From: Dehalococcoidia bacterium
GTDB lineage: Bacteria > Chloroflexota > Dehalococcoidia > Lucifugimonadales > JADFKI01
DNA: 64,000 bases
Reading direction: 5' to 3'
Assembly (NCBI GenBank): GCA_965200085.1
Contig: OZ241333.1
Span: 547,704-611,703 of the forward strand
Part shown: positions 1 to 64,000 of the stretch, one piece after another
Layout: each line of letters begins with the position of its first letter
How positions within the stretch are numbered: the first letter of the stretch is position 1
Notes under the pieces: model-generated
Seen by the model: only the letters and a program-made list of their open reading frames with translations
The model's database searches: none
Told to the model about the DNA's origin: nothing
Program-made: the position numbers and the translations under genes

Positions 1-144
1 ACTCCTTTGACTGCATGCGGCTTCACAAACCTAAAGCCCGACACTGAATATGAGCTAGAAGTACGTTCAAAGAATTTCCACGGCGAGAGTGAACCTGTAC
101 TGTTCAGAGGTCGTACGAATTCTGAAGGAGGATTGGTTGTCTGA
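1..144 (+). CDS. 3' end of a fibronectin type III (FN3) domain protein; the 5' part lies outside the window
   Basis: Frame 1 is open from base 1 and reads TPLTACGFTNLKPDTEYELEVRSKNFHGESEPVLFRGRTNSEGGLVV, then TGA at 142-144. L-x-PDTEY-x-L-x-V-x-S-x-N..G-x-S-x-P is the typical C-terminal FN3 pattern. It is absent from the ORF track because it has no start in the window. Confidence 0.6.
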   Translation, partial: TPLTACGFTNLKPDTEYELEVRSKNFHGESEPVLFRGRTNSEGGLVV

Positions 145-310
145 CGTGCCGATCGTAATTGAAGGGAATTACGGTGATTCTCTTTACATATGGAATCTGT
201 TTTGCACTAATAAGAAACAGCAGCAACAGGATATAAGGTGGAGAATAAGCCGGATCATCCATATATTGTAATTTCACTTTGGATAGTAACCAATGATGCT
301 AGCTGAAAAG

Positions 311-627
311 TCATAGAGAGAATTGAGCGATAGAAAGTCGTACCCTATCTTGGTCATTGGTCTTTAAGCCATCCCACTGCACAAGAATGTTGAACGCAGC
401 CATCAGACAAGCAAGCCTAGTCTTGATGGTAGTCCTAGACCTATGACGCATCCTCTTCATATGACATACCACCGTCAGTATCGACAGCACAGTCTCCACC
501 TTAATCCCCTCGTTCCACTCACCTCTGCAACAGAGCTTGAAGTTGGAACAATCCCCATTAGCTCTGTGGAAGCCCATATCTCCCAGAACTATCATTTGAT
601 CCTCGAACCGTTCAAGAAGAAGTCGCA
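311..627 (-). pseudogene. C-terminal fragment of a DDE transposase (IS4/IS5-superfamily-like), cut off by the IS1-type element
   Basis: The C-terminal part of track ORF 311..793 reads ...ERFEDQMIVLGDMGFH...RGEWNEGIKVETVLSILTVVCHMKRMRHR...AAFNILVQW...RLSIAQFSL. This is a typical transposase C-terminus from motif recall. The N-terminal about 55 aa of that ORF are antisense to insA and are not real. Confidence 0.55.
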
Positions 628-639
628 GGTGAGGAGTGA

Positions 640-915
640 ATGGCACGAGCACGAACTTACAGTCAAGATGTACACTGTCCCCACTGTGGCTCCGACTGGA
701 TGCGCAAGAACGGACACTCACGCGGCAAGCAGGTCTATAGCTGCGGAAACTGCAAACGGCGTCATATACCGGATGCAGCATACCGCCGTCCAAACGAAGC
801 GCTCAAAGCGCTGGCAATTGAAATGTATGCAGAAGGCAGCAGTCTGAATGCAATAGGCAGGATACTGGGATACAGCGCCACAGCAGTACAGGGGTGGATT
901 AAAAAAGGGGCGTAA
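640..915 (+). CDS. insA: IS1 InsA-like protein (zinc finger plus HTH), 91 aa
   Basis: It has CPHCGS...CGNCKRRH zinc-finger cysteines followed by the HTH SLNAIGRILGYSATAVQGWIKK. The length matches IS1 InsA. It ends just after an A6G4 run at 901-910. Confidence 0.75.
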   Translation: MARARTYSQDVHCPHCGSDWMRKNGHSRGKQVYSCGNCKRRHIPDAAYRRPNEALKALAIEMYAEGSSLNAIGRILGYSATAVQGWIKKGA

Positions 916-983
916 CGTGTTGAGCAATCTGCGTAAGATGGTTAAGGGAAGGAGTGAGTCAATATGGGTGGTAAAGACGGCAG

Positions 984-1400
984 GTGGTGTCATTCGATGA
1001 GATGTGGACTTATGTGGGAGCTAGGCGTGGTGAGAAGCGCAAAGTGGTATGGATATGGACAGCGGTAGTAGAGGAAGAGGATGGAAGCAGGTGGATGGAC
1101 TATGAGGTGGGCGGTAGAGACGAGAGTACGTTCTTAAAGCTGTATGAGAGGTTGCCGGAAGCTGAAGTGTACAGGAGTGATGACTACAATGTGTACAAGT
1201 GGCTGTCTGCAAACAGGCACAAGGTGGGTAAGGGAAGTGAGGTGAACAGGAATGAGGGTCTGCACTCAGTGTTGAGGGGTAAGTTAAACAGATTGGTGAG
1301 GGAGACTAAGGGATACTCAAAGAGAGTAGAGATGCTGGACTATTCATTGGCGCTGGTGTTTTGGAAGCGGTGGTTAAAATACCATATCACTCCAAGTTAA
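984..1400 (+). CDS. insB: IS1 InsB-like DDE catalytic region
   Basis: VVSFDEMWTYVG...VWIWTAV...YRSDDYNVYKW...NEGLHSVLRGKLNRLVRETKGYSK matches the IS1 InsB layout (DEMW, D..Y, N-x-G-x-H...R). The frame is open only from 975. See the finding on frame connectivity. Confidence 0.7.
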   Translation: MVSFDEMWTYVGARRGEKRKVVWIWTAVVEEEDGSRWMDYEVGGRDESTFLKLYERLPEAEVYRSDDYNVYKWLSANRHKVGKGSEVNRNEGLHSVLRGKLNRLVRETKGYSKRVEMLDYSLALVFWKRWLKYHITPS

Positions 1401-1430
1401 TAACACCTTTGTTAAAGATAGCGTTTCCAC

Positions 1431-2120
1431 CTAGGTGGTTGAAGATAAGATGCCTCGCATCTGAAGCAGCACCAACAGATTGTGCTCACTCCAGCCTGTT
1501 CCCATTCGCTCCCTCCTCCTCAACTCCCTATGATGACGTTCCAACCTAGATGTTGTCTTGTATTCGCCATATCCACTTCTCAGATACGCTAATCCCTGCT
1601 TTATCGCCTTCACACCAGTAGCTTGCTCTGCCTCTCGTCAACTCCCTCCCTAACTTCCGCGCTTGCGTTACACTTTCAGCATTAAGCAGCTCTTTCGCCA
1701 GACCAAACCCTAACTTTCCTATGTTCCTCCGGTACTCCCTCAACAGATGAAACTGACACAACTGATGACTCACTACTCTTCCATACACCATACTCACTGC
1801 CGATCCTATCGACCTAAGTTGCCAGTCTCATCGCCTCTTCTCGCGTTTTTTGAGTACCGTTTCCCTCGATCCACACTCCCTATCAGCTCCATCCCGCTCC
1901 CCATATCTCCACAGTGAGTGCAGCGAAACACAGGCACTCTCAATCTGAGCTCCCCGTACTTTGAGACTATAAGTCTGCTGTATGAGTGATGGCGAGCCAT
2001 TGCTATGTTGCAGGATTCACACATTACTTTGTAGAGATCAAGCGCTGACTGCAGCGCTTCTTGCATCTGGCTTGTGATTGTTCTATCTGCTGCTTCTTCC
2101 AACCGGTACAGCATTCCCAT
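1431..2120 (-). pseudogene. Fragmented, internally deleted transposase, tentatively IS256/Mutator-like
   Basis: There are three consecutive minus-strand pieces. Piece 1806..2120 has RLIVSKYGELRLRVPVFRCTHCG. Piece 1546..1797 has QLCQFHLLREYRRN. Piece 1431..1613 has TSRLERHHRELRRRER..W, a typical transposase C-terminus. The pieces are in different frames and total about 250 aa, too short for an intact enzyme. Confidence 0.5.
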
Positions 2121-2181
2121 CGCAACACCTCTACTAGAGTTTATTGCACATATTAGACTTTTATCCACCTGATTGGAAACG

Positions 2182-3864
2182 CTATCTTGGAACTGCGGTT
2201 GGCTCTCTCGTAGGAATTGCTGTTGGTTCAACCGTCGGCGCAGCTGTGGGCTCAGGTTCCGGCGCTGCTGTCGGCGTTGCAGTCGGATCGCCATCGCACG
2301 CAGTATCGTTCGTTACACCAGTGAGGTCGTCTTCGCTCACACGTATCCGCAGCATCAGCAGGTCGCCAGACTGCCACGGCTGCTCGCACACCTTCCAGAT
2401 CATCGTTCGAGTGCTGCCTTCATCGCTCACAGACGCATCATCAAAATCCAGACGCAGGCTCACAGAGCCGTCCAGCGCGATGAAGTCTATGTGGTGGTTT
2501 GCGAGCGCAGGCGTATCACTTATAGCTATGGATACTGCGTTATCTTGCCAGTCTATTCGCTCTATCGTAGTAGCATCGTCGCTGCCGTTCACGGAGAACG
2601 CTGCTGGCTTCAGCACACCGTTCACACTGTCAGCGCCCACGACATCTCCTCCAAGTGACACCGGATCAAAGAACGCCTCGTGCAGTGTGCCAGCAGGAGC
2701 GGTTACCATTATGTTCCAGTGCGAATGGGGCTCTTCAGGAACATAATTACACGGGAACCACTCATACAGTTCATTGTGCCAGCTCACGCTGTAGCTGCCC
2801 TGCGCCACGGGACGCTTCGTGCGTGTTACGAACTCGTAACCTGTCTTTGGGTCGTTGTCCTCATCCTCGGTCACTATCTCGAACAGATGCGCATCTTTCC
2901 CTGATAGATAGTCCCTGTCGTATTCTTCGCCGTGGGCACTGCCCTTGCTGATTACGTTTTCGTCTCTGAGTCTGACAGGGCTTCCTGCCGGCAGCCCCGA
3001 TGCAACCGCATCCTCTCTGGTAGATACGCCCGGACGGTTTACTCTGCTGAAGTGGAACTTTGACAGTATGCACTCCTCAAAGCCCTCTATGTGAGCGTTG
3101 TCCTTCAGAAGCTTGTCCATAGCCTTGATCCTGTCTTTCAGCTCAGACAGCGACACTGATGCGCCGCTCGAAGCCGTGTCAAACCTTGTGTCAGGCGAGT
3201 TGTGCGGCGCATCACCCAGAAGGTAGCTTTTCATACCGTCCGCAGACTGTATCTCCGGAGCTGAGGATGAGGGCAGCCAAACCCTGTTGACATCGCTCTC
3301 AATTGAGTAATGCCTAGATGCGTAACTGTACCACCGCTCTTTAGGCAAGAAATTGAAATGGTTAGACCTCGTCAGACCTTCCCGATCTTTCAGCCTTGCA
3401 AGGTCTTCAGAGTCAATCCTCTTCAGAAAGATAATGGACTCCCTTTCCTCCCACCAGCGCTCTGCCGGATCGTGATAACCGTCTGCACCAGTAATCCAGT
3501 TCTGCGCGACAGAAAGCACTTTCTGCTCATCAAATCGTACATCATAGGTGCGACCAAGCAGCACATCGGCAAACAGCACATCAGCACCCTCGCCCTTCAA
3601 GTACTCGTGCACCTCAAACCTAAACCTGACTATATCGTCAAAAATAGGACCTAAGTCGGTCTCCGACTTGCTAACATCGGCAGACGCCGATAGCATCGTT
3701 GCGCGTGCGATGACATCGGCGCGCAACACACGTTCGTCCAGCGTGATAAAGCCGCTATATATATGAGCCAGCTGCTGGTGCCTGTACCGGTACTTCTGTT
3801 TCAGACCGGGATATTTCGATATTTCCATCTGTACATGCAAGCGTAGCCGCAGCGAGCAGCACAA
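2182..3864 (-). CDS. Large secreted or surface hypothetical protein with a C-terminal Pro/Thr-rich linker; the 5' end is probably frameshifted
   Basis: This is a 560-aa ORF with no domain I recognise. It ends in the linker GDPTATPTAAPEPEPTAAPTVEPTAIPTREPTAVPR directly against the transposase fragments, suggesting 3' truncation. The signal peptide is in another frame upstream (3755..3913). Confidence 0.6.
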   Translation of the reverse strand: MCCSLRLRLHVQMEISKYPGLKQKYRYRHQQLAHIYSGFITLDERVLRADVIARATMLSASADVSKSETDLGPIFDDIVRFRFEVHEYLKGEGADVLFADVLLGRTYDVRFDEQKVLSVAQNWITGADGYHDPAERWWEERESIIFLKRIDSEDLARLKDREGLTRSNHFNFLPKERWYSYASRHYSIESDVNRVWLPSSSAPEIQSADGMKSYLLGDAPHNSPDTRFDTASSGASVSLSELKDRIKAMDKLLKDNAHIEGFEECILSKFHFSRVNRPGVSTREDAVASGLPAGSPVRLRDENVISKGSAHGEEYDRDYLSGKDAHLFEIVTEDEDNDPKTGYEFVTRTKRPVAQGSYSVSWHNELYEWFPCNYVPEEPHSHWNIMVTAPAGTLHEAFFDPVSLGGDVVGADSVNGVLKPAAFSVNGSDDATTIERIDWQDNAVSIAISDTPALANHHIDFIALDGSVSLRLDFDDASVSDEGSTRTMIWKVCEQPWQSGDLLMLRIRVSEDDLTGVTNDTACDGDPTATPTAAPEPEPTAAPTVEPTAIPTREPTAVPR

Positions 3865-3913
3865 ACAACAGAAGATTCACTAGATTTCGTACAACTTCAA
3901 GCACATATGCCAT
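3755..3913 (-). CDS. Short ORF encoding a signal peptide with a lipobox-like end; likely the original 5' end of the 2182..3864 gene
   Basis: Hand translation from ATG at 3913 gives MAYVLEVVRNLVNLLLFVLLAAATLACTDGNIEISRSETEVPVQAPAAGSYI*. It is in a different frame from the 560-aa body, and the frames meet at the tatatatat run at 3756-3764. Confidence 0.5.
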   Translation of the reverse strand: MAYVLEVVRNLVNLLLFVLLAAATLACTDGNIEISRSETEVPVQAPAAGSYI

Positions 3914-3934
3914 CTCATATTCCTCTGCTTAACT

Positions 3935-5404
3935 TCAGTGTGAATGCGAGCTGCTTGGATAGACCTGCTTCATCGCATCTATATCTCGCGTTTTAGGATT
4001 AGTTACAGCATCCTGACCTAGTTGGGCTTCGAAATGCATCAGGTTATCACTGTCAGGGTCGTGTCCTAAGCCAGCAACATGCCCAAACTCATGCGCCATC
4101 ACACCCGGTAGGGAAAAATGGTCAGGTTTAACATTAGGATCATCGTCCCAATTATAGGAATCATTCTGCAGGTCATCGTAGTACATATGCTGATATGTGA
4201 TGTGTGGGCTGGTGGTGGAATCGTACCAACTGTTCACACAGGCTAAAGCAGGGGTGCCACAAGGGTTTTTATTACTGTTAGCTCCTAAATTGGGATCAAA
4301 CAGGTATTTAGTATATTCCCATTGCTACGGCCATTATTACAAATACCAATAATAGTATTGTCGTCTTTCACCACTCGAAGCCTATTGGAAGGCATCACGC
4401 TGTTCCACTTGTCTGCGCCACTGTCTATGGAAGCTTCGTAGTCAAATCCGGCAGGATGCGAAGGCGGGCTGCCGCATATAAGATACGAAATACGCTTATC
4501 GTGATGGTGCGGTGCGCGAGGAATAGTCAGGGGCGCAAATGTGTTTGGCTGATATTCATTATCGAGGGTCGTTGTAATGGTCAGTTCCGAACTTCCATCG
4601 CCAAGCCTGCAGCGCACCAAGTTGAACTCTACTGATATAGATCCGCCGGTGCTGGTTATGGATTTAGACCTTGTCCTTTGGGACGGCGGCGGCTGAGAGT
4701 AGTTGCACCAAGCGTCTGAGGATGCCGCTATGTCCATTCCTGAGTTGGAAGGCACACTCAGCGTGAACTTATAAACCCCTTTTGATGTGTTAGTTGATGA
4801 TACTTTGACCGTAATTGTCTGCAGAACTGGGAAATAGTTATAGATTGATAAGTTTGATGCATTATCTAGCGCCTTGCCATCTACATGAGTAACTTGCACA
4901 CTGATTGGAAAAGGCGTGGCGTGGCTGTTGGTGTAGGTGTGGATGTTGGCAGAATAGTGGTCACATGAGCTGTCCAGGCAGAATAGGAAAGACCATTTTT
5001 ACTTCTTATTCTGTGATAGTAGGTATTACCATTCGTAAGATCACCTACTACTGCTTCTGTTGCGTCGGTGAAGGTTATCGTGTAGTTGCTGTTTCCTTCG
5101 GAGAACGGCAGTATATTCCAATCAGCTTTATTGTTGGGACATATCGATGCCTTGCCGCACCACTGCTGCACATCGTAGCCGGTGGCATTTGTGACACATC
5201 GTTCCAGTCAAGGGATATACTTCCGTTGCCTGCTGTGCCAGTCAAACCCGTAGGGATTGTCAGTGATGGAGGTGTTGGGGTATGCGTGGCAGTAGGATTA
5301 GTGGGCCAGCTAGGTGTAGGTGTGGCAGTAGGGGTAGGAGGTATCGGTCCGTAAACTGTAGGAGTGGGAGTAGGTGTATGAGTGGGTGTACGAGTAGGCA
5401 GCAT
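3935..5404 (-). pseudogene. Degraded secreted FN3-domain metzincin (M10/matrixin-like) protease gene, split over four frames
   Basis: Pieces 5404..5075, 5171..4881, 4899..4285 and 4237..3935 read through one another. The FN3 domain is split (GNGSISLDWNDV | TNATGYDVQQW...NGNTYYHRIRSKNGLSYSAW). It contains PT linkers and the zinc site HEFGHVAGLGHDPDSDNLM (HExxHxxGxxH plus Met-turn). It starts inside a PT linker next to an IS remnant, so the 5' end is also missing. Confidence 0.65.
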
Positions 5405-5420
5405 TGTACCTATTGTGTAC

Positions 5421-5688
5421 TTAACCCGATGTGCGAGTTAGATACTCTCCGACTATCTCCATCGTCAGAACCTCGCTGCCTGCGAGCGTGGGCATAGGTT
5501 CCCTTTGCCTGATGCGTCTGCTTCCTAAAAGTTCTTTCAAAGTATCGTCAATTGTGCAAAAAGTGGTTATGATGAAATCGTCCAGGTTCATAGTGTCCTC
5601 CTTGGAGTTTGGTTCAACCCCATTAAAGACTCTGGGACCTGGACTTTCAACTATCACTGTCTTTTATATTTAACCTGCACATCGGGTT
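5421..5688 (-). mobile_element. Internally deleted IS remnant (MITE-like, 268 bp) keeping both terminal inverted repeats and a transposase N-terminal stub
   Basis: The left end is TTAACCCGATGTGCGAGTTAGATAC (5421-5445). The reverse complement of the right end is TTAACCCGATGTGCAGGTTAAATAT (5688-5664). The first 14 nt are identical and about 21 of 25 match. Inside is MNLDDFIITTFCTIDDTLKELLG..RIRQR.P.PTLAGSEVLTMEIVGEYL, a typical IS982/IS4-superfamily transposase N-terminus. Confidence 0.6.
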
Positions 5689-5745
5689 AAATATAAATAG
5701 AACTACAACTTCATCATCCAGATGCCCTATTTCCCGCTTCAGCGG

Positions 5746-5943
5746 CTACTGCTCTATACCCTTCGATGCTTTCCTTTCTCGCAGATAATTGTTTGCATAG
5801 ACTATTACAAGAGTTAATAACTCCGACACGATTAAAACATTCACTCCAATAAGGAGCGTTTCTGTTGTGATTCTTACTGCTGTTTCCATATTTACAGTAG
5901 GCTGTCCTACGATTTGCGACACCCAGAAGTAGCCGATCGGCAA
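5746..5943 (-). CDS. Possible small two-TM membrane protein (weak call)
   Basis: The frame reads ...WGAFLALFGLPIGYFWVSQIVG...LLIGVNVLIVSELLTLVIVYA. The only start in frame is a TTG. It competes with overlapping ORF 5714..5974. Confidence 0.3.
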   Translation of the reverse strand: MPIGYFWVSQIVGQPTVNMETAVRITTETLLIGVNVLIVSELLTLVIVYANNYLRERKASKGIEQ

Positions 5944-5996
5944 TCCAAATAAGGCGAGAAACGCACCCCATCATGAGGGCTTCTTCATCGACAGTT

Positions 5997-6161
5997 TTAC
6001 CCCCCTACATTAATCCTCTTTCTGTTCTCTTCTTTTTGCGAATCGTCGGAACTTGCCGCTATGCGATATATGTTCATGGCGATAAAAACCGCAGTTACTA
6101 ATCCCACCAAGATAATTATCAGTTTGGTAATCAAGGGTAAATCATTGATTATTTCACTCAT
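5997..6161 (-). CDS. Small single-TM membrane protein (54 aa), not in the ORF track
   Basis: Hand translation gives MSEIINDLPLITKLIIILVGLVTAVFIAMNIYRIAASSDDSQKEENRKRINVGG*. A strong Shine-Dalgarno AAGGAG sits 7-8 nt upstream of the ATG at 6161. Confidence 0.45.
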   Translation of the reverse strand: MSEIINDLPLITKLIIILVGLVTAVFIAMNIYRIAASSDDSQKEENRKRINVGG

Positions 6162-6213
6162 GTACGGTTCTCCTTATGGGGTCATTTCCATTCCAATTTT
6201 CAACACCTCCGTG

Positions 6214-6717
6214 TTATTTGAACGAGCCGGTCCGGAACACATCGAAGTCTTCGTCCCAGACCTCAATATACATTTCGGTCGTCCCCAGTATGTCTGTGGA
6301 GAGCTTGCCGATTAGGGGCGAAAGGTACTTTGATACATAGATCGCATCCTGTCGCTCCTCTATGCTTATGTTGAGCACAGGCTCGTCCATAAAGAGCGTC
6401 ATTGGGCACGCACCTTTCAGCCGGTCTTCAGTCTTGCTATTTATGCTATTTCGAGCTTCTCGCAGTATCAGCAGCCATAGCAGCGCAGGCACCGGATCGG
6501 CTCCGTCTGAGGTCAGCCTAATCCACTCCTCGCCAAACTCAACGCTCTCTTTTTCTCTCGGCTCAAGCCTCTCTTTCAGTTCAGGAGAGTGCGTGTAGCT
6601 TAAAGATCGAGTAAGAAACTCGGTTATCTCCGGGTAGTCGGCAATGTCAAGACCTGTAAATTCATAAAGACGCTCACCGATGCTTTCCTCAAATCTCTGC
6701 GATATTTCGATACCCAC
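6214..6717 (-). CDS. Hypothetical protein (167 aa) of the mobile-element-like module
   Basis: It is a long ORF in an AT-richer stretch, downstream of and co-directional with the replication-like gene. I recognise no motif. It has a GTG start, and its frame stays open about 95 nt further upstream. Confidence 0.5.
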   Translation of the reverse strand: MGIEISQRFEESIGERLYEFTGLDIADYPEITEFLTRSLSYTHSPELKERLEPREKESVEFGEEWIRLTSDGADPVPALLWLLILREARNSINSKTEDRLKGACPMTLFMDEPVLNISIEERQDAIYVSKYLSPLIGKLSTDILGTTEMYIEVWDEDFDVFRTGSFK

Positions 6718-6833
6718 GAGAAGATGCCAAGCGGTATTCGGTACACCGTATTTCCGGGGTCTGCTTCTGGAGCCAGTCCCTTTTCTTGCATCTGCTTGTA
6801 TGCCAGCGTGTCTGTTTCAATCCTGTTAGTCAT
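6624..6833 (-). CDS. Short hypothetical ORF translationally coupled to the upstream gene; possibly the frameshifted 5' end of 6214..6717
   Basis: Its ATG overlaps the stop of 6830..7954 as ATGA (plus-strand tcat at 6830-6833). It overlaps 6214..6717 by 94 nt in another frame. Confidence 0.3.
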   Translation of the reverse strand: MTNRIETDTLAYKQMQEKGLAPEADPGNTVYRIPLGIFSWVSKYRRDLRKASVSVFMNLQVLTLPTTRR

Positions 6834-7954
6834 CGGTTATTAACTCTCCTTAGCATCTGCTTGCGCTCTGCCATGAGCCTATCAAGCTCGACTCGGTTTT
6901 CTGCAACCTTCGCGTTGCAGGTCTTGCAGTAATTGCTGTCCACTGCCTTCGCATGTTTCGGCTTTATCTCTAGGCAGCCTGAGCAATGGAAGTAGTCGCA
7001 GTCGCCGCAGAACCTGCCGTCGATAAGCGAGTACGACTTTGCGCCGCAGCTCTCGCAATAACCGGGGCTTGCCTTCTGCTGCTCCGTGAAGCCGTCCTGC
7101 ACACAGCGCCGTAGAACTGCCAGCGCGTAGCCGTGATAGCTCTTTTCAGAACTCTGAGCCTCGTTGAGTGCATAGGTTATAAAGTCTTCGGGTATTTCTG
7201 CGCCTTCGTTCTTCGCCATCCACTCTGCTTCGATCTCCTTCGCGTCTTGTCTCTGAATCCGCGAGAGCGGCGGGGCATCTTTCATCCTGCGAAGCTGTGC
7301 GTTGATCTGCTGAACTATCGTGGAGTCGGCGGCGACTGCGGCAGCCAAATCAGCCTGAGTTGGCGTGGTTTTTGCCGCTGTGTTCTGATTTTTGGCGGAA
7401 TTTCGCTGCTTCTTGCGCGCCGCACGGGATTTCTTGCGCTTCGGCTGCGCTGATTGACGGCTCGGGACGTGCTTATCCGCCGGCTTTTCTGTCGTCTGTT
7501 CTTTTTGAGCCTTTGCGGGCGGTTTGAATACCCTGCCGCGCCTCTCGGAAGTCCTGCCTGTGAGGTCTTCTACCTGCGCTTCAAGGACGCTGATGCGCTC
7601 CTTGAGTTCTCGAACCTCCCGGGTTTCCGACTTACTGTCGGAGACTGGAGATTCGGCTTCAGGCGGTGGTCTCTTCCTGCGGATACTGTCGGATTTCTTC
7701 TCGGCTATCTCACTGACATACAGCCTTTTCTTCTCTTTTGTGAAGATAACATCCAGACGCATCCGCCAACGTGTGCGCTGTGTGTACTGATTTCGGGCGG
7801 TATAGACCTTCTCTAAAAGGTCGAATTTGCCCAGCTCCGTCAGGTAATTCTGGAAGGTTCTGTAAGTCGTTCTGAGGTACGAATAGACTACGGATCTCAG
7901 GATGTAGAACTCACCGTTCTTTATCTGAAAGCCTGTATAACAGTCTATTACCAC
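6830..7954 (-). CDS. Replication-type protein: N-terminal wHTH-like region, basic/coiled middle, DnaD-like segment and C-terminal Cys-rich zinc ribbons; probably 5'-truncated
   Basis: YALNEAQSSEKSYHGYALAVLRRCVQDGF resembles the DnaD/phage replication-organiser C-terminal motif. It also has CESCG...CGDCDYFHCSGC...CKTC cysteine clusters. The frame is open upstream of the GTG at 7954 (..GLTAAQRDALS..) with no start codon and runs into the GH32 stub. Confidence 0.5.
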   Translation of the reverse strand: MVIDCYTGFQIKNGEFYILRSVVYSYLRTTYRTFQNYLTELGKFDLLEKVYTARNQYTQRTRWRMRLDVIFTKEKKRLYVSEIAEKKSDSIRRKRPPPEAESPVSDSKSETREVRELKERISVLEAQVEDLTGRTSERRGRVFKPPAKAQKEQTTEKPADKHVPSRQSAQPKRKKSRAARKKQRNSAKNQNTAAKTTPTQADLAAAVAADSTIVQQINAQLRRMKDAPPLSRIQRQDAKEIEAEWMAKNEGAEIPEDFITYALNEAQSSEKSYHGYALAVLRRCVQDGFTEQQKASPGYCESCGAKSYSLIDGRFCGDCDYFHCSGCLEIKPKHAKAVDSNYCKTCNAKVAENRVELDRLMAERKQMLRRVNNR

Positions 7955-7998
7955 GCTTAAGGCGTCTCGCTGCGCTGCGGTCAGCCCTGTCTGAAGTA

Positions 7999-8187
7999 TC
8001 AGCCGTTTGGATCGTTTATGACATTTTGCGGTGGAGAGAAATGGTACAGCGGGCGGTGCGGATCGGATACAAGACGGCGGCGCGCTGCTGCAAAGGCTTG
8101 CAGCATATCATCGGCGCTTAGGGCGTTGAGCTGATCTTCCAGTGTATCGGGGTATGTGGGACCTGACAGGGGCGAGTATGCTGTCAT
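7999..8187 (-). pseudogene. N-terminal stub (62 aa) of a glycoside hydrolase family 32 enzyme
   Basis: [21 protein letters not shown] matches the GH32 N-terminal catalytic motif (H-x-x-P-x-x-x-W-M-N-D-P-N-G). The ORF stops immediately after it and is followed by unrelated DNA. Confidence 0.6.
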
Positions 8188-8208
8188 TAGAAGATAGTCT
8201 CACTTGCT

Positions 8209-8961
8209 TCATTCAACGAACCGACCGAAAACAAAGAAACTCACATAAGCCTCTAAAGAGTTGAACTTGGGAAACTTATGTTGGGCTAGTTTCCGCCAAA
8301 ACTTATTCGCCTCTCGCAATTCAATCGACTCTGCTGCGTGGATAAGTTGTATATTGGGGTCTTCTCGGTAGAACCACTCAGCAAAATCGTCTTTCATTGC
8401 TAACCTTAGCTGCTTAAATGAGGGTAAGGTAGTCCAAGGTTTCTTTTCTGAAAACCAATCCGCACTACTTCCGCCGCTCCTATAAAGTTCGTACACAACA
8501 GGTATAAATAATTCAAAGTGAGGGGCTTTCAGGTGAGGTAGAATCTTGCTCTCAATTTGCGCAATGTCGGTTTGAACACTATTCGAAGATCGCTTATCAG
8601 GATAGAGTTTAGTTCTGATTCCATGCAAATCAATAGATATCCTATTCTGATCTCTTGAATGGCTGTTAGCAACCATTCCTTTGGATTCAATGGCAACAGC
8701 AATAGTATTATCACGAATCATACATAGATCAATCTTTTTCTGCACTCCTTTTGGATATTCTGACTCTATGGAATATCCACTGAACTTATCGGACAATGCC
8801 GATTTGATAATTGCATTCAGCGATCCTTCATAACGAACGGCTTTTGCTTCGGTGGCAATCTTTTGCGTAAGTGCGGTGTTTGCTTCACCTCTAATTCGAT
8901 CTTCTGCTAACCTAAATGCATTTTGTAATGTTTCCACAGAAACTGGAAGTATGGGATTCAT
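8209..8961 (-). CDS. Orphan hypothetical protein with a PD-(D/E)XK-type nuclease motif, in an AT-rich segment
   Basis: The 250-aa ORF has KKIDLCMIRDNTIAVAIESKG, giving D78-x13-E92-x-K94, with acidic residues (ESEYP) upstream. The DNA is clearly more AT-rich than its neighbours by eye. Function is inferred from the motif only. Confidence 0.45.
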   Translation of the reverse strand: MNPILPVSVETLQNAFRLAEDRIRGEANTALTQKIATEAKAVRYEGSLNAIIKSALSDKFSGYSIESEYPKGVQKKIDLCMIRDNTIAVAIESKGMVANSHSRDQNRISIDLHGIRTKLYPDKRSSNSVQTDIAQIESKILPHLKAPHFELFIPVVYELYRSGGSSADWFSEKKPWTTLPSFKQLRLAMKDDFAEWFYREDPNIQLIHAAESIELREANKFWRKLAQHKFPKFNSLEAYVSFFVFGRFVE

Positions 8962-9095
8962 GTGTTTTCCTCAACAAGTAACATATTGATTTATCATATT
9001 CATTCAACAAAACGAACTGACCTCTCGTATGATAACAAATGCCAGCCTTACATTTTGGCGCGCTGCTTGGCAGAGCAGGAATGAGCCGCGTGCCG

Positions 9096-9560
9096 CTACG
9101 ACTCAAGAAGAGGGTTGATCCCTCTGACATTGATGCCGTAATCGAATACCAGATCGCCGCCGGTCATCCCGGACATCGTCAGGAAGCCGGTCCCAACAAG
9201 GATAACGGCAAGGTATATTATTGATCTGCCCGCGTCCGAGCCTCTCCAGCGGGAGATCGACCTCCAGACTACCAGTGCGATGAAGAGGGCGGTTGTTGCG
9301 AAGCTCCAGTTCTGATGAGTATCTATGACGTTGTGTACGGGAGTGCCCTCGTATGCTTCGTGTCCTATAATCCCAGTTATGCTTGCTGCGATTGCCCCGA
9401 CAGTCCCTATCAGAAGCAGCACCCAGGACGCCTGATTCATACTGTCGCTTCCTCGCACACGCACCCAGATGCTTAGCGCCGCGCTCACAATGAGAAGAGC
9501 GATAGGGAAGTGGACTATGATGGGATGTATGTCTGTAATCGTGTCAGAAATTATATCCAT
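9096..9560 (-). CDS. DUF2231-family integral membrane protein
   Basis: It has the N-terminal signature IHPIIVHFPIALLIVSA and four predicted TM helices in 154 aa. Confidence 0.7.
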   Translation of the reverse strand: MDIISDTITDIHPIIVHFPIALLIVSAALSIWVRVRGSDSMNQASWVLLLIGTVGAIAASITGIIGHEAYEGTPVHNVIDTHQNWSFATTALFIALVVWRSISRWRGSDAGRSIIYLAVILVGTGFLTMSGMTGGDLVFDYGINVRGINPLLES

Positions 9561-9805
9561 TCGTAACCTCTCCGCTGTATATGAGTTCTACCTTGCTTGC
9601 GTACAAAGTAAGAGAACTTTGAGGGCTGCCTAAAGATATAACGATGGGGAGTTGCAATGGTTAGGCTTAGGCTCTGCTGTTGAGGTTATCCTGACTTGAA
9701 ATCTTGCTTATGAAAATATGTCGCCTGTCGGATTTATTCTCCCTTCTCAAAGGAATAGGACGACTGGGAACTGCACCGCTGGAATATCAACCCCAGCCTA
9801 GGAAC

Positions 9806-9842
9806 AAAAAAGACGCTCCTGCCATCCGGCAGCGAACGTCTT
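9806..9842 (-). terminator. Rho-independent terminator downstream of tRNA-Pro
   Basis: The minus strand reads GAAGACGTTCGCTGCC-GGAT-GGCAGGAGCGTCTT followed by TTTTTTG. It lies about 28 nt after the tRNA 3' end. Confidence 0.6.
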
Positions 9843-9869
9843 CTCATAACGGCAATACTATGCCAACTA

Positions 9870-9946
9870 TGGTCGGGGAGACTGGATTTGAACCAGCGAC
9901 CCCCTGCACCCCATGCAGGTGCGCTTCCAAACTGCGCCACTCCCCG
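9870..9946 (-). tRNA. tRNA-Pro (anticodon GGG), 77 nt with encoded CCA
   Basis: The reverse complement folds as a cloverleaf: CGGGGAG-TG-GCGC-AGTTTGGAA-GCGC-A-CCTGC-ATGGGGT-GCAGG-GGGTC-GCTGG-TTCAAAT-CCAGT-CTCCCCG-A-CCA. It has 7/4/5/5-bp stems, a T-loop TTCAAAT, U33, anticodon GGG and G37. Confidence 0.93.
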
Positions 9947-9956
9947 TCCAGCATCC

Positions 9957-9985
9957 AGAATAGCACAGCGCTTAGACGTGTTCAA
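9957..9985 (-). promoter_or_regulatory. Candidate sigma-70-type promoter of tRNA-Pro
   Basis: The minus strand has TTGAAC (9985-9980), a 17-nt spacer and TATTCT (9962-9957). The tRNA 5' end lies 10 nt downstream of the -10 element. Confidence 0.45.
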
Positions 9986-9998
9986 GAGCAATTGCGAG

Positions 9999-11186
9999 CT
10001 CACGCGTACCCAGTTTGGAAAGGAGTGATGCCGAGATAGTAGGGAGGAGGTTCATAGTATGCAAAGTAGTATTCCAGTCCGAGGTGCAAAACCCCAAGTT
10101 TGCCCCAGGAACAGACTTGTTTCCGAAATGACGGCGATACACGCATCCCAACAAGAATGAGCACAACACACGCCAGCACAACACCAAGCAGCAGACGCTG
10201 AAGACGACTTGATGTGGTAACGGTCGTGGAAGCAAGAGAGAAGCGCTGCTTGCCGTCCCTGAAGTACTGTTCAGGCTGCATCCGCTTGCGGTACATCTTC
10301 ACAGCAAGTCTCGCATCAGACAAGGAAGTTGCCAGATACCACGGATCCTTATGTCCGCTTCCCCAGAACAGCACGAGGTTTGTAGTCACTGCGCCATCCT
10401 GACGATACTTCACACCCGGCACGAACACGATGCGCCGCTTCCGCAGAGGGTAATCTCGCAATCTGCACCTGAACTCCTCACTTTGCACTATCACATCTTT
10501 CTTGAGCCGGATGACATAGTCCACAGGGTATCCACTGAAAGAAGGGAGGCGCTGTATAAACAGAAGCAGACTGGCTCTGCCAAAACCCCTGTCAGCAAGT
10601 ATCAGCGGACGAACAGTGTTGGGCAGGTGAGTTACCAGTCTGCGAATGAACATCTCCTCAAGGCGATTTTGAGAGGGATTCAGCTCCTCACTGCGCGACA
10701 CCCAGCTCAGAAGTGGGAGACCTCTCTTCCTGAAGCAGACCGCAGCGAACAGTCCGTTGAAACCTCTGCCAAGATCAGACCAGTCTATCATTATGGGTGT
10801 GAGACCTTTGAGTCGTGCGGTTGAGACGATGTGAGGCATCATCGCGGTCTGTGTTTGAAAGGGATCTAGGCGGTGGTTGGACAGGAAGCGGAACAGTCGC
10901 TTCTTGTTGTGGTGATGCGAGCTGGTTCTGGTTAGAGAGGATCGGGCAAGTTCTCTTGCGAGTACGGATAGTGAGAGTTGGCGGCGAGAGAGGATAGAGC
11001 AGGTTAACAGAGCGAGGTTAACTTTTCTGGTAGCTCTGATATTGGGGATAGCGCAGTTGAGAAATGTGCTGATGCTGTTATACCATTTCATTGGTCGGAC
11101 TCCTCAGGCAGAGTTTTGTCAACTTATATCTATACCTGAGTATCCGACCTTTTTCTATACCTCGTACTAAACTGGGTACGCGTGAG
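9999..11186 (-). mobile_element. Intact IS4-family insertion sequence (about 1.19 kb) with 18-bp perfect terminal inverted repeats and a 10-11-bp target site duplication
   Basis: CTCACGCGTACCCAGTTT at 9999-10016 is the exact reverse complement of 11169-11186. The direct repeat caattgcgag flanks both ends (9989-9998 and 11187-11196). A single transposase ORF lies inside. Confidence 0.85.
10000..11091 (-). CDS. IS4-family DDE transposase (363 aa)
   Basis: It has ILADRGF (second catalytic D) and YRKRMQPEQYFRDGKQ, which is the IS4 signature Y-x2-R-x3-E-x6-K. The ORF is uninterrupted. Confidence 0.85.
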   Translation of the reverse strand: MKWYNSISTFLNCAIPNIRATRKVNLALLTCSILSRRQLSLSVLARELARSSLTRTSSHHHNKKRLFRFLSNHRLDPFQTQTAMMPHIVSTARLKGLTPIMIDWSDLGRGFNGLFAAVCFRKRGLPLLSWVSRSEELNPSQNRLEEMFIRRLVTHLPNTVRPLILADRGFGRASLLLFIQRLPSFSGYPVDYVIRLKKDVIVQSEEFRCRLRDYPLRKRRIVFVPGVKYRQDGAVTTNLVLFWGSGHKDPWYLATSLSDARLAVKMYRKRMQPEQYFRDGKQRFSLASTTVTTSSRLQRLLLGVVLACVVLILVGMRVSPSFRKQVCSWGKLGVLHLGLEYYFAYYEPPPYYLGITPFQTGYA

Positions 11187-11474
11187 CAATTGCGAGCATC
11201 GAATCCGAGGGATGTCGTGAGATGCTACGGCATGATAGATGCCTGCAGCTGATATAGGCTGGCGGTACACTGGCGGTGCATTATGTCAGATTTCTCACTG
11301 CGCTGTCATCTCGTCCGAAATGACAGGTAAGAAGAACATTGCGCTGTCTTCGGGATGACAGCTCGGATATTTGGGCGCTTAAGCGGCGTTTCTGTAAAGT
11401 GGCTTGCGTGGGCTGATGTGCTAAACTGGGCGCAGAACGATGTGGATGATATAGCAAAGCACTCGGAGGAGAAT

Positions 11475-12728
11475 ATGAACGGCAACGGAACTCTGCTGCA
11501 AAAGACCGAACCATACGGACCGCTGGCAGGCGTAAAAGTGCTGGACTGGACGATGTGGCAGTTTGGGCCTGTGGCTGCATCGATGCTGGGCGACATGGGC
11601 GCGGATGTGATTAAACTGGAGGCGCTGGACGGCGATGTGGGACGCGCTGTGTCCTCGATGGAATCTGCGAAGGCAGGTATGCCCAACGGCAGGAATGCCT
11701 ATTTTGAGACCTGCAATCGCAATAAGCGAGGGATCTCTCTGAACCTGAAGACGCCGGAAGGCCGTGAGATTGCGCATAAACTGGTGGCGCAGTCCGATGT
11801 GGTTATAGAGAACTTCCGCAATGGAGTTGCGGAACGGCTGTCGATGGATTACGAGACGCTGAAGAAGATTAACCCGATGCTGATATACGGCTCCGCGTCC
11901 GGGTTCGGAACAGAAGGTCCCGACGCGATGATGCCGTCTCTGGATGCGTGCGGTCAGGCGCGCGCGGGTCTGATGATGTCTGCGACTCCGCCATGGGCGA
12001 AGCACCCCATATCCGTCAGAGGTGCGCCGTCTGACCAGATCGGGGGAATTATCCTTTGCTTAGGGATACTCTCTGCGCTGTGGGCGCGGGAGAGTCAAGG
12101 CATCGGTCAGAAGGTAGAAGTTTCACACATGAGCAGCACGATGTGGCTTCAGGGACTTGCGGTCGGAATGGATTTGCTCATCGGCAACCATATGCCCACC
12201 CTGAACAGAGAAGATGTGCGGAACTATATGTACAACATATACTTGTGCAAGGACGGCTGCTGGCTTCGGATATCGAACCCGCAGCCGAAGCGGTATTGGA
12301 GACCTTTCGTAGAAGCGCTGGGTATTCCGCAGGTGCTGGAAGATTCCAGATTTCAGGGAGTGGAAGACGGTGCGGAAGTGCATCCGGAGCTGCTTGGGCT
12401 GATTGAGGATACTTTCGCGACGAAGACCTATGCGGAGTGGGACGCGATATTCCGTCAATATGGGTTTATCTATGCGAAGGTGCAGAGCGTATCGGATCTC
12501 AAGAACGACCCGCAGGTGATTGCGAACGAATATATCACGGACTTTGATCATCCGGACATTGGGCCAATCAAAGTTTGCAACTTCCCGGTGGCGTACAGCG
12601 AGACACCGCCATCCATTGTACGAGGCGCACCGGAGCTTGGGCAGGATACTGAGGCGGTGCTCATCGATGAGCTCGGGTATGACTGGGATGACATTACAAG
12701 ATTTCAGGGCGCCGGGGCGATACTCTAG
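11475..12728 (+). CDS. Family III (CaiB/BaiF-type) CoA-transferase
   Basis: The N-terminus GVKVLDWTMWQFGPVAASMLGDMGADVIKLE and the overall length fit the family. Shine-Dalgarno GGAGGA at 11465-11470 precedes ATG 11475; the track start at 11355 is an upstream extension. Confidence 0.85.
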   Translation: MNGNGTLLQKTEPYGPLAGVKVLDWTMWQFGPVAASMLGDMGADVIKLEALDGDVGRAVSSMESAKAGMPNGRNAYFETCNRNKRGISLNLKTPEGREIAHKLVAQSDVVIENFRNGVAERLSMDYETLKKINPMLIYGSASGFGTEGPDAMMPSLDACGQARAGLMMSATPPWAKHPISVRGAPSDQIGGIILCLGILSALWARESQGIGQKVEVSHMSSTMWLQGLAVGMDLLIGNHMPTLNREDVRNYMYNIYLCKDGCWLRISNPQPKRYWRPFVEALGIPQVLEDSRFQGVEDGAEVHPELLGLIEDTFATKTYAEWDAIFRQYGFIYAKVQSVSDLKNDPQVIANEYITDFDHPDIGPIKVCNFPVAYSETPPSIVRGAPELGQDTEAVLIDELGYDWDDITRFQGAGAIL

Positions 12729-12960
12729 GCGGCACTTTGACGAGTGTTAGTTGGTCAGTTCGGTACTTGTAATCTGACGATGAGACCTCCGCAAGGCGCA
12801 GATGTACATGGTGGATATAATAAAAAAGTCCGCCTGCGACATGTGGTCAGCCCGTGGCATACAAATAGTCTGACTTCCATCCTGAAACGTCAGTCCTGAA
12901 TGCTGCTAATACCAATGCTGCTAATATCGAACAACCGGATATAACGATCCGACAAATAAA

Positions 12961-12990
12961 AGCCCTCTTCCGATAAGTAGGAAGAGGGCT
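12961..12990 (-). terminator. Rho-independent terminator of the hydroxy-acid dehydrogenase gene, possibly bidirectional
   Basis: An 11-bp stem AGCCCTCTTCC/GGAAGAGGGCT has loop GATAAGTA. It is flanked by an A-run on the left (a T-run on the minus strand) and tcttctattt on the right. It lies 36 nt past the stop at 13026. Confidence 0.65.
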
Positions 12991-13025
12991 TCTTCTATTT
13001 CGGTTCGAGAGGCAAACCGTATGAG

Positions 13026-14120
13026 TTATGAGCGCGGCCACCAGTCGGTGTCAGGCAGGTCAACGATACCCGGGTGGAGTTCGTCCGGTGTGCGGCAGCC
13101 GACATAGGCGAGCGCGCGGTCGAATTCAACCCTTAGGATGTTGAGCATAAGCTCGACGCCCGACGCGCCGTTGTACGCCAATCCCCAGTACAGCGGGCGT
13201 CCCACGAGCACGGCACGCGCGCCTAGGCAGATTGCTTTAAGCACATCTAGACCGCGGCGCACTCCGGAGTCGAGGTATATCTCAAGGCGGTCCCCGACTG
13301 CTTGTGCGATGGGCGGCAGGGTTTCGATACTGGAAGGCGTGCCGTCGAGCTGTCTGCCTCCATGATTGGAAACTACGATGCCGTCAACGCCGTATTCGGC
13401 GCACTGGATAGCGTCTTCGACAGTGCGAACGCCCTTTATTATGAGTGGCAACCCTGTGAGATTTCGCAGCCAGTCGAGCCTGTCCCAAGTTAAGCCGACA
13501 TATCCGGGTGGGTTCCAATCCGTGAGATCCGGAACGCCGACTGCTGATCGGTTGATGAGGTCCGGTCTGTCGCGAAGGCTGCCCCAATGCAGACCCGGCG
13601 CTGCCATGTAAAGATTGCGTATGTCGCGCTCTTTGGGGCTGCCGACCGGTGTGTCGATCGTGAGGCAGATGGCTTTATAGCCGGCTTGCTTGGCGCGCTT
13701 GACGAGGATTTCGGTTACTTCGTTGTCGTGGTGGTAGAGTTGGAACCAGAGGGGACCTGTGGCGACCTCAGCGACTTCTTCGATGCTGTATCCGGAACTT
13801 GTGGGCAGGGTGTAGAGGGTCCCGACTCGGCCTGCGCCGGTCGCAGTGGCACGCTCGCCTTCGGAGTGCGCTTGGCGCTGCCCGCCGGTGGGAGCGACCA
13901 TTACCGGGAAGGAGATTTTTTCGCCGAGAACGGTCGTGGAGAGGTCTCGGTCGGAGACATCTTTGAGAAACTGGGCGTTCACGAGTATGCGTTCGAATGA
14001 TGATCTGTTGCGGCGCTTGGTTATCTCGTCGTTGGATGCGGCATCTACGAAAGTCCACATATTATGCGACATCGTCTGTTTTGCGAGAGCTTCCATATCG
14101 AACAAGTTTACGGGATCCAT
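13026..14120 (-). CDS. FMN-dependent alpha-hydroxy acid dehydrogenase/oxidase (L-lactate dehydrogenase / glycolate oxidase family)
   Basis: Motifs are PLIIKGV, VVSNHGGRQLD and DSGVRRG..V.KA..LGA, with a family-typical length of 364 aa. Confidence 0.85.
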   Translation of the reverse strand: MDPVNLFDMEALAKQTMSHNMWTFVDAASNDEITKRRNRSSFERILVNAQFLKDVSDRDLSTTVLGEKISFPVMVAPTGGQRQAHSEGERATATGAGRVGTLYTLPTSSGYSIEEVAEVATGPLWFQLYHHDNEVTEILVKRAKQAGYKAICLTIDTPVGSPKERDIRNLYMAAPGLHWGSLRDRPDLINRSAVGVPDLTDWNPPGYVGLTWDRLDWLRNLTGLPLIIKGVRTVEDAIQCAEYGVDGIVVSNHGGRQLDGTPSSIETLPPIAQAVGDRLEIYLDSGVRRGLDVLKAICLGARAVLVGRPLYWGLAYNGASGVELMLNILRVEFDRALAYVGCRTPDELHPGIVDLPDTDWWPRS

Positions 14121-14478
14121 CGGACTACTCCCTCCGTAGTATTGTTAAGGTTTGATTAACAGCAGAGCGAATTATACCCTCAGAAAGGGGAATGTCAAAG
14201 GTTAGATGATGGTGTTAAATGGAATGTTGTAGTGAGTTGTGACAATGAGTTGTCGTAGATGACGCAGGCAATTGGCAGGCAATTGAATTGATACGAACTT
14301 AGTATCGCTGTATTCTAGGCGGAGTACGACTTTGCAGTCGTGCAAGTATTGTGCAACTGTGAGTGTGGCTGCAAATGTGAATAGAAAAGGCACAAGTTTT
14401 CGCCGCCGCGCTTGCTTATAACTTTGCGAACAGGCCTGGCTCTTTTATATGGCTGTAACTTGCATAGGAGATTTATGA

Positions 14479-15369
14479 ATGACGGCTAGAATTACAGAGA
14501 TTGCGAATGGCGTACACCAAATGGTGGTAGGCGAGGGAGCGCATGAAGGAGTATATGCGCCGAATGTCTATCTCGTAGTGGGCAGTGAGCGGGCTGTATT
14601 TGTGGATACGGCTTACGGCAAAACCGAAGAGGTGGACGGGTACTTGGAGTTTTGGCGGTCTGTCAGCACGCCGGAGATTGCTGCGATTATCCTGACGCAT
14701 AGACACGGAGACCACATCGGGGGCGCGATGCGTATGCGAACCGAGACTGGGGGCGACGTGATTTGCCATGCTGCTGAAAAGGAGGCTATTGAGTCGGACT
14801 TCGTCTCCGCACGAATGCCTGATCAGCCGTATCAGCAGCCCGGGGATCCAGCGATTGACCTCGACAATATTCCCGGCACGAAGGTGGACGCAGCGGTGGG
14901 CGACGGCGATACGCTGGCTCTCGGCGATGCTACGCTGGAGTTCATCCATACGCCTGGGCATACGATGGGCAGCCTGTGCATATTCCATCGAGAGAGCGGT
15001 GTGCTGTTCAGCGGAGATATGATTTTAGGAACAGGCACAACGGTTATCAGCCCGGAGCATGGTGATATGGCAGCGTATATCGCGTCGATGCGGAAGCTTC
15101 TCGAATATGATTCGCGCCTGATTGCCCCTGGGCATGGGCCTGTTATCGATACGCCCCAGGATAAACTGAATGAGCTTATCAGACATCGGATTGCGCGCGA
15201 AGAGCAGATTGTGGAGCTGGTAGATGCAGGCAATCGGAGTATTGACGCGCTGCTGGATGCCATCTACGCAGGTAACATACACCCTCAGCTAATGGAAACC
15301 GCACGCAGCCAGATACGCGCGCACCTGATTAAGCTGGAAGATGAAGGGCGGGTTTCCGGACTGATTTGA
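14479..15369 (+). CDS. MBL-fold metallo-hydrolase
   Basis: It has the HxHxDH motif THRHGDHIGG, then HTPGHT and GD..LG typical of the beta-lactamase fold. Confidence 0.85.
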   Translation: MTARITEIANGVHQMVVGEGAHEGVYAPNVYLVVGSERAVFVDTAYGKTEEVDGYLEFWRSVSTPEIAAIILTHRHGDHIGGAMRMRTETGGDVICHAAEKEAIESDFVSARMPDQPYQQPGDPAIDLDNIPGTKVDAAVGDGDTLALGDATLEFIHTPGHTMGSLCIFHRESGVLFSGDMILGTGTTVISPEHGDMAAYIASMRKLLEYDSRLIAPGHGPVIDTPQDKLNELIRHRIAREEQIVELVDAGNRSIDALLDAIYAGNIHPQLMETARSQIRAHLIKLEDEGRVSGLI

Positions 15370-15442
15370 TTAGGCTCAGCAGGTTAACAAAGCCCGCCTG
15401 CTTCTCGCCGGACCTAACACAAACTAACCACAGTGAAAAAGG

Positions 15443-16156
15443 ATGGACATGCTTGACTTTGAAAAATATGACGCGCTGACTTTCGACTGCTACGGAACGC
15501 TGATCGACTGGGAAGCAGGAATTGCGCGCGCGCTGCGTCCGGTTATAGCGGCGCACGGGATATATGTCGAAGATGCTAAGCTGATGGATCTGTATGCGGA
15601 AATTGAGAAGGATGAAAAGTGGGGAGAGTACAGGCTCTACCGCGATGTGCTGCGCTCCACGGTTCAGGGCATTTGCGGACGGCTGGGTTTCATCCCGTCG
15701 CAGTCCGAATCTGAATGTCTGGCAGAATCGCTCGAAAACTGGCGCCCATTCGCAGATACCGTGAACGCGCTGCGGCGGTTTCAGCGCAGATATATGCTGT
15801 GCATAATCTCCAATGTGGACGATGACCTGTTCGAGGGGACTGCGCGGAGACTTGGCGTTCAATTCGACCGCGTGGTTACTGCGGAGCAGGCTAGGTCTTA
15901 CAAACCTATGCACAATAATTTCGCTATGGCAGTTGAATATCTAGGTGTTCCAAAAGAGCGAGTGCTGCATGTGGCAGAGAGCGTTAGTATGGACATAGTG
16001 CCGGCGAAGGCTTTCGGTATGGGTACGGTATGGGTAAATCGCAATGCGGGAACAGGGCGCGCCGGCAGCGCTTCCGGCAATCCGTCAGGCGAATCTTCGG
16101 GCGCAGACCTTGAAGTGCCGGACTTGAAGACACTCGCCGAGCTGATGGGACTATAA
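15443..16156 (+). CDS. HAD-superfamily hydrolase, haloacid dehalogenase type II-like
   Basis: Motif I is LTFDCYGTLIDWE. It also has SNVD and SYKP motifs and a C-terminal HVAES..DI.PA..G. Confidence 0.8.
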   Translation: MDMLDFEKYDALTFDCYGTLIDWEAGIARALRPVIAAHGIYVEDAKLMDLYAEIEKDEKWGEYRLYRDVLRSTVQGICGRLGFIPSQSESECLAESLENWRPFADTVNALRRFQRRYMLCIISNVDDDLFEGTARRLGVQFDRVVTAEQARSYKPMHNNFAMAVEYLGVPKERVLHVAESVSMDIVPAKAFGMGTVWVNRNAGTGRAGSASGNPSGESSGADLEVPDLKTLAELMGL

Positions 16157-16158
16157 GT

Positions 16159-16884
16159 GTGGCTGAACAGGTGAAGAGATATGCTCAGCGCCAGCCTAAT
16201 TCGGCGACGGACGTCGTGCACATTGACAAGCCCCATAGTGTAATTTTCGACTTCGATTATACCCTCGCTGACTCCTCTGTGGGCGTAATCGAGTGCGTGA
16301 ACTATGCGTTCGGACGGCTGGGGCTGCGCCTTGCGGCAGATAGCGCGATACGGCGCACCATCGGAATGTCGCTGCCCCGCACATTGACGACGCTGGCGGG
16401 CGAAGAATACGCGGCGCACGGCGATGAGTTCATGCGGCTGTTCATCGAGCGCGCAGATGAGGTGATGCACGATTCCACACGGCTGTTTGAATTTGTGCCG
16501 TCTATGGCGGACGCGTTGCTGAGAGAGGACATCTCACTCGGCATCGTGTCGTCGAAGTTTCGGCGGCGCATTGAGGCTATCTTGCGGCGGGAAGGTCTGG
16601 ATCAACGCTTTGCGGTTGTGATAGGCGGTGAGGATGTGGAAGCTCTGAAACCCAACCCTTCGGGACTGCTGCGCGCTGCGTCGGCGTTGGGCGCGCCCAT
16701 AGATAGGTGCTTGTACGTGGGGGACAGCGTAACCGATGCTGAAACCGCACAGCGCGCGGGTGTGCCGTTTGCGGCTGTGCTGTCCGGCGTTACCGAGCGG
16801 AACGCCTTTGCGAAGTATGAGCCTGTAACGGTTCTTGCGTGCGCAGGGGAACTGCCTGCGGTGCTGAGATGCAGCATTATCTGA
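16159..16884 (+). CDS. HAD-superfamily hydrolase, phosphoglycolate-phosphatase-like
   Basis: Motifs are VIFDFDYTLADS (motif I), GIVSSK (motif II) and KPNP...YVGDSVTDAETAQRAG (motifs III/IV). The start is uncertain; the track uses a GTG. Confidence 0.75.
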   Translation: MAEQVKRYAQRQPNSATDVVHIDKPHSVIFDFDYTLADSSVGVIECVNYAFGRLGLRLAADSAIRRTIGMSLPRTLTTLAGEEYAAHGDEFMRLFIERADEVMHDSTRLFEFVPSMADALLREDISLGIVSSKFRRRIEAILRREGLDQRFAVVIGGEDVEALKPNPSGLLRAASALGAPIDRCLYVGDSVTDAETAQRAGVPFAAVLSGVTERNAFAKYEPVTVLACAGELPAVLRCSII

Positions 16885-16998
16885 CAGAAGTGTGGATGAT
16901 AAGGCTGATAAGTGTGAACCGCTTCGATTAGCCCAAAACCTTTCATTGTTGTAGCATGTCAGTGGCACGTTGCCTTGAAACCCTTTAATGGAGCAGGA

Positions 16999-18318
16999 AT
17001 GACTATGAGTTTTGAGAATGTAAGCCTCTTTCCGATTACGGCAGGGGTTAATGAACGGGATCACTTGGAGCTGGGGGGATGCGATGTGGTGGATCTGGCG
17101 TCCGAGTTTGGGACGCCTCTTTATGTATTCGACGAGGAGACGCTGCGCGGTATGTGCCGCGAGTTCGTGGCAGAGTTCGGGTCGCGCTACCCAAACAGTC
17201 GCGTAGCATACGCATCCAAGGCGTTTGTGAATCCTGCGATCGCGCGCATCGTTACAGAGGAAGGATTGGGGCTGGATGTGGTGTCCGGGGGAGAGCTTGC
17301 CGTGGCGCGCGCTGCTGATGTTCCGCCGGATGGTATTTATTTCCACGGCAATAATAAGACCCCGGACGAATTAGAGTTTGCGCTGGACTATGGCATCGGA
17401 CAAATCGTCGTGGACAGCTTCCACGAACTGGATGTGCTGGATGCGATAGCAGGGCAGCGCGGTGTTCGACAGAATATCATGCTGCGCCTTTCGCCCAGCG
17501 TTGATCCGCACACGCATGTGCACACAACCACCGGCATCTTGGACAGCAAGTTTGGCTTTTCGATAGAGACGGGAGACGCTGCGAAGGCGGTACGCCAAGC
17601 AATGTCTGCGGCAAACCTCGATCTCGTAGGCATACACTTCCATCTGGGGTCTCCGATATTCGAGATTGAGCCATACGCATTTGCCGTGGAGGTTGTGCTG
17701 AACTTTCTGACACAGTTCAAAGAGGAAGGACTGCGGCTGGAGCAGTTTAGCCCGGGCGGCGGTTTTGCCATTGGTTATGTGCGGAGCGAGCCGCCGCCGG
17801 AAATATCAGAGTACGCCAATGTTATAACAGAAAGTACGGCGCGCCTGTGCGAGGAGCTGGGATTCGGCACGCCCCGCCTTGTAGTGGAGCCCGGCCGGTC
17901 GATAGTAGGACGCGCGGGTGTCGCCCTGTACACCGTGGGAGGAATCAAAGACATCCCAACCGTCCGCAAGTATGTATCACTGGACGGCGGTATGGGGGAT
18001 AACATCCGCCCGGCGATTTACGGCTCGGAGTACGAGGCAGTGCTGGCTAGCAGGATGTCGGCGAAGCCGGCAGAAGTGGTTACGCTTGCCGGAAAATACT
18101 GCGAAAGCGGCGATGTGCTGGTACGAGACATAACAATGCCGGTTGTCAGGTCCGGGGACATAGTGGCGATACCCTCTTCCGGGGCTTATGCTCCGTCAAT
18201 GGCAAGCAACTACAACCTCAACGGCAGGCCTGCCATCGTGATAGCGAAGGACGGAGATGCGCGGCTAATTCGCAGGCGCGAAACCTATGCGGATATGATG
18301 ATGGCGGATGTGTTTTAG
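16999..18318 (+). CDS. lysA: Diaminopimelate decarboxylase
   Basis: It has the PLP-lysine context AYASKAF, then HFHLGS, EPGRSIVG, CESGD and SSGAY motifs. GGAG sits 5 nt before ATG 16999; the track start at 16975 is an upstream TTG. Confidence 0.9.
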   Translation: MTMSFENVSLFPITAGVNERDHLELGGCDVVDLASEFGTPLYVFDEETLRGMCREFVAEFGSRYPNSRVAYASKAFVNPAIARIVTEEGLGLDVVSGGELAVARAADVPPDGIYFHGNNKTPDELEFALDYGIGQIVVDSFHELDVLDAIAGQRGVRQNIMLRLSPSVDPHTHVHTTTGILDSKFGFSIETGDAAKAVRQAMSAANLDLVGIHFHLGSPIFEIEPYAFAVEVVLNFLTQFKEEGLRLEQFSPGGGFAIGYVRSEPPPEISEYANVITESTARLCEELGFGTPRLVVEPGRSIVGRAGVALYTVGGIKDIPTVRKYVSLDGGMGDNIRPAIYGSEYEAVLASRMSAKPAEVVTLAGKYCESGDVLVRDITMPVVRSGDIVAIPSSGAYAPSMASNYNLNGRPAIVIAKDGDARLIRRRETYADMMMADVF

Positions 18319-18564
18319 ACGAAATTAGAGATGAACTTGTATGAACAATACCCGTGAGGATAGGTTTCACATTAGACGCTCTTTATGCCACCCAAACTAA
18401 CCGCTTGCCACATCGCCCCATGAAAGGTATTCTCACCGTGCAATAGCAACGCACTTATTAGGATTAAGGCTTTATCTGTTGCGTAGCTTCTGCTTCTACA
18501 TAAACCCTGACGCCCAGCATACAAGTCAGAACATCTGATTAAAATCTTTCAAGGAGGCACATCT

Positions 18565-20112
18565 ATGAAATACGACTACATCGTCATCGGCGCCGGGTCT
18601 GCGGGCGCGATTGTCGCTGCGCGCCTAAGCGAAAACTCAAGCAAATCGGTACTGCTGTTGGAGGCGGGACCTGACTACGCAGAGATAGAGCAGCTTCCGG
18701 ACGAGGTGCGATACGGTTACGCCACCGGCACGGATGTGATGGTTAGCGATCACAACTGGCAGTTCTGGGGCCAGCCCACGGAGCGTGCAGAGCCTATGAT
18801 GGTGCCGCGCGGCAAAGTTACCGGCGGCTCAAGCGCCATCAATGGTCAGATGTTCCTGCGCGGCGTCCCCGAAGACTACGACGGCTGGGCAGACATGGGC
18901 AATCCGGACTGGACATTCGACAAGCTTATGCCGTACTTCCGCAAGCTGGAAACCGATACCGACTTCTCCGACGATTTCCACGGCACGGACGGTCCCATAA
19001 TCGCACGGCGCTTCAAGCCGGACGAATGGCTGCCCGCACAGCAGGCGTTCTACGAAGCCTGCAAAGCAGCAGGATACTCCGAAAGTCCCGACCTGAACAA
19101 CCCCGACTCAACCGGTATCAGCCCAACTCCATTCAACAACCCGCAAGGCATCCGATGGAGCACAAACATCGGCTACCTAGGAATGTCGCGCCACCGACTG
19201 AACCTCACGATCCGTGCGAACTGCGCAACTCGGCGCATCTTGTTCGAGGGCAAGAAGGCAGTGGGCGTGCAGGTTGAGAGCGGGGGTGAAACCTTTGAGG
19301 TGTTCGGTGATGAGATAGTTATGAGTGCTGGCGCGATAGGCTCACCCCAGATACTAATGCTTTCAGGAGTGGGGCCCGCAGCGCACCTCGCAGAAATGAA
19401 CATCCCGCTGGTGCATGACATGCCCGGAGTCGGGCAAAACCTGCGCGATCACCCTATCGTATGGGTAACTTGGAAGACGAAAGAGGGCTTCCCGCTGGAC
19501 GGACTCGCGCCGCGCAACCAGCTTGTGCTGCGTTACACGGCAGAAGGCAGCGACCTGCGAAACGACATGATTATGATATTCCAGTCGTTCGCCACAGAGC
19601 GCGTTAATCGTGGCGGCGGACGCATGGATCCGCTCGGTATCCGCGCCATCGTCTCCATTTACCTTGCGAAGAGCTCCGGTGAACTGAAACTCACATCAGC
19701 AGACCATAATGTGCAGCCGTTCCTAAACTACAACTACTTCGACGACGAGTTCGATCGCATAAGAATGCGCGAGGGTATCCATCGTGTAATTCAGCTGGGT
19801 GAACACGAAGCGTTCAAGGACATTATAGAAAGTCGCATCGAACCGCTAGACTCTGACCTAGAATCCGACGATGCGCTAGATGACTGGATGATGCGCGAGG
19901 CAACCACCGGGCACCATATATCAGGCACTTGCAAGATGGGACCCGCGTCCGACCCGATGGCGGTAGTTGACCAGCACGGAAATGTGCACGGATTAGAGGG
20001 CTTGCGCGTAGTGGACGCCTCCGTAATGCCGGACTGCATCCGCGCAAACACCAATGTTACCACGATGATGATAGGCGAGCGCATGGCAGACTTTATTGCC
20101 GGCAAGGCGTAA
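18565..20112 (+). CDS. GMC-family FAD oxidoreductase (choline/alcohol dehydrogenase-like)
   Basis: The N-terminal YDYIVIGAGSAGAIVAARLSE is the FAD fold. It has GGSSAINGQMFLRG, and C-terminal HISGTCKMG and LRVVDASVMP signatures. AAGGAGG lies upstream. Confidence 0.88.
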   Translation: MKYDYIVIGAGSAGAIVAARLSENSSKSVLLLEAGPDYAEIEQLPDEVRYGYATGTDVMVSDHNWQFWGQPTERAEPMMVPRGKVTGGSSAINGQMFLRGVPEDYDGWADMGNPDWTFDKLMPYFRKLETDTDFSDDFHGTDGPIIARRFKPDEWLPAQQAFYEACKAAGYSESPDLNNPDSTGISPTPFNNPQGIRWSTNIGYLGMSRHRLNLTIRANCATRRILFEGKKAVGVQVESGGETFEVFGDEIVMSAGAIGSPQILMLSGVGPAAHLAEMNIPLVHDMPGVGQNLRDHPIVWVTWKTKEGFPLDGLAPRNQLVLRYTAEGSDLRNDMIMIFQSFATERVNRGGGRMDPLGIRAIVSIYLAKSSGELKLTSADHNVQPFLNYNYFDDEFDRIRMREGIHRVIQLGEHEAFKDIIESRIEPLDSDLESDDALDDWMMREATTGHHISGTCKMGPASDPMAVVDQHGNVHGLEGLRVVDASVMPDCIRANTNVTTMMIGERMADFIAGKA

Positions 20113-20132
20113 GCGCCTAACTTGAATAACAA

Positions 20133-20186
20133 ACAGAATGGACAGGGTTGGCGTCATTCGCACTTTTCGCGACCTGTCCATTCTGT
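20133..20186. terminator. Hairpin between convergent genes (likely bidirectional terminator), sharing its core with the hairpin at 23091-23134
   Basis: A perfect 14-bp stem ACAGAATGGACAGG/CCTGTCCATTCTGT encloses a 26-nt loop. An A-rich run precedes it and a T-rich run follows. Confidence 0.5.
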
Positions 20187-20277
20187 CTATCTATGTCCCA
20201 CAAACAGCCGGCCCACAAGTAATCTGATTTAACCGTGTGTCTGAATGTGTGGGTTGGCGTGAATAGGTTCAGGTAAA

Positions 20278-21039
20278 TCACGCGCTGCCGTCCGCTATCA
20301 CCGGGTTCCGAAGAACCCCGATACCCTGAACCTCGACCTCGACCTCGTCGCCGATATTGATTTCGTCAACACCAGGGCATCCGCTAGGGATGATGTCTCC
20401 TGGGTATAGAGTCATCACATCCGATACCCAGCTCACGAGTTCCGCCACGCCCCAAAGCATATCTCTGCTGGATCCGTCAACCACTCTTTGTCCGTTCACG
20501 CGGCACTGTATCCGCAGGTCGTCGCCGTCTAGGTCAGTGGCTATTACTGGCCCAAGCGGGCAGAAGGTGTCAAAGTGTTTCCAGCGCAAGCTCATGCCTG
20601 CGCCTACATCGTTGTTGGTGAGTTCGGCCGCGCTCACATCGTTGACGCATGTGTAGCCCAGCACATAATCCAGCGCATCGTTTACGCTGACCTGCCGCGC
20701 CTGTTTGCCAATGACTATGCCGACCTCGGCTTCGTGGATGATGCGACGACCGATACGCGGGTATATGATAGGATCGTCAGTGCCTATGACGGTTCCGGGC
20801 TGCTTCATAAAGATGCCAGGGCCGTCGCGTCCCGCCTTCTCGCCATAGTTCGCTGCGATAGCCACAACCTTGTTGGCGTGGCGGTCTATCGGCGCAAGCA
20901 GTCGTGCTTCGGATAGGGAACACAACCGCCGTCCTGCGCGCGGGCTGGCGTAGAGATTACCCTCAAGCTCGCGCACTTCGTCGCGGTCTATGATGCCCCA
21001 GTGTGTCCCGTTGTTCCAAGAAAATCGCGCAATGTGCAT
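20278..21039 (-). CDS. Fumarylacetoacetate hydrolase (FAH) family protein
   Basis: It has HEAEVGIVIGK, GYTCVNDVSA and PGDIIPSGCPGV, typical of FAH-fold hydratases/decarboxylases. The likely start is MHIARFSW at 21039; the track start at 21105 overlaps the upstream gene end. Confidence 0.85.
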   Translation of the reverse strand: MHIARFSWNNGTHWGIIDRDEVRELEGNLYASPRAGRRLCSLSEARLLAPIDRHANKVVAIAANYGEKAGRDGPGIFMKQPGTVIGTDDPIIYPRIGRRIIHEAEVGIVIGKQARQVSVNDALDYVLGYTCVNDVSAAELTNNDVGAGMSLRWKHFDTFCPLGPVIATDLDGDDLRIQCRVNGQRVVDGSSRDMLWGVAELVSWVSDVMTLYPGDIIPSGCPGVDEINIGDEVEVEVQGIGVLRNPVIADGSA

Positions 21040-21058
21040 TAGGCTTGCCTCATTTCTA

Positions 21059-21919
21059 TCAGCCTTCTGGTTTCCAAGATACGATTGCGCTCCGCCTCGG
21101 CGCAACGCCCCGAACAGACAAGCCGTCCGGCGTGTCCACTAGCAGGTCATCTGCTGCTGCGCGAAGTCGCTCTTCTGCGGCGCTGTCCTCTTCTATACCG
21201 AGCCTCTGCATGAGATGCTCCATCACCGAATCGCGGTCGGCGTCGATAACGGAAGGCTCAGGGCTGACCATTTGCACATCAGGGTAGATGTCCATCGCCC
21301 ACAGCAGTTGGAGTATTTTCGGCAGTCCCGGCAGCGGTGGCGGCGCTGTTCCGTGTACCCGCTCGTAGAAGGGCATTTCAACTGCGCCGGGCGTCTCCAT
21401 CATCTCCACTATCACCACGCGGTCTTTGGCGTGCTGCGCCAATCTTTCCACGAATGGCACGGCGTCCATGACATGATGCAAGACCAGCGAGCAGAGAACG
21501 ATGTCTGCCGGCGGGACTTCCGCCTCTGCCCAGACTTCGTTGACGATGGTTATGTTCGTGATGTCGGCGTCTGCGGCGCGCTCTTTTAGCAGCTCGATTG
21601 AATCTTCCGACGGCTCTACTACCGTTACCTGCTTAGTGTGCGTTGCAAGAGGCATGGCAAGCCGCCCTGAGCCGCCGCCGACATCGAGAACATCAGCGTC
21701 TGTGCCAACAATGTCGAATAGGGTGTTCAGCACGGGGTCGTCTGTACGGCGAGGGTCGAGGGGCTTGTTCGTGTAGGTGAAGCGTCTGCGGCCGCCGTGT
21801 GCCTGTGCGGCTCCATGCGTTTGTCCGCCTCCGTGTCCAGGTCCGTCGCCTCGCAGCGCTTGCATGTAACGATCGTAGGATTCCATCTGTTCTGTCCAGA
21901 AGTCAAATGTTGAACTCAT
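21059..21919 (-). CDS. Class I SAM-dependent methyltransferase
   Basis: Motif I is VLDVGGGSGRLAMPLA, followed by acidic post-I and DIVLCSLVLHH motifs. Confidence 0.75.
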   Translation of the reverse strand: MSSTFDFWTEQMESYDRYMQALRGDGPGHGGGQTHGAAQAHGGRRRFTYTNKPLDPRRTDDPVLNTLFDIVGTDADVLDVGGGSGRLAMPLATHTKQVTVVEPSEDSIELLKERAADADITNITIVNEVWAEAEVPPADIVLCSLVLHHVMDAVPFVERLAQHAKDRVVIVEMMETPGAVEMPFYERVHGTAPPPLPGLPKILQLLWAMDIYPDVQMVSPEPSVIDADRDSVMEHLMQRLGIEEDSAAEERLRAAADDLLVDTPDGLSVRGVAPRRSAIVSWKPEG

Positions 21920-22284
21920 AGTATATCCCTCAGGAATAGTATCAGCGATTTAGCTAACAGGCCATTATATCACAACATTGCAGGCGCAAAGCCCGCAAAA
22001 ATCGGTTTGCAGTTACTATGCAGGGACATTACATTTGGAGGGCTTGTCAGTTCGTATGGAACGCTTGTATAGAACCTATATTTTGCAGGAACGGTATCTT
22101 TATATTGCAGGAGCAATGTTTTTATAATAACCGCTTTATTATTACTGCGAAGTTGCCATAGCCAATGCCGTACCCAATCTATCATTTGCGTCAAATCTAG
22201 TTAGGTATTACTATATTGGCGCGTCCGGTTTAATATCGCTTGGACGCGCTGCAATGCACACCATTAAGTTAAGGAGGCGCATAT

Positions 22285-23052
22285 ATGCCACATAACTATA
22301 CGACCGATATGTATGAAGGGATGATTGCGGAGACCATCACGATTAACGGCGCGAATGGCGACGCAATTAACACCTACTTCGCACGACCTCTGGGCGATGG
22401 TCCCTTTCCTGCGATGGTTCTGATTCACCACCTGCCGGGCTGGGACGAGCTTTACCGAGACTTCACGCGCAAGTTCGCGCACCATGGATATCTGGCTATC
22501 TCGCCCGACCTGTATCATCGCTTCGGGCATGGTACACCCGACGATGTCGCTGCGAAAGCACGCGCAGAAGGCGGCGCACCCGACGATCAGGTTGTCGCCG
22601 ATATGTCTGCGGCTGCAGACTACATCCGATCATTGCCCTACTCTAACGGTAAAGTCGGTGTGTTCGGCACATGCTCTGGCGGACGGCACGCCTTCCTGTG
22701 TGCCTGCCGCTCAGATTCGTTTGACGCCGCAGTGGAATGCTGGGGCGGACGCGTGGTGCAGGGACCTGACGACCTGACCCCCGAGCAGCCCGTCGCGCCT
22801 ATCGACTACACTGCCTATCTGTCTTGCCCGTTGCTAGGTCTGTTCGGCGCAGATGACCTAAGCCCCACGCCGGAGCAGGTAACACAGCATGAGCAGGCTC
22901 TCAAAGATGCCGGCAAGGACTACGAGTTCCACATGTACGAGGGCGCGGGACACGGCTTCTTCTACTACGACCGTGGCGCATATCGACAGGAGCAAGCGGT
23001 GGACGGCTGGGACAAGCTCTTCGATTTCATCGGAAAGCACCTTGCAGGATAG
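22285..23052 (+). CDS. Dienelactone hydrolase family protein
   Basis: It has PAMVLIHHLPGWDE, the nucleophile region VGVFGTCSGGRHAF and C-terminal YEGAGHGF. AAGGAGG lies upstream. Confidence 0.8.
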   Translation: MPHNYTTDMYEGMIAETITINGANGDAINTYFARPLGDGPFPAMVLIHHLPGWDELYRDFTRKFAHHGYLAISPDLYHRFGHGTPDDVAAKARAEGGAPDDQVVADMSAAADYIRSLPYSNGKVGVFGTCSGGRHAFLCACRSDSFDAAVECWGGRVVQGPDDLTPEQPVAPIDYTAYLSCPLLGLFGADDLSPTPEQVTQHEQALKDAGKDYEFHMYEGAGHGFFYYDRGAYRQEQAVDGWDKLFDFIGKHLAG

Positions 23053-23090
23053 CAGTTCAAGTTCACGATCAGCAGTCTAAGAACACAAAT

Positions 23091-23134
23091 ATGGACAGGA
23101 TCGCAGATTTGGAAGAGTCTGCAATCCTGTCCAT
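23091..23134. terminator. Hairpin between convergent genes, of the same core family as 20133-20186
   Basis: A 17-bp stem ATGGACAGGATCGCAGA/TCTGCAATCCTGTCCAT has one mismatch and a 10-nt loop. An A-rich run precedes it and TTTAT follows. Confidence 0.5.
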
Positions 23135-23177
23135 TTATGTCAGCAGGTTAGTTATAACTGAGTGTTGGAGCCAGATC

Positions 23178-24818
23178 CTAACGCCAATAACGCGAGATAT
23201 TCTCTTCTTCCTTCGTCATCATCTCCAGCACCGCAGGCTGGTTGTTCTGCGTAGCTTCTAGCGCGCGCTTTATCGCTGGGTTCACCTCGTCAGGCGACGA
23301 CACGCGTTCAGCGTATGCCCCCAACCCTTCTGCAACTTTGGCGTACTCGCCGCCCAGCCTGTTGCTGCCCCAGTGTTCGGTGGCGTGTGGGAAGTGGTCA
23401 TAATAGTGCGTCATCACGCCGTTGTTCAGTATGATGGTAAGCGTGCCGATGTTAGAGCGAGCGGCAGTCTCGATGTCCAAGCCTGCCATTCCGAATGCGG
23501 CATCGCCCATAATGTTGATGACCGTCTTGTCAGGCGCAGCCATCTTCGCGCCCAGCGCCAGCCCCAAGCCGTATCCGAGCTGCGTTGACTTGCCCCAGCC
23601 AATGTAGCCGCGCGGTGTAGTAACGGGCCAGAATGGCACAATCTGCTCACGCGGATATCCAGAGTCGTGGGTAACGATGGTGTTGGCAATGTCCACATTC
23701 GCCATCATTTCGTTAAAGACGCGGTAAGGACTTATGGGTACTTCATCTGATACGAAGTTCGGTCCCCACTCTGCCATGTACTCGTCGCGTATGTTCTTGA
23801 TTTCGTCGCGTACCCCGTTCACATCGCCGCGTCCTTCTGCGCCGAGCTGACTCTTCACCTCTTCAATCATCTGCTGCAAGACTATCTTGGCATCGCCGAC
23901 TGCCCCGTAGTCCGCGCGGTAGTCTTTATTTACATCTTCTGCGCAGTTTGTGATGTGCGCCAGCGTTACGCCGGCAGGCATGGGTGCGTTGAAGTTCGAT
24001 ATGGTAAAGCTTGTGCCAATGCCGGCAACTATATCCGCCTTTTCGAGGAAGCGCGCACACATGAGAGTGCCGCTGGATGCGCCTGTGCCAAGCGAGAGCG
24101 GGTGCGTCTCCGGGAAGGCGCTCTTCCCTGCGAGAGTGGTCATCACAGGTATGTTTGTGAGTTCGGCAAATTCGATAAGTTCCGGCGTGGCTTCTGCGTA
24201 CAGGACACCTTGCCCCACATTGATTACCGGAGAACTTGCGCCGAGCAGCGCTTTCACCACATCGCGCACATCCTCTTGAGATGCGCCGGACTTATGCACT
24301 TCCACAGGCTTGTAATTCAGTTCGCCCGGAAACTCCGCAGCGGCAACATCGCCCGGAAACTCCAGCAATACAGGTCCCAGCCTGCCATGCTTCAGATGCG
24401 TCATTGCCCGCCCGACCATCTCAGGAATCCGCTCCGGCATATTAATAATCGCCGCCCACTTGGTGATGCCTTGGTAATTGGGAACAGACTCAAAGTTGGG
24501 ATGCACGCCTTGACGCGGAGCAGGGTTGCCGCCCGGAATACAAAGGAAAGGCACTGAGTCTGCGAAGCCCTGTGCAACACCCCCGAATGCGTTCTCAGCG
24601 CCCGGCCCAGTCTGCATTGTGAAGACGCCAATTTTGTTGCCGTTGTTGATACGGCTGAAGCCGTCCGCCATATTCACACCCGCGCGCTCCTGTCTGCACA
24701 GGATAGGGCGTATGCCCTCGCGCGAGCATGCGTCGATTAGGGGTTGTGCCGGAAAGCACGACAGCCATTCGACGCCCTCTGCCTTCAAGATTTTTGCCAT
24801 TGCTTCGTAGCCGTTCAA
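23178..24818 (-). CDS. Thiamine-diphosphate-dependent enzyme (acetolactate-synthase-like large subunit family)
   Basis: The N-terminal Pyr domain has GFSRIN..GVFTMQTGPGAENAFGG. The TPP motif is GDAAFGMAGLDIETAARSNIGTLTIILNNG. Length is 546 aa. Confidence 0.85.
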   Translation of the reverse strand: MNGYEAMAKILKAEGVEWLSCFPAQPLIDACSREGIRPILCRQERAGVNMADGFSRINNGNKIGVFTMQTGPGAENAFGGVAQGFADSVPFLCIPGGNPAPRQGVHPNFESVPNYQGITKWAAIINMPERIPEMVGRAMTHLKHGRLGPVLLEFPGDVAAAEFPGELNYKPVEVHKSGASQEDVRDVVKALLGASSPVINVGQGVLYAEATPELIEFAELTNIPVMTTLAGKSAFPETHPLSLGTGASSGTLMCARFLEKADIVAGIGTSFTISNFNAPMPAGVTLAHITNCAEDVNKDYRADYGAVGDAKIVLQQMIEEVKSQLGAEGRGDVNGVRDEIKNIRDEYMAEWGPNFVSDEVPISPYRVFNEMMANVDIANTIVTHDSGYPREQIVPFWPVTTPRGYIGWGKSTQLGYGLGLALGAKMAAPDKTVINIMGDAAFGMAGLDIETAARSNIGTLTIILNNGVMTHYYDHFPHATEHWGSNRLGGEYAKVAEGLGAYAERVSSPDEVNPAIKRALEATQNNQPAVLEMMTKEEENISRYWR

Positions 24819-24891
24819 TTCATATCTCCTTCTATCATCATTTCCGCTCGTTGGTATATCAGTATATCAGTTTGAAAATCTTCCTTCACTG

Positions 24892-25789
24892 CTAACTCTG
24901 CTGACGGCGCAATCTCTCCAACTCCGCCTCTAGCTCTCGATTGCGCGCAGCAGATGCGCGCATCTGCGCTCGATATTGTTGTGCCTGCACTTGCGCTTCC
25001 CGCACCTGTTCTTCAGCTTCCCGTATCTGCACTTGTGCTTCCCGTACCTGAGTTTCGGCTGCCTGTACCTGCACTTGCGCTTCCCGCACCTGAGTTTCGG
25101 CTGTTCGTAACTGTTCTTTGGCTTCCCACAATGCTTCGTAAGATTCTGTTAAGTTTATCCATTCGCCGGTAACGCTGTCACGCATCAGAAATCTGCCAAA
25201 GACTTCTTCCCGGCGATAGAAAAAGTCCACGCCAAGCGCCTCACTGTGCGCCCATATATCGCCGTTGTCAGCGGCGTGAAGGTCAAACCGCTCATACTCG
25301 CCGTTGACAAGCCTCTCGCCCACAAGCGGTTCCCCGTAGTATTCGATGCACTTGTCCAGGCGCCAGTATTCTTGCGCCCCCATCCGAGCATATATGCGGC
25401 GCTTTTCGTTAAGGTCGCGACTTGCGGTACTCTCGGACGCCACTTCAAGCACAAACGCCGGTGGCACACCCCATTACGCGATAACTTCGGTCGTACACCT
25501 CTATTGCCTTGCTGTCCACACCGAACACCACATAGCCGTCCGGAACTACCACCGAGCCGGGAGTATCGGAATCGTATATGAGATTCGTCCGCTTAGACAC
25601 AAGCACATCGGGAGCATCTCCGTACCGTGCAAAGAGTGCGGACATGATTTCGATGATTGTGTCGGCTTGCTGCATTGCGTCCTCAGGCGGTTCCGGGGCT
25701 TCGTTTATGAGTTCGTACCAAGGCAATTCATCAGCATCTGTGGATGCCGCAATCGTCGCTTGGGACGGGTTAACGCCTGTGGTTGTCAT
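24892..25789 (-). pseudogene. Uma2-family (DUF820) endonuclease gene split by a 1-nt frameshift, with a heptad-repeat C-terminal extension
   Basis: Piece 25789..25445 ends ..DRSYRVMG and piece 25467..24892 begins (V)PPAFVLEVASESTASRDLNEKRRIYARMGAQEYWRLD. Together they form the Uma2 core. The frames join if one nt is removed in ggggtgtg near 25466-25470. Confidence 0.7.
24985..25110 (-). repeat. Three tandem 42-nt units (six 21-nt sub-units) inside the Uma2-like gene
   Basis: The units are 24985-25026, 25027-25068 and 25069-25110. Each begins ctgcacttg(c/t)gcttcccg and they encode AETQVREAQVQVQA-type heptads. Confidence 0.85.
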
Positions 25790-25824
25790 GGTGTGGTCCT
25801 CCGTGTGAGCGGTGTTTGGGTTAG

Positions 25825-27429
25825 TCAGTCGCCGGCTGATAATGCCCTGAGTTGGCGCGTACTCTGCTCAATTTCAGGAATCGATGGAATCTCGTTAGAA
25901 GTGGAGATCCCTAATTCTTTGAATCTGCGTGCGGACGGAAACACTCTTGATTCCAAGGAACCTACACTTCTGTTGAAGTGCAACACAGTCTGGTTTAGGG
26001 AACCTCGCACCTTTTCCATGTGAGTCCCGAATGTGTATAACCTGTTATGGAGCTCTTTCCCTAACTCACCTATTTTCTTAGCTTCCTCTTCAATCTGTGC
26101 CTCCTTCCATCCCATTGCAACGGCTTTTAACAATGCCATAAGCGTATTTGGCGTAGCGATAATTACATTGCGCTGCATTGCCCAGTCAAGTAAATCGCGA
26201 TCCTTCTCTAAAGCAGGTTGAAGCAGGAATTCGCCGGGCAGAAACATCACGACGAAATCGGGCGATCTTTCGAAAATCTTTTGATAAGATTTTTGAGCTA
26301 ACCCGCTGGCGCGATCTTTCACTTGCTTAGCGTGCTTTTCTATGGCTAATTCTCGTTGTTCCGGTGTATCAGATTCAATTGCTGTTAGATAAGCGTCCAT
26401 AGGTGTTTTAGCATCAATCACAATGGTGCGTTCATTTGGCATGCGTACCACCATATCTGGACGATCGTTCCTACCGTCATTAGAAGTAACACTAACCTGT
26501 TCCTCATAATCACAGTAACTCGACATACCAGCCAACTCCACTACTCGGCGGAGCTGCATCTCACCCCACGAACCGCGCACTTCCGGGCGTTTGAGAGCAT
26601 TAGCAAGGTTGCGTGTCTCTTCGGTCAGTGCGTTGCTGTTCTTAGCAAGCGACTCCAACTGCTGCGTCAAGCTGCCCTGCGACTCTGCGCGCGCCGTCTC
26701 AATGCGCTTAAGTTCATCGGACAGCGGCTTCACCAGTTCGTTTACAGCATCTTTGCTTAGGGAGAAGTCACTTTTCGCCTGCTTGACTAGCGTGCCAATC
26801 TTCTCATCGGCAGCTTTTATGAAAGCATCATTGTTCTGACTAAGCGCATCATTCACCATAACTTGAAACTGCGTTTTCAAAGTCTTTTCTATGTCGGTTT
26901 GTTCGTCAAGTCGCTTGTTGGCAGCATCCAGCTTGGCGCTGAGTTCAGCGTTTTCTGTCTCGGCAACTGATGCTTTTTTCTGCCAGTCCGCTACCTGTGC
27001 CTCGAGTCCACTCTTTGTTTCCGCAAGTTCATTAACGCGCTTTGTAGATGCGCCTAGCTGAGCTTGAAGTTCAGTCCGAACATTGTCAATTTCTGTGGCA
27101 TGTTTACGCCAATGTTCGACCTGTTCTTGCAGATTGCCGTTTGCCTGTTCAACACTATCAAAGCGTTCCTGCGATGCTTGAGACCTTTCCTGAAGTTGCA
27201 CAACCAACTTTTCTTGCTTTTCGGCTCTGGCGCGCTGTGTATCCGCCTCACGTTTATGCCCGTCGGATATGCGATTCAATTCATCAAGATTCTTCTGGCT
27301 CGCATCTAGTTGAACGCGCAGTTCAGCATCGCTGCTGCTCGACTTGGGCTTCACTATCTGCATAATCAGAGCGCCGATCACGGCTCCAGTTATCAGCCCA
27401 AAGCCAATCCAGACAAGCGTTTCCATCAC
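25825..27429 (-). CDS. rmuC: DNA recombination protein RmuC
   Basis: It has an N-terminal TM helix, a long Q/E-rich coiled coil, then RPDMVVRMPNERTIVIDAKTP and FVVMFLPGE, typical of RmuC. Confidence 0.88.
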   Translation of the reverse strand: MMETLVWIGFGLITGAVIGALIMQIVKPKSSSSDAELRVQLDASQKNLDELNRISDGHKREADTQRARAEKQEKLVVQLQERSQASQERFDSVEQANGNLQEQVEHWRKHATEIDNVRTELQAQLGASTKRVNELAETKSGLEAQVADWQKKASVAETENAELSAKLDAANKRLDEQTDIEKTLKTQFQVMVNDALSQNNDAFIKAADEKIGTLVKQAKSDFSLSKDAVNELVKPLSDELKRIETARAESQGSLTQQLESLAKNSNALTEETRNLANALKRPEVRGSWGEMQLRRVVELAGMSSYCDYEEQVSVTSNDGRNDRPDMVVRMPNERTIVIDAKTPMDAYLTAIESDTPEQRELAIEKHAKQVKDRASGLAQKSYQKIFERSPDFVVMFLPGEFLLQPALEKDRDLLDWAMQRNVIIATPNTLMALLKAVAMGWKEAQIEEEAKKIGELGKELHNRLYTFGTHMEKVRGSLNQTVLHFNRSVGSLESRVFPSARRFKELGISTSNEIPSIPEIEQSTRQLRALSAGD

Positions 27430-27568
27430 TAATCCCTTCTTTGCTAATTTGAGAATATAATTAGTAGCCAGCGGTCAGACTTCACGACCACACAGTAGAA
27501 TATAGAACGTCATCTGCCCCGCTGACTAACTTGAATATCGCTAACGCTAACTATAAATACACAGAAAT

Positions 27569-28459
27569 CTACCTCTGTCGGATGAACTTCTGTATCCGCT
27601 GCCCTTCCAGTACCTCGCCCACATAAATGTCGCCGTGCGAGTCTATCGCCATGCCGTGCGGCGCATAGAACAGTCCCGGCTCGTGGCTGTGCTCGTCGCC
27701 CCAGCGCGCCAGAAGGTTGCCCTCGCCGTCTATAATGCTGACGCGGTGCTGCAGCTCCGGCACATATATCTCGCCGTCCGGCCCGAACGCCACAGAAGTC
27801 GGCTGCTGGAAGCCCTCCCACATGAACTGAAACTCGCCATTCTCGTCGAAGACCTGTATCCGATGGTTCTCGCGGTCCGCAACAACCACTCTGTTCTCTG
27901 AGTCAATGCCAATCCCGTGCGGCAGGTGGAAGTCGCCGGGGTTAACCTTTCCGGGCAAGCCCCAAGAGTTCATCAGAGAGCCGCTGGAGTTGTAGTGATG
28001 CACACGGCAGTTGCTGTAACCGTCCGATATGAACAGATCTCCGTAGCTGCCTATCGCAATGCCGGTGGGCATGTTAAAGGGATTGCCGGGCTTTTCTACT
28101 AGGAAACGCTGGCTCTGCTCGCCGGTGTCCGAGGGCATGTCGCGTGTGCCCAGCGTCAGTAGCAGATTGCCTTCTGCGTCTCGTTTTTCAACCACATGCG
28201 AATCTCGATCCGCCAGATACACATTGCCGTCATCGTCCACGCAGACGCCGTGCGGCTCTTTGTGCTGCAAGTCCCAGGAATCCAGGTAGTTGCCCTCTCG
28301 GTCAAATATCACCAAGTTGTGAGTGCCCCGGTTATAGACGAACACATTATCGTCCTTGTCCACCGCGACATCTGCAACCTGCTTGAACTCAAAGCCATCG
28401 GGCAGTTGCCCCCATCCCTCTGCAACCTCATACATATAATCGCCACTTCCGAATGCCAT
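27569..28459 (-). CDS. NHL-repeat beta-propeller protein
   Basis: It has six repeats of the type V.VD.DGN.YV.DR.NHR. (e.g. GVCVDDDGNVYLADRDSHVV, GIGIDSENRVVVADRENHRIQVF). The likely start is MAFGSGDY at 28459. Confidence 0.8.
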   Translation of the reverse strand: MAFGSGDYMYEVAEGWGQLPDGFEFKQVADVAVDKDDNVFVYNRGTHNLVIFDREGNYLDSWDLQHKEPHGVCVDDDGNVYLADRDSHVVEKRDAEGNLLLTLGTRDMPSDTGEQSQRFLVEKPGNPFNMPTGIAIGSYGDLFISDGYSNCRVHHYNSSGSLMNSWGLPGKVNPGDFHLPHGIGIDSENRVVVADRENHRIQVFDENGEFQFMWEGFQQPTSVAFGPDGEIYVPELQHRVSIIDGEGNLLARWGDEHSHEPGLFYAPHGMAIDSHGDIYVGEVLEGQRIQKFIRQR

Positions 28460-28728
28460 ATTATTGACCTCCCATCTCAATGATTTGGCTCAGCTGCAAG
28501 GGCATGGAAGCCAAGCCCGCAACCATACACTCGAGCACACACTAATTTTGAGGTCAATATACGAGGTTTAGGCGAGAAGGGTCAAGTGAGTAATGCGACA
28601 GAAGCGAAGACAATAGGATATACGGCACAAACAAAATGAAAGAATCCCCCCCCCAATAAAGGGATGCCCCGCATCGTCCCGTGTATCCTGCTATTTCACT
28701 TTTGTGTGAATTAGAGGTATTAGATGCG

Positions 28729-29736
28729 TTAGAGGCGATACGCCTTCACAGCAGTGTCATGGAAGAGAGACGCCTTTTCGCTGTCTGAGAAGTCGGCGAC
28801 GATGCGCTTGAACGAATTCCACATCACATTGTAAGAGTAAGAAGCCTTGTCCACCGGAAAGTTACTCTCGAACATGCTGCGCTCCACGCCGAACTGCTCG
28901 ATGACATACAGGTAGTATGGCGCAGTGGCTTCCGCAAGCTCGACCGAACCAGGCGGGACATCGCGTTCGTGCCAGCCGTTGCCATAGTTCGGCATGCCGC
29001 ACCCGCCGACCTTCACGAACACATTCTCACTCTGCGCTATCTCCGCAATGCTGCGCTTCCAGACCTCCATCACCTCTTCGCGCCTGCCCGCATAGGGACC
29101 GACGCCCAGTGGTGCGCCGATGTGGTCTAGGATGATTATCGTGTCCGGAAACGAGCGCGCGAGGTCATTGAGTTCGCCGAGCTGCGGATGAAAGAGCCAC
29201 GCGTCGAAACTAAGTCCCAGCTTTTGCAGCTCCGCGAACCCCTCGCGGAACTTGGGTGTCATCATGACGCCGGGTCCCTGATCGCGGTATGCCGGAATTA
29301 CCGGGCTTGGATCGTGCGAAGTGCCGTGCCGAATGCCGCGAAACCTGCCCTTACCCAGCTCGATATGCGCCTCAAGCACCTCCGCCACCGCCTCCCCGAG
29401 CGTCAGGTCTGCGTGGCTCGCAATCCCCGCATTGATGTTCGTATGCACATCAGCGCGCGCTGCGGCTTCCTCCGCCACCGCCGCTACAAACTCCGTCTCC
29501 CCCAGCGGCTTCAAATGTTCAGGACCATCAGTGCGATACATAGATGAACATTCGAGAAAGACAGTGCTGACGATATTATGCCCGGAAGTGGTGTCGCGGA
29601 GCAGGTCATCGAGCATATAATTATTGCCCGGGCGTTCCCAAAGGTGGTGGTGCGGGTCGCATATCGGCAGGTCAGGGTCGATTGGTTCCTCAGTAATAAG
29701 TTGCAGCCAGTCTTCGCGCGGGGCAGCCATAACCAT
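28729..29736 (-). CDS. Amidohydrolase-2 family metal-dependent hydrolase (TIM barrel)
   Basis: It has CDPHHHLWE (the HxH metal site), IILDHIGAP, and an F.SNFPVD-type C-terminus. Confidence 0.8.
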   Translation of the reverse strand: MVMAAPREDWLQLITEEPIDPDLPICDPHHHLWERPGNNYMLDDLLRDTTSGHNIVSTVFLECSSMYRTDGPEHLKPLGETEFVAAVAEEAAARADVHTNINAGIASHADLTLGEAVAEVLEAHIELGKGRFRGIRHGTSHDPSPVIPAYRDQGPGVMMTPKFREGFAELQKLGLSFDAWLFHPQLGELNDLARSFPDTIIILDHIGAPLGVGPYAGRREEVMEVWKRSIAEIAQSENVFVKVGGCGMPNYGNGWHERDVPPGSVELAEATAPYYLYVIEQFGVERSMFESNFPVDKASYSYNVMWNSFKRIVADFSDSEKASLFHDTAVKAYRL

Positions 29737-30065
29737 ACGGACGTCTCCTATTCTAATGCTGATTAGATGTCAGCCCGTCATTATTCAGCAAATCGGGCGA
29801 ACATCCTATATGCTATGCCTATATGAGTGAATTAACCATGTATTAGCTTCGTATATTAACTTTCCCGTCAGACATACCATGCCCTATCTCCTCCGAGAGA
29901 GTTTGGCGCATTATAACATGCCCAATACGGCATATATTCACCGTAATCAAGAGCGCCAATTTTCCTGATGCCACTTTACATATCATTGAATCTCGTCTAA
30001 ACTCTGGCAATCCGGCTGTAAATTAAACGATAACCAAGCCAACATCAATTAGGGAGGTGAAAGTT

Positions 30066-30215
30066 ATGCCAAAAGGAAGTATCCCTAAGCGTGAGGCTAA
30101 GAAGCGCAAGAAGAGCGCACAGAAGCGAGATACCTACGCATCTTCCGTCGTTGCTGTGGATACGGTGGAAGTGGTGGGCAAGCGTCGCAAGCGCAAAGTC
30201 GAAGCAGACTTCTAG
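30066..30215 (+). CDS. Small highly basic protein (49 aa), not in the ORF track
   Basis: Hand translation gives MPKGSIPKREAKKRKKSAQKRDTYASSVVAVDTVEVVGKRRKRKVEADF*. A strong Shine-Dalgarno AGGGAGGTGA lies 5-6 nt before the ATG. An imperfect hairpin GGCGCAGGAT..ATCTTGCGCC lies downstream. Confidence 0.45.
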   Translation: MPKGSIPKREAKKRKKSAQKRDTYASSVVAVDTVEVVGKRRKRKVEADF

Positions 30216-30308
30216 CCCATTTGTACAAATGGCGCAGGATTCACCAATGGCAATCTTGCGCCACTCATTTCAGCCTATACGGCTTTAATTAAGACTGCCC
30301 GGACAAAA

Positions 30309-31022
30309 CTACCCGGACAAATATCCCTTCAGCAGCGGCAGCAGCTCCGGCAGCTCTGCGATGCGTGGTTGCGCCGTGTAGTCCTTGTGGTTGCCGTCTC
30401 TGTCTAGCAGCACAGCGTTAATGCCGACATTCACAGCGCCCTCTATGTCCGACGCAATCTGATCGCCTACATGCACGGCGTTTTCCGGCTGCGCTCCGGC
30501 GCGCTCCAGCGCACGCTCGAATATCAGCGGGCTTGGCTTCTCTGCGCCCACTTCTTGCGAAGTAATCGAGAAGTCGAGATGAGGCAGCAGCCCCAGGTTG
30601 TCCGCCAAAGATTGGCCGCTCTGGTTTATATTGCTTATAAGCCCGATAGTCAATCCCATCTGTCTGCATGCCCCTAGGGTCGGTATCGTATCGTCAAACA
30701 GAGCAAGTCCGTATTCAATCTGCCGTATGCGTCGCCAAATCTGCCCCGCCAGCTCCTGCGATACCTCCACACCCGCCCCGCGCAGCACTCGCCGCTCATA
30801 CTCCGCGAAGAACACACGCATCTCATCCCGCCCCAAACTTCGCAGGGGCTTCGTCGCATTCTGCTCTGACATAAACGCGTCCGCGAGATAGTAGCCTCGC
30901 AGTATTCCATCAGGTGTTACACTGATATCGAAGTCGGCGAGCGCCTCGGACTGTATCTCATATCGCGAAGGGCGAAACCCTGCCAGTGTGTTATACAAAT
31001 CGAAGAAGACGGCAGTTATCAT
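30309..31022 (-). CDS. HAD-superfamily hydrolase
   Basis: Motif I is AVFFDLYNTLAG. It also has LISN and KP...HVGDQIASDIEGAVNVG. The likely start is MITAVFF at 31022. Confidence 0.8.
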   Translation of the reverse strand: MITAVFFDLYNTLAGFRPSRYEIQSEALADFDISVTPDGILRGYYLADAFMSEQNATKPLRSLGRDEMRVFFAEYERRVLRGAGVEVSQELAGQIWRRIRQIEYGLALFDDTIPTLGACRQMGLTIGLISNINQSGQSLADNLGLLPHLDFSITSQEVGAEKPSPLIFERALERAGAQPENAVHVGDQIASDIEGAVNVGINAVLLDRDGNHKDYTAQPRIAELPELLPLLKGYLSG

Positions 31023-31150
31023 AAAATCTACATCCACTCGGTATTTCAACCCGCTAGTCTGGTTAACCTATTAACATCCTATATCTATCATTCGTGCCAT
31101 GTTACCTTATTATCAGCACACTGACGAACTAACACACCGAAAGAACTCTC

Positions 31151-32176
31151 ATGCTTGCCGGCAAACTACCGCTTGAACTGCTTTCACGGCTACTGTCCGA
31201 CATCGAAGTGCGCGATCCTCGCGTAGCTCTGGGCGCGCGCGCAGGCGAAGACGCCGCGCTCATCGACATGGGCGATCGCTACCTCGTAACCAAAACAGAC
31301 CCTATCACCTTCGCGACTGACCTCATCGGCTGGTATCTGGTGCAGGTGAACGCAAACGACCTAGCCTCAATGGGCGCTGCCCCGCGCTGGCTGATGGCGA
31401 CACTGCTCCTGCCTGAAGGCACCACCGAAAAACAGACGGAAGCGATATTCACTCAGCTTCTGGAAGCCTGCAGCTCGCTCGGCGTTACCCTCATCGGCGG
31501 CCACACAGAGATAACCTACGGCCTGCCGCGCCCAATCGCCATGGGCGCTATGCTTGGCGAAGTGGCGAAAGACAAAGTTGTGCTGACTTCCGGCGCCCAG
31601 ATAGGGGACAGCATCGTTCTTACGCAGGGCGTCGCAATCGAGGGCACATCCATACTCGCGCGAGAGGCGGAAGCCATCCTGTCAGCCAAAGGCGTGCCTC
31701 AAAGCATCATTGAAAGCGCAAAGTCGCTCCTGTTCACGCCGGGTATCAGCATAGCCTCAGCAGCAAAGATAGCGTGCGAAAGCGGTGGAGTTAATGCGAT
31801 GCATGATCCCACTGAGGGCGGAATCGCCACTGCGCTGCTAGAACTCGCCACCGCCGCAAATGTCGGATTGAGTATTCACGCAGACCGGATACCCATACTG
31901 CCCGAGTGCCGCGCCATCTGTGAGGCGCTTTCGTTAGATCCCCTCGGACTCATCGCATCAGGCGCGCTTCTCGCAACACTGCAGCCACCCGACGCCGAGC
32001 GCCTCGTCGCCGCGCTGAGCAGAGAAGGCATTCCGGCTGCAATAATCGGCAGCGTCGTCCCTCTGTCTGATGGCAGGCGTCTCATCTCGGGCGGCGCAGA
32101 ACTTCCGCTACCAGTCTTCCCCCGCGACGAGCTTGCGCGCTTCTTCGCCGACGATAATGATTTAGATGACGCGTAA
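31151..32176 (+). CDS. AIR-synthase-related (PurM-fold; HypE/ThiL-like) protein
   Basis: It has GEDAALIDMGDRYLVTKTDPITF, NANDLASMGAAPRWL and LIGGHTE, typical of the PurM-like ATP-binding fold. There is no N-terminal Cys/Sec loop. Confidence 0.75.
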   Translation: MLAGKLPLELLSRLLSDIEVRDPRVALGARAGEDAALIDMGDRYLVTKTDPITFATDLIGWYLVQVNANDLASMGAAPRWLMATLLLPEGTTEKQTEAIFTQLLEACSSLGVTLIGGHTEITYGLPRPIAMGAMLGEVAKDKVVLTSGAQIGDSIVLTQGVAIEGTSILAREAEAILSAKGVPQSIIESAKSLLFTPGISIASAAKIACESGGVNAMHDPTEGGIATALLELATAANVGLSIHADRIPILPECRAICEALSLDPLGLIASGALLATLQPPDAERLVAALSREGIPAAIIGSVVPLSDGRRLISGGAELPLPVFPRDELARFFADDNDLDDA

Positions 32177-32319
32177 GATTTATGTGATGTATGTAAGGTA
32201 AGGGGCTAGGGCGTATCTCTTTTTCCAGTCGTTTCGATTTTCTTTCTGGTTAGACTCAGTCGCGGGAAAATCTCTCGGTTTTCCATATCAGGATGCTTCT
32301 ATGAATATATGATTTCTGC

Positions 32320-32586
32320 CTATTTATTATTGTGAATATCTTCGGAATTGCCGTACTGCTCAATAGCATCAGCAATATCCCTGCCCACAGCCTCCCAATC
32401 CGACGCAATCGCGCGCGCATCCGCCTCTTTCGCGTCCTTGCCGCCGGGACGGTAGTGATAAGTATTGAGCGTGCCCCCAAAATCAAACAGACGCGCTATG
32501 CCAGTTAAAAAGGACGGTCTGGCATATACGAATGTGCCTCTATATATTCTGTTGTTCCTTCGTCTTCTGTTTATTAGTTTCGCCAT
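32320..32586 (-). CDS. Small hypothetical protein in an AT-rich islet
   Basis: The ORF reads MAKLINRRRRNNRIYRGTFVYARPSFLTGIARLFDFGGTLN...SDWEAVGRDIADAIEQ. I can name no domain. The start was chosen at the internal Met. Confidence 0.4.
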   Translation of the reverse strand: MAKLINRRRRNNRIYRGTFVYARPSFLTGIARLFDFGGTLNTYHYRPGGKDAKEADARAIASDWEAVGRDIADAIEQYGNSEDIHNNK

Positions 32587-32752
32587 CTTTATCTTCATCA
32601 GGAGTAACGCCCCTCTGTTAGAAGTCTTTGTCAAACATCATCTTCTACCATTCTATCAGACAACCCTTATCATTCAATCTCCGGCTCTCCCTATGCTATG
32701 CTGATATGAAATATACTCAATTCACACCCGCTCGATTGGAGTTACACGCTAA

Positions 32753-34192
32753 ATGCCCTATCAGTTCAACCGCTTCGCAGTTATCGCAATCTTATTCGCC
32801 GTCGCAGCAGCAGCCCTCATCGCCTGCTCACAGCAGCCTGCAGCTCAGCCCGCACCAACGCCTGCGCCTACAATCGCAGCAGCAGCGCCCCCCACAGCCG
32901 CAGCGCCTCCCGCACCAACGGCAACATCGCAGCCCGCCCCAAGTCCGACCGCAGAAGCCACGCCTGTGCCTACACCCGAACCCACATCTACTCCAACACA
33001 GGAACCTGCCGCCGCTGCGTCCGAAGAAGCCGCCACAGAGACCCATGACGCGATTACTTTCAATCTAAACGAAGAGACTATTGCCCGCTACAAGATAGAA
33101 GAAGTGCTGGCAGGTACCGGCTTTAAGGTCGCCATCGGCGAAACATCAGAAATCACAGGGCGCATCGTGTTCAACGACGACGGCTCAATATCAGCCGACG
33201 ACAGCAGCATCGCGCTGCAGGCAGGCACATTCGTCTCCGACAGCGACCGCCGCGACCGATATGTCCGCGACCGCACGCTCTCCACATCGCAGTACCCGGA
33301 AATAGTGTTTCACCCCATATCAGCCGAAGGACTGCCATCCCCTTTGAGCGATGCAAGCGGTAAAGTCGAATTCACCATCAGCGGCAATCTAACCGTCCTC
33401 GACCAGACGCGCCCTGTAACCTGGGATGCATCGGCAGAGTTCGGGGATGATGATAGTATCACAGGCACAGCCGCCGTAGAGATAACCTTCGAGCAGTTCA
33501 ATATAGACAAGCCCAGAGTAGCAGTCGTCGTTAGCGTCGAGGATACGATACGATTAGAAATAGACTTCGTAGGCAGCCTAGAACGATCCGTCGCAATGAA
33601 CACAGCCGCAGATGAAGAGGGCATCGAGGAGCACATATACGATGTCGACGGGATTGACGACGAAGCCTATGCTCAGATACTGGGCAGCGCAGACGCCCCC
33701 GTAACCGTAGTGGAGTTCTCCGATTTCCAATGACCGTATTGCCGCACGTTTGCCCTCGGGTCAGGGCGACAGATAATCGAAGAATTCGTAGATTCAGGTA
33801 AGGTGCGCTTCGTATATCGCCACTTAATCGTCATCAGCGAGGCTTCCATAATCACCGCGATGGGAGCCGAATGTGCTGCCGAGCAGGACATGTTCTGGCA
33901 GTTCCACGACTCTGTTTTCGAAAACTGGGCAGACGGCAGGCAAAACGGCTTCTCATACACTTGGTCGCTGGACAGAGCAGAAGACCTTGCGTTGGACACC
34001 GCAGAGTTTAGGGAATGCATGGAATCCAGCGAAAACGCATTCGAGCGAGTCAGAGCCAGCCATTTTGACGGCAGAGAGCGCGGCGTCAACTCCACGCCAA
34101 CCGTCTTGATTAATGGCATACGCGTTGGCGGAGACTACGAGGCGTTCCGGCAAGCCATCGAAGATGCCCTTGACGAAAATGATGGCAACTGA
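32753..34192 (+). CDS. Lipoprotein fusing a YceI-like domain to a DsbA-like thioredoxin-fold domain, with an in-frame TGA at the first Cys of the CxxC motif (candidate selenoprotein, or a nonsense pseudogene)
   Basis: Track ORFs 32753..33733 and 33803..34192 are in the same frame, and I found no other stop between them. The sequence reads APVTVVEFSDFQ-TGA-PYCRTF...KVRFVYRHL...AECAAEQDMFWQFHD...GVNSTPTVLINGIRV, the DsbA family pattern with C-P-Y-C becoming U-P-Y-C. The N-terminus has the lipobox AAALIAC, then a PA/PT linker and a YceI-like core (SDSDRRD..YPEIVF). Confidence 0.6.
33750..33769 (+). promoter_or_regulatory. Candidate bacterial SECIS-like hairpin downstream of the in-frame TGA
   Basis: The stem is TTGCCCT/AGGGCGA (5 Watson-Crick pairs plus a G-U and a U-A) with apical loop CGGGTC containing GGU. 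The loop starts 23 nt after the TGA at 33731-33733. Confidence 0.35.
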
Positions 34193-34226
34193 CGGCAATT
34201 GACGCTAATCAACGGTCAGCGCCAAC

Positions 34227-35678
34227 CTACATCGTCTCCGTCATATCCAATCCGCCCTGTCCTTCATCCACATAAGTCGCACTGCCAATGCGCGAGATTG
34301 TCATGTGCTGGCGGTATGTCCCGTTTGCGAGCCTGCGCTCAGCCCTGTGCGTGCTCGTCTGCCAGTCAGCCGCTTCGCCGCCCGCCAGCGCCTCATGCAG
34401 CACACGCCCGTCCATTGCCTCACCCCCGCCTATACCCAACAGCCGCAGAATAGTTGGCGCAAGGTCTATATTCCCGCTTGGGCTTTCAACACGGACGCCC
34501 CTCTTGAAACTGCTTCCCTTAGCAAAAAGCACATTCCGCATCTCATGACGGCTCATGGAGCCATGCTGCCCCAGCTCCGGCGCGCCCCCGCTCGAATAGA
34601 CATAACCCGCATACCCCGCAGCATTAACGCGCGAATCCCCGCGAAAAGACATCGCAATGTCAGGCGCGCGCTGCCCTTCAATCCCGGCGAGCGACGCAGG
34701 CAGAACTCCCTCAATCGTTCCCACAGCATCAGACGCCGCCACTGCGCCGCACCAAGTCTGAGACATAAGCCACACTGCAAGCCTGTTCGCCGTCGCCGCA
34801 TCTGACCTGTGCACATAGAACAGCGCAGACCCGCCATTGGGCGCGACAGTAACACCGCCGGCTTCCTCACCCGGCGGAAAGCCAGCTTCCCACACCAGCG
34901 CCTCAATGTCTATAACTTCAATTATCGTGGAATATCCATGGTCTGACACAACCAACACATCAGCGTCTGCGCCCATACCGCTTTGTTCCAGCCATGCCAT
35001 CAGCCTGCCGAACTCTGCGTCTGCCTCTCGCAGCGCCCGTGTCCCCACATCCGAGCCTACGCCGTGGGCATGCTGTGCGTGATCCGGCTCAGAAAACCAG
35101 ACGAACGCCACCGCAGGTTTGCGCTCCGGAAGCACGTACTCGGTCATGACATCCACCGCGCGCGTCAGCTTGTCTGCGTTGGTCTCTCCTTCCGCAGGCC
35201 ACTCTCCGAAGCGTGTTCTTATTTCACTGTGCAGAGTGCGCGGCAGGCAGAAGTCAGGGTGTATTGTCGCGCCGCCAACGCGTTCGGCGTTCGGATTATG
35301 CACATAAGCATTTCCGCTTGTGCCAGTACCCACGGCGATATACTCGCGCCCATGCTGAAACAGCAGGTCTGCGAGGGTAGGGGACAGCAGAACCGAAGTC
35401 TTGCGCGCGGCTTCGGCAAGGGTCGGCTCCATCGCAGAGAAGGCTCTGTACTCATCGGCATCGCGCATCACCAGCGTATTCGCCGCCAGCCCATGCGCGC
35501 CGGGATGCCGTCCCGTAACCATGCTCGCAGCGTTGGTGCGCGTTACGCTCGGATAGACCGGATGGTGATTGTCAAAGACAACGCCGTCAGCCGCAAACGC
35601 AGACAGGTTCGGCATCAGTTCCGGCGTAACTTGCGCCGGCTGCAGCCCGTCAAATGCAGCAACTAATACAAATCGCAT
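34227..35678 (-). CDS. Alkaline-phosphatase-superfamily protein (type I phosphodiesterase / nucleotide pyrophosphatase-like)
   Basis: It has FDGLQP..TP.MPNL, YPSVTRTNAASMVTG (nucleophile Thr context), SEPDHAQHAHG and VVSDHG. The likely start is MRFVLVAAFDG at 35678. Confidence 0.8.
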   Translation of the reverse strand: MRFVLVAAFDGLQPAQVTPELMPNLSAFAADGVVFDNHHPVYPSVTRTNAASMVTGRHPGAHGLAANTLVMRDADEYRAFSAMEPTLAEAARKTSVLLSPTLADLLFQHGREYIAVGTGTSGNAYVHNPNAERVGGATIHPDFCLPRTLHSEIRTRFGEWPAEGETNADKLTRAVDVMTEYVLPERKPAVAFVWFSEPDHAQHAHGVGSDVGTRALREADAEFGRLMAWLEQSGMGADADVLVVSDHGYSTIIEVIDIEALVWEAGFPPGEEAGGVTVAPNGGSALFYVHRSDAATANRLAVWLMSQTWCGAVAASDAVGTIEGVLPASLAGIEGQRAPDIAMSFRGDSRVNAAGYAGYVYSSGGAPELGQHGSMSRHEMRNVLFAKGSSFKRGVRVESPSGNIDLAPTILRLLGIGGGEAMDGRVLHEALAGGEAADWQTSTHRAERRLANGTYRQHMTISRIGSATYVDEGQGGLDMTETM

Positions 35679-35776
35679 TTCAACATAGCCCCGCTCAGAA
35701 AAAGCTGTCAATCAGCGGTGATATTATTCCCTAATACCCAATCCGCCGCCCAGTCCGAAGTTCATCTCGCCAATCG

Positions 35777-36142
35777 CTAATCGTACACCGTCGTCTCGCT
35801 CGCCGGATGCGTCAAAGATATGTGCGAAAAATCCTCGCCGTCCACCGCGCCGTGCCAGTGCTTCTCGCCTGCCGGTATCAGCGCAGTATCCCCTTCGCCC
35901 ACCTCAACCTGCTCAGATTCGGTCGCTACATAGCCTTTGCCGCTGAGCACAAACAAAATCTGGTCGCTGGTGTGCGTGTGAAACTTGTTCTTCGCCCCGT
36001 TGAAAAAACTCACCTTGTTGAAGTTAAAATCCCCGCTCATGCCGCCGCCCACAATCGCCTCACCCGTAACCTTGCCGCCATAAAATATCGGCGCGTCTGT
36101 GCGGTCTTCCGCCTCGTTCTGTCCCTTCCTGACAACCTGCAT
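35777..36142 (-). CDS. Cupin-domain protein
   Basis: Two cupin motifs are present: G.KNKFHTHTSDQILFVLSGKG and IPAGEKHWHGA. Length is 121 aa. Confidence 0.75.
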   Translation of the reverse strand: MQVVRKGQNEAEDRTDAPIFYGGKVTGEAIVGGGMSGDFNFNKVSFFNGAKNKFHTHTSDQILFVLSGKGYVATESEQVEVGEGDTALIPAGEKHWHGAVDGEDFSHISLTHPASETTVYD

Positions 36143-36593
36143 CTGGCATTCTCCTTAGTAAGATAGTGTGATAGTGTGCAGTTTCGTTAGATATATTTAG
36201 GTATAAACAAACACTTGCTCTTGACCAGTCATCGTTGTTTCAACGGATTCAAACCATGGCAGACCGCCTACGCTGGCATAAGGCGCAGTTCCGCTCTAAC
36301 AATCCGATGCCAACCCTGATACGCCAACTCTTATACAATTATATACGATTACCCGCCGCATAAGCATAGACCAGCGAGCTAATGCGCCAAAATCCATAAC
36401 CGATTTCCACAAGCCGCACCCCATATCGGCGGCGTTGGATTGAACATCCCCCTCAACTTCCCGCTCAAGCCGCAAAAACACTTGTCATCGGTGCGCTTCT
36501 GCCGTAATGTATATGCGGCATTTTATAATAGCCGCCAACTATTAGCGAGCGGCAGCCAAAATAATCAGTGCCACAGGAGGGATCGAGCTAATC

Positions 36594-37571
36594 ATGAGAG
36601 CAGCGCGAATTGTGGGACCCAAAAATATCGAAATTGAAGAAGTGGACATCCCCGACATCATTGACGGCGAATGTCTCATTAAACTGGAAACTTGGTCGGT
36701 GTGCGGAAGCGACATCCGCCATGCTTACGGGCCTATTCAGCCTGAGGAAGAGTACCCAATGCGCGTCGGCGGTCCCTGCCACGAGTGCGCCGGGACTATC
36801 GTCGAAAGCCGATCAGACAAGTTCTCCGTGGGACAGCGCGTTATCGTACTCCCCGGACCTAACACAAGCGGCGGTCTAGTGGAGTACATCAACGGCCACG
36901 AAGGGCGCATGGCTGCCCTGCCGGACGAAGGCGATCTGTCCAGCTGGGTAATGTGCCAGCCGTCCGGAACCGTCCTATACTCCTGCCAGCAGATGGGCAC
37001 AATACTGGGCAAGGACGTGCTGGTTATGGGACAAGGCTCTATCGGGCTGTCCTTCACCGCGATATGCGCCCGTGCAGGCGCGCGTAAGGTCATCGCCGCG
37101 GACCTGTTTGACTATCGTCTGGAGTTCTCCAAGCGGTTCGGCGCAACTCACACCATCAATCCTAGCAAAGAGAACCTTGACGAAGCCGTTCTTGAACTCA
37201 CAGGCGGACAGGGCGCCGACATCACCGTCGAAGCGGCAGGATACAGCGACACACTCGAAGCCACCTTGCGCCTTGTCAAGAACCTAGGCACGACTATCAT
37301 CTTCGGCATACAAGAGAACGCATCTGAGGAGCGCGTCCCGCTTGACACATCGCTCTTCCTGCGCAAAGCGCCGACCATCATCCCTACTCAGGGTGCCTCT
37401 AGCGGCGACCCTATCACGCACATCGAGACGATGATTGCGCTGAAAGAGCGCGGCTGGTGGGATCCCGGTGAGATGGCAACGCACCTCATGAAGTTTGACG
37501 ATGTGCAGCGCGCCTATGACATGTACGAACAGCGCGAAGATAATGTCATCAAGTCCGTCATGACCCTGTAA
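36594..37571 (+). CDS. Zinc-dependent medium-chain alcohol/polyol dehydrogenase
   Basis: It has the catalytic-zinc context VCGSDIRH, the structural region GGPCHECAG and the Rossmann motif VMGQGSIGL. AGGAGGG lies upstream. Confidence 0.85.
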   Translation: MRAARIVGPKNIEIEEVDIPDIIDGECLIKLETWSVCGSDIRHAYGPIQPEEEYPMRVGGPCHECAGTIVESRSDKFSVGQRVIVLPGPNTSGGLVEYINGHEGRMAALPDEGDLSSWVMCQPSGTVLYSCQQMGTILGKDVLVMGQGSIGLSFTAICARAGARKVIAADLFDYRLEFSKRFGATHTINPSKENLDEAVLELTGGQGADITVEAAGYSDTLEATLRLVKNLGTTIIFGIQENASEERVPLDTSLFLRKAPTIIPTQGASSGDPITHIETMIALKERGWWDPGEMATHLMKFDDVQRAYDMYEQREDNVIKSVMTL

Positions 37572-37764
37572 CTTCCATAACCAAACGGCAGACCCCGCAG
37601 CATAGGTAAAACGGCGCATCAGCGTGGAAGCGCCCGACAAGTCCGTTCGTTACAGATGCTGCGGCAGTCTGCCAAATCGGTCAACCGCGTCCCGCACGAA
37701 CGGACACCGAAGTTGTCCAAACGAATTGCGTCAGCCAGATTCATCAGCCACATTCGGCGTACTC

Positions 37765-38787
37765 ATGGGACTGCTCATGTGCCTTTTCGCTTGCACAGCT
37801 GCAACTGAGGAAACACTTGCCTGTACCACCGACGGACAGGTGCTCAACTTGGGCTTCTACGCATTCTTTGCCCCCGTCAGCCACTCCGCCAGTGATGACC
37901 CCGCATCAGCCGACTTCAGAGCCCATCAAGGCTACGAAGCAGACCTGCTGACGGCGCTTGAAACGATGGAAGGCGCCGGCTTAAAGTTCGCTCGCAAACC
38001 CATACAGGCTTGGGACGACATCTGGCTGCTGTCATCTAAGCCGGAATACGACATCGTTGGCGGCGGAATAACTATCCTGGATAAGCGCACAAAGAACGCC
38101 GCAGGCGAGGAGGTTGTTGCTTTCACATCCGGACACATCGCATTCCGTCAATCGCTGCTGGTGCGATCGGAAGACGCAGATAGAATTAACGACTACGATA
38201 AGCTGAACAAAGATGTGCTTGTGGGGGCGCTCGCAGACACTACGGGCGAGGCACGCCTGCTCGTGCTAACGGGGATTGCGGATGCTGACGGTGTGCTTGC
38301 AGCAGGAACGCGCATACAAACGGCTCAAGGTGAAATTGTTGCGGACGGAAGCGCTGATTATTTCATCAGCGCTTCGAGTGAGTCGCCCAACTTACAAGGC
38401 AGGCGCCGCCTGTACCCGCCTTCGCCTTCGAATGATATGGATGACAATATGGATGACATGCCTCAGGTGATATATCTTGGCGATACAGCCGGAGAGCAGG
38501 AGCTTTTGGATGCACTCTCAGCAGGGGAGATAGACGCACTCGCGCGAGGTGAGCTGGGCAACCGCGATGCCGCGCACGCATCCGGCGGCGCATTCACAGT
38601 AACCGCTCTGGACTCCGAATTTGAGCTGGGCGGCTTCACACTTTCCGCCGATAATGCAGACCTTCTAGCCTGTATCGACGAAAAGATTAACTACCTCACA
38701 GACGAACGGCGCATCGGATACGGAGAATGGCGAGCGGATCCCAGCATCTTTATACAGCGCGCCCGAATGTGGACATCGGACAAATAG
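37765..38787 (+). CDS. Solute-binding-protein family 3-like periplasmic/lipoprotein domain protein, with no adjacent permease
   Basis: It has a short signal MGLLMCLFAC, then GFYAFFAP...GYEADLL.A...GLKF......W..I......EYDIVGGGITI..KR and a C-terminal EL.GFT.S..N..LL.CI.EKI. The track start at 37624 is a non-coding extension. Confidence 0.55.
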   Translation: MGLLMCLFACTAATEETLACTTDGQVLNLGFYAFFAPVSHSASDDPASADFRAHQGYEADLLTALETMEGAGLKFARKPIQAWDDIWLLSSKPEYDIVGGGITILDKRTKNAAGEEVVAFTSGHIAFRQSLLVRSEDADRINDYDKLNKDVLVGALADTTGEARLLVLTGIADADGVLAAGTRIQTAQGEIVADGSADYFISASSESPNLQGRRRLYPPSPSNDMDDNMDDMPQVIYLGDTAGEQELLDALSAGEIDALARGELGNRDAAHASGGAFTVTALDSEFELGGFTLSADNADLLACIDEKINYLTDERRIGYGEWRADPSIFIQRARMWTSDK

Positions 38788-38961
38788 GTTCGGATAGAAG
38801 TATCGGAAATAGTAACCGCAAATCGATCACTTCCCGATCACTTTCATTGTTGCGTTCGGGGATGGTTGTGAGAATGTCCGAGCGAGATATTTGTTGTGTT
38901 TGTAATTTTCGTGATGTTAATATTATCAACGATCTAAAAATAACCTAAATGGAGGTATTAT

Positions 38962-39609
38962 ATGAGAGGTTCTAGGATTTCTTGGGCTGCGATTTCAGGG
39001 GCATTTGCGGTAGCCTTAGTTGCAGCAGCAATGCTCTTGCATATTGGCGCACAAAATGTGGCGGCGCATACTGTGATAGAAGACCCTGACGACAGTACGA
39101 AGGCATGCGTCGAGATAACTGAAAGCGACTACGGCATGACGGACAAGCCGGGTATTGTTAGCTACGCATACAAGTATCGCATGATGGCACAAGGGCAAAG
39201 CTTCAGCAGTGAAATGGCTATCAGCTCCTGGCCAATTAATGTGTGCAGCTTGGAGAAAGGCAAAAAGTATGCGTTCAGAGTATATGGGAAGAACGCTAAT
39301 GGCAAATCCAAATATGGCAAAATGATTCGTTTCCGCGCTACCCCTCCTTTGACAGGGAATACCGTTTCGTACACCGTATCGTGGACTGCCGACAGCTCCA
39401 TGTACACAAACGGATATAAAATAGGATACCGCGCGAAGGGACAGCCGGCTAAGTACGATCCTATAATGGTGTCCGACCCTGCTGCATCTTCTCAGGAGAT
39501 AACGGGTCTCATGCCTAGCACGGATTACATCGTTAATATCTGGGGCATCAAGAGCAATAACTCCAAGACCAAGGTAGATAGAGTAACCTTTACTTCGCCT
39601 TCCAGTTAA
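38962..39609 (+). CDS. Secreted protein with two FN3-like modules, in an AT-richer segment
   Basis: It has the signal/TM AAISGAFAVALVAAAMLL. The modules end in KKYAFRVYGKNANGKSKYGKMIRFRA and ITGLMPSTDYIVNIWGIKSNNSKT..VTFTSP. GGAGG lies upstream. Confidence 0.6.
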   Translation: MRGSRISWAAISGAFAVALVAAAMLLHIGAQNVAAHTVIEDPDDSTKACVEITESDYGMTDKPGIVSYAYKYRMMAQGQSFSSEMAISSWPINVCSLEKGKKYAFRVYGKNANGKSKYGKMIRFRATPPLTGNTVSYTVSWTADSSMYTNGYKIGYRAKGQPAKYDPIMVSDPAASSQEITGLMPSTDYIVNIWGIKSNNSKTKVDRVTFTSPSS

Positions 39610-39698
39610 CCCCCGGCACTTCATAACATTGTCATTATGTTGCTCTGCTGCTGGTGGTGAGTAATATCACCCCTTGCCTACGGAAGCGCTGAAGAAAA

Positions 39699-39744
39699 AA
39701 TGGAACGGGAACGCCATCAATGTCGGTGGCGTTCCCGTTCCATT
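39699..39744. terminator. Long perfect hairpin between convergent genes (bidirectional terminator candidate)
   Basis: An 18-bp stem AATGGAACGGGAACGCCA/TGGCGTTCCCGTTCCATT has a 10-nt loop. It is preceded by GAAGAAAAAA and followed by TTGAC. Confidence 0.55.
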
Positions 39745-39897
39745 TGACATCGCTTGATTATCATATCTGCTGTAGCAGGACTAGGCGCGCAGCACAGCCC
39801 CCGACAATCAGCGAGCGGGACTTCTTCCTAGTGAGGTCATCCGCGCCGTCATCCCATAGCGCCGTGATACAACACTTTGATGCCTACTCGCTGATGC

Positions 39898-40608
39898 CTA
39901 CTCGCCGCTCTCTTCATGGTAACGCTGTATAGTTGCATCCGTCGGCGGATAATACTTGCCCGGAGCCACGCCCTCATTCTCTATCAAACCTTTAATATAC
40001 TCCTCCACCGCTTCGTGCTCTTCCACCCAGTCTATCACCTGCTCCACGATACACTCCGGCACTACCACAACCCCATCATCATCCGCCACAATTAGATCGC
40101 CCGGGCGCACCGCCACACCGCCGCATCCAATGGTAACATTCGCCTCGAACGGGTCGATTTCGTCTGCGCCGCCCATAGGCGTTCTGCCACCCGCGAACAC
40201 CATCAGCCCGTAATCCTTCACAATATCCAAATCTCGGATAGACGCATCCGTAACCAGCCCCGCTGCGCCTTGCATCTTCAGCTGCAGCAGCTTCACATCC
40301 CCTCCGATAGCCGCATACTTCTTGCCCATCCCGTCGATGACCAGCACGTCTCCGGCATCACACGAACCCATCGCCTCGTACTCCGGCGAATCCGCGCCGC
40401 GGTGCGTTTCAGCAATAATATCTTTGCGCGGCGGAACAAAACGGAGCGTCTTCGCCCTGCCCACGAGCATCCCGCCGGGTGTGAACGCATGCACATCGCG
40501 CATAAAGCACGGCTCATAGCCGAACATGCGCACCGCGCTGTACACCGTCGCGCCCGCAACCTTCTTATACCGTTCGATAATCTCCTGAGTAATAACACCT
40601 TCTGCCAT
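39898..40608 (-). CDS. RraA-family protein (4-hydroxy-4-methyl-2-oxoglutarate aldolase / oxaloacetate decarboxylase-like)
   Basis: It has GDVLVIDG....AA.GG.....K..G.AGLVTDASIRD and PGDLIVADDDGVVVVP. GGAGG lies 5 nt before ATG 40608. Confidence 0.85.
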   Translation of the reverse strand: MAEGVITQEIIERYKKVAGATVYSAVRMFGYEPCFMRDVHAFTPGGMLVGRAKTLRFVPPRKDIIAETHRGADSPEYEAMGSCDAGDVLVIDGMGKKYAAIGGDVKLLQLKMQGAAGLVTDASIRDLDIVKDYGLMVFAGGRTPMGGADEIDPFEANVTIGCGGVAVRPGDLIVADDDGVVVVPECIVEQVIDWVEEHEAVEEYIKGLIENEGVAPGKYYPPTDATIQRYHEESGE

Positions 40609-40798
40609 TATCGCCTCCATCTGAACTTACTTTTTCCATGCATAACACATCAGTATGAAAGATGAAAGTTATTTTACACGAATAAGCGCTATACGCCGTA
40701 CAGCCGCAACCCGTACTGTAATACACCATTCATACATATTATCGTCCTCTGTGGTAATATAAGCCTTGTGAAATCCAAACCAATACGAGGTGATATGC

Positions 40799-43060
40799 AT
40801 GACAACAATGATACCCCAGGAAGAATACAAGGTCGTCGGCACGCGCCCCGTGCGGCATGACGGCGTTGACAAAGTAACCGGCCGCGCCCTCTACGGCGCC
40901 GACATGAACCTCGCCGGGCTGCTGCACGGCAAAGTTCTGCGCAGCCCGCACGCCCATGCGCGCATCAAATCCATCGACACCAGCAGAGCCGAAGCGCATC
41001 CCGATGTCAAGGCGGTCGTTACATCCGCCGACTTCGCTCCTATGTCGCCTATTCCTCAGGTCGCGCGACAGGGTGTTCCCATCGCCGAAAACGTCCTCGC
41101 CAAGGACAAGGTTCTCTACAAAGGACACCCCATCGCCGCAGTGGCGGCAGTCAACCCGCATGTCGCGGAAGAAGCGCTCGCGCTCATCGATGTGGAGTAT
41201 GAAGTGCTGCCCAGCGTGTCAAACGTCGAGGACGCTCTTGAACCGGACGCGCCCGTACTGCACGAGCACTGGATAGAGCGCGGTGGCGACGGTATCATCC
41301 CCGCAAGCAAGAACATCGCCGACCACGAACAGCACATTTTCGGCGACATTGAGGCAGGTTTCGCCGCTGCTGACAGGGTGTTCGAGCGCGAATACCGCAC
41401 CAAAACGGTGCATCAAGGCTACATCGAGCCGCACACTGCCACCGCGCTCTGGACAGCAGACGGCGCGCCAAACGACCGGCTCACCATTTGGAGCAGCAGC
41501 CAAGGCCACTTCGCCATGCGCGACAGCACAGCCGAAGTTCTGGGCATTCCGAACTCGCAAATCAAAGTAATCCCGATGGAGATTGGCGGCGGATTCGGCG
41601 GCAAAACGCTCGCATACCTCGAAGCCGTATCATCGGCGCTCTCCCGCAAGAGCGGCAAGCCCGTCAAATCAACAATGACGCGCACGGAAGTCCTCGAAGC
41701 ATCCGGTCCTACAGCCGGCGGCTACCTGAAATGCAAAATCGGTGTAACTGACGAAGGGCGCATCACCGCCGCCCAGATTTACTTCGCCTTCGAAGGCGGC
41801 GCATATCCCGGCGCGCCATTGCCCGGCTCTTCCGCCGCCGTCTTTGCTCCATACTACATCGAAAATGTCCGTATCGACGGCTACGACATCATGACGAACA
41901 AACCCAAGACAGCAGCGTACCGCGCTCCCGGAGCACCAATAGTTTGCTTCGCGTCCGAAAGCCTTATAGACGAGATTGCTCAGTCGCTCGATATGGATTC
42001 CGTGGACTTCCGACTGCTGAATGTCGCAACTCCCGGCACGCGCAGAGCAGACGGCGTACTAAACGGCCCCATCGGCGCAAAAGAGACAATGGAAGCCATC
42101 AAAGCGCATCCACACTACAACACTCCGCTGGAAGGCGCAAACCGAGGACGCGGCATCGCAATGGGATTCTGCCGCAACAACTCCGGCATGGCATCCGCCA
42201 TCGCCAACGTCCTCTCCAACGGCACCGTCAGCCTCATCGAAGGCAGCATGGACATCGGCGGCTCGCGCACCGCAATTGCTCAGATGTTCGCCGAAACGCT
42301 CGGGCTGCCAATCGAAGATGTCATACCCACCGTCGGCGATACCGACTCCGTAGGCTACACATCCACATCCGGCGGCAGCGGCGTAGCCTTCAAATCCGGC
42401 TTCGCAGCCTTCGAAGCCGCAAACGACGTCAAGCGTCAGTGCATCCAGCGCGCCTCCATGCTCTGGGAAACCGACGAAGACCAAGTCGAGTATGCGGACG
42501 GTGGACTGCGCCACAAGTCCGACACCGAACTCACCATGTCCTTCAAGGAAATCGCATCCCGCATGCCCGAAACAGGCGGTCCAATAGTCGGCAGGGCAAA
42601 CATGAACCCTGGCGGCTCCGCAGGCTCGTATGCCGCCAACATCGTGGACATCGAAGTTGACCCCGAAACCGGCAAAGTCGAGATTCTGCGCTACACCGCC
42701 TTCCAAGACGTCGGCATCGCAGTGCATCCCAGCTACGTCGAAGGGCAGATACAGGGAGGCACGGTGCAGGGTATCGGCTGGGCGCTCAACGAAGAGTATT
42801 ACATGAGCGCAGACGGCGCCATGCTTAACAGCAGCCTGCTCGACTACCGCATGCCCACCGCGCTCGACCTGCCCATGATAGAAGCCGTCGTGCTAGAAGT
42901 GCCCAACCCGGCGCATCCATACGGCGTAAAAGGCGTCGGCGAAGCCAACATAGTTCCGCCACTCGCCGCACTCGCCAACGCCATCCACGATGCAGTCGGC
43001 GTCCGCATGTACGATCTCCCCATGAACCCGCAGGCAGTAACAGCAGCAATCGCCGAATAA
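40799..43060 (+). CDS. Molybdopterin-binding large subunit of a xanthine dehydrogenase / aldehyde oxidase / CO-dehydrogenase family hydroxylase
   Basis: It has VGTRPVRHDGVDKVTGRALYGAD, HQGYIEPH, GGGFGGK, YRAPGAP and GVGE..IVPP motifs in about 750 aa. No Fe-S or FAD subunit gene is adjacent. Confidence 0.88.
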   Translation: MTTMIPQEEYKVVGTRPVRHDGVDKVTGRALYGADMNLAGLLHGKVLRSPHAHARIKSIDTSRAEAHPDVKAVVTSADFAPMSPIPQVARQGVPIAENVLAKDKVLYKGHPIAAVAAVNPHVAEEALALIDVEYEVLPSVSNVEDALEPDAPVLHEHWIERGGDGIIPASKNIADHEQHIFGDIEAGFAAADRVFEREYRTKTVHQGYIEPHTATALWTADGAPNDRLTIWSSSQGHFAMRDSTAEVLGIPNSQIKVIPMEIGGGFGGKTLAYLEAVSSALSRKSGKPVKSTMTRTEVLEASGPTAGGYLKCKIGVTDEGRITAAQIYFAFEGGAYPGAPLPGSSAAVFAPYYIENVRIDGYDIMTNKPKTAAYRAPGAPIVCFASESLIDEIAQSLDMDSVDFRLLNVATPGTRRADGVLNGPIGAKETMEAIKAHPHYNTPLEGANRGRGIAMGFCRNNSGMASAIANVLSNGTVSLIEGSMDIGGSRTAIAQMFAETLGLPIEDVIPTVGDTDSVGYTSTSGGSGVAFKSGFAAFEAANDVKRQCIQRASMLWETDEDQVEYADGGLRHKSDTELTMSFKEIASRMPETGGPIVGRANMNPGGSAGSYAANIVDIEVDPETGKVEILRYTAFQDVGIAVHPSYVEGQIQGGTVQGIGWALNEEYYMSADGAMLNSSLLDYRMPTALDLPMIEAVVLEVPNPAHPYGVKGVGEANIVPPLAALANAIHDAVGVRMYDLPMNPQAVTAAIAE

Positions 43061-43101
43061 AGCCGCCGAACATCGCCCTAAGTCCTGTGTACTAACATAT
43101 C

Positions 43102-43134
43102 GGGGACGGCTTTCAAGCCGTCCCCGTTTGCTTG
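43102..43134 (+). terminator. Rho-independent terminator after the hydroxylase gene
   Basis: The hairpin is GGGGACGGC-TTTCAA-GCCGTCCCC, followed by GTTTGCTTG. Confidence 0.6.
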
Positions 43135-43261
43135 CAATTCCACCAGCATTCCATAGCGAACGAAATCTTAAGCAGAGGCATTTTTGTACTGATAGCTGCG
43201 AGATTTTGCCTATATGATAATAGATCACATTTTCGCAAATGTGCTATGATGCAAGTAGAAT

Positions 43262-44107
43262 GTGAGAAGTATAGAAATGCAAATCAACAGCACAGGCGAA
43301 ATGCAAGTAATTACCACACCAACCTTTGACTGGCTCGCCGAACAGGCAATGGCTTGCAAGTCGCGGATGCTCATCGGAAGCCCTTATGTCAATGACGGAA
43401 TCACCGACTTAACAAATCTAGTCCCGGGAAAAGTATCCCGAACGCTCATCACACGCATGGACTTGCGCAATTTCGCCGTTGGCGCATCCAACCTGGATAC
43501 ACTTTGCGCCTTGGCGCAAGACGGTATAAGAATCCGCAGTTTAAGTAATCTTCATGCCAAGATATACATTTTCGACGACAAATCTGCGTTGGTTACTTCT
43601 GCGAACGCTACATTCTCCGGTTTGTACCGCAACCTCGAATGTGGAATAGGGCTATCAGACAAACCCGTCGTCGAGCAGCTGGCGGATTCGTTGTTGACAG
43701 GGTTCGGTACGGAAACATCCCCTTCTTGTCCATTGAAATTAGACGAGCTTGAATCTCTGCAAATACCTCTAAAAGCCATCAAAGCATCATTGCCACATCA
43801 GCCTCGTGAAATCTCCGAAGGCGACAATCCACCTACAGTTGACGCAGAGTTCTCCATATCTGACCCAAAAGCCCTGTTAGAAGGGTTCAGCGGATGGCAG
43901 AAACTCACATTGAGAGGGGTGTTGGCGATGCCGGAGGAGGGATTTGTACTGGACGAATTGTTTAATGTATGTGCGCCTATAGCAAAAGAGGAATATCCGA
44001 ACAACCGCAATGTCCGCCCAAAACTGCGTCAGCAGCTCCAAATGCTGCGTGATTTGGGGCTAGTAGAGTTTGTAAGCCTCGGACGATATAGGCGCACGAT
44101 GAGCTAA
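43262..44107 (+). CDS. Single-HKD phospholipase-D-family (Nuc/BfiI-type) nuclease with a C-terminal winged-helix-like domain
   Basis: The HKD motif is LHAKIYIFDDKSALVTSANATFSG (H98 at 43553-43555, K100, D105/106, N115). The C-terminus NRNVRPKLRQQLQMLRDLGLVEFVSLGRYRR resembles wHTH tails seen on restriction-type nucleases (recall only). The start may be ATG 43277. Confidence 0.75.
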   Translation: MRSIEMQINSTGEMQVITTPTFDWLAEQAMACKSRMLIGSPYVNDGITDLTNLVPGKVSRTLITRMDLRNFAVGASNLDTLCALAQDGIRIRSLSNLHAKIYIFDDKSALVTSANATFSGLYRNLECGIGLSDKPVVEQLADSLLTGFGTETSPSCPLKLDELESLQIPLKAIKASLPHQPREISEGDNPPTVDAEFSISDPKALLEGFSGWQKLTLRGVLAMPEEGFVLDELFNVCAPIAKEEYPNNRNVRPKLRQQLQMLRDLGLVEFVSLGRYRRTMS

Positions 44108-44155
44108 ACAAAGAGTCGATCTGACGTCGAATTAGTTTTAATGCGAGGATGGCAT

Positions 44156-44365
44156 ATGGCTACCCAAAATTCCAGATACGCCTGCCCCCACTGTGGAAGT
44201 AATGAGGTGAGAGGGGATTTCGATACATATCCAGTTTTTCTTGCAGAGGGGGATAGGCTCGTTTATCAGCGATTAGAGTCCACTCACGCAGGAGTGTTGG
44301 AACTCTATTGTAATTTTTGTCATGAATTGATAACTGATGACCTGGATGATGTGCTAATCGAGTAA
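44156..44365 (+). CDS. Small zinc-ribbon protein (about 69 aa)
   Basis: CPHCGS ... CNFCHE form two CxxC pairs 43 residues apart. It is tightly spaced between the two nuclease genes on the same strand. Confidence 0.55.
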   Translation: MATQNSRYACPHCGSNEVRGDFDTYPVFLAEGDRLVYQRLESTHAGVLELYCNFCHELITDDLDDVLIE

Positions 44366-44408
44366 AGACTTCACTGCTACCAATTCGAGACCGATTAGGA
44401 AGCCTCAC

Positions 44409-45197
44409 ATGCCACACTTTCCACCGCCCATGACACAGAGATGGAACGCGATTCTTGAACGACACGAAATCGACAAGCACGATTTCGACAACGCGCCATT
44501 TACTATATCATCCAAACAAATAGGCAAGGCTTGTCAAAGCTTCCCAAGGCCAAGCCAAAAAGAAGCACGAATCTTATGCAAGCACGACACCAGAGAGTCG
44601 CGCCCTCAAGCCTTCCGCGAGAGAGGTCTTTTTATTCTGCCTGTCAAAAATGGGCATTATGTTATCGTCAAAGGTGAAGGATATACAGATGTTCCGCCGA
44701 TTCGCTCCCCGTTGCTTGAATATCGTAGTGAATTCCCCTTTGAACTGGAAACAACACAAGTCGGTAACTCAGAGATGCAGCATCTTGACAGAGCTTATGC
44801 TCAGAGTTTGATTCGCCATTTTACTGGCGACGAATCGTTGGTGCTAACCATTCGGGGTAGAAAATACACCGGCGAATTCGAGTTCGTAACCGGCGAATTT
44901 CAGATTAATGTGGAGAGCGTTCAAACCGAAGTTGACGCAGGTTACGAAGGCGAAAATCAAGTTGTATTAGTCGAGGCAAAAAGCGGAACCGCCACCAACA
45001 CAATCATCAGACAACTCTACTATCCGTTTCGGCAATGGCAACAGCACACGACGAAGCCGGTTTCTACACTTTTCTTTCAGCGTACGGCTGGAGACGAACA
45101 CCACATCTGGCACTTCGGATTTGACGACCTGAATGACTATAACAGCATCCGCCTACTGAAGTCCGCCCGCTACAAAATCATCCTTCCGCATCACTGA
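44409..45197 (+). CDS. PD-(D/E)XK restriction-endonuclease-like protein
   Basis: EVDAGYEGENQVVLVEAKSG gives D176-x12-E189-x-K191, followed by IIRQLYYPFRQW. The N-terminal EARILCKHDTRESRPQAFRERGLFILPVKNGHYVIVKG resembles N-termini of predicted type II REases (recall, unverified). AGGAAG lies 6 nt before the ATG. Confidence 0.55.
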   Translation: MPHFPPPMTQRWNAILERHEIDKHDFDNAPFTISSKQIGKACQSFPRPSQKEARILCKHDTRESRPQAFRERGLFILPVKNGHYVIVKGEGYTDVPPIRSPLLEYRSEFPFELETTQVGNSEMQHLDRAYAQSLIRHFTGDESLVLTIRGRKYTGEFEFVTGEFQINVESVQTEVDAGYEGENQVVLVEAKSGTATNTIIRQLYYPFRQWQQHTTKPVSTLFFQRTAGDEHHIWHFGFDDLNDYNSIRLLKSARYKIILPHH

Positions 45198-45212
45198 TCT
45201 CTCGGCACCCCC

Positions 45213-45755
45213 CTACTGCTGCTGCGCGAACCGGCGGTATATCTCCTCGTCGCTCAGCGCTTCTCGCCCGAACCACTTATCCTCAATAACCTGTCCCGCG
45301 TCCGCAATCCTTCCTATCACCGCCGTCGCCACATCTATAACCCGCTGCGGCGAATCAAGCTCATCCACAGGCAGCCCTTCCACCTCCAAGACAGCCTCAG
45401 TCAGCGCGCGCATCAGCTCCACAGGTGCAACTTGCGTCGCCGATAGCCGCGCCTTAAGCAGGCTCTGCATCACAGACGAACCCGAGTTACGCAGCATCAG
45501 CTCTGCCGCCACTTCAGCCCTGTTTTCAACCTGCACACCCAGCGAACTAGCCAGATCGCACAAGCAATTCACAAGCGTATCCGCGCTTCCGCCCTCACTC
45601 GCTGCCTGCTTAGCAGCAGTGTCCATAGCACGCGCTATGCTCTCTGCGCGCTCCAGCCAGCGCCCTAGCCAGATAAGGTTGTACGCCCTAGCATCTGTCA
45701 GCCAGTTATCCCTCGCGACGCTTATCGAGCGCGGCTCCGCCATCACTTGAATCAC
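45213..45755 (-). CDS. Short alpha-E-domain protein (180 aa)
   Basis: NLIWLGRWLERAESIARAMD matches the alpha-E N-terminal signature (W.gRylERAe..aR). Typical family members are much longer (about 300 aa by recall). Confidence 0.6.
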   Translation of the reverse strand: MIQVMAEPRSISVARDNWLTDARAYNLIWLGRWLERAESIARAMDTAAKQAASEGGSADTLVNCLCDLASSLGVQVENRAEVAAELMLRNSGSSVMQSLLKARLSATQVAPVELMRALTEAVLEVEGLPVDELDSPQRVIDVATAVIGRIADAGQVIEDKWFGREALSDEEIYRRFAQQQ

Positions 45756-45950
45756 CGTTCAGTCCTCCAAATCAATCATTTCCCCGAAATTGGAGCTAAC
45801 TCCGTGCCCTTTTGAGAAAGAACTACCATAACAAAATCTCTCACACCATCTATTCTACTATTATAGTCGCGTCAAAGTGTTATCATAGTGTTATCATTCT
45901 GTTAACTTTTCACACGCCTGTTATATCACGCAGTATGATGTTATTCCCAT

Positions 45951-46859
45951 TCACGCAGACTTGGCGTTCTCGATAAGGTTCATTGCATCCTCAAAAGATA
46001 CCCTCTCAGATGACGCCGTTACCTGAGCTACAACCACATCCAGCCATCCCGTCCCCTTGGAAACAAACGACCCCTCGATTGGAGATGCCTGCGTATAGTC
46101 TCGCCCCACCGCAAACTTCACGAGGTCCGTACCCCTGACGATGAACAGCCCGCGCGTCGGATCAGACGGCAGCCAACCAAATCTCGGATGCAGAAACTCC
46201 AGCCATGCATGCGTCTCACCCACCTGTCCGCTCATCAAGCCGCTCACATACCGCACCGGTACGCCAAGCGCCCGCAGCATGCCCATCGCCAAATGTGTCA
46301 TATCTTGACACACCCCCTCACGCGTATGAAGCACTTGTTCCGCAGTCGTCGCGACTGTCGTGCTGCCGCGAATGTAAGTTACATTCTCATACACCCAGCC
46401 TATCACGCGATCCACCGCCTCCAGCAGCCCCCTGCACCCGTCCGAAATCGTCCGCGCCGCATCCGACACCTTATCAGGATCCACCATCGGCGTCGGAAAA
46501 AGAAACTCTTCTGCAACTGCGTCATATCGCAGCTCATCTAGCGCAATCTCTTCAACAGCCGACGGCGGGTTGCTCAGCCGCACGCTGCCCACAGCCAGTA
46601 TCGTCAGCTCCCTGTGCGGCGATGTGAGGCGCACCCGATGCGTCGGATTGCCCAGTCTGTCCTTGTACTGCACCGGCCGAGTCGCAGGCACGGTTATCAC
46701 AGCAGATGCCACGGGCGTCTGAAATGCGTCTGCACACGCCGAGACGCGCAGAAAATTATCGTTGAGAATTACTGTGTCGGTATATATGTAGCGGGCGCCG
46801 TATGTATAACTGACATGCGTTCCCGCGCCGTTTACCGAACTACCCAGGTCGGCTTGCAT
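45951..46859 (-). CDS. Transglutaminase-like cysteine protease-fold protein with a Bact_transglu_N-type N-terminus
   Basis: The catalytic triad contexts are GVCQDMTHL (Cys), THAWLEF (His) and SDPT (Asp). The N-terminus is HVSYTYGARYIYTDTV..N.LRV. Confidence 0.85.
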   Translation of the reverse strand: MQADLGSSVNGAGTHVSYTYGARYIYTDTVILNDNFLRVSACADAFQTPVASAVITVPATRPVQYKDRLGNPTHRVRLTSPHRELTILAVGSVRLSNPPSAVEEIALDELRYDAVAEEFLFPTPMVDPDKVSDAARTISDGCRGLLEAVDRVIGWVYENVTYIRGSTTVATTAEQVLHTREGVCQDMTHLAMGMLRALGVPVRYVSGLMSGQVGETHAWLEFLHPRFGWLPSDPTRGLFIVRGTDLVKFAVGRDYTQASPIEGSFVSKGTGWLDVVVAQVTASSERVSFEDAMNLIENAKSA

Positions 46860-48226
46860 AGACCACCCGATGAGTTATTCGTAACGCGGTTGCCCGCCTG
46901 CGATACCCTCGTCAGACCGCCCGGAAACGCTGTGGCTTCACCGCGACCGTTCTGCACAGCGTACACGCGCAAGTCTATGTAGCGCTCGTCGTACTCGCCG
47001 CTTTCTTCGTCAAAAATGACATGCTGCGAGAAATCTATCGTCTCCTGCGCTATCATCGCTCGCGGGTTCTCTATTATCTGGCGCGTAAGCTGCGCCCGAT
47101 AGTTTCCGCCAAGATCAGGCATAATATACACGCCCAGCCCGCCGTAACCCTGCCGCGTCTTCAGCACCATCTTGTCCAAATTCTCCAATACATACGCGCG
47201 GCTTGCGGAATTGTCCAAGTCGTAGCTCACCGCCTGATCCAAAATCGGCTCTTCGTCAAGATAATGCCGTATCATGTCCGGCACCCACAAGAACACTAGC
47301 TTATCATCCGCCACGCTGGTGCCCATCCCGTTTACCAGCACGACCTTGCCATTCAGATAAGCGTCCGTAAGACCGGGGACAAAAATCTCCAAATCTTCTA
47401 CGCGGCGGTATATCAGATCAACATGCACATCCCCGTCCATCGTCTTCATCCGCACATCGCCCTCGTAGCCTATGTAAAGGTCGCTTCCTTCCACCAGCGG
47501 TATGCCCAGCAGCTCCGAAAGATAGCGATGCTCAAAAAACGCCGAGCCAAACTTGCTGTCCGTAAGCAGCACACACATCGGATCAGGCTCGTCGCACAGC
47601 GATGTAAACAGGTCTAGGTATGTATCCCGAATGTCGTAAGGTACGATGTCGTAGGCTTCAGCGAGCTCCGGAAATACGGAGTTCGCAATCTCCAGCGACT
47701 TCAGCTGATACGCAATCCCGGACGGTATCCGCAGATTATCTTCCAGCACCACATACCGCCCGTCCCGCTGCTGCACAAGGTCAATGCCATATATATGCAC
47801 AAACACATCCTTCGCCGGACGAAAGTCCTGATACTCAGGATAGAAGAACTGGCAGGAATACACCACATCATCCGGCACCACATCCTGCTGCCCCGCATAC
47901 AAATTCAGCAAAAACAAGTTCAGCGCCTTCATGCGCTGCTCCACGCCCGCCTTGATTACGCGCCACTCGTCCATGTCGATAATACGCGGAATCCAGTCCG
48001 TCGGCACAGGGCGGAACTCCTTCGGGTCAAGCGCAAAGGAGAATGCGTCCAGTTCCACTTCTCGCTTTGCCTGCTTCCAGCGCTGCCGCAGCTCGCCCTC
48101 ACCTATCTCATCGAGCGCCGCCATAACTTTCGAATACAGCGGACGAAGCTCGCCCGTATCCGTGCGATACTCGCTTACCGCAGCTTCCCTATGCCCTGGT
48201 AAGTGCGCCATACCTGCTGCCTCCAA
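46832..48226 (-). CDS. Circularly permuted type-2 ATP-grasp protein
   Basis: Length and sequence (YGIDLVQQRDGRYVVLEDNLRIPSG, VVLVNGMGTSVADDK, VLKTRQGYGGLGV) fit the family usually found with alpha-E and transglutaminase genes. It overlaps the next gene by 28 nt. Confidence 0.8.
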   Translation of the reverse strand: MEAAGMAHLPGHREAAVSEYRTDTGELRPLYSKVMAALDEIGEGELRQRWKQAKREVELDAFSFALDPKEFRPVPTDWIPRIIDMDEWRVIKAGVEQRMKALNLFLLNLYAGQQDVVPDDVVYSCQFFYPEYQDFRPAKDVFVHIYGIDLVQQRDGRYVVLEDNLRIPSGIAYQLKSLEIANSVFPELAEAYDIVPYDIRDTYLDLFTSLCDEPDPMCVLLTDSKFGSAFFEHRYLSELLGIPLVEGSDLYIGYEGDVRMKTMDGDVHVDLIYRRVEDLEIFVPGLTDAYLNGKVVLVNGMGTSVADDKLVFLWVPDMIRHYLDEEPILDQAVSYDLDNSASRAYVLENLDKMVLKTRQGYGGLGVYIMPDLGGNYRAQLTRQIIENPRAMIAQETIDFSQHVIFDEESGEYDERYIDLRVYAVQNGRGEATAFPGGLTRVSQAGNRVTNNSSGGLCKPTWVVR

Positions 48227-48394
48227 ATTGGCTCGTCCGCCTTCACTTATATGCGAAGGCCCCGGCTATATCAACAAAACCCGAAAATAAGTCTCTGCTA
48301 AACCCTCAACATGAAACCCGTAGAATACACAAGAAGTATTACATATATGTATCCTATCTTCATATCCCCAGCGTCAATATATTGGCTAATAAGA

Positions 48395-48868
48395 TTAGTT
48401 GGGAACTCTGTCCACGCGTGTGGCGCCGATAAAATCGTGGATTGTCCTGTGATCCGCCCTAAAAATGAACAGCGAATCCACAAGAAAGTAGATACCTCCG
48501 ATAGCAGGTATCCCAATCAGAATACCGTTTACAATGGTTCGGAGCAGAACAATGCGTGCCCAGCCGGGATGCCCCCCTGTAACGCTGTCCACCACACGCA
48601 CCTTCATTGCAATTTTTCCGATTGTCTGACCGCGTCTCCCCAGCAGAACCATTTGAATAACGATGAAAATAAAGGTTGACACCATTGCCAAACCGACTGC
48701 GCCTCCTACATCGCCAATATAAAACCCGACAGCTGCAAAGAATGTTCCCACTGCAATACTAATCGCTATATCAGTAATAAACGCAGCCAGCCGCGACCAC
48801 GGACTAGCTAACTCGCTCGCAGGCTGTTCCACTCCCATCTCGTCCGTCTCGTAAGGTCTGTACTCCAT
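48395..48868 (-). CDS. RDD-family membrane protein
   Basis: It has WSRLAAFITDIAI (R..A...D) followed by three TM segments, in 157 aa. Confidence 0.7.
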   Translation of the reverse strand: MEYRPYETDEMGVEQPASELASPWSRLAAFITDIAISIAVGTFFAAVGFYIGDVGGAVGLAMVSTFIFIVIQMVLLGRRGQTIGKIAMKVRVVDSVTGGHPGWARIVLLRTIVNGILIGIPAIGGIYFLVDSLFIFRADHRTIHDFIGATRVDRVPN

Positions 48869-49090
48869 ATCCGATCCCTTTCCCTGATTAAGTCAAGCAG
48901 GACAACCGCCATTATAGCAAGCAAACTATACGCTATGGGTGCAAGTGTCAAGCAGAAACTACGGGTAGCATCCGCCGCTCGCTCCCCACCTCGATCGCTA
49001 ACGAACCAACCGCCTAATCTTGCCCAAACTGCTGTATCATAGCCGTCAGCCTTTGGCAGCAGACCGCCGCATCCTCACCGGAGCAAAGAC

Positions 49091-49720
49091 GTGTTAGCAT
49101 TTATAGATGAATCGGGAGATACAGGAAGAAAGCTGCTGAACAATTCCAGCAGGTATCTTGTAGTGGCTGTAATTATATTCCAAAATAACTCGGACGCCCA
49201 AGCATGCGACGATGCAATCCATCAACTGCGAAGAGAACTTAATCTGCGCGCAGCCTACGAGTTCCACTACGCCGATAACTCACCCAGAGTCAAAGAAGCC
49301 TTTATCAGAAAGGTATCGGTACATCGTTTTACCTATCATGTATGTATTATCAACAAAGCGGCAGACAGCCTAACCGACGCAAGCCTGGAATACGGAAAAG
49401 AACTTTACAAATTCGCCATATCAAAAGCGATTGAAAGTGCAGAACCCCATCTGCGTAACGCATCCGTAATTATCGATGAGAGCGGAGGTAAAAGATTCGG
49501 ACGCGAGCTGTCGGCACATCTACGACAGAACCTGCGGGACAAAGGGATGGAACGATCAGCCAGAAAATTAGCGATGAAAAACTCAGAAGGAAATAATCTG
49601 CTGCAACTGGCAGATTATGTCGCAGGAATCGTAAATCGTGCGCTGCAAGGAAGACAAAGGGAAATGAGCTTTATGACACAATACTTGGCGCCTCACGAAA
49701 TAGGCAGGCAAGTGTTGTGA
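49091..49720 (+). CDS. DUF3800-family protein
   Basis: It has (V)LAFIDESGDTG at the N-terminus, an internal IIDESGG and NNLLQLADYVAG near the C-terminus, the signature layout of DUF3800. It has a GTG start and lies in a segment that looks AT-richer. Confidence 0.75.
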   Translation: MLAFIDESGDTGRKLLNNSSRYLVVAVIIFQNNSDAQACDDAIHQLRRELNLRAAYEFHYADNSPRVKEAFIRKVSVHRFTYHVCIINKAADSLTDASLEYGKELYKFAISKAIESAEPHLRNASVIIDESGGKRFGRELSAHLRQNLRDKGMERSARKLAMKNSEGNNLLQLADYVAGIVNRALQGRQREMSFMTQYLAPHEIGRQVL

Positions 49721-50061
49721 TAAAGCGCGTAATCGCGTAATAATGATGACTGAACCCTATCCATCCTCATGGGAATGGCAGGCCCCCAGTCAAGGGGACT
49801 TTTCGGGTTCAGCCCAATTCCAATTACCATTCTAACGAACGCCGGACGAATGTCAAGCGCGCCTTGAATCGTAAAACCGTCATCCAATTACACCCGCGCC
49901 GCCCAACTTAATGCCAACTTAATGTATGATGGTAGCAAACTTGTACCATACTCACGCCAAACTTGTAATTAACACTTTGTATATCCTGTACACTAATGCC
50001 AATGCCCATTTGGAGCCCAAATAGGCTTTCGCTCACAAGCCCCCATTCCAAAGGTGTTGTT

Positions 50062-52083
50062 ATGACCACATACAGATACTACCGCTGGGACGGCAGCCAG
50101 CAAGTCTTCAGCATGGATGCCGACGACCTCATGAATTCCATCGCCGACGACATCCTCGAACACGGCGACCCCACCCGCGCGCTCCGCAGCCTATTCCAGC
50201 GCGGCATTGACGACAGCCAAGGACAGCACGCCCCCGGCCTGCGCGACCTCCTGGAACGCCTGCGCCAGCAGCGTCAGCAGCAGCTCGAACGCTACAACCT
50301 AGACTCCATTATGGACGACGTCAAGGAACGCTTGCAGGATGTCATCGACACCGAACGGCAGGGCATCGAGCGCCGCCTGCAAGACGCCGAACGCCAGCTC
50401 CAAGAAGCAGGCGCCGACGCCGAACATCTGAAGGCGCCTATGCAGATGCTTCAAGAGCGCGCCCAGCGTAACAGCGATGCCCTCGATACCCTGCCGAACA
50501 ACACCGGCGGAAAAATCCAGCAGCTTCAAGACTACGATTTCATGGATCCCGAAGCGCGCCAAAAATTCAACGATCTGCTCGACACACTGCGCCAGCAAAT
50601 GATGCAGAACTTCTTCCAGCAAATGAAGCAGCAAATCCAAGACATGACGCCTCAAGACATCGAAGGCATCAAAAATATGATCCAAGCCCTCAACCAAATG
50701 CTGCACGACCGCGCTATGGGCGAAGACCCGGACTTCGAGGGCTTCATGGAGCAGTACGGCGAATATTTCGACCCCAACCGACCCGCAAGCCTCGACGAAC
50801 TCATCGAACAGCTTCAGCAGCAAATGGCAGCCATGCAGTCGCTCATGGACAGCATGTCTCCACAGATGCGAAACGAGCTCGAGTCCATGCTTGGCGCAGC
50901 AATAGATCCCGAATTCATGGACGAACTCGCGGAACTCGCAAGCATGATGTACGACATGTTCCCATTCGACGACATGGCGAACGATTATCCCTTCATGGGC
51001 GAAGAATCCATAACGCTGGACTCCGCAATGGAGCTTATGGCCGAACTGCGCGATATGGATCAGCTCGAACAGCAAGTACAGCAGGTCATGCGCAGCGGAA
51101 ACATCGAAGACCTCGACTTAGACCAAGTAGAGCAGATTATGGGAGAAGACGCCCGCCGCCAGCTCGAACAGCTCCAGCGACTCATACAGCAGCTCGAAGA
51201 AGCAGGCTACCTCAAACGCAAAGGCGACAGGCTTGAACTAACACCGCGCGGCATACGCAAACTTGCGCAGCAGGCGCTCCGCGAAGTCTTCTCCGAACTC
51301 AAGAAAGACCGCATGGGACGCCACGAAATCTACTCGCGCGGCGACGGCGGCGAGCGCACCGGCGAGACCAAACCCTACGAATTCGGCGACCCGTTCGACA
51401 TCGACCTGCACCGCACCCTGTTCAACTCCACCCTGCGCAACGGCCCCGGCACGCCCCTGCGTATCAGCCCGGAAGACTTCGAGATTCACCACACCGAACA
51501 CATGACACAGACCGCCACCGCCCTGCTCATCGATCAGAGCCGTTCAATGGGTATGTTCGGCAGTTTCTCCGCAGCCAAAAAAGTCGCGCTCGCACTCTAC
51601 TGGCTCATCCACAGCCAATATCCGCGCGACTACCTGTACATCATCGGCTTCTCAGACTACGGCATGGACATCGCCACAGACGATCTCGCCGACCTAACTT
51701 GGAACGCCTGGGTGTCCGGCACAAACATGCAGCACGCACTCATGCTCGCACGCAAAGCGCTCTCACGCCAAAAGGTCGCCACTAAGCAAATCCTTATGAT
51801 TACCGACGGTGAACCTACCGCCCACCTCGAACACGGGCGCGCGTACTTCAGCTACCCACCTAGCTGGCGCACCATCGAGGAAACGCTCAAAGAGGTTAAA
51901 CGCTGCACACAAGAAGGCATTACCATCAACACCTTCATGCTCGAAGCCAACTACTACCTCATGGACTTCATCGACAAAATGACCCGCATCAACAAGGGGC
52001 GCGCCTTCTACACCGATCCCAGCCAGCTCGGACGCTATGTAATGGTGGATTATCTGCGCAGCCAGCGCAAGCGCATCTCATAA
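50062..52083 (+). CDS. Large VWA-domain protein with a long Q/E-rich coiled-coil N-terminal half
   Basis: The C-terminal VWA domain has the MIDAS motif ALLIDQSRSMG, ...SGTNMQHAL and ILMITDGEPT. The likely start is MTTYRYYRWDG at 50062. Confidence 0.8.
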   Translation: MTTYRYYRWDGSQQVFSMDADDLMNSIADDILEHGDPTRALRSLFQRGIDDSQGQHAPGLRDLLERLRQQRQQQLERYNLDSIMDDVKERLQDVIDTERQGIERRLQDAERQLQEAGADAEHLKAPMQMLQERAQRNSDALDTLPNNTGGKIQQLQDYDFMDPEARQKFNDLLDTLRQQMMQNFFQQMKQQIQDMTPQDIEGIKNMIQALNQMLHDRAMGEDPDFEGFMEQYGEYFDPNRPASLDELIEQLQQQMAAMQSLMDSMSPQMRNELESMLGAAIDPEFMDELAELASMMYDMFPFDDMANDYPFMGEESITLDSAMELMAELRDMDQLEQQVQQVMRSGNIEDLDLDQVEQIMGEDARRQLEQLQRLIQQLEEAGYLKRKGDRLELTPRGIRKLAQQALREVFSELKKDRMGRHEIYSRGDGGERTGETKPYEFGDPFDIDLHRTLFNSTLRNGPGTPLRISPEDFEIHHTEHMTQTATALLIDQSRSMGMFGSFSAAKKVALALYWLIHSQYPRDYLYIIGFSDYGMDIATDDLADLTWNAWVSGTNMQHALMLARKALSRQKVATKQILMITDGEPTAHLEHGRAYFSYPPSWRTIEETLKEVKRCTQEGITINTFMLEANYYLMDFIDKMTRINKGRAFYTDPSQLGRYVMVDYLRSQRKRIS

Positions 52084-52139
52084 TCGGAACACCGGATCAG
52101 CCCCGGAACACGGCTCAGCCCCGGAACACCGGATAAACC
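52084..52139 (+). repeat. Three tandem imperfect 18-19-nt repeats in the VWA-downstream intergenic spacer
   Basis: The units are tcggaacaccggatcagcc, ccggaacacggctcagcc and ccggaacaccggataaacc, lying directly between the stop at 52083 and the next start at 52155. Confidence 0.8.
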
Positions 52140-52154
52140 CATGGAGAAGCTCCC

Positions 52155-52631
52155 ATGAACAGCATCATGACCAAATGGTGGCTCATCGGTGCGGCAGCGT
52201 TCATAGCCGTGCTGCTCATAGCAAGCATCGTCATCGTCCTGCTGTCCGAAGAGACCGAATTCGCTCCGGGTACGCCCGAAGCAGCAGTCCAAACTCTGCT
52301 GCGCGCCGCCGAGAACGACGACATCGAAACGGCTTACGGCATGCTGTCTGAAGACCTTCAGCAAAAATGCAAACTCCAGCAATTCATAGACGATAACAAC
52401 AGATACGGCTCTTACAGAGAGACAGACTTCAGGGCAACACTGCGGGATACCAAACTCATCAACGGCGACGCCGTCGTAAGAGTACAGATAACCGAATTCT
52501 ACGGCGGGGATCCCTTCGACAGCTCACAATACTCCCGCGACTGGCGCTTCGTCTTGCAGCAGCAGGACGGCGACTGGCGTTTCGCAGAGTATCCTTGGCC
52601 CTATGAATACTGCCGCGAAGAAGACAACTAA
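52155..52631 (+). CDS. Membrane-anchored hypothetical protein (N-terminal TM plus small globular domain)
   Basis: WWLIGAAAFIAVLLIASIVIVLL is followed by about 125 aa of soluble domain (AVQTLLRAAENDD.., WRFVLQQQDGDWRFAEYPWPYEYC). I can name no family. Confidence 0.55.
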   Translation: MNSIMTKWWLIGAAAFIAVLLIASIVIVLLSEETEFAPGTPEAAVQTLLRAAENDDIETAYGMLSEDLQQKCKLQQFIDDNNRYGSYRETDFRATLRDTKLINGDAVVRVQITEFYGGDPFDSSQYSRDWRFVLQQQDGDWRFAEYPWPYEYCREEDN

Positions 52632-52756
52632 ATCCTGTGCAGCCGTAAGTTTCGCCAAAAGCACACACTCACAGCGTCTTTACCTTTGTTCTGTCCACTC
52701 ATATCAGCCTCACCCATGAGGCGCCGAGCCATTACGCACTATAAAAGGAACTCCCT

Positions 52757-54634
52757 ATGAACGTATTATTCATGTTATCCATTCTCGGATCGCTTATCCC
52801 CATAATCGTCATAGGGCTGATAATCTACGGCATCATAGTCTGGCGCCGCCGCGCCTCCGCTGCCGCTCCCGATACACACGAAGACCCTGGCATCGGAACA
52901 GTGCGTCGCCTCTACTTCTACATCGTCAGCTTCGTATCTCTCATGATGGCGGCGAACGGCATCACAATGCTCGCGGAGTCCATCCTCGACGCCATAGTCA
53001 TCGCCGGCATAATTTCAGACTCCGCCATAAGGATCGCCGCCGGCGCGTCCCTCACCATCGTCGGCTTGCCCCTCTGGTTCTTCCACTGGCGTTTCATACA
53101 GCGTGTCGTGCGCGATACCCCGGTTGAAACCCGCTCCATCCTCCGCAAACTCTACATCTATCTCGCCCTTGCAGTCGCCGGCGGGTTCATCATCTACAAC
53201 TCCTTCCACCTGCTGCAATGGATATTCGGCGTCGGCGATTTCAGTGGCTACAACATCGCCGCGGTGATAATATGGAGCGCCGTCTGGGCAGTCCACTGGT
53301 TCATCGAAGAACGCGAAAGGCAATCCACCCAATCCACCCCGGAAACCCTCGCAATCCGTCGCCTATACATCTACATCGCCGCTCTAACCGGTTTGGTGAT
53401 GCTCTCGTTCGGCATCGGACGCATAATTTACTTCATCCTGCTCGAAGGATATATCGCCCTGACATATCTGCCGGTCATCTCAGGCGAATCGGGTCTATGG
53501 CGTCCCGCGCTGCGCGGAATGCTGTCAGTCTCAATCATCGGCTTGCCAATATGGATACTCCACTGGCTCTACATCGCGCGCCGCGACTACGGATCCGCCC
53601 TGCGCCAAGTCTATCTGTACATCTTCGCAATTCTCGGCGGAGTTACCACCACCCTGTCTGCAATCGGAATCATCATCCACGAAACGCTAGTCTGGGCGTT
53701 CAACAACTTCAGCGCAGACTCAACCGCCGAACACTTCGAGTTCCTGCCCGGCGCCATCGCCCTGCTGAGCGTTGGCGCTGCGCTCTGGGCATACCACTGG
53801 CACAGAGTGCGGCACGAAGCAGACGAAACAAGCCAGCTCACCGGCGCTTTGCTCTCAGCCCGCCGAGCATACACCTACATCATGGCAGCCATAGGCACCG
53901 CCCTGCTCGCAGTCTCCATATTCATTCTCGTCAGCGCAGTCATCAGACTCATTGCAGGAAGTTTCAGCGATGCCATCGTCCTCAACGACCAATGGAAATC
54001 ACCCATTGTGAATATCATCACCCTCACTGTTCTGGGCGTTCCCATCTGGGGATACTACTGGCAGACGACCCAGCAGCGCAGGCAGTCTCACGGCCCCGAT
54101 GAAATACTCGCCATATCACGTCGCATATTCCTGTTTGCCGCTCTTGGTGTAGGCGTACTGTCGCTCCTCGGCAGTGTCAGCGTAGTTCTGTTCGTGCTCC
54201 TGCGCGACCTGCTGGAACTCTCGCTCACCCTAGACACCGTAAACTCCGTGGCGGATCCAATCGCCGTAATCGCAGCGGTCGCAGCCTTCCTGCCGTATTA
54301 CTGGTCAATCTATCGGCAAGACCAGCAGGATGTCCCCGAAAGCGCAGCGTCCCAAGAAGACGCCCCCGTCAGCTCGGAGCCGGCCGAAAAGCAGCGTCCC
54401 ACCAAAATGATAACCCTGCTCGCATCGGCGGACAGCGGCACACTCGCTCAGCGAATTGAAGATGCTCTTAACTGCGATGTAAACGTACTGCGATGGACAG
54501 ACGCGAACGCCTTCACGCCTGCGCTCACGGACGCCGAGCTTACCCTGCTTGCCCAGCGAGTCGCAGACACCGCAGGCGAACACATACTCCTAATCCCGGA
54601 CGGCGATCGGTTGCGTGTCCTGTCCCACGACTAA
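52757..54634 (+). CDS. Polytopic membrane protein built from six repeated two-helix modules plus a C-terminal soluble tail
   Basis: Six modules each start with a basic-YxY motif (VRRLYFYIV, LRKLYIYLA, IRRLYIYIA, LRQVYLYIF, ARRAYTYIM, SRRIFLFAA). Each ends with W..(H/Y)W (LWFFHWRF, VWAVHWFI, IWILHWLY, LWAYHWHR, IWGYYWQT, LPYYWSIY). Confidence 0.7.
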   Translation: MNVLFMLSILGSLIPIIVIGLIIYGIIVWRRRASAAAPDTHEDPGIGTVRRLYFYIVSFVSLMMAANGITMLAESILDAIVIAGIISDSAIRIAAGASLTIVGLPLWFFHWRFIQRVVRDTPVETRSILRKLYIYLALAVAGGFIIYNSFHLLQWIFGVGDFSGYNIAAVIIWSAVWAVHWFIEERERQSTQSTPETLAIRRLYIYIAALTGLVMLSFGIGRIIYFILLEGYIALTYLPVISGESGLWRPALRGMLSVSIIGLPIWILHWLYIARRDYGSALRQVYLYIFAILGGVTTTLSAIGIIIHETLVWAFNNFSADSTAEHFEFLPGAIALLSVGAALWAYHWHRVRHEADETSQLTGALLSARRAYTYIMAAIGTALLAVSIFILVSAVIRLIAGSFSDAIVLNDQWKSPIVNIITLTVLGVPIWGYYWQTTQQRRQSHGPDEILAISRRIFLFAALGVGVLSLLGSVSVVLFVLLRDLLELSLTLDTVNSVADPIAVIAAVAAFLPYYWSIYRQDQQDVPESAASQEDAPVSSEPAEKQRPTKMITLLASADSGTLAQRIEDALNCDVNVLRWTDANAFTPALTDAELTLLAQRVADTAGEHILLIPDGDRLRVLSHD

Positions 54635-54672
54635 TCCGGATTCCTAATCCAGAGCAGGCTCTTCACACTTGG

Positions 54673-55821
54673 CTATCCGCCCCGCCTCGGCGGTATAGGT
54701 GGCATCGGTGGTGTCGGCGGCGCTGCGGGTGCACTCCCTTCCTCAGGCGGGAACACCAGCTTCCGCACAGGGTAATTTATCTCAATCCCCTCAGCCGTCA
54801 GTCTCGAATGGACTACCTTCACAAGTTCGCTCGTCAGGAAGAAACTCCCAATCCTGTCAGTTGCCCGTATGAACACCCAGAAGCTGATATTTGAATCTCC
54901 GAACTCCTCAAAGCCGAACCATGGCTCGCTCTTCACCGCATGCTCCGACATATCCACCAGCTCCTGCGCCGCATCGCGCACCACACGTTCCACCTGCCCA
55001 AGATCGCAGTCGTAGCTCACACCACAGTACACCAGTACATCTATCGCAGGCGACGGACTGTAATAGTTCGTAACAATACTGCTCGCCATCTGCGAATTAG
55101 GAATAATCACCAGATTGTTGAACATGGAGCGTATCTTCGTGCTGCGCCATCCCACCTCCACGACATACCCCGCAGGTCCCCCCTGTATCTCAATGTAATC
55201 GCCCACATTCAGCTCCCCCTCCGTTACCACATAAGTCCCTGCGAAGAAATTCGCAAGCGTAGGCTGCACCGCCAGCGCGACAGCAAGCCCCCCAACTCCT
55301 AAGCCCGCTAGTATCGGACTTATCGGGATATTCAGCACCGACAGCGCCATCAAAAAACCCAGCGAATACACCAGCAGAGGCATAACCCGCCTCAACGGAG
55401 GCAGCAGACGATCGTCCAGCTCCGTCTCCGTCTTGTCCGCCATACTGCGGATGTACCAGCTCAAAGAGGCATCCATTACGTGATATAGCAGATACGCCGC
55501 TTCGACGATTACCACCACCAGCCATATACGCAGTATGTAATCTTCAAAACTTGCCAGCAGACCATAGAGTGGGTTATCCAAATTCGCCAAAATCAGCAAG
55601 CCAATAAACAGCCCTGACAGCGCGATGAACAGCGTTATTGGTCCGCGCATCGTGTTCAGAACATCGATAGCCAGCGCACCCGGCACTTGTCGCGCCCAGT
55701 GTCTCAGCACTGCTTGCATAACCAGATTTGCAATTCCGGACGCAGCCAGAAACACCACAAACACTATTGCGGCAAGAACAGGCCCGCCCACATCTGATTG
55801 GCTAATAAACGGCGGCAGCAT
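54673..55821 (-). CDS. MscS-family mechanosensitive channel
   Basis: It has N-terminal TM helices and the conserved beta-domain VGDYIEIQGGPAGYVVEVGWRSTKIRSMFNNLVIIPNS. Confidence 0.85.
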   Translation of the reverse strand: MLPPFISQSDVGGPVLAAIVFVVFLAASGIANLVMQAVLRHWARQVPGALAIDVLNTMRGPITLFIALSGLFIGLLILANLDNPLYGLLASFEDYILRIWLVVVIVEAAYLLYHVMDASLSWYIRSMADKTETELDDRLLPPLRRVMPLLVYSLGFLMALSVLNIPISPILAGLGVGGLAVALAVQPTLANFFAGTYVVTEGELNVGDYIEIQGGPAGYVVEVGWRSTKIRSMFNNLVIIPNSQMASSIVTNYYSPSPAIDVLVYCGVSYDCDLGQVERVVRDAAQELVDMSEHAVKSEPWFGFEEFGDSNISFWVFIRATDRIGSFFLTSELVKVVHSRLTAEGIEINYPVRKLVFPPEEGSAPAAPPTPPMPPIPPRRGG

Positions 55822-55883
55822 CTACATACCTTTCATACTTATCCATCAAAACCCCCGTCATAACTCCGGATCCCTCACCCCAC

Positions 55884-56573
55884 TCATTCCACGGTTACAA
55901 GATTCCGTATATTATCCAAAGTCCCCGTGCCTATGCCGTTCACATCCAGCAGTCCGTCCACACTCACGAAATCGCCGTTAGCCTCACGATAACCCACGAT
56001 CGCCTGTGCCTTCACGTCCCCAATGCCCGGCAAAGTCTTCAGAAGTTCCACATCCGCACTGTTTAGGTTAACCTTGCCGTTCAAACGGGCGTCTGCCCGA
56101 CCGTCTACCCGACCGTCTGGCTGATGGTCTGACTGACCGTCTCCAACCCGCACATCGCCTCTGCCGGAATCAACCAATCCCATATTAGGCGGCGCAGCTT
56201 CCCCCCTCCTCGGAATGTGCCAATGCTCTTCATCGCGCACAATCACCGCCAAATTGACCGCAGTAATATCCGCATCGTCAGTTACTCCGCCCGCAAGCAG
56301 CAGCACATTCGCCAGACGGCTGTCTCCGTTCACAATGTACACGCCCGGGTTAACTACTGCCCCGGTTACGTACACGCCTACTCGCGCATCCCGCAGCGAA
56401 GGCGTGCTCGTAGGCGCGGGGGTAACTGTTGGAACAGCTTCTACCACCCGAATCTCGCTCCCGTCGGATATGCCCGGCAGTACCATAACCACAAATCCGC
56501 CCAAAGCAGCCAGCAGAACCAGCACGCCCAATATTATGTTAGGAGAGTCCGACTTCATATCCGCCCCATGCAC
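55884..56573 (-). CDS. comEA: ComEA-family DNA-binding protein (SLBB plus helix-hairpin-helix)
   Basis: It has an N-terminal TM helix, VYVTGAVVNPGVY (SLBB) and C-terminal VNLNSADVELLKTLPGIGDVKAQAIVGYREANGDF.SVDGLLDVNGIG. Confidence 0.85.
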   Translation of the reverse strand: MHGADMKSDSPNIILGVLVLLAALGGFVVMVLPGISDGSEIRVVEAVPTVTPAPTSTPSLRDARVGVYVTGAVVNPGVYIVNGDSRLANVLLLAGGVTDDADITAVNLAVIVRDEEHWHIPRRGEAAPPNMGLVDSGRGDVRVGDGQSDHQPDGRVDGRADARLNGKVNLNSADVELLKTLPGIGDVKAQAIVGYREANGDFVSVDGLLDVNGIGTGTLDNIRNLVTVE

Positions 56574-56864
56574 AAGTTAAACAGCACAAATATGACGCAA
56601 TCGCGCTTCAAGTGTCAAGTGGCGCGCCTCCGTATTCCGCTGCGCCGGCGTCAAATCCCCATTCTGCACATCTCTGACAATCTTCAGCTTACACAAGAGC
56701 CTTGTCGATTCTACATACAGACCTGCTAACATTAACACTTGCAAACAACACTTATATTATTATCGAAAAAACATTATAACGACTCGCTATATGCTAAAAT
56801 AACCTGCATTCCAATATCCGCATATCATTTCATCCGTAATCCATCAGCCGAGAGGAGTTGCCGC

Positions 56865-57302
56865 TTGAAAGTAGAAGGCACTTTCGCAATCAACGCCAAG
56901 CGCGAGCAAGTATGGGACTCGCTAATGTCGCCCGAAACCCTTGCGGGCTGCATACCCGGATGCCAAAGCTTCGAGCCTGTGGATGCCGACACATACAAAG
57001 TTGCCATGCGCGTGGGCGTGGCGTCCGTGCGCGGCAACTACACCGGCAGCGTAACCATCGCCGACAGGCAGCCCCTGCAATCATACAGAATGATTGTGCA
57101 AGGCAGAGGCAGAGGCGGCAGTGTGCGCGGCGAAGGCGTCCTTACCCTCACCGACCTCCAAGACGGCACGCAGCTCAGCGTCAGCGGCGACGCGCAAGTA
57201 ACCGGCGTAGTCGCCCGCGTGGGACAGCGGCTCATGGGCAACGCCTCCCGCATGCTCATGAACCAGTTCTTCAACTGCCTAAAATCTAAAATAGAAGACT
57301 AA
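56865..57302 (+). CDS. SRPBCC-fold CoxG-family protein
   Basis: (L)KVEGTFAINAKREQVWDSLMSPETLAGCIPGCQSFE..DADTYK....VGVASVRGNY.G is the CoxG pattern. The start is TTG at 56865, 7 nt after GAGGAG. Confidence 0.8.
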   Translation: MKVEGTFAINAKREQVWDSLMSPETLAGCIPGCQSFEPVDADTYKVAMRVGVASVRGNYTGSVTIADRQPLQSYRMIVQGRGRGGSVRGEGVLTLTDLQDGTQLSVSGDAQVTGVVARVGQRLMGNASRMLMNQFFNCLKSKIED

Positions 57303-57406
57303 CCTGCAGCGTCTAACAGGATGCACAACCCAGCCGCAAGGCGCACAACCCTTTATAGAAAGCCAACCAGTCTATCTACAAGATCGACAATGGCAAAGGA
57401 CAGAAA

Positions 57407-58258
57407 ATGTCATTTGAATATATCGATACGCAGGAAATCGGCGGCGTGCTCGTTATCACGATGAACGACGCGCCCACGCGCAATGCCATCGGAGACGAGA
57501 TGGCAGCAGAAATCAACTCCGAAATAGACCGACTGGAAGCATCCTCCACACTGCGCGCCCTTGTGCTCACCGGACGCGATCCATCCTTCTGCTCCGGCGC
57601 CAATGTCAAACGCATGAATCAAGCAAACGAAGAACGCGAAGCCGAACCAATCCCCCAAGACCTCACTCCTTGGGAATACCTAGACCGCGAGTGGGAAGCA
57701 GCGGCAGCAGGCGAAAGCTACATGGACGGCGTGCGTTTCATGCCCCTCACACTGCACAACATGCAGAAGCCCACCATCGCCGCCGTGAACGGATACGCCA
57801 TGGGACTGGGTATGGGCATCGCGCTCTCCTGCGACATACGCATCGCATCCGAAAACGCTCGCTTCTCAGAAACATTCATCAGGCGCGGACTCATACCTGC
57901 AGACGGCTCATGCTGGCAGCTCCCGCGCATGATTGGCATCAGCAACACCTTCATCTTGCAGTACACCGGAGACATCGTGGACGCCGACGAAGCATATCGG
58001 CTGGGCATGGTCAGCAAAGTTACACCGCACGATAAACTAATAGACACCACCCTCGAACTCGCACAGCGCATCGCCGCCGGCCCCACATACTCCATGGCGA
58101 TGATAAAGCGCCTCGTCCACAAATCCCTGCACACAAACCTCGCCGAAAGCCTGCAGCTCGCCGGCCCCGCGCAGAACATAGCGCGCCGAACCGCCGACCA
58201 CAAAGAGGGCGTGCGCGCCTTCGTGGAGAAGCGGCAGCCCCGCTACATCGGCAGATAA
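57407..58258 (+). CDS. Enoyl-CoA hydratase/isomerase (crotonase) family protein
   Basis: It has VLTGRDPSFCSGANV and PTIAAVNGYAMGLGMGIALSCDIRIAS (oxyanion-hole segments), then EGVRAF.EKR. Confidence 0.88.
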   Translation: MSFEYIDTQEIGGVLVITMNDAPTRNAIGDEMAAEINSEIDRLEASSTLRALVLTGRDPSFCSGANVKRMNQANEEREAEPIPQDLTPWEYLDREWEAAAAGESYMDGVRFMPLTLHNMQKPTIAAVNGYAMGLGMGIALSCDIRIASENARFSETFIRRGLIPADGSCWQLPRMIGISNTFILQYTGDIVDADEAYRLGMVSKVTPHDKLIDTTLELAQRIAAGPTYSMAMIKRLVHKSLHTNLAESLQLAGPAQNIARRTADHKEGVRAFVEKRQPRYIGR

Positions 58259-58284
58259 GCGACACGCCGACCAAGTGAATTCAC

Positions 58285-58506
58285 ATGACAAACGACGCTA
58301 ATCACACGACACCACTAGCAACTTATTCCAACGAAATGGAAGCCCAGATGATCGCGCAGCTCCTGCGGGAAAACGGCATCGGAGCGTATGTCAAACCATT
58401 GGGCTTCGGCTACGGCGGTATCGGCGTAACCCAATTCATACCCCATCGCGTTCTGATATATCAACGCGACATGCTCCGCGCGCAGGAAATCCTAGGCGAA
58501 GACTAA
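58285..58506 (+). CDS. DUF2007-like small protein
   Basis: NEMEAQMIAQLLRENGIGAYV and a C-terminal A.EIL fit the small putative signal-transducing fold. Recall only. Confidence 0.55.
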   Translation: MTNDANHTTPLATYSNEMEAQMIAQLLRENGIGAYVKPLGFGYGGIGVTQFIPHRVLIYQRDMLRAQEILGED

Positions 58507-59361
58507 TTACTCTTCAGCATCCAAAAACCAGCGCACCGTCGCCTCAAACGCCCCGGGAAACTCCTGATAGAACCAGTGCCCGCCTCCCTCAAGCTCCGCA
58601 AGCCGAAGCATCGGCGCGCTCCCCGCTATCGCCTCACGCATCCGCACCGCAACCTCATGCGTCAGCAGGTTACTCTGCCGTCCGCGCACAATCAGCGTAG
58701 GCACGGTCAGGCTGCTCCACTCAGCCCATAAATCCGGGCGCTCATACGCTCCCAGCAGCAGCCGGTCTCGCTTCCACACCCGCCTGCCGTCCGCAAGTTC
58801 GCGCGTCATCCACCGCGCCTGATGCCGCAGCATTTCATCCGTGGACTGAGGCTGCCGATCTCGCAGCCTCTCTACCACCGCATCCAGCGAGTCCCACTCA
58901 TCCGATTCCGCATTATACCGCACGAACATGCCCCGCGAATCCGGATTTACCGCGTCAGGATCAATATCTACCACCACAAGCGAACTCACCGCATCTGGAT
59001 GCTCCGCAGCGAACACAAACGCATAGCGCCCACCGGCAGAGTGCCCCACTAAAACAAGTTCATTCGGATCCAAATGAGACACCAGCGCTTCAACATCCGC
59101 GACATAATCGCGAAATCCGTATGCGTCCGGCGCAGTATGCGCGCTGTCCCCATGCCCCCGGCTGTCCAGCGCAGCCACACGATACTCGGAGCGCATCGCA
59201 GCCGCAAACACATCCCAGCTTCTCGCGCAGTCCTGCAAACCATGCAGCAGAACCATAGTCGGCGCATCCGGAGCAGGTGAACCCCAGTCTAGGTAGTGCA
59301 GCCGAACGTCGTCAGCGTCAAAGAATCCGTCTGTCGGCTGAAAATCCTGCATCGCCATCAT
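58507..59361 (-). CDS. Alpha/beta-fold hydrolase
   Basis: It has PTMVLLHGL, the nucleophile elbow LVGHSAGG and C-terminal GGGHWF. Confidence 0.85.
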   Translation of the reverse strand: MMAMQDFQPTDGFFDADDVRLHYLDWGSPAPDAPTMVLLHGLQDCARSWDVFAAAMRSEYRVAALDSRGHGDSAHTAPDAYGFRDYVADVEALVSHLDPNELVLVGHSAGGRYAFVFAAEHPDAVSSLVVVDIDPDAVNPDSRGMFVRYNAESDEWDSLDAVVERLRDRQPQSTDEMLRHQARWMTRELADGRRVWKRDRLLLGAYERPDLWAEWSSLTVPTLIVRGRQSNLLTHEVAVRMREAIAGSAPMLRLAELEGGGHWFYQEFPGAFEATVRWFLDAEE

Positions 59362-60291
59362 CTATATCCGCGGCAGATAACGCCTAGGAAACTTAGCAAC
59401 CACCGAATACAGAATATCCACCATATTAGCAAGACGCACACGCGCGACCTGCGAACACAGCTGGTACCCTGTCAGGCGGTCGATGCCGTAATCCGACTCC
59501 AGCCACATCACAAGCTCATAGAAAGCGATGCGCGCTGCATCCTCCATAGGGCGCGCGCTTCCGATAGTCATCAGAAACTCGTCTGACTCCACCCTGGGCG
59601 TCGCGATTGCCTGCCCCTTAATCAGATTAACAGTGATCGTACCGCGCGTCGGGATTTCAGTAGCCACGCCGCAAACCTCCGCATCCCCTTGCGCCGCATG
59701 TCCGTCTCCCACGTGCAGCAGCGCGCCCGAAACATTCACCGGCAAATGAACGGTATTCCCCGGGCAAACATCCGCAGCGTCCATATTGCCGCCATGAAAA
59801 CCCGGCGCGAGCGATGACACAGCCTCAAGCTCCGGCGCCGTGCCGATAGTTCCATAAAACGGCTCATAAGGTATCGTCGCTATGTCTAGCGAATCAGAGA
59901 AAGTAATCTCGCCATTGCGTATCGGATGCAGCATAACGCGGGCGGGTAGGGGAGGATTCAGCGTGCGAGTAAACACCGTGCCGCACAGACCGCCAAACTC
60001 CGGAATCAGCGCGCTTACGCCGTAGTCGCGCGTAACATCAATGGAATGAATCGTTACGCTGAGCGTATCGCCCTTCTCAGCGCCCTCCACATAGATAGGA
60101 CCCGTCAGCGGGTTCACATAAGGCAGCGTGATTATCTGCGTAATGTCAGCGTCCGGCGAATCTATTCTGTTCTCGAAGGCATCCGCCGTCTCCACCACAA
60201 AAGTCTCGCCCGGCACAACCCGCGCCACAGGCTGCTTATACGGCCCAATCACATACGAAAAATCGCCCGTATCATTAACAATCGTCTGCAA
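59362..60291 (-). CDS. Acetamidase/formamidase-family amidohydrolase
   Basis: It has PGETFVVET.DAF, NPLTGPIYVEGAEKGDTL.V.I and HVGDGHAAQGDAEVCG. Its stop abuts the start of the next gene at 59361. Confidence 0.85.
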   Translation of the reverse strand: MQTIVNDTGDFSYVIGPYKQPVARVVPGETFVVETADAFENRIDSPDADITQIITLPYVNPLTGPIYVEGAEKGDTLSVTIHSIDVTRDYGVSALIPEFGGLCGTVFTRTLNPPLPARVMLHPIRNGEITFSDSLDIATIPYEPFYGTIGTAPELEAVSSLAPGFHGGNMDAADVCPGNTVHLPVNVSGALLHVGDGHAAQGDAEVCGVATEIPTRGTITVNLIKGQAIATPRVESDEFLMTIGSARPMEDAARIAFYELVMWLESDYGIDRLTGYQLCSQVARVRLANMVDILYSVVAKFPRRYLPRI

Positions 60292-60310
60292 AATACCGCC
60301 CTCTACAATC

Positions 60311-62509
60311 TCAACCGTCCCGCACTATCCCCAATTCATCTATGTATGGCGATGATGCAGAACCTTGCCCCAAATGCTTGTCCACCAGCATCACAATCCG
60401 AGCTTTTGCCCGTGTGAACGCCACATAAAATACACGCCGTTCTGCCTCCATCTGTTCAGGAGTTTTTGCATTTCGGTTTGGCCATATACCATCCACTACA
60501 TCGAGCAGCACCACAGTATCAAACTCTTTGCCTTTAGCGCGTAAAGCTGTCATTAAGTGCAAAGGATCTTTCCAAAGATTATCTTGGTTGCCGTCATCCT
60601 CAAATGGTGGAACATACAAAAGTGTACGCTTAGCAAGCATCACAGCATGAACGAATGAATCGTAATCTTCGCCGTATCGTTCTGCATATTTCGCAAGCTG
60701 TAGGAAAGGTGGATCCGTGTAGAAAATATCTTCTTCAGCTTTGCCCATATCATAGTGCAAGCCTTCGAAACAATCGCTTAATGTGTGAAGTGTATCTGCT
60801 ACTGTATGAGAACTAACGAAATCAGATATAGCATCAGCCATTTCAATGCTCATTTGGCGTCCGTGGTTTTTGCCTTTAAGTTCTCCATCATATTGCTCCA
60901 GGGCTTCTATTGCAGACCTTATATCTCTGGGGAAGGCTTGATGAAGATGCCTAAGCACCCCTTGTTTGTTTTTCCTATTCAGCGGGTAACGCTTCACCAA
61001 ATCGCATAAATCTACTATATCATTTACTATTTGACCACTACTTTGACGACCTAATGAGCGTGCTTTAATTTCCAAAAGGTTAAGTAAGCGGTCAAAAGTC
61101 TTACTTAGAAAAACTTGCAAATCTTCTGCGGCACAAAAGGGAACTTTCTTTGATGCAAAATATACTTGATACGGGATAATTTGGCTCCGCTTGCGTCCGA
61201 TAATTGCAACACGACTCGGACTGCCGCCCGCCGCTGTCGTCTCTTTTACTAGGTTATGCACATAATCGAGTGATTCTTCAAATCCGCTGGTTTCGATGAT
61301 GTCAATAAGGGCAGAATCACGGCTGGATGCCTTTATTTGCTTGGGCACCCTTCGTCCGTTATGTTCAATCAACATCTGAGAGTGGATAACAACATTCGCA
61401 GGTGAACGATAGTTTACACCAAGAGTATATGTCTTGAACTCAGTGCCAAAGAATTCTTCCGGGTTAAGAATATACTCAGGTGTTGCTCCACGCCATTCGA
61501 ATATTGCTTGGTCATCATCCCCCGCTATGGTCAGTGTGGCTCGATTGCGCTCGACAATAGCTTTGACCAATGCTAAGTCTAATGGATTAATGTCTTGAAA
61601 CTCGTCAACAAAGATATGGTTGTAGCTCGCAGCACCTGAAAGGCGTCTGCCTTCCTCTACATTCTTGTACTCATCAAGGTAAGCGTAGTATTTCTGATCC
61701 TCCAGCGTAAATGTAGCGCTCTCTATTAAATGCGCCGTAGAATCTCGCCAAAATCTAAAGAAGGCATTATATACTTTGCGCTTGTTCCCTATGGGAACTT
61801 CCTGCCTATCTTCAATGATTTGGCTGTCAAGTACATCTAGCTTGGTTAGCTCGTTGCATTGCTCTTCCAGCCGCCAACCCAAACCCTGCCGTACCAACTC
61901 ATCCCAATGCTTGGCAAATTTCTGATAGTTCGTATGTCGAACATGATCGAATCCAAGTGACTTGAAAGCATCTATTGAGTCCATCAATTTTCTCGGCGAA
62001 TTGCGTTGAGTCCATGAATTCTTGTTTATTGCATCTCGAATGCTTGTGTGCTTCTGCCATATAGGCTGAAGCTGATTCAACATTGCAAAATGATAATCAT
62101 CTTTCGATGTGATTAACTTAGGATAGGAAGAGACATTTTTAATGCGCCTGAAACCCCAAGAATTCAGCGTAGTAATCTCGACAAAATCTCGTATGGAGGA
62201 AAACTCGAAGTCTTCGTTAAGCCTCGTTGTAAGTTCCTGTTGTGCTGCTTTAGTGAAGGTTACTATTAAGAAACGCAATCTGCGGGGCCGAACAAGATTG
62301 GACGCTTTATCCGCAAGGTATTTGCATATGTACAGCAGGCAGAGCGTCTTACCACAACCTGCCGGAGCAAGCAATCTAATATTGTTCGTAGAAGGCGCTC
62401 TGCAAAAATTCCTTTGGGATACATCTAACTGTTCTAGCAAACTAATCCTCCTTAACAGAAATATAACCACGGAGTTCGCTAATCTATTGATAGCGTCATC
62501 CCTATCCAA
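60311..62509 (-). CDS. UvrD/Rep-like superfamily-1 helicase (732 aa) in a clearly AT-richer segment
   Basis: It has Walker A LLAPAGCGKT, motif II IFVDEFQDINPLD, GDDDQAIFEWRGA, VNYRS, and C-terminal KGKEFDTVVLL and VAFTRAKARIVML. The TTG start lies 1 codon after the stop of the upstream small ORF. Confidence 0.85.
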   Translation of the reverse strand: MDRDDAINRLANSVVIFLLRRISLLEQLDVSQRNFCRAPSTNNIRLLAPAGCGKTLCLLYICKYLADKASNLVRPRRLRFLIVTFTKAAQQELTTRLNEDFEFSSIRDFVEITTLNSWGFRRIKNVSSYPKLITSKDDYHFAMLNQLQPIWQKHTSIRDAINKNSWTQRNSPRKLMDSIDAFKSLGFDHVRHTNYQKFAKHWDELVRQGLGWRLEEQCNELTKLDVLDSQIIEDRQEVPIGNKRKVYNAFFRFWRDSTAHLIESATFTLEDQKYYAYLDEYKNVEEGRRLSGAASYNHIFVDEFQDINPLDLALVKAIVERNRATLTIAGDDDQAIFEWRGATPEYILNPEEFFGTEFKTYTLGVNYRSPANVVIHSQMLIEHNGRRVPKQIKASSRDSALIDIIETSGFEESLDYVHNLVKETTAAGGSPSRVAIIGRKRSQIIPYQVYFASKKVPFCAAEDLQVFLSKTFDRLLNLLEIKARSLGRQSSGQIVNDIVDLCDLVKRYPLNRKNKQGVLRHLHQAFPRDIRSAIEALEQYDGELKGKNHGRQMSIEMADAISDFVSSHTVADTLHTLSDCFEGLHYDMGKAEEDIFYTDPPFLQLAKYAERYGEDYDSFVHAVMLAKRTLLYVPPFEDDGNQDNLWKDPLHLMTALRAKGKEFDTVVLLDVVDGIWPNRNAKTPEQMEAERRVFYVAFTRAKARIVMLVDKHLGQGSASSPYIDELGIVRDG

Positions 62510-62512
62510 AAC

Positions 62513-62773
62513 TCATCCCCACGCACGCCGCATATCATACACACTCAATACAACGACCAACAGCACAAGAACAGCACAGTACACTACATTCATCATGGAC
62601 AAAACTTGCCATGCCCAGTAACTCGCACCATAGGCTTCCATAGCAAACCGAAAAAACCAGTTGCCCGCAACACCGACTAAAATCAGCCCGCAAATGGTCA
62701 GCATGGCAACAACCGCCCTGGCAAGTACGTCAAAACACTTCCTCACAAAAGCGATTAGCGCAGGATGAAACAT
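62513..62773 (-). CDS. Small (86 aa) multi-TM membrane protein immediately upstream of the helicase
   Basis: VVAMLTICGLILVGVAGNWFF and MMNVVYCAVLVLLVVVLSVY are hydrophobic helices. No clear Shine-Dalgarno was seen, so the coding status is moderate. Confidence 0.45.
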   Translation of the reverse strand: MFHPALIAFVRKCFDVLARAVVAMLTICGLILVGVAGNWFFRFAMEAYGASYWAWQVLSMMNVVYCAVLVLLVVVLSVYDMRRAWG

Positions 62774-62802
62774 ACCCGAAAAGCCGCCGTCGCCAGCCAG
62801 CC

Positions 62803-64000
62803 CTACGACGTCCCCACCACCTCCTCATCCACCAGCGACTGCACCTGATCGTCCGAATAACCCAAAATATCCGACAGCAGCTCGCGCGTATGCTGCCCCA
62901 CCGTCGGCGCAGAACCCACCACCATCGGCGTGCGGCTGAACTTGATCGACTCGCCGCTCACCCACATCGTCCCAGCCACAGGATCCGGCACTTCCATCAT
63001 AATATCGCGCTCGTGCAGCTGCGGCTCGTTCGCTGCCTGCTCCGTCGTGTTCACCGGCGCGCAGGGTATGCTGTGCGCCGACAGGTCATCCACCGCCTGC
63101 TTCGTGCTGCGCTGCTTCAGCCATGCGCCAATCTCCCCCTCCAGCACATCCACATTCTCCGTCCGCGAATCCCTGCTCTGGAAGCGCGGATCCTCAAGCC
63201 ACTCAGGCTTGCCCAGCGCATCGCACACCCGCAGCCACATGTTATCGTTCCCCGCTGCCAGTATGACATAGCCGTCTGCCGTCTCGTACATGCCGCCGAA
63301 CGGCGTTCCCCCGCCTCCGACCGCCGAGTCCGGCCGCGTAGTCTCCACGCCGCCGCCCAGATACGCCGATATCGGGATCTCGTTTACAGTAAATCCTGTA
63401 TCCGCAAGGCAAACTTCAAGCGCCTGCCCCTCGCCTGATAATTCACGCTCACGCAGCGCCGCAAGCGCGCCAATGCAGGCATGCAGCGCAGTAATGCGGT
63501 CTATCAGCGGGAAGTACGTCTTAATCGGCGGCAGGTCGCCGTACCCCGTCAGCGACATAAGTCCGCCCATCGCCTGTCCTATAGGATCGAAGCCAACCTT
63601 ATCCCGATTAGGACCATACTGCCCATACGCCGACACATTTATCATAATAATCTTCGGATTAAGCTTCTTCAGCGTCTCATACCCAAAGCCCATAATGTCA
63701 ATTGTGCCGGGACGGAAGTTCTGCAAAAGAATGTCCGAAACTTTCACAAGATCGCGCAGCACCTCCTTGCCTTTATCAGTGCGAAGGTTAATCGCAAGGC
63801 TCTTCTTGCCGCTGTTATATTGCACCCAATATGCGGACTGCCCCCTCACTCTGGGACCATTGGCGCGGCTCTCATCGCCGCGCACCGACTCCACCTTGAT
63901 AACCTCAGCGCCCATCCGCGCGAACATCAGCGCACATCGCGGACCAGCCTGATATCGGCCCAAGTCCAGCACTCTTATGCCCTCAAGCGGCGTACTCAGT
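62803..64000 (-). CDS. Second family III (CaiB/BaiF-type) CoA-transferase, 5' end at or beyond the window edge
   Basis: The frame stays open to base 64000 (LSTPLEGIRVLDLGRYQAGPRCALMFARMGAEVIKVES). The track start at 63972 is the internal Val of the RVLDLG motif. Confidence 0.85.
   Translation of the reverse strand, partial: LSTPLEGIRVLDLGRYQAGPRCALMFARMGAEVIKVESVRGDESRANGPRVRGQSAYWVQYNSGKKSLAINLRTDKGKEVLRDLVKVSDILLQNFRPGTIDIMGFGYETLKKLNPKIIMINVSAYGQYGPNRDKVGFDPIGQAMGGLMSLTGYGDLPPIKTYFPLIDRITALHACIGALAALRERELSGEGQALEVCLADTGFTVNEIPISAYLGGGVETTRPDSAVGGGGTPFGGMYETADGYVILAAGNDNMWLRVCDALGKPEWLEDPRFQSRDSRTENVDVLEGEIGAWLKQRSTKQAVDDLSAHSIPCAPVNTTEQAANEPQLHERDIMMEVPDPVAGTMWVSGESIKFSRTPMVVGSAPTVGQHTRELLSDILGYSDDQVQSLVDEEVVGTS

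Follow-up and report, generated by a model that had tools for sequence, protein, structure and literature searches.

A single gene for a selenoprotein of 479 residues is very probably the best explanation of positions 32753 to 34192 on the forward strand of the window, which is the whole 64-kb stretch of DNA that was analysed. The in-frame TGA within this region is almost certainly read as selenocysteine (Sec), as indicated by the comparison of orthologous sequences. It is the first codon of a U-P-Y-C motif in a DsbA-like domain, which follows a YceI-like domain in a predicted lipoprotein. This type of thioredoxin-fold selenoprotein is already known, but no earlier description exists of one that is fused to a YceI domain. 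We regard the gene as a real selenoprotein gene of a known kind with a new architecture, in which the role of the YceI part is presumed.

The complete gene comprises 479 codons with Sec as codon 327 and the terminator TGA at 34190 to 34192, and all its parts are on the forward strand. An open reading frame from 32753 to 33733 with 326 codons and its in-frame continuation from 33734 to 34189 are separated solely by the TGA at 33731 to 33733. Translation across this codon yields ..VVEFSDFQ-*-PYCRTFALGSGRQ.., and the next in-frame stop is the terminator. The redox motif U-P-Y-C spans 33731 to 33742, so that the TGA replaces the first Cys of a C-P-Y-C motif of the DsbA type. Orthologues at 21 other loci show the same layout. 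The preliminary description had reported two reading frames in register that were interrupted by this TGA alone, at the site of the nucleophilic Cys of a DsbA-type protein, and both statements were confirmed by the ORF calls, the translation, and the Cys found at this column in 85 homologues.

Profile and fold matches support the domains of the product, and lipobox, composition and Pfam matches agree with the lipoprotein signal, linker, YceI-like domain and DsbA of the preliminary description. A lipoprotein signal peptide (32753 to 32827) ends in the lipobox L-I-A-C, with Cys25 (32825 to 32827) as the presumed lipidated N-terminus; A24-C25-S26 was conserved to at least 90% in sets of 23 and 36 homologues. 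The AF2 model, which covers the N-terminal 326 residues, contained a helix at residues 4 to 26. A flexible tether follows (residues 26 to 99; 32828 to 33049), composed of 22 Ala, 19 Pro and 13 Thr among 74 residues and with pLDDT values below 50. The YceI-like beta-barrel with its lipocalin-like, polyisoprenoid-binding fold extends from about residue 100 to 278 (33050 to 33586). PF04264 matched residues 123 to 272 with 63.1 bits at a cut-off of 23.7, the AF2 model formed an 8-stranded lipocalin-like barrel with strands between residues 101 and 278 and a pLDDT mostly of 80 to 96, and the best Foldseek matches in the PDB were TT1927b (1wub), E. coli YceI (1y0g), BcnA (5ixh) and the S. degradans protein 2x32, all with a probability of 1.00 and target-normalised TM-scores of 0.51 to 0.64. 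An acidic inter-domain linker of low pLDDT (residues 279 to 308; 33587 to 33676) leads to the DsbA-like thioredoxin-fold domain with a helical insert (residues 309 to 471; 33677 to 34165). Thioredoxin_4 (PF13462) matched residues 309 to 471 with 106.3 bits at a cut-off of 23.2, and DSBA (PF01323) gave a weak match of 35.7 bits at a cut-off of 25.6. In addition to the motif of the CxxC type, the domain possesses the conserved Cys374 (33872 to 33874) and Cys422 (34016 to 34018) and a Thr448-Pro449 loop (34094 to 34099).

The evidence for selenocysteine comes from the relatives. Including the one in the window, 22 distinct fusion loci were recovered from Dehalococcoidia/SAR202, many of them from sponges, and all 22 carried TGA at the Sec codon; in the codon table, it was TGA in 21 of 21 species, and also in the locus L068. 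The motif varied between UPYC, UPHC, UVHC and UIHC, and the frame was conserved on both sides of the UGA and ran without interruption to the same end at each fusion locus. At the protein level, 119 of the 120 best clusters (52 to 67% identity) terminated at ..EFSDFQ, directly at the TGA codon. A search with the C-terminal domain returned post-TGA fragments of 107 to 148 residues without CxxC as the 35 closest matches, 33 of them with 107 to 134 residues, followed by 85 complete DsbA-family proteins reading ..EFSDFQ-C-P[FY]C... The UGA column is thus aligned with Cys in 85 more distant homologues as a Sec/Cys pair. No YceI fusion with Cys in place of Sec was found. The 66 codons that follow the TGA gave a median dN/dS of 0.15 at a dS of 0.94, which means strong purifying selection on the downstream frame.

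These data bear on the possibility of a recent nonsense mutation from TGC or TGT to TGA, which the preliminary description had named as the alternative and which would leave either a pseudogene or a YceI lipoprotein cut short, with the remains of a DsbA decaying behind it. One base change would be enough, and gene callers as well as NCBI/ENA annotate two ORFs here, P0001 with 326 aa and P0121 with 129 aa. Nevertheless, this explanation is exceedingly improbable: TGA is present in 22 of 22 distinct fusion loci and at the end of 119 of the 120 best clusters, and the downstream frame is intact everywhere, with dS close to saturation and a dN/dS of about 0.15. A single contaminating sequence behind the fusion loci is excluded by their divergence of 45 to 70%. 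For this species, six assemblies or sequencing runs that are independent of one another contained the identical TGA and hairpin, and the TGA is therefore not an assembly error, as had been considered. Close relatives with TGC or TGT and no conserved hairpin, which had been named as a sign against selenocysteine, did not appear in the orthologue alignment. Taken together, the conserved TGA, the Cys homologues, the dN/dS ratio and a conserved covarying hairpin decide for the selenocysteine codon that had been proposed and against the nonsense mutation. Other TGA-interrupted genes in the window, with the TGA either internal or near the termini, gave nothing convincing.

Alternatively, two separately translated genes might be present, a YceI lipoprotein ending at the TGA and a small thioredoxin-like protein with an internal start. 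ORF finders indeed call an ORF of 129 aa from a GTG at 33803, and sister lineages possess YceI lipoproteins that stand alone and are similarly long. However, the stretch of 23 codons that separates the TGA from this first possible start belongs to the best conserved parts (..P[YH]CR.FALGPGRQII..) and encodes the motif's second Cys. If translation began at 33803, the product would be without redox motif, first strand and signal peptide, the called starts vary between species, and promoter and terminator scans between both ORFs revealed nothing beyond chance, which makes two genes highly improbable.

A SECIS-like hairpin is located at 33750 to 33769, directly within the continuation of the Sec-containing frame. 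The stem of 7 bp is formed by TTGCCCT (33750 to 33756) and AGGGCGA (33763 to 33769) around the loop CGGGTC (33757 to 33762), and, counted from the UGA, the stem follows after 16 nt and the loop after 23 nt. The bacterial SECIS model (PMC13188914) asks for a loop of 3 to 9 nt, a stem of 4 to 16 bp, a G at loop position 1 or 2, 16 to 37 nt from UGA to loop, and a minimum free energy (MFE) of at most −7.5 kcal/mol. With a loop of 6 nt, a stem of 7 bp, a G at loop position 2, a distance of 23 nt, and −9.0 kcal/mol, the hairpin lies within all these limits. The preliminary description had specified its position, stem and loop exactly and had also judged its spacing correctly. RNA folding and covariation had been proposed there as checks. 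Folding turned out in favour of the hairpin itself, with an MFE of −9.0 kcal/mol here and a range of −9.0 to −11.1 kcal/mol, but not of the 76-nt stretch as a whole, which was no stabler than shuffled sequence (z = +1.6). It is therefore the comparison across species that supports the hairpin, and not the folding energy alone.

In this comparison, all seven stem pairs held in all 16 distinct sequences, with 100% of the cells paired versus 33 to 57% for slid controls. Stem pair 2 was C-G in 11 sequences, U-A in 4 and U-G in 1; the double change from C-G to U-A arose twice independently, next to two changes to U.G and no disruptive change, so that the pairing was kept. One variable pair provides this covariation, and five of the seven stem pairs never vary. 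A scan of JGI metagenomes returned two loci only and did not enlarge the covariation set. Codons +7 to +12 after the TGA were free of synonymous variation, and conserved codons with 4-fold or 6-fold degeneracy were invariant in five of five cases inside the hairpin versus none of 20 outside (Fisher p = 1.9e-5). A strong codon preference could explain part of the nucleotide invariance in the hairpin; the Ala, Leu, Gly and Arg codons elsewhere in the same gene vary freely. Rfam yielded no SECIS-type match, neither at gathering thresholds over the whole window nor with E up to 10 over 33650 to 33900, which is uninformative because bacterial SECIS elements are poorly covered there.

The identity of the inserted residue needs to be considered separately. 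UGA might be decoded as Trp, Gly or Cys, due to a changed code or to near-cognate read-through stimulated by the hairpin, since structures 3' of a stop codon can stimulate read-through and sequence alone does not tell which residue is inserted. Moreover, none of the genes selA, selB, selC and selD was found within the 64-kb window by profile scans and tRNA search. These scans with Pfam and NCBIfam covered 45 ORFs of the window, almost all of those of at least 200 aa, with the 389-aa ORF at 62803 to 63972 scanned by NCBIfam only, and ARAGORN detected tRNA-Sec neither in the window nor in 20 carrier loci. On the other hand, TGA is the ordinary stop of 14 of 45 window ORFs, including the YceI-DsbA gene itself, which indicates that the genetic code is standard. 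At the recoded site, the catalytic nucleophile, function is retained with Cys or Sec only, and all the homologues have Cys; the geometry of the hairpin and the G in its loop fit the SECIS model of the SelB type; and among the curated families, the nearest is known to comprise Sec and Cys members. One carrier genome also encodes the machinery: for the SAR202 bin90, three SelA, one SelB and one SelD are listed in the COG tables (Slaby et al. 2017, Table S4), and its contig MPND01000006 carries an orthologue with the TGA (locus L065). Insertion of a standard amino acid is thus very improbable. Dehalococcoidia MAGs with 46 to 49 selenoproteins are listed in the BSepDB paper.

The upstream AIRS-family gene at 31151 to 32176 was considered as a candidate for selD and rejected. 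It reached 77 bits with TIGR00476 at a cut-off of 125, lacks a Cys/Sec-Lys motif at the N-terminus, and is structurally closest to HypE. Matches to a regular expression for the SelD motif over all loci were noise in non-coding frames only.

The best NCBIfam match of the protein was NF041057 with 149.6 bits (U replaced by C) over profile positions 73 to 246 of 247. This "Rcas_1661 family thioredoxin-like (seleno)lipoprotein" corresponds to the UxxC "DsbG-like" selenoprotein of a 2026 review (PMC13188914). Both are lipoproteins of the Chloroflexi type with a thioredoxin fold and Sec or Cys as first residue of the xxC motif, and the YceI-DsbA protein has the lipoprotein signal (lipobox LIAC) and the U-P-Y-C within positions 73 to 246. 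The family model, however, describes a single domain of about 247 residues with signal, linker and domain, whereas the YceI-DsbA protein has 479 residues, leaves profile positions 1 to 72 unmatched, and contains a YceI barrel of about 180 residues and a second linker between anchor and domain. The cut-off of 190 bits was reached neither by it nor by the orthologue of the UVHC clade (145.5 bits), so that this selenoprotein falls about 40 bits short in the very curated model that should catch it. With 130 to 180 bits, the nearest Cys homologues remained below the cut-off as well, which indicates a neighbouring subfamily.

DsbA-like UxxC selenoproteins were also found in Sargasso Sea metagenomes as "DsbA-like protein form 1" of PF01323 (PMC1088965). 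They share with the present protein the UxxC instead of CxxC in a DsbA-type fold, the marine origin and a SECIS hairpin directly 3', but that family is of the COG2761/PF01323 type, while the present domain matches mainly PF13462 (106 bits) and PF01323 weakly (36 bits) and is part of a YceI-fused lipoprotein. The closest solved structure by sequence was BdbD (3eu3; E = 4e-19, residues 308 to 473), a membrane-associated DsbA-like oxidase of the monoderm Bacillus subtilis. Both have the motif context ..APVTVVEF.D[FY].CP.C.., the Thr-Pro loop and an extracytoplasmic location; the alignment covers the motif and the ..STPT.. loop, with ..NSTPTV.. of the present protein aligned to ..QATPTI.. of BdbD. 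In contrast, BdbD contains Cys instead of Sec and has no YceI domain. Re-oxidation of BdbD is the task of BdbC, a separate membrane protein linked to quinone, and no such partner was identified for the YceI-DsbA protein. No conserved neighbour of the DsbB, VKOR or CcdA type was found across the different genomic contexts, nor a conserved redox partner gene in the flanks, and YceI-only loci contained no DsbA-like gene within 10 kb.

The preliminary description had called the fusion architecture unfamiliar, and this holds: no YceI+DsbA fusion protein was found among called proteins, and the long proteins among the best 150 of 2575 YceI relatives were tandem YceI proteins or YceI with Dioxygenase_C. 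TT1927b, E. coli YceI, BcnA and the X158 domain of Cbp2D/Cbp2E have the fold and the Pfam family in common with the YceI part, but none of them is fused to a thioredoxin fold or contains Sec. The YceI-like X158 domain of the secreted Cbp2D/Cbp2E binds ubiquinone-8 and is fused to cytochrome c domains (PMC8981238), which provides a precedent for an extracytoplasmic redox protein in which a YceI module serves to hold a quinone.

During expression, the ribosome would meet the UGA at codon 327, and the 7-bp hairpin, acting as a bacterial SECIS element, would recruit SelB with Sec-tRNA(Sec), leading to the insertion of Sec, as the comparison of the orthologues suggests. Translation should then continue for 152 codons to the terminator TGA, which has no hairpin behind it. 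The protein would be exported and anchored by the lipid at Cys25 to the outer face of the cytoplasmic membrane, displaying in this order the Ala/Pro/Thr tether of about 75 residues, the YceI-type barrel, the acidic linker, and the DsbA/BdbD-like domain with U327-P-Y-C330 as the predicted redox centre. We infer that it functions as an extracytoplasmic thiol-disulfide (selenenylsulfide) oxidoreductase, in which Sec in place of the nucleophilic Cys would speed exchange reactions. Most likely, an isoprenoid lipid is bound in the YceI barrel beside the redox centre, with a respiratory quinone as a plausible candidate, and in this way the barrel may link the centre to the redox pool of the membrane; a functional coupling of the YceI and DsbA parts is presumed here. 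When selenium or Sec-tRNA is scarce, termination at the UGA may yield a YceI-only lipoprotein of 326 residues, comparable to the YceI lipoproteins that occur on their own in sister SAR202 lineages and have a similar length.

It is conceivable, albeit rather doubtful, that the fusion is a self-contained membrane-tethered redox module that holds a respiratory quinone, or an oxidised isoprenoid or lipid, directly against the U-x-x-C. This would mean that disulfide formation or lipid-peroxide reduction is wired to the quinone pool, that no membrane partner of the DsbB/VKOR type is needed in these sponge-associated Dehalococcoidia, and that the long-enigmatic YceI family has a concrete redox role. 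The UGA would then be a selenium-dependent switch between a YceI-only and a YceI-DsbA product. It is likewise conceivable, though rather improbable, that the same product is a GPx4-like detoxifier of lipid peroxides or peroxyl radicals in the envelope instead of a disulfide-forming oxidase; its mechanism would be the capture of oxidised membrane lipid by the YceI barrel and reduction by the Sec-containing thioredoxin fold. Sec is typical of peroxide-reducing thioredoxin-fold enzymes, the GPx and Prx selenoproteins, which speaks for a detoxifier. So does the presence among the structural matches of BcnA, a YceI-family lipocalin that defends the envelope against lipid peroxyl radicals in conjunction with LcoA, a cytochrome b561 (PMC9113575). 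The domain, however, is DsbA/BdbD-like with its helical insert and U-P-Y-C and not peroxiredoxin-like or GPx-like, and no reductant-supplying partner such as CcdA or DsbD was seen nearby. Nothing in the present data distinguishes quinone coupling from detoxification.

NCBI/ENA records split this gene and at least 119 similar protein clusters, listing a "YceI" protein and, separately, a small "thioredoxin" fragment, which makes both the fusion and the selenoprotein invisible in protein databases. UxxC selenoproteins similar to DsbA or DsbG have been known for about twenty years, and the knowledge of Sec decoding is unchanged by the YceI-DsbA gene. With this gene, the selenoproteome of Dehalococcoidia/SAR202 gains a lineage-restricted family that apparently always contains Sec. 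As a Rosetta-stone fusion of a lipid- or quinone-binding YceI barrel with a DsbA-type redox centre, the gene offers a testable hypothesis both for the function of YceI and for the way in which monoderm Chloroflexota recycle extracytoplasmic oxidoreductases. Many of the carriers are sponge symbionts, a group for which an enrichment of SelA and SelB has already been noted.

The gene at 32753-34192 (+) is in all likelihood a genuine selenoprotein gene. Its first open reading frame (ORF), 32753-33733, starts with ATG and contains 326 codons, and the same frame runs on for 152 codons to a TGA at 34190-34192. The preliminary description had seen two ORFs in one frame, split by a single TGA with no further stop behind it, and window sequence and translation agree: the TGA at 33731-33733, in the context APVTVVEFSDFQ-*-PYCRTFALGSGRQ, was the sole interruption. 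Public annotation at NCBI and ENA divides the gene into the proteins P0001 (326 aa) and P0121 (129 aa). TGA ends 14 of the 45 ORFs in the window, this gene among them, which indicates that the genetic code is standard and that recoding must be local.

When the C-terminal domain alone was used as query, the first 35 matches were fragments of 107-148 residues with 48-71% identity (33 of the 35 with 107-134 residues and 60-71%), and CxxC was present in none of the 35. These are remnants of the region behind the TGA, begun by gene callers at arbitrary internal codons. Behind them came 85 complete members of the DsbA family (175-301 residues, at most 50% identity), all of which carried EFSDFQ-C-P(F/Y)C or a near variant at the aligned position. 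This indicates that the TGA stands in for the nucleophilic Cys of the CxxC motif, where it had been placed from the start. Such a Sec/Cys replacement at CxxC is a classic signature for calling selenoproteins.

A single-base nonsense mutation from TGC or TGT had been considered as the alternative. When the 479-residue sequence with Cys substituted at the TGA was searched, the best 120 clusters (275-347 residues, 52-67% identity) all matched only upstream of the TGA, over 47-68% of the query, and 119 of them terminated with (V/I)(E/D)(F/Y)S(D/T)(F/I)(Q/L), which is precisely the residue preceding the TGA. With each GTDB species represented by one genome, a locus scan yielded 63 loci, all from Dehalococcoidia, SAR202 or "Chloroflexi" metagenome-assembled genomes (MAGs), of which several came from sponge metagenomes. 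The fusion was present in 20 of these loci, each with the TGA at the same codon (motifs UPYC, UPHC, UVHC or UIHC, with U for TGA) and a downstream frame that was open and conserved to the same C terminus; one JGI metagenome locus likewise had the TGA and a conserved downstream frame. At the remaining 43 loci, the encoded lipoprotein has YceI alone and ends directly after the barrel, and no DsbA-like gene was found within 10 kb. Pairwise dN/dS over the 66 codons that follow the TGA had a median of 0.15 at a dS of 0.94, which shows purifying selection on a translated downstream frame. Neither a nonsense mutation nor relatives with a Cys codon and no hairpin agree with a TGA at all 20 fusion loci and the JGI locus, and the identical TGA and hairpin were present in six independent assemblies or runs from the same species as the window. 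The conserved TGA, the purifying selection downstream and the six agreeing assemblies or runs exclude a pseudogene or an assembly error.

The hairpin behind the TGA was present as initially described, with TTGCCCT at 33750-33756, the loop CGGGTC and AGGGCGA at 33763-33769, after a spacer of 16 nt. RNAfold recovered it with −9.0 kcal/mol when folded alone; the surrounding 76 nt did not exceed shuffled sequence in stability (z = +1.6), so that the folding energy alone proves nothing. Evidence for the pairing came from 16 distinct hairpin sequences, in all of which the seven pairs could form (100% of cells paired versus 33-57% with the 3′ arm slid by 1-3 columns). Pair 2 was C-G in 11 sequences, U-A in four and U.G in the window, and the closing pair was U-A in 15 and U.G in one. 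On a neighbour-joining tree of the proteins, the double change from C-G to U-A arose twice independently, thus revealing covariation among relatives: once in the orthologous locus L016, within the UPYC clade and sister to the C-G-bearing L012, and once in the loci L017, L019 and L021 within the U(V/I)HC clade. In both switches, the substitution in the 3′ arm turns an Arg into a Gln, which indicates that the pairing was preserved at a cost to the protein. The same picture emerges from synonymous sites: the stem and loop codons +7 to +12 (Ala, Leu, Gly, Gly, Arg) were codon-invariant in 21 species, whereas all 20 of the remaining conserved codons with 4- or 6-fold degeneracy from −25 to +69 varied (Fisher p = 1.9e-5). 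The bacterial SECIS model (PMC13188914, Fig. 2) has an apical loop of 3-9 nt with G in either of the first two positions, an upper stem of 4-16 bp, a UGA-to-loop distance of 16-37 nt and a minimum free energy of −7.5 kcal/mol or lower. The hairpin agrees in every respect, including the spacing proposed earlier, with the 6-nt loop C-G-G-G-U-C, a 7-bp stem, 23 nt from UGA to loop and −9.0 to −11.1 kcal/mol. No Rfam family matched it. As the comparative evidence suggests, the UGA is probably decoded in the canonical bacterial way, by SelB bound to the hairpin.

Neither tRNA-Sec nor selA, selB or selD was found within the 64-kb window. The AIRS/AIRS_C protein encoded directly upstream (31151-32176 (+), 341 aa, 69-84% identity across species) was rejected as SelD: it scored 77 bits where 125 are required, was without the N-terminal Cys/Sec-Lys motif, and had HypE proteins as its nearest structures. 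HypE (113 versus 251 bits) and ThiL (109 versus 184 bits) fitted better, still under their cut-offs, and a tie of this gene to selenium metabolism is not supported. Indirect support for Sec machinery comes from the literature. The orthologous locus L065, on contig MPND01000006 of "SAR202 cluster bacterium bin90", carries the TGA, and Slaby et al. (2017) list for bin90 three COG1921 SelA, one COG3276 SelB and one COG0709 SelD in their Table S4 and describe SelA and SelB as enriched in sponge symbionts. The BSepDB paper reports Dehalococcoidia MAGs with 46-49 selenoproteins, and one of these MAGs shares the UUID-style isolate naming of the genomes found here. A molybdenum-hydroxylase large subunit at 40790-43060 (+), similar to XdhA or 4-hydroxybenzoyl-CoA reductase, scored 285 bits, far under the cut-off of 830 for the selenium-dependent XDH family, and thus gives no evidence of a second selenium trait here.

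The product is predicted to be a lipid-anchored extracytoplasmic protein composed of a tether, a YceI barrel, an acidic linker and a DsbA-like domain that has U-P-Y-C as its redox centre. The sequence contains a lipobox, L-I-A-C25, at the N terminus, directly followed by 74 residues rich in Ala, Pro and Thr. With Cys put at the stop, Pfam assigned YceI (PF04264, 63 bits) to residues 123-272 and Thioredoxin_4 (PF13462, 106 bits) to residues 309-471, with DSBA as a weaker match. In an AlphaFold2 model of the N-terminal 326 residues, a signal helix (4-26) leads via a disordered tether into a confidently predicted barrel with strands at 101-278 (pLDDT mostly 80-96). The barrel matched several YceI-type structures in Foldseek with a probability of 1.00, namely the polyisoprenoid-binding protein TT1927b, E. 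coli YceI, the Pseudomonas/Burkholderia lipocalins BcnA/BcnB and a Saccharophagus polyisoprenoid-binding domain. The C-terminal domain was nearest to B. subtilis BdbD (3eu3, E = 4e-19), in an alignment that spans the motif and the Thr-Pro loop, and also resembled other monoderm and alpha-proteobacterial DsbA proteins. Cys374 and Cys422, at conserved positions within a helical insert, may form a structural disulfide.

This kind of protein, a UxxC DsbA/DsbG-like lipoprotein, is already known, such selenoproteins having been described since 2004-2005 (PMC1088965; table in PMC13188914). The best curated match was NF041057, "Rcas_1661 family thioredoxin-like (seleno)lipoprotein", which is the "DsbG-like protein", UxxC, of the 2026 review (PMC13188914). 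The score of 149.6 bits, over profile positions 73-246 only, is below the cut-off of 190 and leaves the protein outside this equivalog; the closest Cys homologues are likewise below it (130-180 bits). Judged by these scores, the fusion proteins are a subfamily neighbouring NF041057 with an inserted YceI domain. The architecture, noted as unfamiliar at the outset, is new, unannotated and restricted to a Dehalococcoidia/SAR202 clade. No called protein joined YceI and DsbA among the best 120 matches of the full-length and the best 120 of the C-terminal search, and a library of 1.84 billion proteins yielded 2575 relatives, the long ones among the best 150 being tandem YceI or YceI plus Dioxygenase_C. 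YceI is mentioned neither in the 2026 review (PMC13188914) nor in the BSepDB paper. No Cys version of the fusion was seen, and within the sampled clade it appears to be always Sec. Distant relatives from the representative library, such as P0273 and P0294, included YceI fused to an intradiol-dioxygenase-like domain (PF00775) and tandem YceI proteins of 450-750 aa, a further hint of YceI barrels combined with redox or metal domains.

The decoding is ordinary, and the YceI-DsbA fusion is less a surprise than a useful lead to function. Judging from the family, the DsbA-like domain would perform thiol-disulfide exchange via a selenenylsulfide. The favoured but least certain step is that the YceI domain may present a quinone or isoprenoid to the redox centre; one precedent is a set of secreted redox proteins in which cytochrome c domains are joined to YceI-like X158 domains that bind ubiquinone-8 (PMC8981238). 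Alternatively, and as the main functional rival, the fusion may reduce lipid peroxide, for which the YceI lipocalin BcnA, detoxifying lipid peroxyl radicals together with cytochrome b561, is a precedent (PMC9113575). The flanks of the fusion loci contained no conserved partner gene that would separate a quinone from a lipid-peroxide role.

The gene order HAD, AIRS, fusion gene and cupin was common to 13 carrier species, and a 14th had only the 3′ end of AIRS at a contig edge. In L001 (7553-9423; ENA ERZ25068762 ctg127870_2x_l), a low-coverage assembly of the same species, frameshifts split the genes for HAD and AIRS into two or three parts; these are assembly errors of that record, absent from the window and the other assemblies. 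The TGA of the selenoprotein gene was identical in all same-species assemblies, L001 included. The small cupin (35777-36142 (-), 121 aa, Cupin_2) is unusually strongly conserved, with 89-96% identity across species versus 57-85% for the neighbouring genes. A phosphodiesterase/sulfatase-like gene (PF01663, 34227-35711 (-)) lies between the selenoprotein gene and the cupin in the window's species only, apparently as a lineage-specific insertion; the other carriers have the cupin directly after the fusion gene. Elsewhere in the window, a tRNA-Pro(GGG) at 9870-9946 (-) adjoins a DDE transposase ORF at 10000-11091 (-), and 9870-11091 may be an insertion-sequence landing site beside a tRNA gene. A DUF3800-IX RNA (RF02968, 49.6 bits) at 49743-49815 (-) adjoins a DUF3800 protein gene at 49091-49720 (+), a known association of this motif.

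Follow-up and report, generated by a model that had tools for sequence, protein, structure and literature searches.

A cassette of a PLD nuclease, a zinc-ribbon protein and a type II restriction endonuclease: a candidate mosaic restriction islet in a Dehalococcoidia-type genome

Gene content and boundaries of the cassette

We analyzed a 64-kb stretch of DNA (the window) from a 2.83-Mb genome, in which a cassette of three co-directional genes is flanked by metabolic genes (Pfam assignments). The mechanically called ORFs, all on the + strand, span 43262-44107 (ORF1, 281 aa), 44141-44365 (ORF2, 74 aa) and 44409-45197 (ORF3, 262 aa), with gaps of 33 nt between ORF1 and ORF2 and 43 nt between ORF2 and ORF3, in agreement with the tight spacing described in the initial annotation. 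For the first two genes, database gene calls and ribosome-binding sites favor later starts, at ATG 43277 rather than GTG 43262 for ORF1 (43277-44107, 276 aa) and at ATG 44156 rather than 44141 for ORF2 (44156-44365, 69 aa), which encodes an acidic 4-Cys zinc-ribbon protein and is denoted ZnR. The GC content is 0.46-0.48 in the cassette compared to 0.59-0.61 in the left and right flanks within the window, bearing out the earlier impression of an AT-rich stretch.

The left edge of the islet is marked by an intrinsic terminator on the + strand at 43101-43126 (an 11-bp stem with nine GC pairs and a T-rich tail), which follows a hydroxylase gene of the molybdopterin xanthine-dehydrogenase family (Xdh, 40790-43060; Pfam MoCoBD_1/2) and corresponds to the terminator previously ascribed to this gene. 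At the right edge, the convergent Alpha-E gene (45213-45755, - strand; Pfam), the first gene of an Alpha-E/transglutaminase/CP-ATP-grasp operon, ends 15 nt from the end of ORF3, exactly the distance noted before. Two weak sigma-70-like matches (9/12 each, from a consensus scan only) at 43189-43261 on the + strand constitute a candidate cassette promoter. A ribosome-binding site precedes each gene, no convincing internal terminator was found within the cassette, and the ZnR-ORF3 gap is only 9 nt in the related locus L165; the three genes look co-transcribed as one unit.

Compared with their relatives, all three genes have dN far below dS (dN/dS 0.05-0.15, and 0.05-0.17 for ZnR), and they belong to families of about 500 clusters (ORF1), about 57 representative clusters (ZnR) and more than 3800 clusters (ORF3), confirming that the cassette genes are real and exceed chance. 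We also considered dN/dS as a measure of relaxed selection after loss of a methylase, but the ratio is uninformative on this point because dS is saturated.

No methyltransferase was found in the full 64-kb window by tblastn with both classes of methyltransferase that partner ORF3 homologs, by a scan for the (D/N/S/T)PP(Y/F/W) motif or by a scan for C5 motifs, extending the earlier statement that none lies nearby. A 732-aa ORF (60311-62509) with a DPPF motif and weak tblastn matches was examined as a hidden methylase and proved to be a UvrD-type helicase gene. This gene, 15 kb from the cassette, is the sole helicase in the window, and the cassette is thus free of helicases within several kb, as had been stated.

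Family assignment of the two nucleases

ORF1 is predicted to consist of an N-terminal single-HKD PLD domain (PLDc_2, 3e-11, residues 30-142; about nt 43349-43687) and a C-terminal DpnI-type winged helix (DpnI_C, 6e-15, residues 211-277; about nt 43892-44092). The HKD motif and the wHTH-like tail recognized in the initial annotation are both real: in H98-x-K100-x4-D105...SAN, 13 homologs show no variation at H, K, D and SAN, and the tail aligns with residues 190-256 of DpnI (4esj; E=8.6e-5). Comparison with 4esj, where E228, K229, R231, Q232 and Q235 form the methyl pocket and GATC contacts, revealed that four of these five Gm6ATC-reading residues (K, R, Q, Q) are identical in the ORF1 counterpart P-K-L-R-Q-Q-L-Q, with E replaced by P; the KRQQ pattern is found in 68 of 81 family members. 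PADLOC matches were to a DrmC-like PLD and, at the C-terminus, to mREase_II. The best-scoring profiles for the PLD domain are those of DISARM DrmC, but the score of 48.6 bits is far below the equivalog cut-off of 133, the match covers this domain only, and the DrmA, DrmB, DrmE and methylase partners of DISARM are absent around ORF1, so we attribute the match to PLD-domain similarity alone.

The PLD-wH architecture has been published as that of m6A-dependent type IV restriction enzymes (Helbrecht et al., 2024, PMC11037411), the support for its members being toxicity in vivo. Judged on the published description, ORF1 shares with Aba4572I and CbaI the arrangement of a single-HKD PLD domain before a DpnI-type winged helix as well as the conserved methyl-pocket/GATC-contact motif. 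With CbaI, which comes from a Chloroflexi bacterium and shows Dam+-dependent toxicity in vivo (PMC11037411), it also has in common the phylum Chloroflexota and an REase-type neighbor, the gene next to CbaI being a "restriction endonuclease" (PMC11037411). A difference is the Zn-ribbon gene accompanying ORF1, of which the paper mentions none. These similarities support the assignment of ORF1 as a putative type IV-like, modification-dependent PLD-wH nuclease, a further member of a known but barely characterized family. The proposal in the initial annotation of a type IV-like, modification-dependent activity is therefore supported for ORF1.

There is some doubt about the methyl-dependence of ORF1, given that Aba4572I was more toxic in Dam- than in Dam+ cells and its gene adjoins an amino-methylase gene (PMC11037411), and that distant PLD-wH homologs share operons with Dam-class (D12) methylases (L132, with a 4-nt overlap, and L127), suggesting a type II-like PLD-wH enzyme. 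These observations favor an alternative in which a restriction-modification (R-M) pair has been separated: a cognate GATC adenine methylase encoded elsewhere protects the host, ORF1 is blocked by methylation or reads another methylated motif and therefore does not conflict with ORF3, and ZnR is an unrelated small regulator. Of the 272 solitary REases surveyed by Ershova et al. (2012, PMC3488263), 57 had a predicted distant methylase, and the fully intact, apparently co-transcribed ORF3 also is in line with such protection. We nonetheless regard this alternative as unlikely. No methylase class was found within the 64-kb window, no methylase was found adjoining ORF1's own subfamily (≥38% identity), the Gm6ATC-reading motif is kept in ORF1, and CbaI, from the same phylum, shows toxicity that depends on Dam.

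ORF3 (44409-45197) matches DUF6997 (2e-49; about nt 44673-45176) and DUF6996 (1e-21; about nt 44436-44666) in Pfam and REase_II (PDLC03513, 1e-33) in PADLOC. In its predicted catalytic motif, D176...E189-x-K191, D176 is invariant and E189 and K191 are conserved in ≥90% of homologs, in line with the earlier reading of the two nuclease types, and the ORF3 of the window shows 0 deviations at 82 family-conserved columns. The profile and fold searches suggested in the initial annotation were informative to different degrees: the profiles placed ORF1 and ORF3, though not ZnR, in families, while the AF2 model of ORF3 (pLDDT 81) matched only generic PD-(D/E)XK cores (Cas4-family ACE1, SSO0001, McrC and RecU) and weakly so (E about 2e-3, TM about 0.25). 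Because these cores are generic, specificity is not transferable from a solved REase. The ORF3 sequence had no match in the PDB and no homolog in the phage collection, and a literature search for DUF6997 returned no papers; we know of no characterized or solved member of DUF6996/DUF6997.

In about 73 of 82 loci, the gene directly upstream of the ORF3 homolog encodes an adenine methylase, either Dam/DpnM-like or β-class (Pfam N6_N4_Mtase or MethyltransfD12), with DpnM (1.6e-52) and CcrM (8e-53) as the best PDB matches. Some operons of the family have the order D12-R-β or β-R-D12, which is the MboI gene order, with β-methylases that share 44-48% identity with that of Dehalococcoidia, and distant plasmid homologs of ORF3 likewise adjoin an annotated "DNA adenine methylase". 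By homology, then, ORF3 is shown to belong to a common family of predicted type II REases whose normal neighbor is an adenine methylase, and the earlier thought of an R-M remnant left after loss of the methylase fits this gene; in the window, ORF3 lacks the adjacent cognate methyltransferase of a type II R-M system.

Across 1.05 Mb of ORF3 loci, GATC has the lowest O/E ratio among the 256 4-mers (0.47), with a per-locus median of 0.36 compared to 0.63 in controls (p=8.6e-5) and roughly uniform flanking bases. CcrM acts at GANTC, and its match to the β-methylase made GANTC a candidate target. However, GANTC is not avoided (O/E 0.86-0.92), and since GATC is the most avoided 4-mer and the β-methylase shares operons with DpnM-like enzymes, GANTC is less likely. 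Partner homology and site avoidance together suggest that ORF3 most probably targets GATC and is blocked by m6A, which would provide DUF6996/DUF6997, despite its more than 3800 clusters, with a first functional context and a probable specificity. The family resembles MboI/DpnII in its pairing with DpnM/Dam-like D12 methylases, β-class N6 methylases or both, in the occurrence of the M-R-M order known for MboI, and in the avoidance of GATC by its hosts, but the REase itself is non-homologous (no PF04556 match) and, in the window, there is no methylase.

Exchange and decay between Xdh and Alpha-E

The interval between Xdh and Alpha-E is occupied by alternative alleles in close relatives, which have Xdh (87-93% identity) and/or the Alpha-E side in common with the window. 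The left Xdh flank also is present in L004 and L164, and the right Alpha-E flank in L011, L033 and L166, with only the transglutaminase/ATP-grasp part in L167; the cassette contents differ among these loci. We distinguish methylase-ORF3, X244-ZnR-ORF3 (X244 being an NmeDI_C nuclease; ≥6 genomes), ORF1-ZnR-ORF3 and decayed forms. In L004, methylase-ORF3 follows the same upstream genes (RraA and Xdh) as in the window. One site with either allele, as in a DpnI/DpnII-type switch, thus is represented by L004 (for the Xdh side only) together with the window, L166, L011, L033, L164 and L167. Two loci have more complex contents: L033 carries a ZnR::methylase chimera and a frameshifted ORF3, and in L031 methylase-ORF3 is followed by a full DpnI-family gene, so the co-residence of seemingly conflicting enzymes is not unique to the window.

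The DpnI/DpnII cassettes of Streptococcus pneumoniae and drg/NmeBII of Neisseria meningitidis are alternative alleles encoding a GATC methylase or a methyl-directed nuclease. The islet resembles both in that an R-M allele alternates at one site with a nuclease bearing a DpnI-type reader, and a methyl-directed nuclease stands in place of the methylase gene. It differs in that the known states are mutually exclusive, whereas both the window and L165 have an intact ORF3 following ORF1-ZnR, in an operon with the putative methyl-adenine reader ORF1, and in that the nuclease domain of ORF1 is PLD and theirs is PD-(D/E)XK.

The initial annotation had suggested an undescribed type of defense system, and we considered whether the PLD nuclease, the Zn-ribbon protein and the PD-(D/E)XK nuclease act jointly as an integrated three-gene system. 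The tight, co-directional, operon-like arrangement is consistent with this idea, as are the purifying selection on all three genes, the analogous X244-ZnR-ORF3 arrangement and the recurrence of the triad, in the exact order in L165 only and as ZnR-ORF1-ORF3 in L001/L002. However, all of these are close relatives from one narrow lineage or hotspot, and the ORF1 and ORF3 families otherwise are almost never neighbors: 0 of 80 ORF3 loci have an ORF1 homolog and 2 of 80 ORF1 loci have an ORF3-like gene, distant only. Moreover, the default partner of ORF3 is a methylase, unrelated nucleases fill the slot upstream of ZnR, ZnR also occurs with other nucleases alone, and the members of the triad decay independently. 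A joint system is therefore very unlikely in our judgment, and with PLD-wH enzymes already published (PMC11037411) and ORF3 normally methylase-linked, the claim of a new system type is not upheld. As evidence against its own proposal, the initial annotation had named a usual methylase neighbor combined with a triad conserved nowhere else; the methylase is indeed the usual neighbor, but the triad does recur. The co-occurrence survey it called for points to a variable defense hotspot in a few close relatives of one narrow lineage and not to unrelated genomes.

Many methylase-less copies of ORF3 are decaying, showing that an orphaned ORF3 often is on its way out. Deviations at conserved columns number 0, 1, 2, 3, 3, 5, 5, 12 and 13 in these copies compared to a mean of 0.57 and a maximum of 4 in methylase-linked copies (p=1.8e-5; 6e-4 when the conserved columns are defined independently). 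ORF3 carries E189K in L001 and E122V in L025, is truncated in L167 and is absent from L164. As among solitary REases (Ershova et al., 2012, PMC3488263), a full-length enzyme without linked methylase here has relatives that include fragments and inactivated copies. What differs is that the apparent replacement event, the methylase-bearing allele and the decay series are visible at one hotspot, and that each orphan comes with a particular small protein. This decay also speaks against the separated pair described above, as it suggests that ORF3 copies are not generally protected and retained, while L011 and L167, in which a paralogous R'-M' pair immediately precedes the ZnR cassette, speak for it.

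On balance, we favor interpreting the cassette as a mosaic restriction islet, located at a variable defense-gene hotspot of a Dehalococcoidia-type genome, and not as one three-component system, a reading we hold to be somewhat probable. On this reading, it is a mosaic of known parts and no new defense system. ORF3 would be the REase of a type II R-M pair whose cognate methylase was Dam/DpnM-like or an orthologous β-class enzyme, with both classes sometimes flanking the REase in the MboI order. Nuc and BfiI are single-HKD PLD nucleases in which a dimer forms one active site. ORF1, as a PLD-wH type IV enzyme, may dimerize likewise, read fully methylated 6mApT in a GATC context through its winged helix and cleave Dam-methylated invading DNA near the site; this model draws on homology and one in vivo result for the family. 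We suggest that an ORF1-ZnR module took the place of the methylase gene, in a Dam-replacing type of switch comparable to that of the pneumococcal DpnII/DpnI cassettes, with the difference that here the REase gene stayed. If so, the islet is a snapshot of defense-gene turnover in which a Dam-type methylase was swapped for a methyl-adenine-directed nuclease, and its series of decaying orphaned REases informs how R-M addiction is escaped naturally.

The key puzzle is how an intact, apparently co-transcribed REase with GATC as its probable target is tolerated without a methylase beside a putative Gm6ATC reader. Given an intact ORF3 and the apparent co-transcription of all three genes, there would be two ways for the host to cope: a methylase encoded far from the cassette would modify GATC, which requires that ORF1 spare the methylation pattern of its host, or ORF3 would be rendered harmless, with the acidic ZnR as the obvious candidate for this role. 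Two observations fit the mosaic reading less well. The L165 triad is intact, with saturated synonymous divergence from the window and an ORF3 dN/dS of 0.07, so ORF3 appears to be maintained in the triad and is not merely a leftover. In addition, all methylase-less ORF3 loci (the window, L165, L166, L008, L011, L014, L018, L025, L001/L002 and L167) contain ZnR, which hints at a functional link.

The zinc-ribbon protein as a possible nuclease partner

ZnR belongs to a small, uncharacterized family that accompanies several restriction-type nucleases, being found beside ORF1, X244/NmeDI_C, BglII-family and ORF3-family nucleases. Nearly all members are 60-130 aa long. The four cysteines of the zinc ribbon proposed in the initial annotation (C15/C18/C57/C60, in CxxC...CxxC) are conserved across homologs, and the pI is 4.0-4.7. 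Searches of Pfam, PADLOC and PHROG gave no significant family and NCBIfam nothing usable, with a weak match to Lar (E=0.16) confined to the CxxC motif. The AF2 model is of low confidence (pLDDT 66), and its top Foldseek match, the MqsA N-terminal domain (3ga8), is non-significant (E=0.4). We rejected an MqsA-type antitoxin, given this match, the length of only 69-74 aa and the missing C-terminal HTH.

The constant presence of ZnR in methylase-less loci raises a further explanation, in which ZnR would represent a type of partner protein new to restriction nucleases: acting on the adjacent nuclease(s) as an immunity factor or a stoichiometric inhibitor, it would provide self-protection in place of the methylase. 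ORF3 would be held inactive and released upon infection or loss of ZnR, and together with ORF1 would attack GATC DNA in both methylation states. Small and acidic, ZnR is encoded directly before ORF3, where the methylase gene otherwise lies, and ZnR-like genes also follow other methylase-less nucleases (X244 in L173-175; ORF1 homologs in L084 and L164). Damage to ZnR coincides with inactivation of ORF3: L001 (ZnR frameshift, ORF3 E189K) and L167 (CxxC lost, ORF3 truncated) are exactly the two loci with ORF3 inactivated but the upstream nuclease intact. The purifying selection on ORF3 between the two triad genomes is in line with such protection, as is the description of PLD-wH enzymes as too toxic for expression alone (PMC11037411), and the neighborhood of one ZnR homolog is mobile-element-like, with polyvalent-protein-type genes. 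On the other hand, the loci are phylogenetically close, and thus the perfect correlation between ZnR and absence of a methylase may go back to a small number of ancestral events, even a single one. Operons with a methylase can contain ZnR-like genes as well (L083, L066 and L172), breaking a strict rule of ZnR if and only if no methylase, L164 keeps an intact ZnR although ORF3 is gone, and many methylase-less ORF3 copies decay despite the presence of ZnR. No similarity to known inhibitors was detected in sequence or structure. We consider a protective role for ZnR quite unlikely overall. If it were true, a GATC-cutting REase could persist in the absence of methylation while sharing an operon with a Gm6ATC-dependent PLD-wH nuclease, leading to restriction of GATC-containing invaders in any Dam state or to abortive self-cleavage upon loss of ZnR, and the ZnR family could represent a new kind of restriction-enzyme regulator.

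Two restriction enzyme genes and a zinc-ribbon gene

The cassette comprises three forward-strand genes, ORF1 (43262-44107), ORF2 (44141-44365) and ORF3 (44409-45197), for which ORF calls gave exactly the positions and tight spacing of the initial annotation (gaps of 33 nt between ORF1 and ORF2 and 43 nt between ORF2 and ORF3); the three look to be one transcript. Database gene calls and ribosome-binding sites favor ATG starts at 43277 for ORF1 (276 aa) and at 44156 for ORF2 (69 aa). As had been noted, the upstream neighbor is a hydroxylase gene with its own terminator, here identified as a molybdopterin hydroxylase of the xanthine-dehydrogenase family (Xdh) with a strong terminator at 43101-43126, while ORF3 ends 15 nt from the end of the convergent Alpha-E gene, and the cassette is richer in AT than both flanks (GC 0.46-0.48 versus 0.59-0.61). 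The reported motifs, the ORF1 HKD, the four ORF2 cysteines and D176...E189-x-K191 of ORF3, are present and kept in homologues, and dN is well under dS for all three genes in comparisons with relatives. The reported absence of a DNA methyltransferase holds across the 64 kb for homology searches with both partner classes (β-class and D12) and scans for the amino-methylase and C5 motifs. A weak DPPF match was rejected; the gene, 15 kb away, encodes a UvrD-type helicase.

In ORF1, Pfam places a PLD nuclease domain at residues 30-142 and, at residues 211-277, the 'Dam-replacing HTH' domain DpnI_C (6e-15); the tail of the protein aligns with the DpnI winged helix (4esj). DpnI residues E228, K229, R231, Q232 and Q235 lie no more than 5 Å from the methyl groups of the two 6mA bases and also make base contacts (PMC3424567). 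At the aligned positions ORF1 has P-K-L-R-Q-Q-L-Q, and of the 81 PLD-winged helix (PLD-wH) family members fetched, 68 share the K/R/Q/Q pattern. Given these domains, the alignment and the pattern, ORF1 is a further member of a published kind (27 genes; Helbrecht et al., 2024; PMC11037411) rather than a new architecture, which bears out the suspicion of a type IV-like element, and we infer from the sequence that it would be methyl-dependent. The PLD-wH enzymes tested in that study were Aba4572I and CbaI, neither of which could be purified; CbaI comes from a Chloroflexi bacterium, and its gene has a 'restriction endonuclease' neighbor (PMC11037411).

ORF3 matches DUF6996 (1e-21), DUF6997 (2e-49) and the PADLOC 'type II REase' profile (1e-33), and its family exceeds 3800 clusters. 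An AF2 model (pLDDT 81) matched generic PD-(D/E)XK cores only; there is therefore no near solved REase. ORF3 encodes a type II REase of the classical kind, orphaned from its usual methylase; the initial annotation had named a broken R-M system among its options. The cassette is real, but it is not the new system type that had been proposed; it combines, as a mosaic, a PLD-wH type IV enzyme, a type II REase left without its methylase and a small accessory gene. The PLD-wH kind is published, the ORF3 family is uncharacterised but common, and the accessory, the zinc-ribbon protein (ZnR) encoded by ORF2, is novel.

Methylase partners of ORF3 and GATC avoidance

The neighborhoods of ORF3 homologues were sampled in 80 genome loci from many phyla plus four found via the zinc-ribbon gene (82 usable). 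In about 73 of the 82, a co-directional gene of ~300 aa lies 0-20 nt upstream and encodes an N6_N4 β-class or a D12 methylase, with CcrM (8e-53) and DpnM/Dam (1.6e-52) as the closest solved relatives. Some loci carry both, in the order D12-R-β or β-R-D12, matching the two-methylase arrangement of MboI/DpnII; their β-methylases are 44-48% identical to the Dehalococcoidia β-methylase. Distant plasmid homologues (28-34% identity, ~435 aa) adjoin an annotated 'DNA adenine methylase'. Directly upstream of the main cassette there is often a paralogous R'-M' pair (L010, L016, L011, L033, L167, L172 and L151; R' ~23-26% identical to ORF3, M' ~25% to the β-methylase), and these loci thus hold tandem related R-M systems.

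ORF3 probably has GATC specificity and m6A sensitivity, as predicted from these relationships. When 4-mers were counted over 1.05 Mb of pooled ORF3-bearing loci, GATC was the rarest of the 256 relative to expectation (O/E 0.47), with roughly uniform flanking bases, and no avoidance of GANTC was found in this pool. The per-locus median O/E for GATC was 0.36 in ORF3 loci versus 0.63 in loci with ORF1 only (p=8.6e-5). The window has 153 GATC sites (O/E 0.47). GGCC (O/E 0.18; 50 sites versus 273 expected) and ACGT (O/E 0.30) are avoided more than GATC in the window, which suggests other restriction systems acting now or formerly on the source genome. Several 6-mer palindromes are also missing from the window, with expected counts of just 1.6-3.4 for three of the four.

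Alternative contents of the hotspot locus

A check for co-occurrence of the triad, as had been advised, gave a divided answer: ORF1-ZnR-ORF3 was found again in one related locus (L165), and two TARA/Logan contigs (L001 and L002) have the order ZnR-ORF1-ORF3, but an ORF1 homologue adjoins ORF3 in none of the 80 ORF3 loci, and a distant ORF3-like gene is present in just two of 80 ORF1 loci. The ORF1 and ORF3 families have no conserved pairing.

The window and six other loci (L004, L011, L033, L164, L166 and L167) have common Xdh and/or Alpha-E/transglutaminase/ATP-grasp flanks, with 87-93% Xdh identity, and differ in what lies between. L004 holds methylase-ORF3, the window ORF1-ZnR-ORF3, and L166 X244-ZnR-ORF3; L011 and L167 have a paralogous R'-M' pair followed by X244-ZnR-ORF3 (ORF3 truncated in L167); L164 has a split ORF1, ZnR and DUF3800; and L033 has X244, a chimeric ORF and a frameshifted ORF3. 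X244, which takes the position of ORF1 in these sister alleles, is an uncharacterised protein of 241-244 aa with an N-terminal wHTH-like region, an NmeDI_C nuclease domain and a weak match to PADLOC REase_II (6.6e-6); it is also found upstream of methylase-ORF3 or with ZnR alone (X244 loci: L009, L021, L008, L011, L014, L018, L025, L166, L167 and L173-175). In the chimeric ORF (L033:7641-7922), the ZnR N-terminus (…PKYVCPNCGS) is fused in frame to a β-class methylase C-terminus (ASTGVVAL…), direct evidence that ZnR-type and methylase-type alleles recombined. Given common flanks with differing contents, the cassette is one allele of a locus that by default holds an R-M pair; in this allele the methylase has been replaced. 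The mosaic probably originated by an allelic swap of the Dam-replacing type at this defence hotspot.

The zinc-ribbon protein and ORF3 without a methylase

ZnR is small and acidic (pI 4.0-4.7), and family and fold searches gave no informative match. An exhaustive profile search yielded no more than 57 representative clusters, almost all of them stand-alone proteins 60-130 aa long. Every ORF3 locus lacking a methylase has ZnR, which is also found 3' of ORF1 homologues without ORF3 (L084 and L164), 3' of X244 alone (L173-175) and, in other phyla (L083 and L066), 3' of ORF3 homologues whose operons contain a methylase. One operon (L172:1617-4204) encodes R' (a DUF6996/6997 paralogue), an N6_N4 methylase, a BglII-family endonuclease and a ZnR homologue; here the zinc-ribbon gene follows a second REase fold, from a family with GATC-core sites. 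Another homologue (L171:4001-4225, profile E=3e-14) lies amid small ORFs with MPTase-PolyVal, RHH and HTH_17 genes, in what looks like a piece of a phage or conjugative element. The best description of ZnR is an uncharacterised accessory to restriction-type nucleases.

Copies of ORF3 without a methylase form a decay series. At 82 columns with conservation of 97% or more in methylase-linked copies, the nine methylase-less copies have 0 (window), 1, 2, 3, 3, 5, 5, 12 and 13 deviations, whereas linked copies average 0.57 and have at most 4 (p=1.8e-5; p=6e-4 with conserved columns set on other phyla only). L001 has the catalytic change E189K, L025 has E122V, and further copies have a frameshift, truncation or deletion. 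By contrast, the triad is intact in both the window and L165 at saturated dS, with an ORF3 dN/dS of 0.07, which argues for maintenance of ORF3 in their lineage. L001 and L167 are the two loci with a dead ORF3 but an intact upstream nuclease; ZnR is frameshifted in the former and lacks a Cys pair in the latter.

If ORF3 cut unmethylated GATC and ORF1 cut Gm6ATC, no state of host GATC would be safe. Restraint of ORF3 by ZnR is one possible solution, and a role as inhibitor or immunity factor is an appealing hypothesis for this protein; we consider such protein-based self-protection improbable. Very recent orphaning of ORF3 is another possible solution. It is also possible that a distant methylase protects the host and that ORF1 is not self-directed; among 272 solitary REases, a distant methylase was predicted for 57, with 99 of the rest fragments and 116 unexplained (Ershova et al., 2012; PMC3488263). 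Finally, ORF1 and ORF3 possibly differ in specificity.

Comparable co-residences occur at other loci. An apparent self-conflict would exist in L031 if its β-methylase makes Gm6ATC: a complete DpnI-family gene (L031:8850-9643; PF06044 and DpnI_C, KIRQQLQ motif) lies directly downstream of an intact β-methylase-ORF3 pair. In L132 (3409-5129; also L127 and L117), a PLD-wH gene whose HKD and K-x-R-Q-x-x-Q motifs are intact shares 4 nt with a Dam-class D12 methylase gene. This pair looks like a classical R-M operon, which suggests that methylation blocks some PLD-wH enzymes instead of being required by them; if so, this would fit the odd published behavior of Aba4572I, whose gene adjoins an amino-methylase gene (PMC11037411). 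PLD-wH genes also adjoin ORF3-like R-M pairs in L130 and L151.

At least 11 metagenome loci (L089, L092, L095, L096, L100, L101, L102, L104, L105, L003 and L087) have a small ORF of ~70-100 aa 0-20 nt upstream of the PLD-wH gene, which is unrelated to ZnR and not present in the window. Nine of these ORFs have the common motif V(I/V)IE..GGVVQ...(L/I)DWD, and those of L003 and L087 cluster separately and have the 'DWD'-like part only. The small ORFs may be a second sort of small partner for the toxic PLD-wH nuclease family.

Follow-up and report, generated by a model that had tools for sequence, protein, structure and literature searches.

The window analysed here is a stretch of 64,000 nucleotides from a Dehalococcoidia bacterium (contig OZ241333.1, positions 547,704 to 611,703), in which a UvrD-like helicase gene is embedded in a co-directional string of catabolic genes. 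On the minus strand, the helicase and an 86-aa membrane ORF, hereafter TM86, lie between the genes for a family III CoA-transferase and an acetamidase/formamidase-family protein (formamidase for short), with an alpha/beta hydrolase gene following downstream. This gene order and the family assignments had been given in a preliminary description of the sequence and were borne out, the families by Pfam; the coordinates were also confirmed. The features are as follows.

62803..63972, minus strand: family III CoA-transferase gene (Pfam CoA_transf_3, 7.9e-109), the conserved left flank of a variable slot
62513..62773, minus strand: TM86, 86-aa ORF predicted to contain two hydrophobic helices
60311..62509, minus strand: SF1 helicase, longest ORF
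60311..62440, minus strand: helicase gene from its conserved start, encoding a solo UvrD/PcrA-type SF1A helicase of 709 aa (Pfam, PDB sequence search, AF2, Foldseek, motifs)
62441..62509, minus strand: 23-codon 5' extension of the longest helicase ORF, unconserved and absent from homologues
62447..62453, minus strand: Shine-Dalgarno sequence AAGGAGG, read from the sequence, 6 nt upstream of the helicase TTG at 62440
59362..60291, minus strand: acetamidase/formamidase-family gene (Pfam FmdA_AmdA, 1.8e-33), the conserved right flank of the slot
58507..59361, minus strand: alpha/beta hydrolase gene (Pfam Abhydrolase_1, 6.7e-27), a conserved downstream member of the operon
60311..62470, no strand: low-GC, foreign segment, approximate extent, comprising the helicase gene and a short leader (GC profile, per-gene GC/GC3, genome-wide percentile)

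The helicase gene is indeed more AT-rich than its surroundings, as had been noticed by eye. Its GC content is 0.434 to 0.436 with a GC3 of 0.41, against 0.56 to 0.60 and 0.62 to 0.71, respectively, for the flanking genes (43.6% versus 56% to 60% GC). Among all 2.13-kb windows of the 2.83-Mb genome, it ranks at the 0.26th percentile (z = −3.7). TM86, with a GC of 0.487 and a GC3 of 0.517, falls between the helicase and the flanks. A 159-aa ORF on the plus strand (62142-62621), which has no match in a PHROG search, was taken as spurious.

With the longest helicase ORF, successive genes in the order CoA-transferase, TM86, helicase, formamidase and hydrolase are separated by gaps of 29, 3, 19 and 0 nt. 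The first, third and fourth of these values stand as originally described, but the one of about 3 nt holds only for the longest ORF. In 17 of the 17 other full-length homologues checked, the protein starts at M..LD.SQ..FC.AP..NIRLLAPAGCGKT, which aligns with the TTG at 62440. The helicase is therefore 709 aa long, rather than 732 aa, and is separated from TM86 by 72 nt. Thus, the initial impression that the helicase TTG lies one codon past the TM86 stop has to be abandoned, and the coupled expression read from it is unsupported at the level of translation, since the conserved start is 72 nt downstream of that stop and is preceded by a Shine-Dalgarno sequence of its own. The 23-codon extension is most likely an untranslated, non-coding leader, judging from its absence in homologues. 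Neither a sigma-70-like promoter nor an intrinsic terminator was detected on the minus strand at the insert, and the helicase gene is probably expressed through read-through transcription of the operon in which it sits.

Comparison with relatives revealed that the CoA-transferase and formamidase genes occur in the same order in 11 same-genus genomes, with the CoA-transferase orthologues being 86% to 94% identical and adjoining the formamidase gene. The latter is 88% to 92% identical in 14 same-genus genomes, and the hydrolase gene is also in order in all 10 of the 10 genomes whose fetched stretch reaches that far. In the junction alignment, the TTG start of the formamidase gene and approximately 15 nt upstream of it are common to the relatives. 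The slot between the CoA-transferase and formamidase genes is empty in 3 genomes (G002, G005 and G007), measuring 55 to 71 nt, and is filled by other co-directional cargo in G004, G008, G009, G013, G014, G020 and G021. Because the gap in the sister genomes is either empty or holds other cargo, the helicase is an insert. The junctions of the insert in this genome have no significant direct or inverted repeats, neither an att-like site nor a recombinase lies next to them, and no tRNA or other Rfam element was found around the insert. The earlier proposal that the helicase was inserted by horizontal transfer without damage to the flanking genes is supported by sequence comparison: the same-genus relatives are syntenic but have no helicase in the slot, their helicase homologues occupy other loci, and the copies within the genus are polyphyletic. 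The helicase was thus acquired horizontally and occupies an intergenic slot of variable content within a conserved operon. Within the genus, a gap of 55 nt inside this operon serves as a slot for at least 5 different co-directional cargos; a variable site of this kind is not as well known as hotspots linked to tRNA genes or lying between operons. The slot cargos other than the helicase include nothing recognisably defensive and gave zero PADLOC matches. The cargo of G014, considered as a defence gene, proved to be an ordinary equivalog-level dCTP deaminase (Dcd) devoid of a PADLOC match, and an assignment of the two-ORF cargo of G004, G008, G009 and G013 to a DUF4258/DUF2283 toxin-antitoxin pair was unsupported by Pfam, PHROGs, PADLOC and NCBIfam.

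The helicase belongs to a clade of solo helicases of approximately 700 aa, which are 57% to 68% identical across at least 6 phyla. At an E of 1e-30 or lower, at least 1,200 homologues were matched; the clusters with an identity of ≥57% number more than 120 and come from Truepera, Eisenbacteria, Planctomycetota, Blastocatellales, Sedimentisphaerales, Chloroflexota and Limisphaerales. Of 21 genomes of the genus, 4 carry a member of the clade, at loci that differ, and a phylum-wide sample of 400 genomes contained it in 1. The same-genus copies fall into at least 3 separate, well-supported clades of the tree. Low GC is also frequent elsewhere: of 23 further contexts that were measured, 21 show the helicase gene 3 to 18 GC points below its flanks. 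Some copies are decaying: that of G005 is a pseudogene with an IS insertion and stop codons, that of G513 has an in-frame TGA, and a Limisphaerales copy reads as 2 ORFs. There is no conserved non-coding flank around the helicase across 18 family members, an upstream motif being common to only 3 related contigs. On the basis of these comparisons, we define here a sizeable, unnamed and uncharacterised clade of solo UvrD-like helicases, strongly conserved across bacterial phyla, between which it appears to move as a single gene. Literature searches turned up no account of such a solo UvrD-like gene in defence.

The protein itself has a complete set of SF1 motifs, in agreement with the initial reading that all core UvrD motifs are present. 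In the numbering of the 709-aa protein, these are Q9, Walker A (25-APAGCGKT-32), motif Ia (TFT, 61-63), motif II (DEFQD, 279-283), motif III (GDDDQAIFEWRGA, 307-319), motif IV (NYRS, 343-346), motif V (630-640) and motif VI (YVAFTRA, 672-678); in 45 family members, Q9, APAGCGKT, TFT, DEFQD, GDDDQAIFEWRGA, NYRS, MTALRAKGKEF and YVAFTRA are fully or almost fully conserved. Both Pfam UvrD-helicase (1.7e-28, 100.5 bits versus a cut-off of 23) and UvrD_C (3.3e-27, 96.3 bits versus a cut-off of 25.6) are matched, and the closest sequences in the PDB search are those of PcrA (3e-26) and UvrD (4e-26). In a Foldseek search, the AF2 model (pLDDT 85.6, pTM 0.78) matched UvrD, PcrA and Rep over its full length (E of approximately 1e-24 over approximately 730 alignment columns), and likewise UvrD1. 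The protein is a member of the SF1A UvrD/Rep/PcrA-like superfamily, with the complete four-subdomain (1A/1B/2A/2B) fold in the model and with none of the ATPase or helicase motifs impaired. It would accordingly act as an ATP-driven DNA translocase or helicase, with the 3'-5' polarity assumed from SF1A membership. Two regions that had been left unnamed in the preliminary description are, as modelled, the ordinary 1B and 2B subdomains. The long insertion between motifs Ia and II is real insofar as subdomain 1B is approximately 50 aa longer than that of PcrA, but it does not constitute an extra domain. The long C-terminal region, for which no domain could be named, aligns uninterruptedly to residues 217-617 of PcrA. 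Additional domains in either region are ruled out by this continuous alignment and by the full-length superposition of the model on UvrD, PcrA and Rep. A PD-(D/E)xK-like D...EDQK motif in 1B was also considered and dropped, the segment being helical; its position, just before motif II, is presumably where the conserved acidic motif of UvrD/Rep lies.

The architecture and motifs are thus those of UvrD, PcrA and Rep (PDB 2is2, 3lfu, 1pjr, 1uaa and 9dci; full-length TM scores of 0.54 to 0.65, sequence E of approximately 1e-26), yet the helicase is only about 20% identical to these proteins. UvrD and PcrA are its best curated-model matches in NCBIfam, but all scores are below the equivalog cut-offs for UvrD/PcrA/Rep (145.6 versus 965, 135.4 versus 911, 131 versus 1144 and 119 versus 951 bits). 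Housekeeping UvrD and PcrA carry a C-terminal extension of approximately 100 aa after motif VI, which docks on partner proteins. The alignment of the helicase with PcrA stops at residue 684 of 709, corresponding to residue 617 of 724 in PcrA, and the protein ends approximately 22 aa after motif VI; it therefore lacks the approximately 100-aa tail. For this reason, the helicase is unlikely to replace the cell's own UvrD, a separate UvrD-like gene being present at 228-230 kb of the genome. Furthermore, whereas UvrD, PcrA and Rep are core genes inherited vertically at a conserved locus, the helicase and its clade are accessory, patchy and horizontally mobile. Phage-encoded UvrD-like helicases (PHROG 1967) also resemble the protein at the profile level (8e-63, residues 2-683), but no close relative was found in 50,697 phage and 72,556 plasmid records, all matches being below 30% identity.

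The neighbourhoods of the homologues are varied. By raw count, approximately 10 of about 25 contexts have restriction-modification (RM), toxin-antitoxin (TA) or Septu-like genes no more than 7 kb away from the helicase. Genomes of sponge or marine symbionts have many RM and TA genes in any case. The neighbours include a MTase-HNH fusion (L022), a truncated type ISP enzyme (L027), an N6_N4 MTase (L028), HsdR at a distance of 4 kb (L029), HsdR with HNH (L110), an HsdM_N fragment, an ISP-like fragment and a C5 MTase (L116), a Septu-like AAA_15 and HNH pair (L122), and Zeta, MNT, PIN, ParE and Panacea genes (L115). Roughly half of the contexts hold housekeeping genes only (L029, which includes RecF, L031, L113, L117 and L118). 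Genes of DNA metabolism other than RecF are represented by ImuB/DnaE2 (L116), RecA/RecX (L121) and PolA (L117), and IS elements or an integrase are found near L023, L024, L025, L120 and L121.

Four explanations compete with the one that we favour. TM86 and the helicase could form a two-gene system, as the preliminary description had implied by treating them as a pair; the membrane protein would then be the effector and the helicase the sensor. The two are adjacent and co-directional with no terminator between them, the GC content of TM86 is also somewhat low, and a relative of TM86 likewise opens the slot cargo of G021. However, this relative, a 106-aa ORF (35% identity, E 2e-16; its DUF2976 match, at E 0.0013, is below the cut-off), is followed by a 211-aa membrane protein, with the helicase absent, and it is the sole one detectable, no other having been found in 40 relatives, 400 class genomes and an index of 5.8 billion proteins. 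Furthermore, neither a TM86-like ORF nor any other conserved small membrane neighbour accompanies the helicase in the approximately 25 other homologue contexts surveyed, as had been suggested as a check, and the distant helicase start with its own Shine-Dalgarno sequence also speaks against a pair. We consider such a system very improbable and discard it as a false lead; TM86 is a resident of the slot unrelated to the helicase rather than its partner. The helicase could alternatively be an orphan GajB, left behind by a Gabija system after the loss of GajA. GajB is likewise a UvrD-like SF1 helicase located in variable or defence regions, and the GajB models are the top PADLOC matches (3e-44). 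Yet these matches are fragmentary, covering 2 to 3 partial stretches with a total of at most 150 bits, and do not exceed those to the housekeeping UvrD/PcrA models; solved GajB chains match only residues 271-363 (34 bits, E of approximately 1e-7, versus 95 bits for PcrA/UvrD) and, at 493-499 aa, are approximately 200 aa shorter than the 709-aa helicase. In Gabija, GajA (an OLD ATPase-TOPRIM protein) adjoins GajB, whereas the helicase is adjoined by TM86 and the formamidase gene. No OLD-type TOPRIM (PF20469, OLD-like_TOPRIM) was matched anywhere in the genome, with control genomes being positive, and none lies beside any homologue. Gabija or a remnant thereof was rejected on these grounds, and its probability is as slight as that of the TM86 pair.

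The account that we favour, with about even confidence, is that the protein is a horizontally mobile, solo accessory SF1A helicase residing in an operon slot, for which a defence-type role against invading DNA is most likely. This role is suggested by the turnover of the gene and by its frequent position beside or inside RM and TA loci. The helicase could unwind replication or recombination intermediates of phages or plasmids, or strip proteins from them; alternatively, it could burn NTPs on foreign DNA ends. A less probable alternative is that the helicase takes part in genome maintenance and not in defence: it would be an extra, accessory UvrD/Rep-like motor that spread horizontally and acts under particular conditions in replication restart, removal of protein roadblocks or limiting illegitimate recombination. 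The UvrD/PcrA/Rep fold and motifs with no extra effector domain, the UvrD and PcrA models as top curated matches, and the homologues near RecF, ImuB/DnaE2, RecA/RecX and PolA would all fit such a function. It is opposed by the canonical UvrD-like gene already in the genome, the missing partner-docking tail, the RM and TA genes that frequently adjoin homologues, and the combination of patchiness, cross-phylum transfer, pseudogenes and low GC, which is typical of accessory defence or selfish genes rather than repair genes. Less probable still is that the helicase is a leftover of a decayed mobile element, for example, the helicase of an integrative element, with no current function in the host. 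Such an origin would be consistent with the IS elements or integrase near 5 of the homologues and with the pseudogenised copies, but neither the reading frame nor any catalytic motif is disrupted here or in more than 100 clusters, the 57% to 68% identity across phyla points to purifying selection, no element genes consistently accompany the helicase, and close family members were not found in the phage and plasmid records.

Within the favoured account of a mobile accessory helicase, a more specific proposal can be put forward only tentatively, namely that the clade of approximately 700-aa helicases represents an undescribed single-gene defence or anti-mobile-element system, in which a bare UvrD-type motor with no nuclease or partner would spread among at least 6 phyla and insert exactly into gaps of operons and within RM loci. 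A connection with anti-phage systems is only a lead. As the helicase is ordinary-looking, the locus alone is not remarkable; the clade, however, being conserved across phyla, mobile and recurrently located beside RM and TA genes, is a reasonable candidate for defence screening.

The low-GC helicase gene lies within an operon on the minus strand, in which the gene order and the gaps of 29, 3, 19 and 0 nt (counted from the longest helicase ORF) match the ORF list and each family assignment made in the preliminary description is borne out by Pfam.

Genes of the locus in the window
62803-63972, minus strand, family III CoA-transferase (ORF list and Pfam)
62513-62773, minus strand, TM86, an 86-aa ORF (ORF list)
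60311-62509, minus strand, helicase, longest ORF (ORF list and Pfam)
59362-60291, minus strand, acetamidase/formamidase-family gene (ORF list and Pfam)
58507-59361, minus strand, alpha/beta hydrolase (ORF list and Pfam)

The AT richness reported for the helicase segment is real and the drop in GC is sharp: its GC of 0.434-0.436 and GC3 of 0.41 compare with 0.56-0.60 and 0.62-0.71 in the flanking genes. Ranked among every 2.13-kb stretch of the genome, a single contig of 2.83 Mb, the helicase falls at the 0.26th percentile (z = -3.7). This genome (53.7% GC) contains 22 low-GC islets (2-5 kb, GC ≤ 0.46), including the helicase and another at 4098-6227 of the window, which are candidate foreign inserts of one or a few genes, like the helicase. 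Searches of the region turned up no tRNA or other RNA family, and no repeat that is meaningful.

The low GC content and the state of the locus in relatives show that a horizontally acquired insert with intact flanks was the right description. Of the 21 other genomes of the genus that were searched, 14 have a formamidase orthologue (88-92% identical); the order CoA-transferase, formamidase is kept in all 11 same-genus loci inspected, with the hydrolase next in line in all 10 whose fetched stretch extends that far. The gap between the first two genes is a slot of variable content, and in 3 genomes the two genes are adjacent without an insert.

Content of the slot in relatives (G, genome; L, fetched stretch)
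G002, G007, G005: empty, 55-71 nt
G015: 318 nt, no clear gene
G020: 375-nt remnant
G004 (L012 727-1500), G013 (L014 744-1500), G008 (L016 2425-3180), G009 (L013 2425-3178): two small ORFs, ~108 and ~105 aa
G014 (L017 579-1500): 98-aa ORF and 189-aa dCTP deaminase
G021 (L011 477-1398): 106-aa TM86 relative, then 211-aa polytopic membrane protein

The cargo is oriented in the operon direction in every case, and homology with empty sites restarts ~15 nt 5' of the formamidase start codon, a TTG, and, on the other side, at the final codons of the CoA-transferase. The two-ORF cargo, which has no match in Pfam, PHROGs, PADLOC or NCBIfam, is bracketed in G004, G008 and G013 by imperfect direct repeats of ~20-80 nt. 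They copy both the 3' end of the CoA-transferase gene and intergenic sequence; as a result, the second cargo ORF ends in CoA-transferase C-terminal codons. The arrangement looks like an att-like target duplication. The repeats have alignment scores of 24-35, where 200 shuffles gave a best score of 23-30; around the helicase insert such a repeat is undetectable (score 18, inside the shuffle null). The G014 dCTP deaminase scores above its NCBIfam equivalog cut-off (145 vs 92.8 bits) and has no PADLOC match. The 211-aa G021 protein matches no family and may form, with the TM86 relative, a genus-specific two-gene membrane module. This operon-internal cargo slot is one of the two main points of value of the analysis.

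TM86, in which two hydrophobic helices are apparent by inspection, matches nothing in Pfam, NCBIfam, PADLOC or PHROG. Its sole relative, the G021 ORF (35% identity, E = 2e-16), lies in the same place, directly 3' of the CoA-transferase gene, without a helicase; searches of 40 relatives, 400 genomes of the class and a 5.8-billion-protein index returned no further ones. With its open frame and a hydrophobic pattern retained at 35% identity, TM86 is probably a genuine gene that evolves fast. It is the slot, and not the helicase, with which it goes.

The helicase start had been placed one codon past the TM86 stop, implying coupled expression. All 17 other full-length homologues examined have the N-terminus M..LD.SQ..FC.AP..NIRLLAPAGCGKT, and its counterpart in the window is a TTG codon at 62440, preceded at a distance of 6 nt by AAGGAGG (62453-62447). 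Since the homologues' start aligns with this TTG and the 23 codons 5' of it are kept in no relative, the helicase is 709 aa long. The true distance from the TM86 stop is thus 72 nt, not 3, which removes the abutting-codon argument for coupled translation. A consensus scan of the minus strand over 60000-63200 revealed no promoter-like or terminator-like site, making transcription by read-through from the host operon plausible.

All SF1 motifs are present, as described, and invariant across 45 family members. A PDB sequence search retrieved PcrA (3e-26), UvrD (4e-26) and also Rep, with helicase residues 273-684 aligned continuously to PcrA 217-617. The AlphaFold2 model (45-sequence alignment; pLDDT 85.6, pTM 0.78) was matched by Foldseek over its full length (~730 columns) to UvrD, PcrA, Rep and Mycobacterium tuberculosis UvrD1 (E ~1e-24, TM 0.54-0.65). 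Of the long insertion proposed between motifs Ia and II, the extra length holds (~50 aa over PcrA), but the region is an ordinary subdomain 1B; the C-terminal region said to lack a nameable domain is subdomain 2B and the second half of 2A. Only ~22 residues follow motif VI, and the protein therefore lacks the ~100-residue C-terminal tail with which UvrD and PcrA dock partners. It is far under every NCBIfam equivalog cut-off (for example, 146 vs 965 bits for UvrD), and the genome has a separate UvrD-like gene at 228-230 kb. These scores, the missing tail, the separate gene and the patchy distribution rule out a housekeeping UvrD.

The helicase is an SF1A member of an unnamed, mobile, solo clade. 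At least 1,259 proteins match it at E ≤ 1e-30 among the 8,000 candidates scored in the protein index. The best 120 clusters (~690-740 aa, 57-68% identical) bear only the names "UvrD-helicase domain-containing protein" and "ATP-dependent helicase", and named sources are Truepera, Eisenbacteria, Planctomycetota, Blastocatellales, Sedimentisphaerales and Chloroflexota. The clade has a sparse and patchy distribution: of 21 genomes of the genus 4 have it, as do 1 of 16 other families in the order and, in a phylum-wide sample, 1 of 400 genomes. Relatives do not share the helicase at this locus: same-genus copies always lie elsewhere, and in a maximum-likelihood tree they fall into at least 3 clades, each with its own support and interspersed with copies from other phyla, which indicates repeated acquisition. 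GC was also measured in 23 other contexts, and in 21 of them the helicase falls short of its flanks by 3-18 points. Decay is also evident: the G005 copy (L025 6612-9547) is a pseudogene broken by an IS/transposase fragment and by TAG and TAA stops, the Limisphaerales copy (58% identical) appears as two ORFs, and that of G513 has an in-frame TGA.

The homologues were always solo in the contexts inspected, and their recurrent neighbours are restriction-modification (RM) genes. An N6_N4 MTase-HNH fusion lies directly 3' of the helicase in G006, an N6_N4 MTase is a neighbour in L028, HsdR lies 4 kb off in L029, and a Truepera contig has HsdR and HNH neighbours. On two contigs unrelated to each other, the helicase directly adjoins a truncated type ISP enzyme (L027 1-3641) or lies between ISP-like and HsdM_N fragments (L116 6572-9392); judging from the fragments' domains (ISP_coupler and N6_Mtase, Type_ISP_C, HsdM_N), the cassette seems to have inserted into a type ISP/HsdM-like RM gene or to have taken the place of part of it. 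A Septu-like AAA_15 and HNH pair lies just 3' of the L122 homologue, the island on L115 includes zeta, MNT, PIN, ParE and Panacea genes, and IS elements or an integrase lie close by in L023, L024, L120 and L121. Roughly half of the contexts have housekeeping genes alone. In L122 (6101-10342) the helicase sits between NAD-synthase-family and Ni_insertion-domain genes, presumably LarE-like and LarC-like, from which 69 and 12 nt separate it; this is a neat insertion into an operon gap, like that in the window. The association of the clade with defence genes is suggestive only.

Motifs and fold predict an ATP-driven SF1A DNA translocase or helicase, with 3'-5' polarity assumed from family membership, probably expressed from the host operon transcript through its own ribosome-binding site. 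It would act against invading DNA. Such a defence-type role is suggested because the gene is accessory and highly mobile, is conserved by selection and is often lost, because the protein has no partner-docking tail, and because RM and toxin-antitoxin loci are frequent company. Taken with the structural statements, this is the most likely reading, and an even call. An accessory genome-maintenance helicase ranks next, as a tentative possibility.

The other explanations fare worse. A remnant of a mobile element is unlikely; close relatives are absent from 50,697 phage and 72,556 plasmid records, where every match is below 30% identity. The system of helicase and small membrane protein considered in the preliminary description is unsupported and very improbable, as in ~25 helicase-homologue neighbourhoods there is neither a TM86-like ORF nor a conserved small neighbour of any other kind, and the G021 relative occurs without a helicase. 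Equally hard to sustain is an orphan GajB: the PADLOC GajB matches (3e-44 at best) are partial and do not surpass those to UvrD/PcrA, and solved GajB chains align with residues 271-363 only (34 bits). Unlike in Gabija, no OLD-type TOPRIM protein is encoded anywhere in the genome, although control genomes were positive in the same search, and Gabija itself is thus out. The unnamed solo clade, the other main point of value, is a screening candidate.

Three of the contexts (L115, L117 and L120) have a common motif, ...CCGCTGAAATTTT...ACATTGAACATG...AAATGGAGA...ATG, ~60 nt 5' of the helicase start, which could be a promoter or operator common to one sub-clade and is absent from the window. Adjoining the G005 pseudogene is a small antitoxin-like ORF whose paired gene resembles, by eye, a PIN-type toxin gene, and a methyltransferase-like gene lies nearby. 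In L024 (G007; 9302-14876), a divergent helicase homologue adjoins three large low-GC genes (421, 598 and 823 aa) with no Pfam or PADLOC family save a weak AAA_22 match, and on its opposite side, by eye, lies a tyrosine-recombinase-like ORF.
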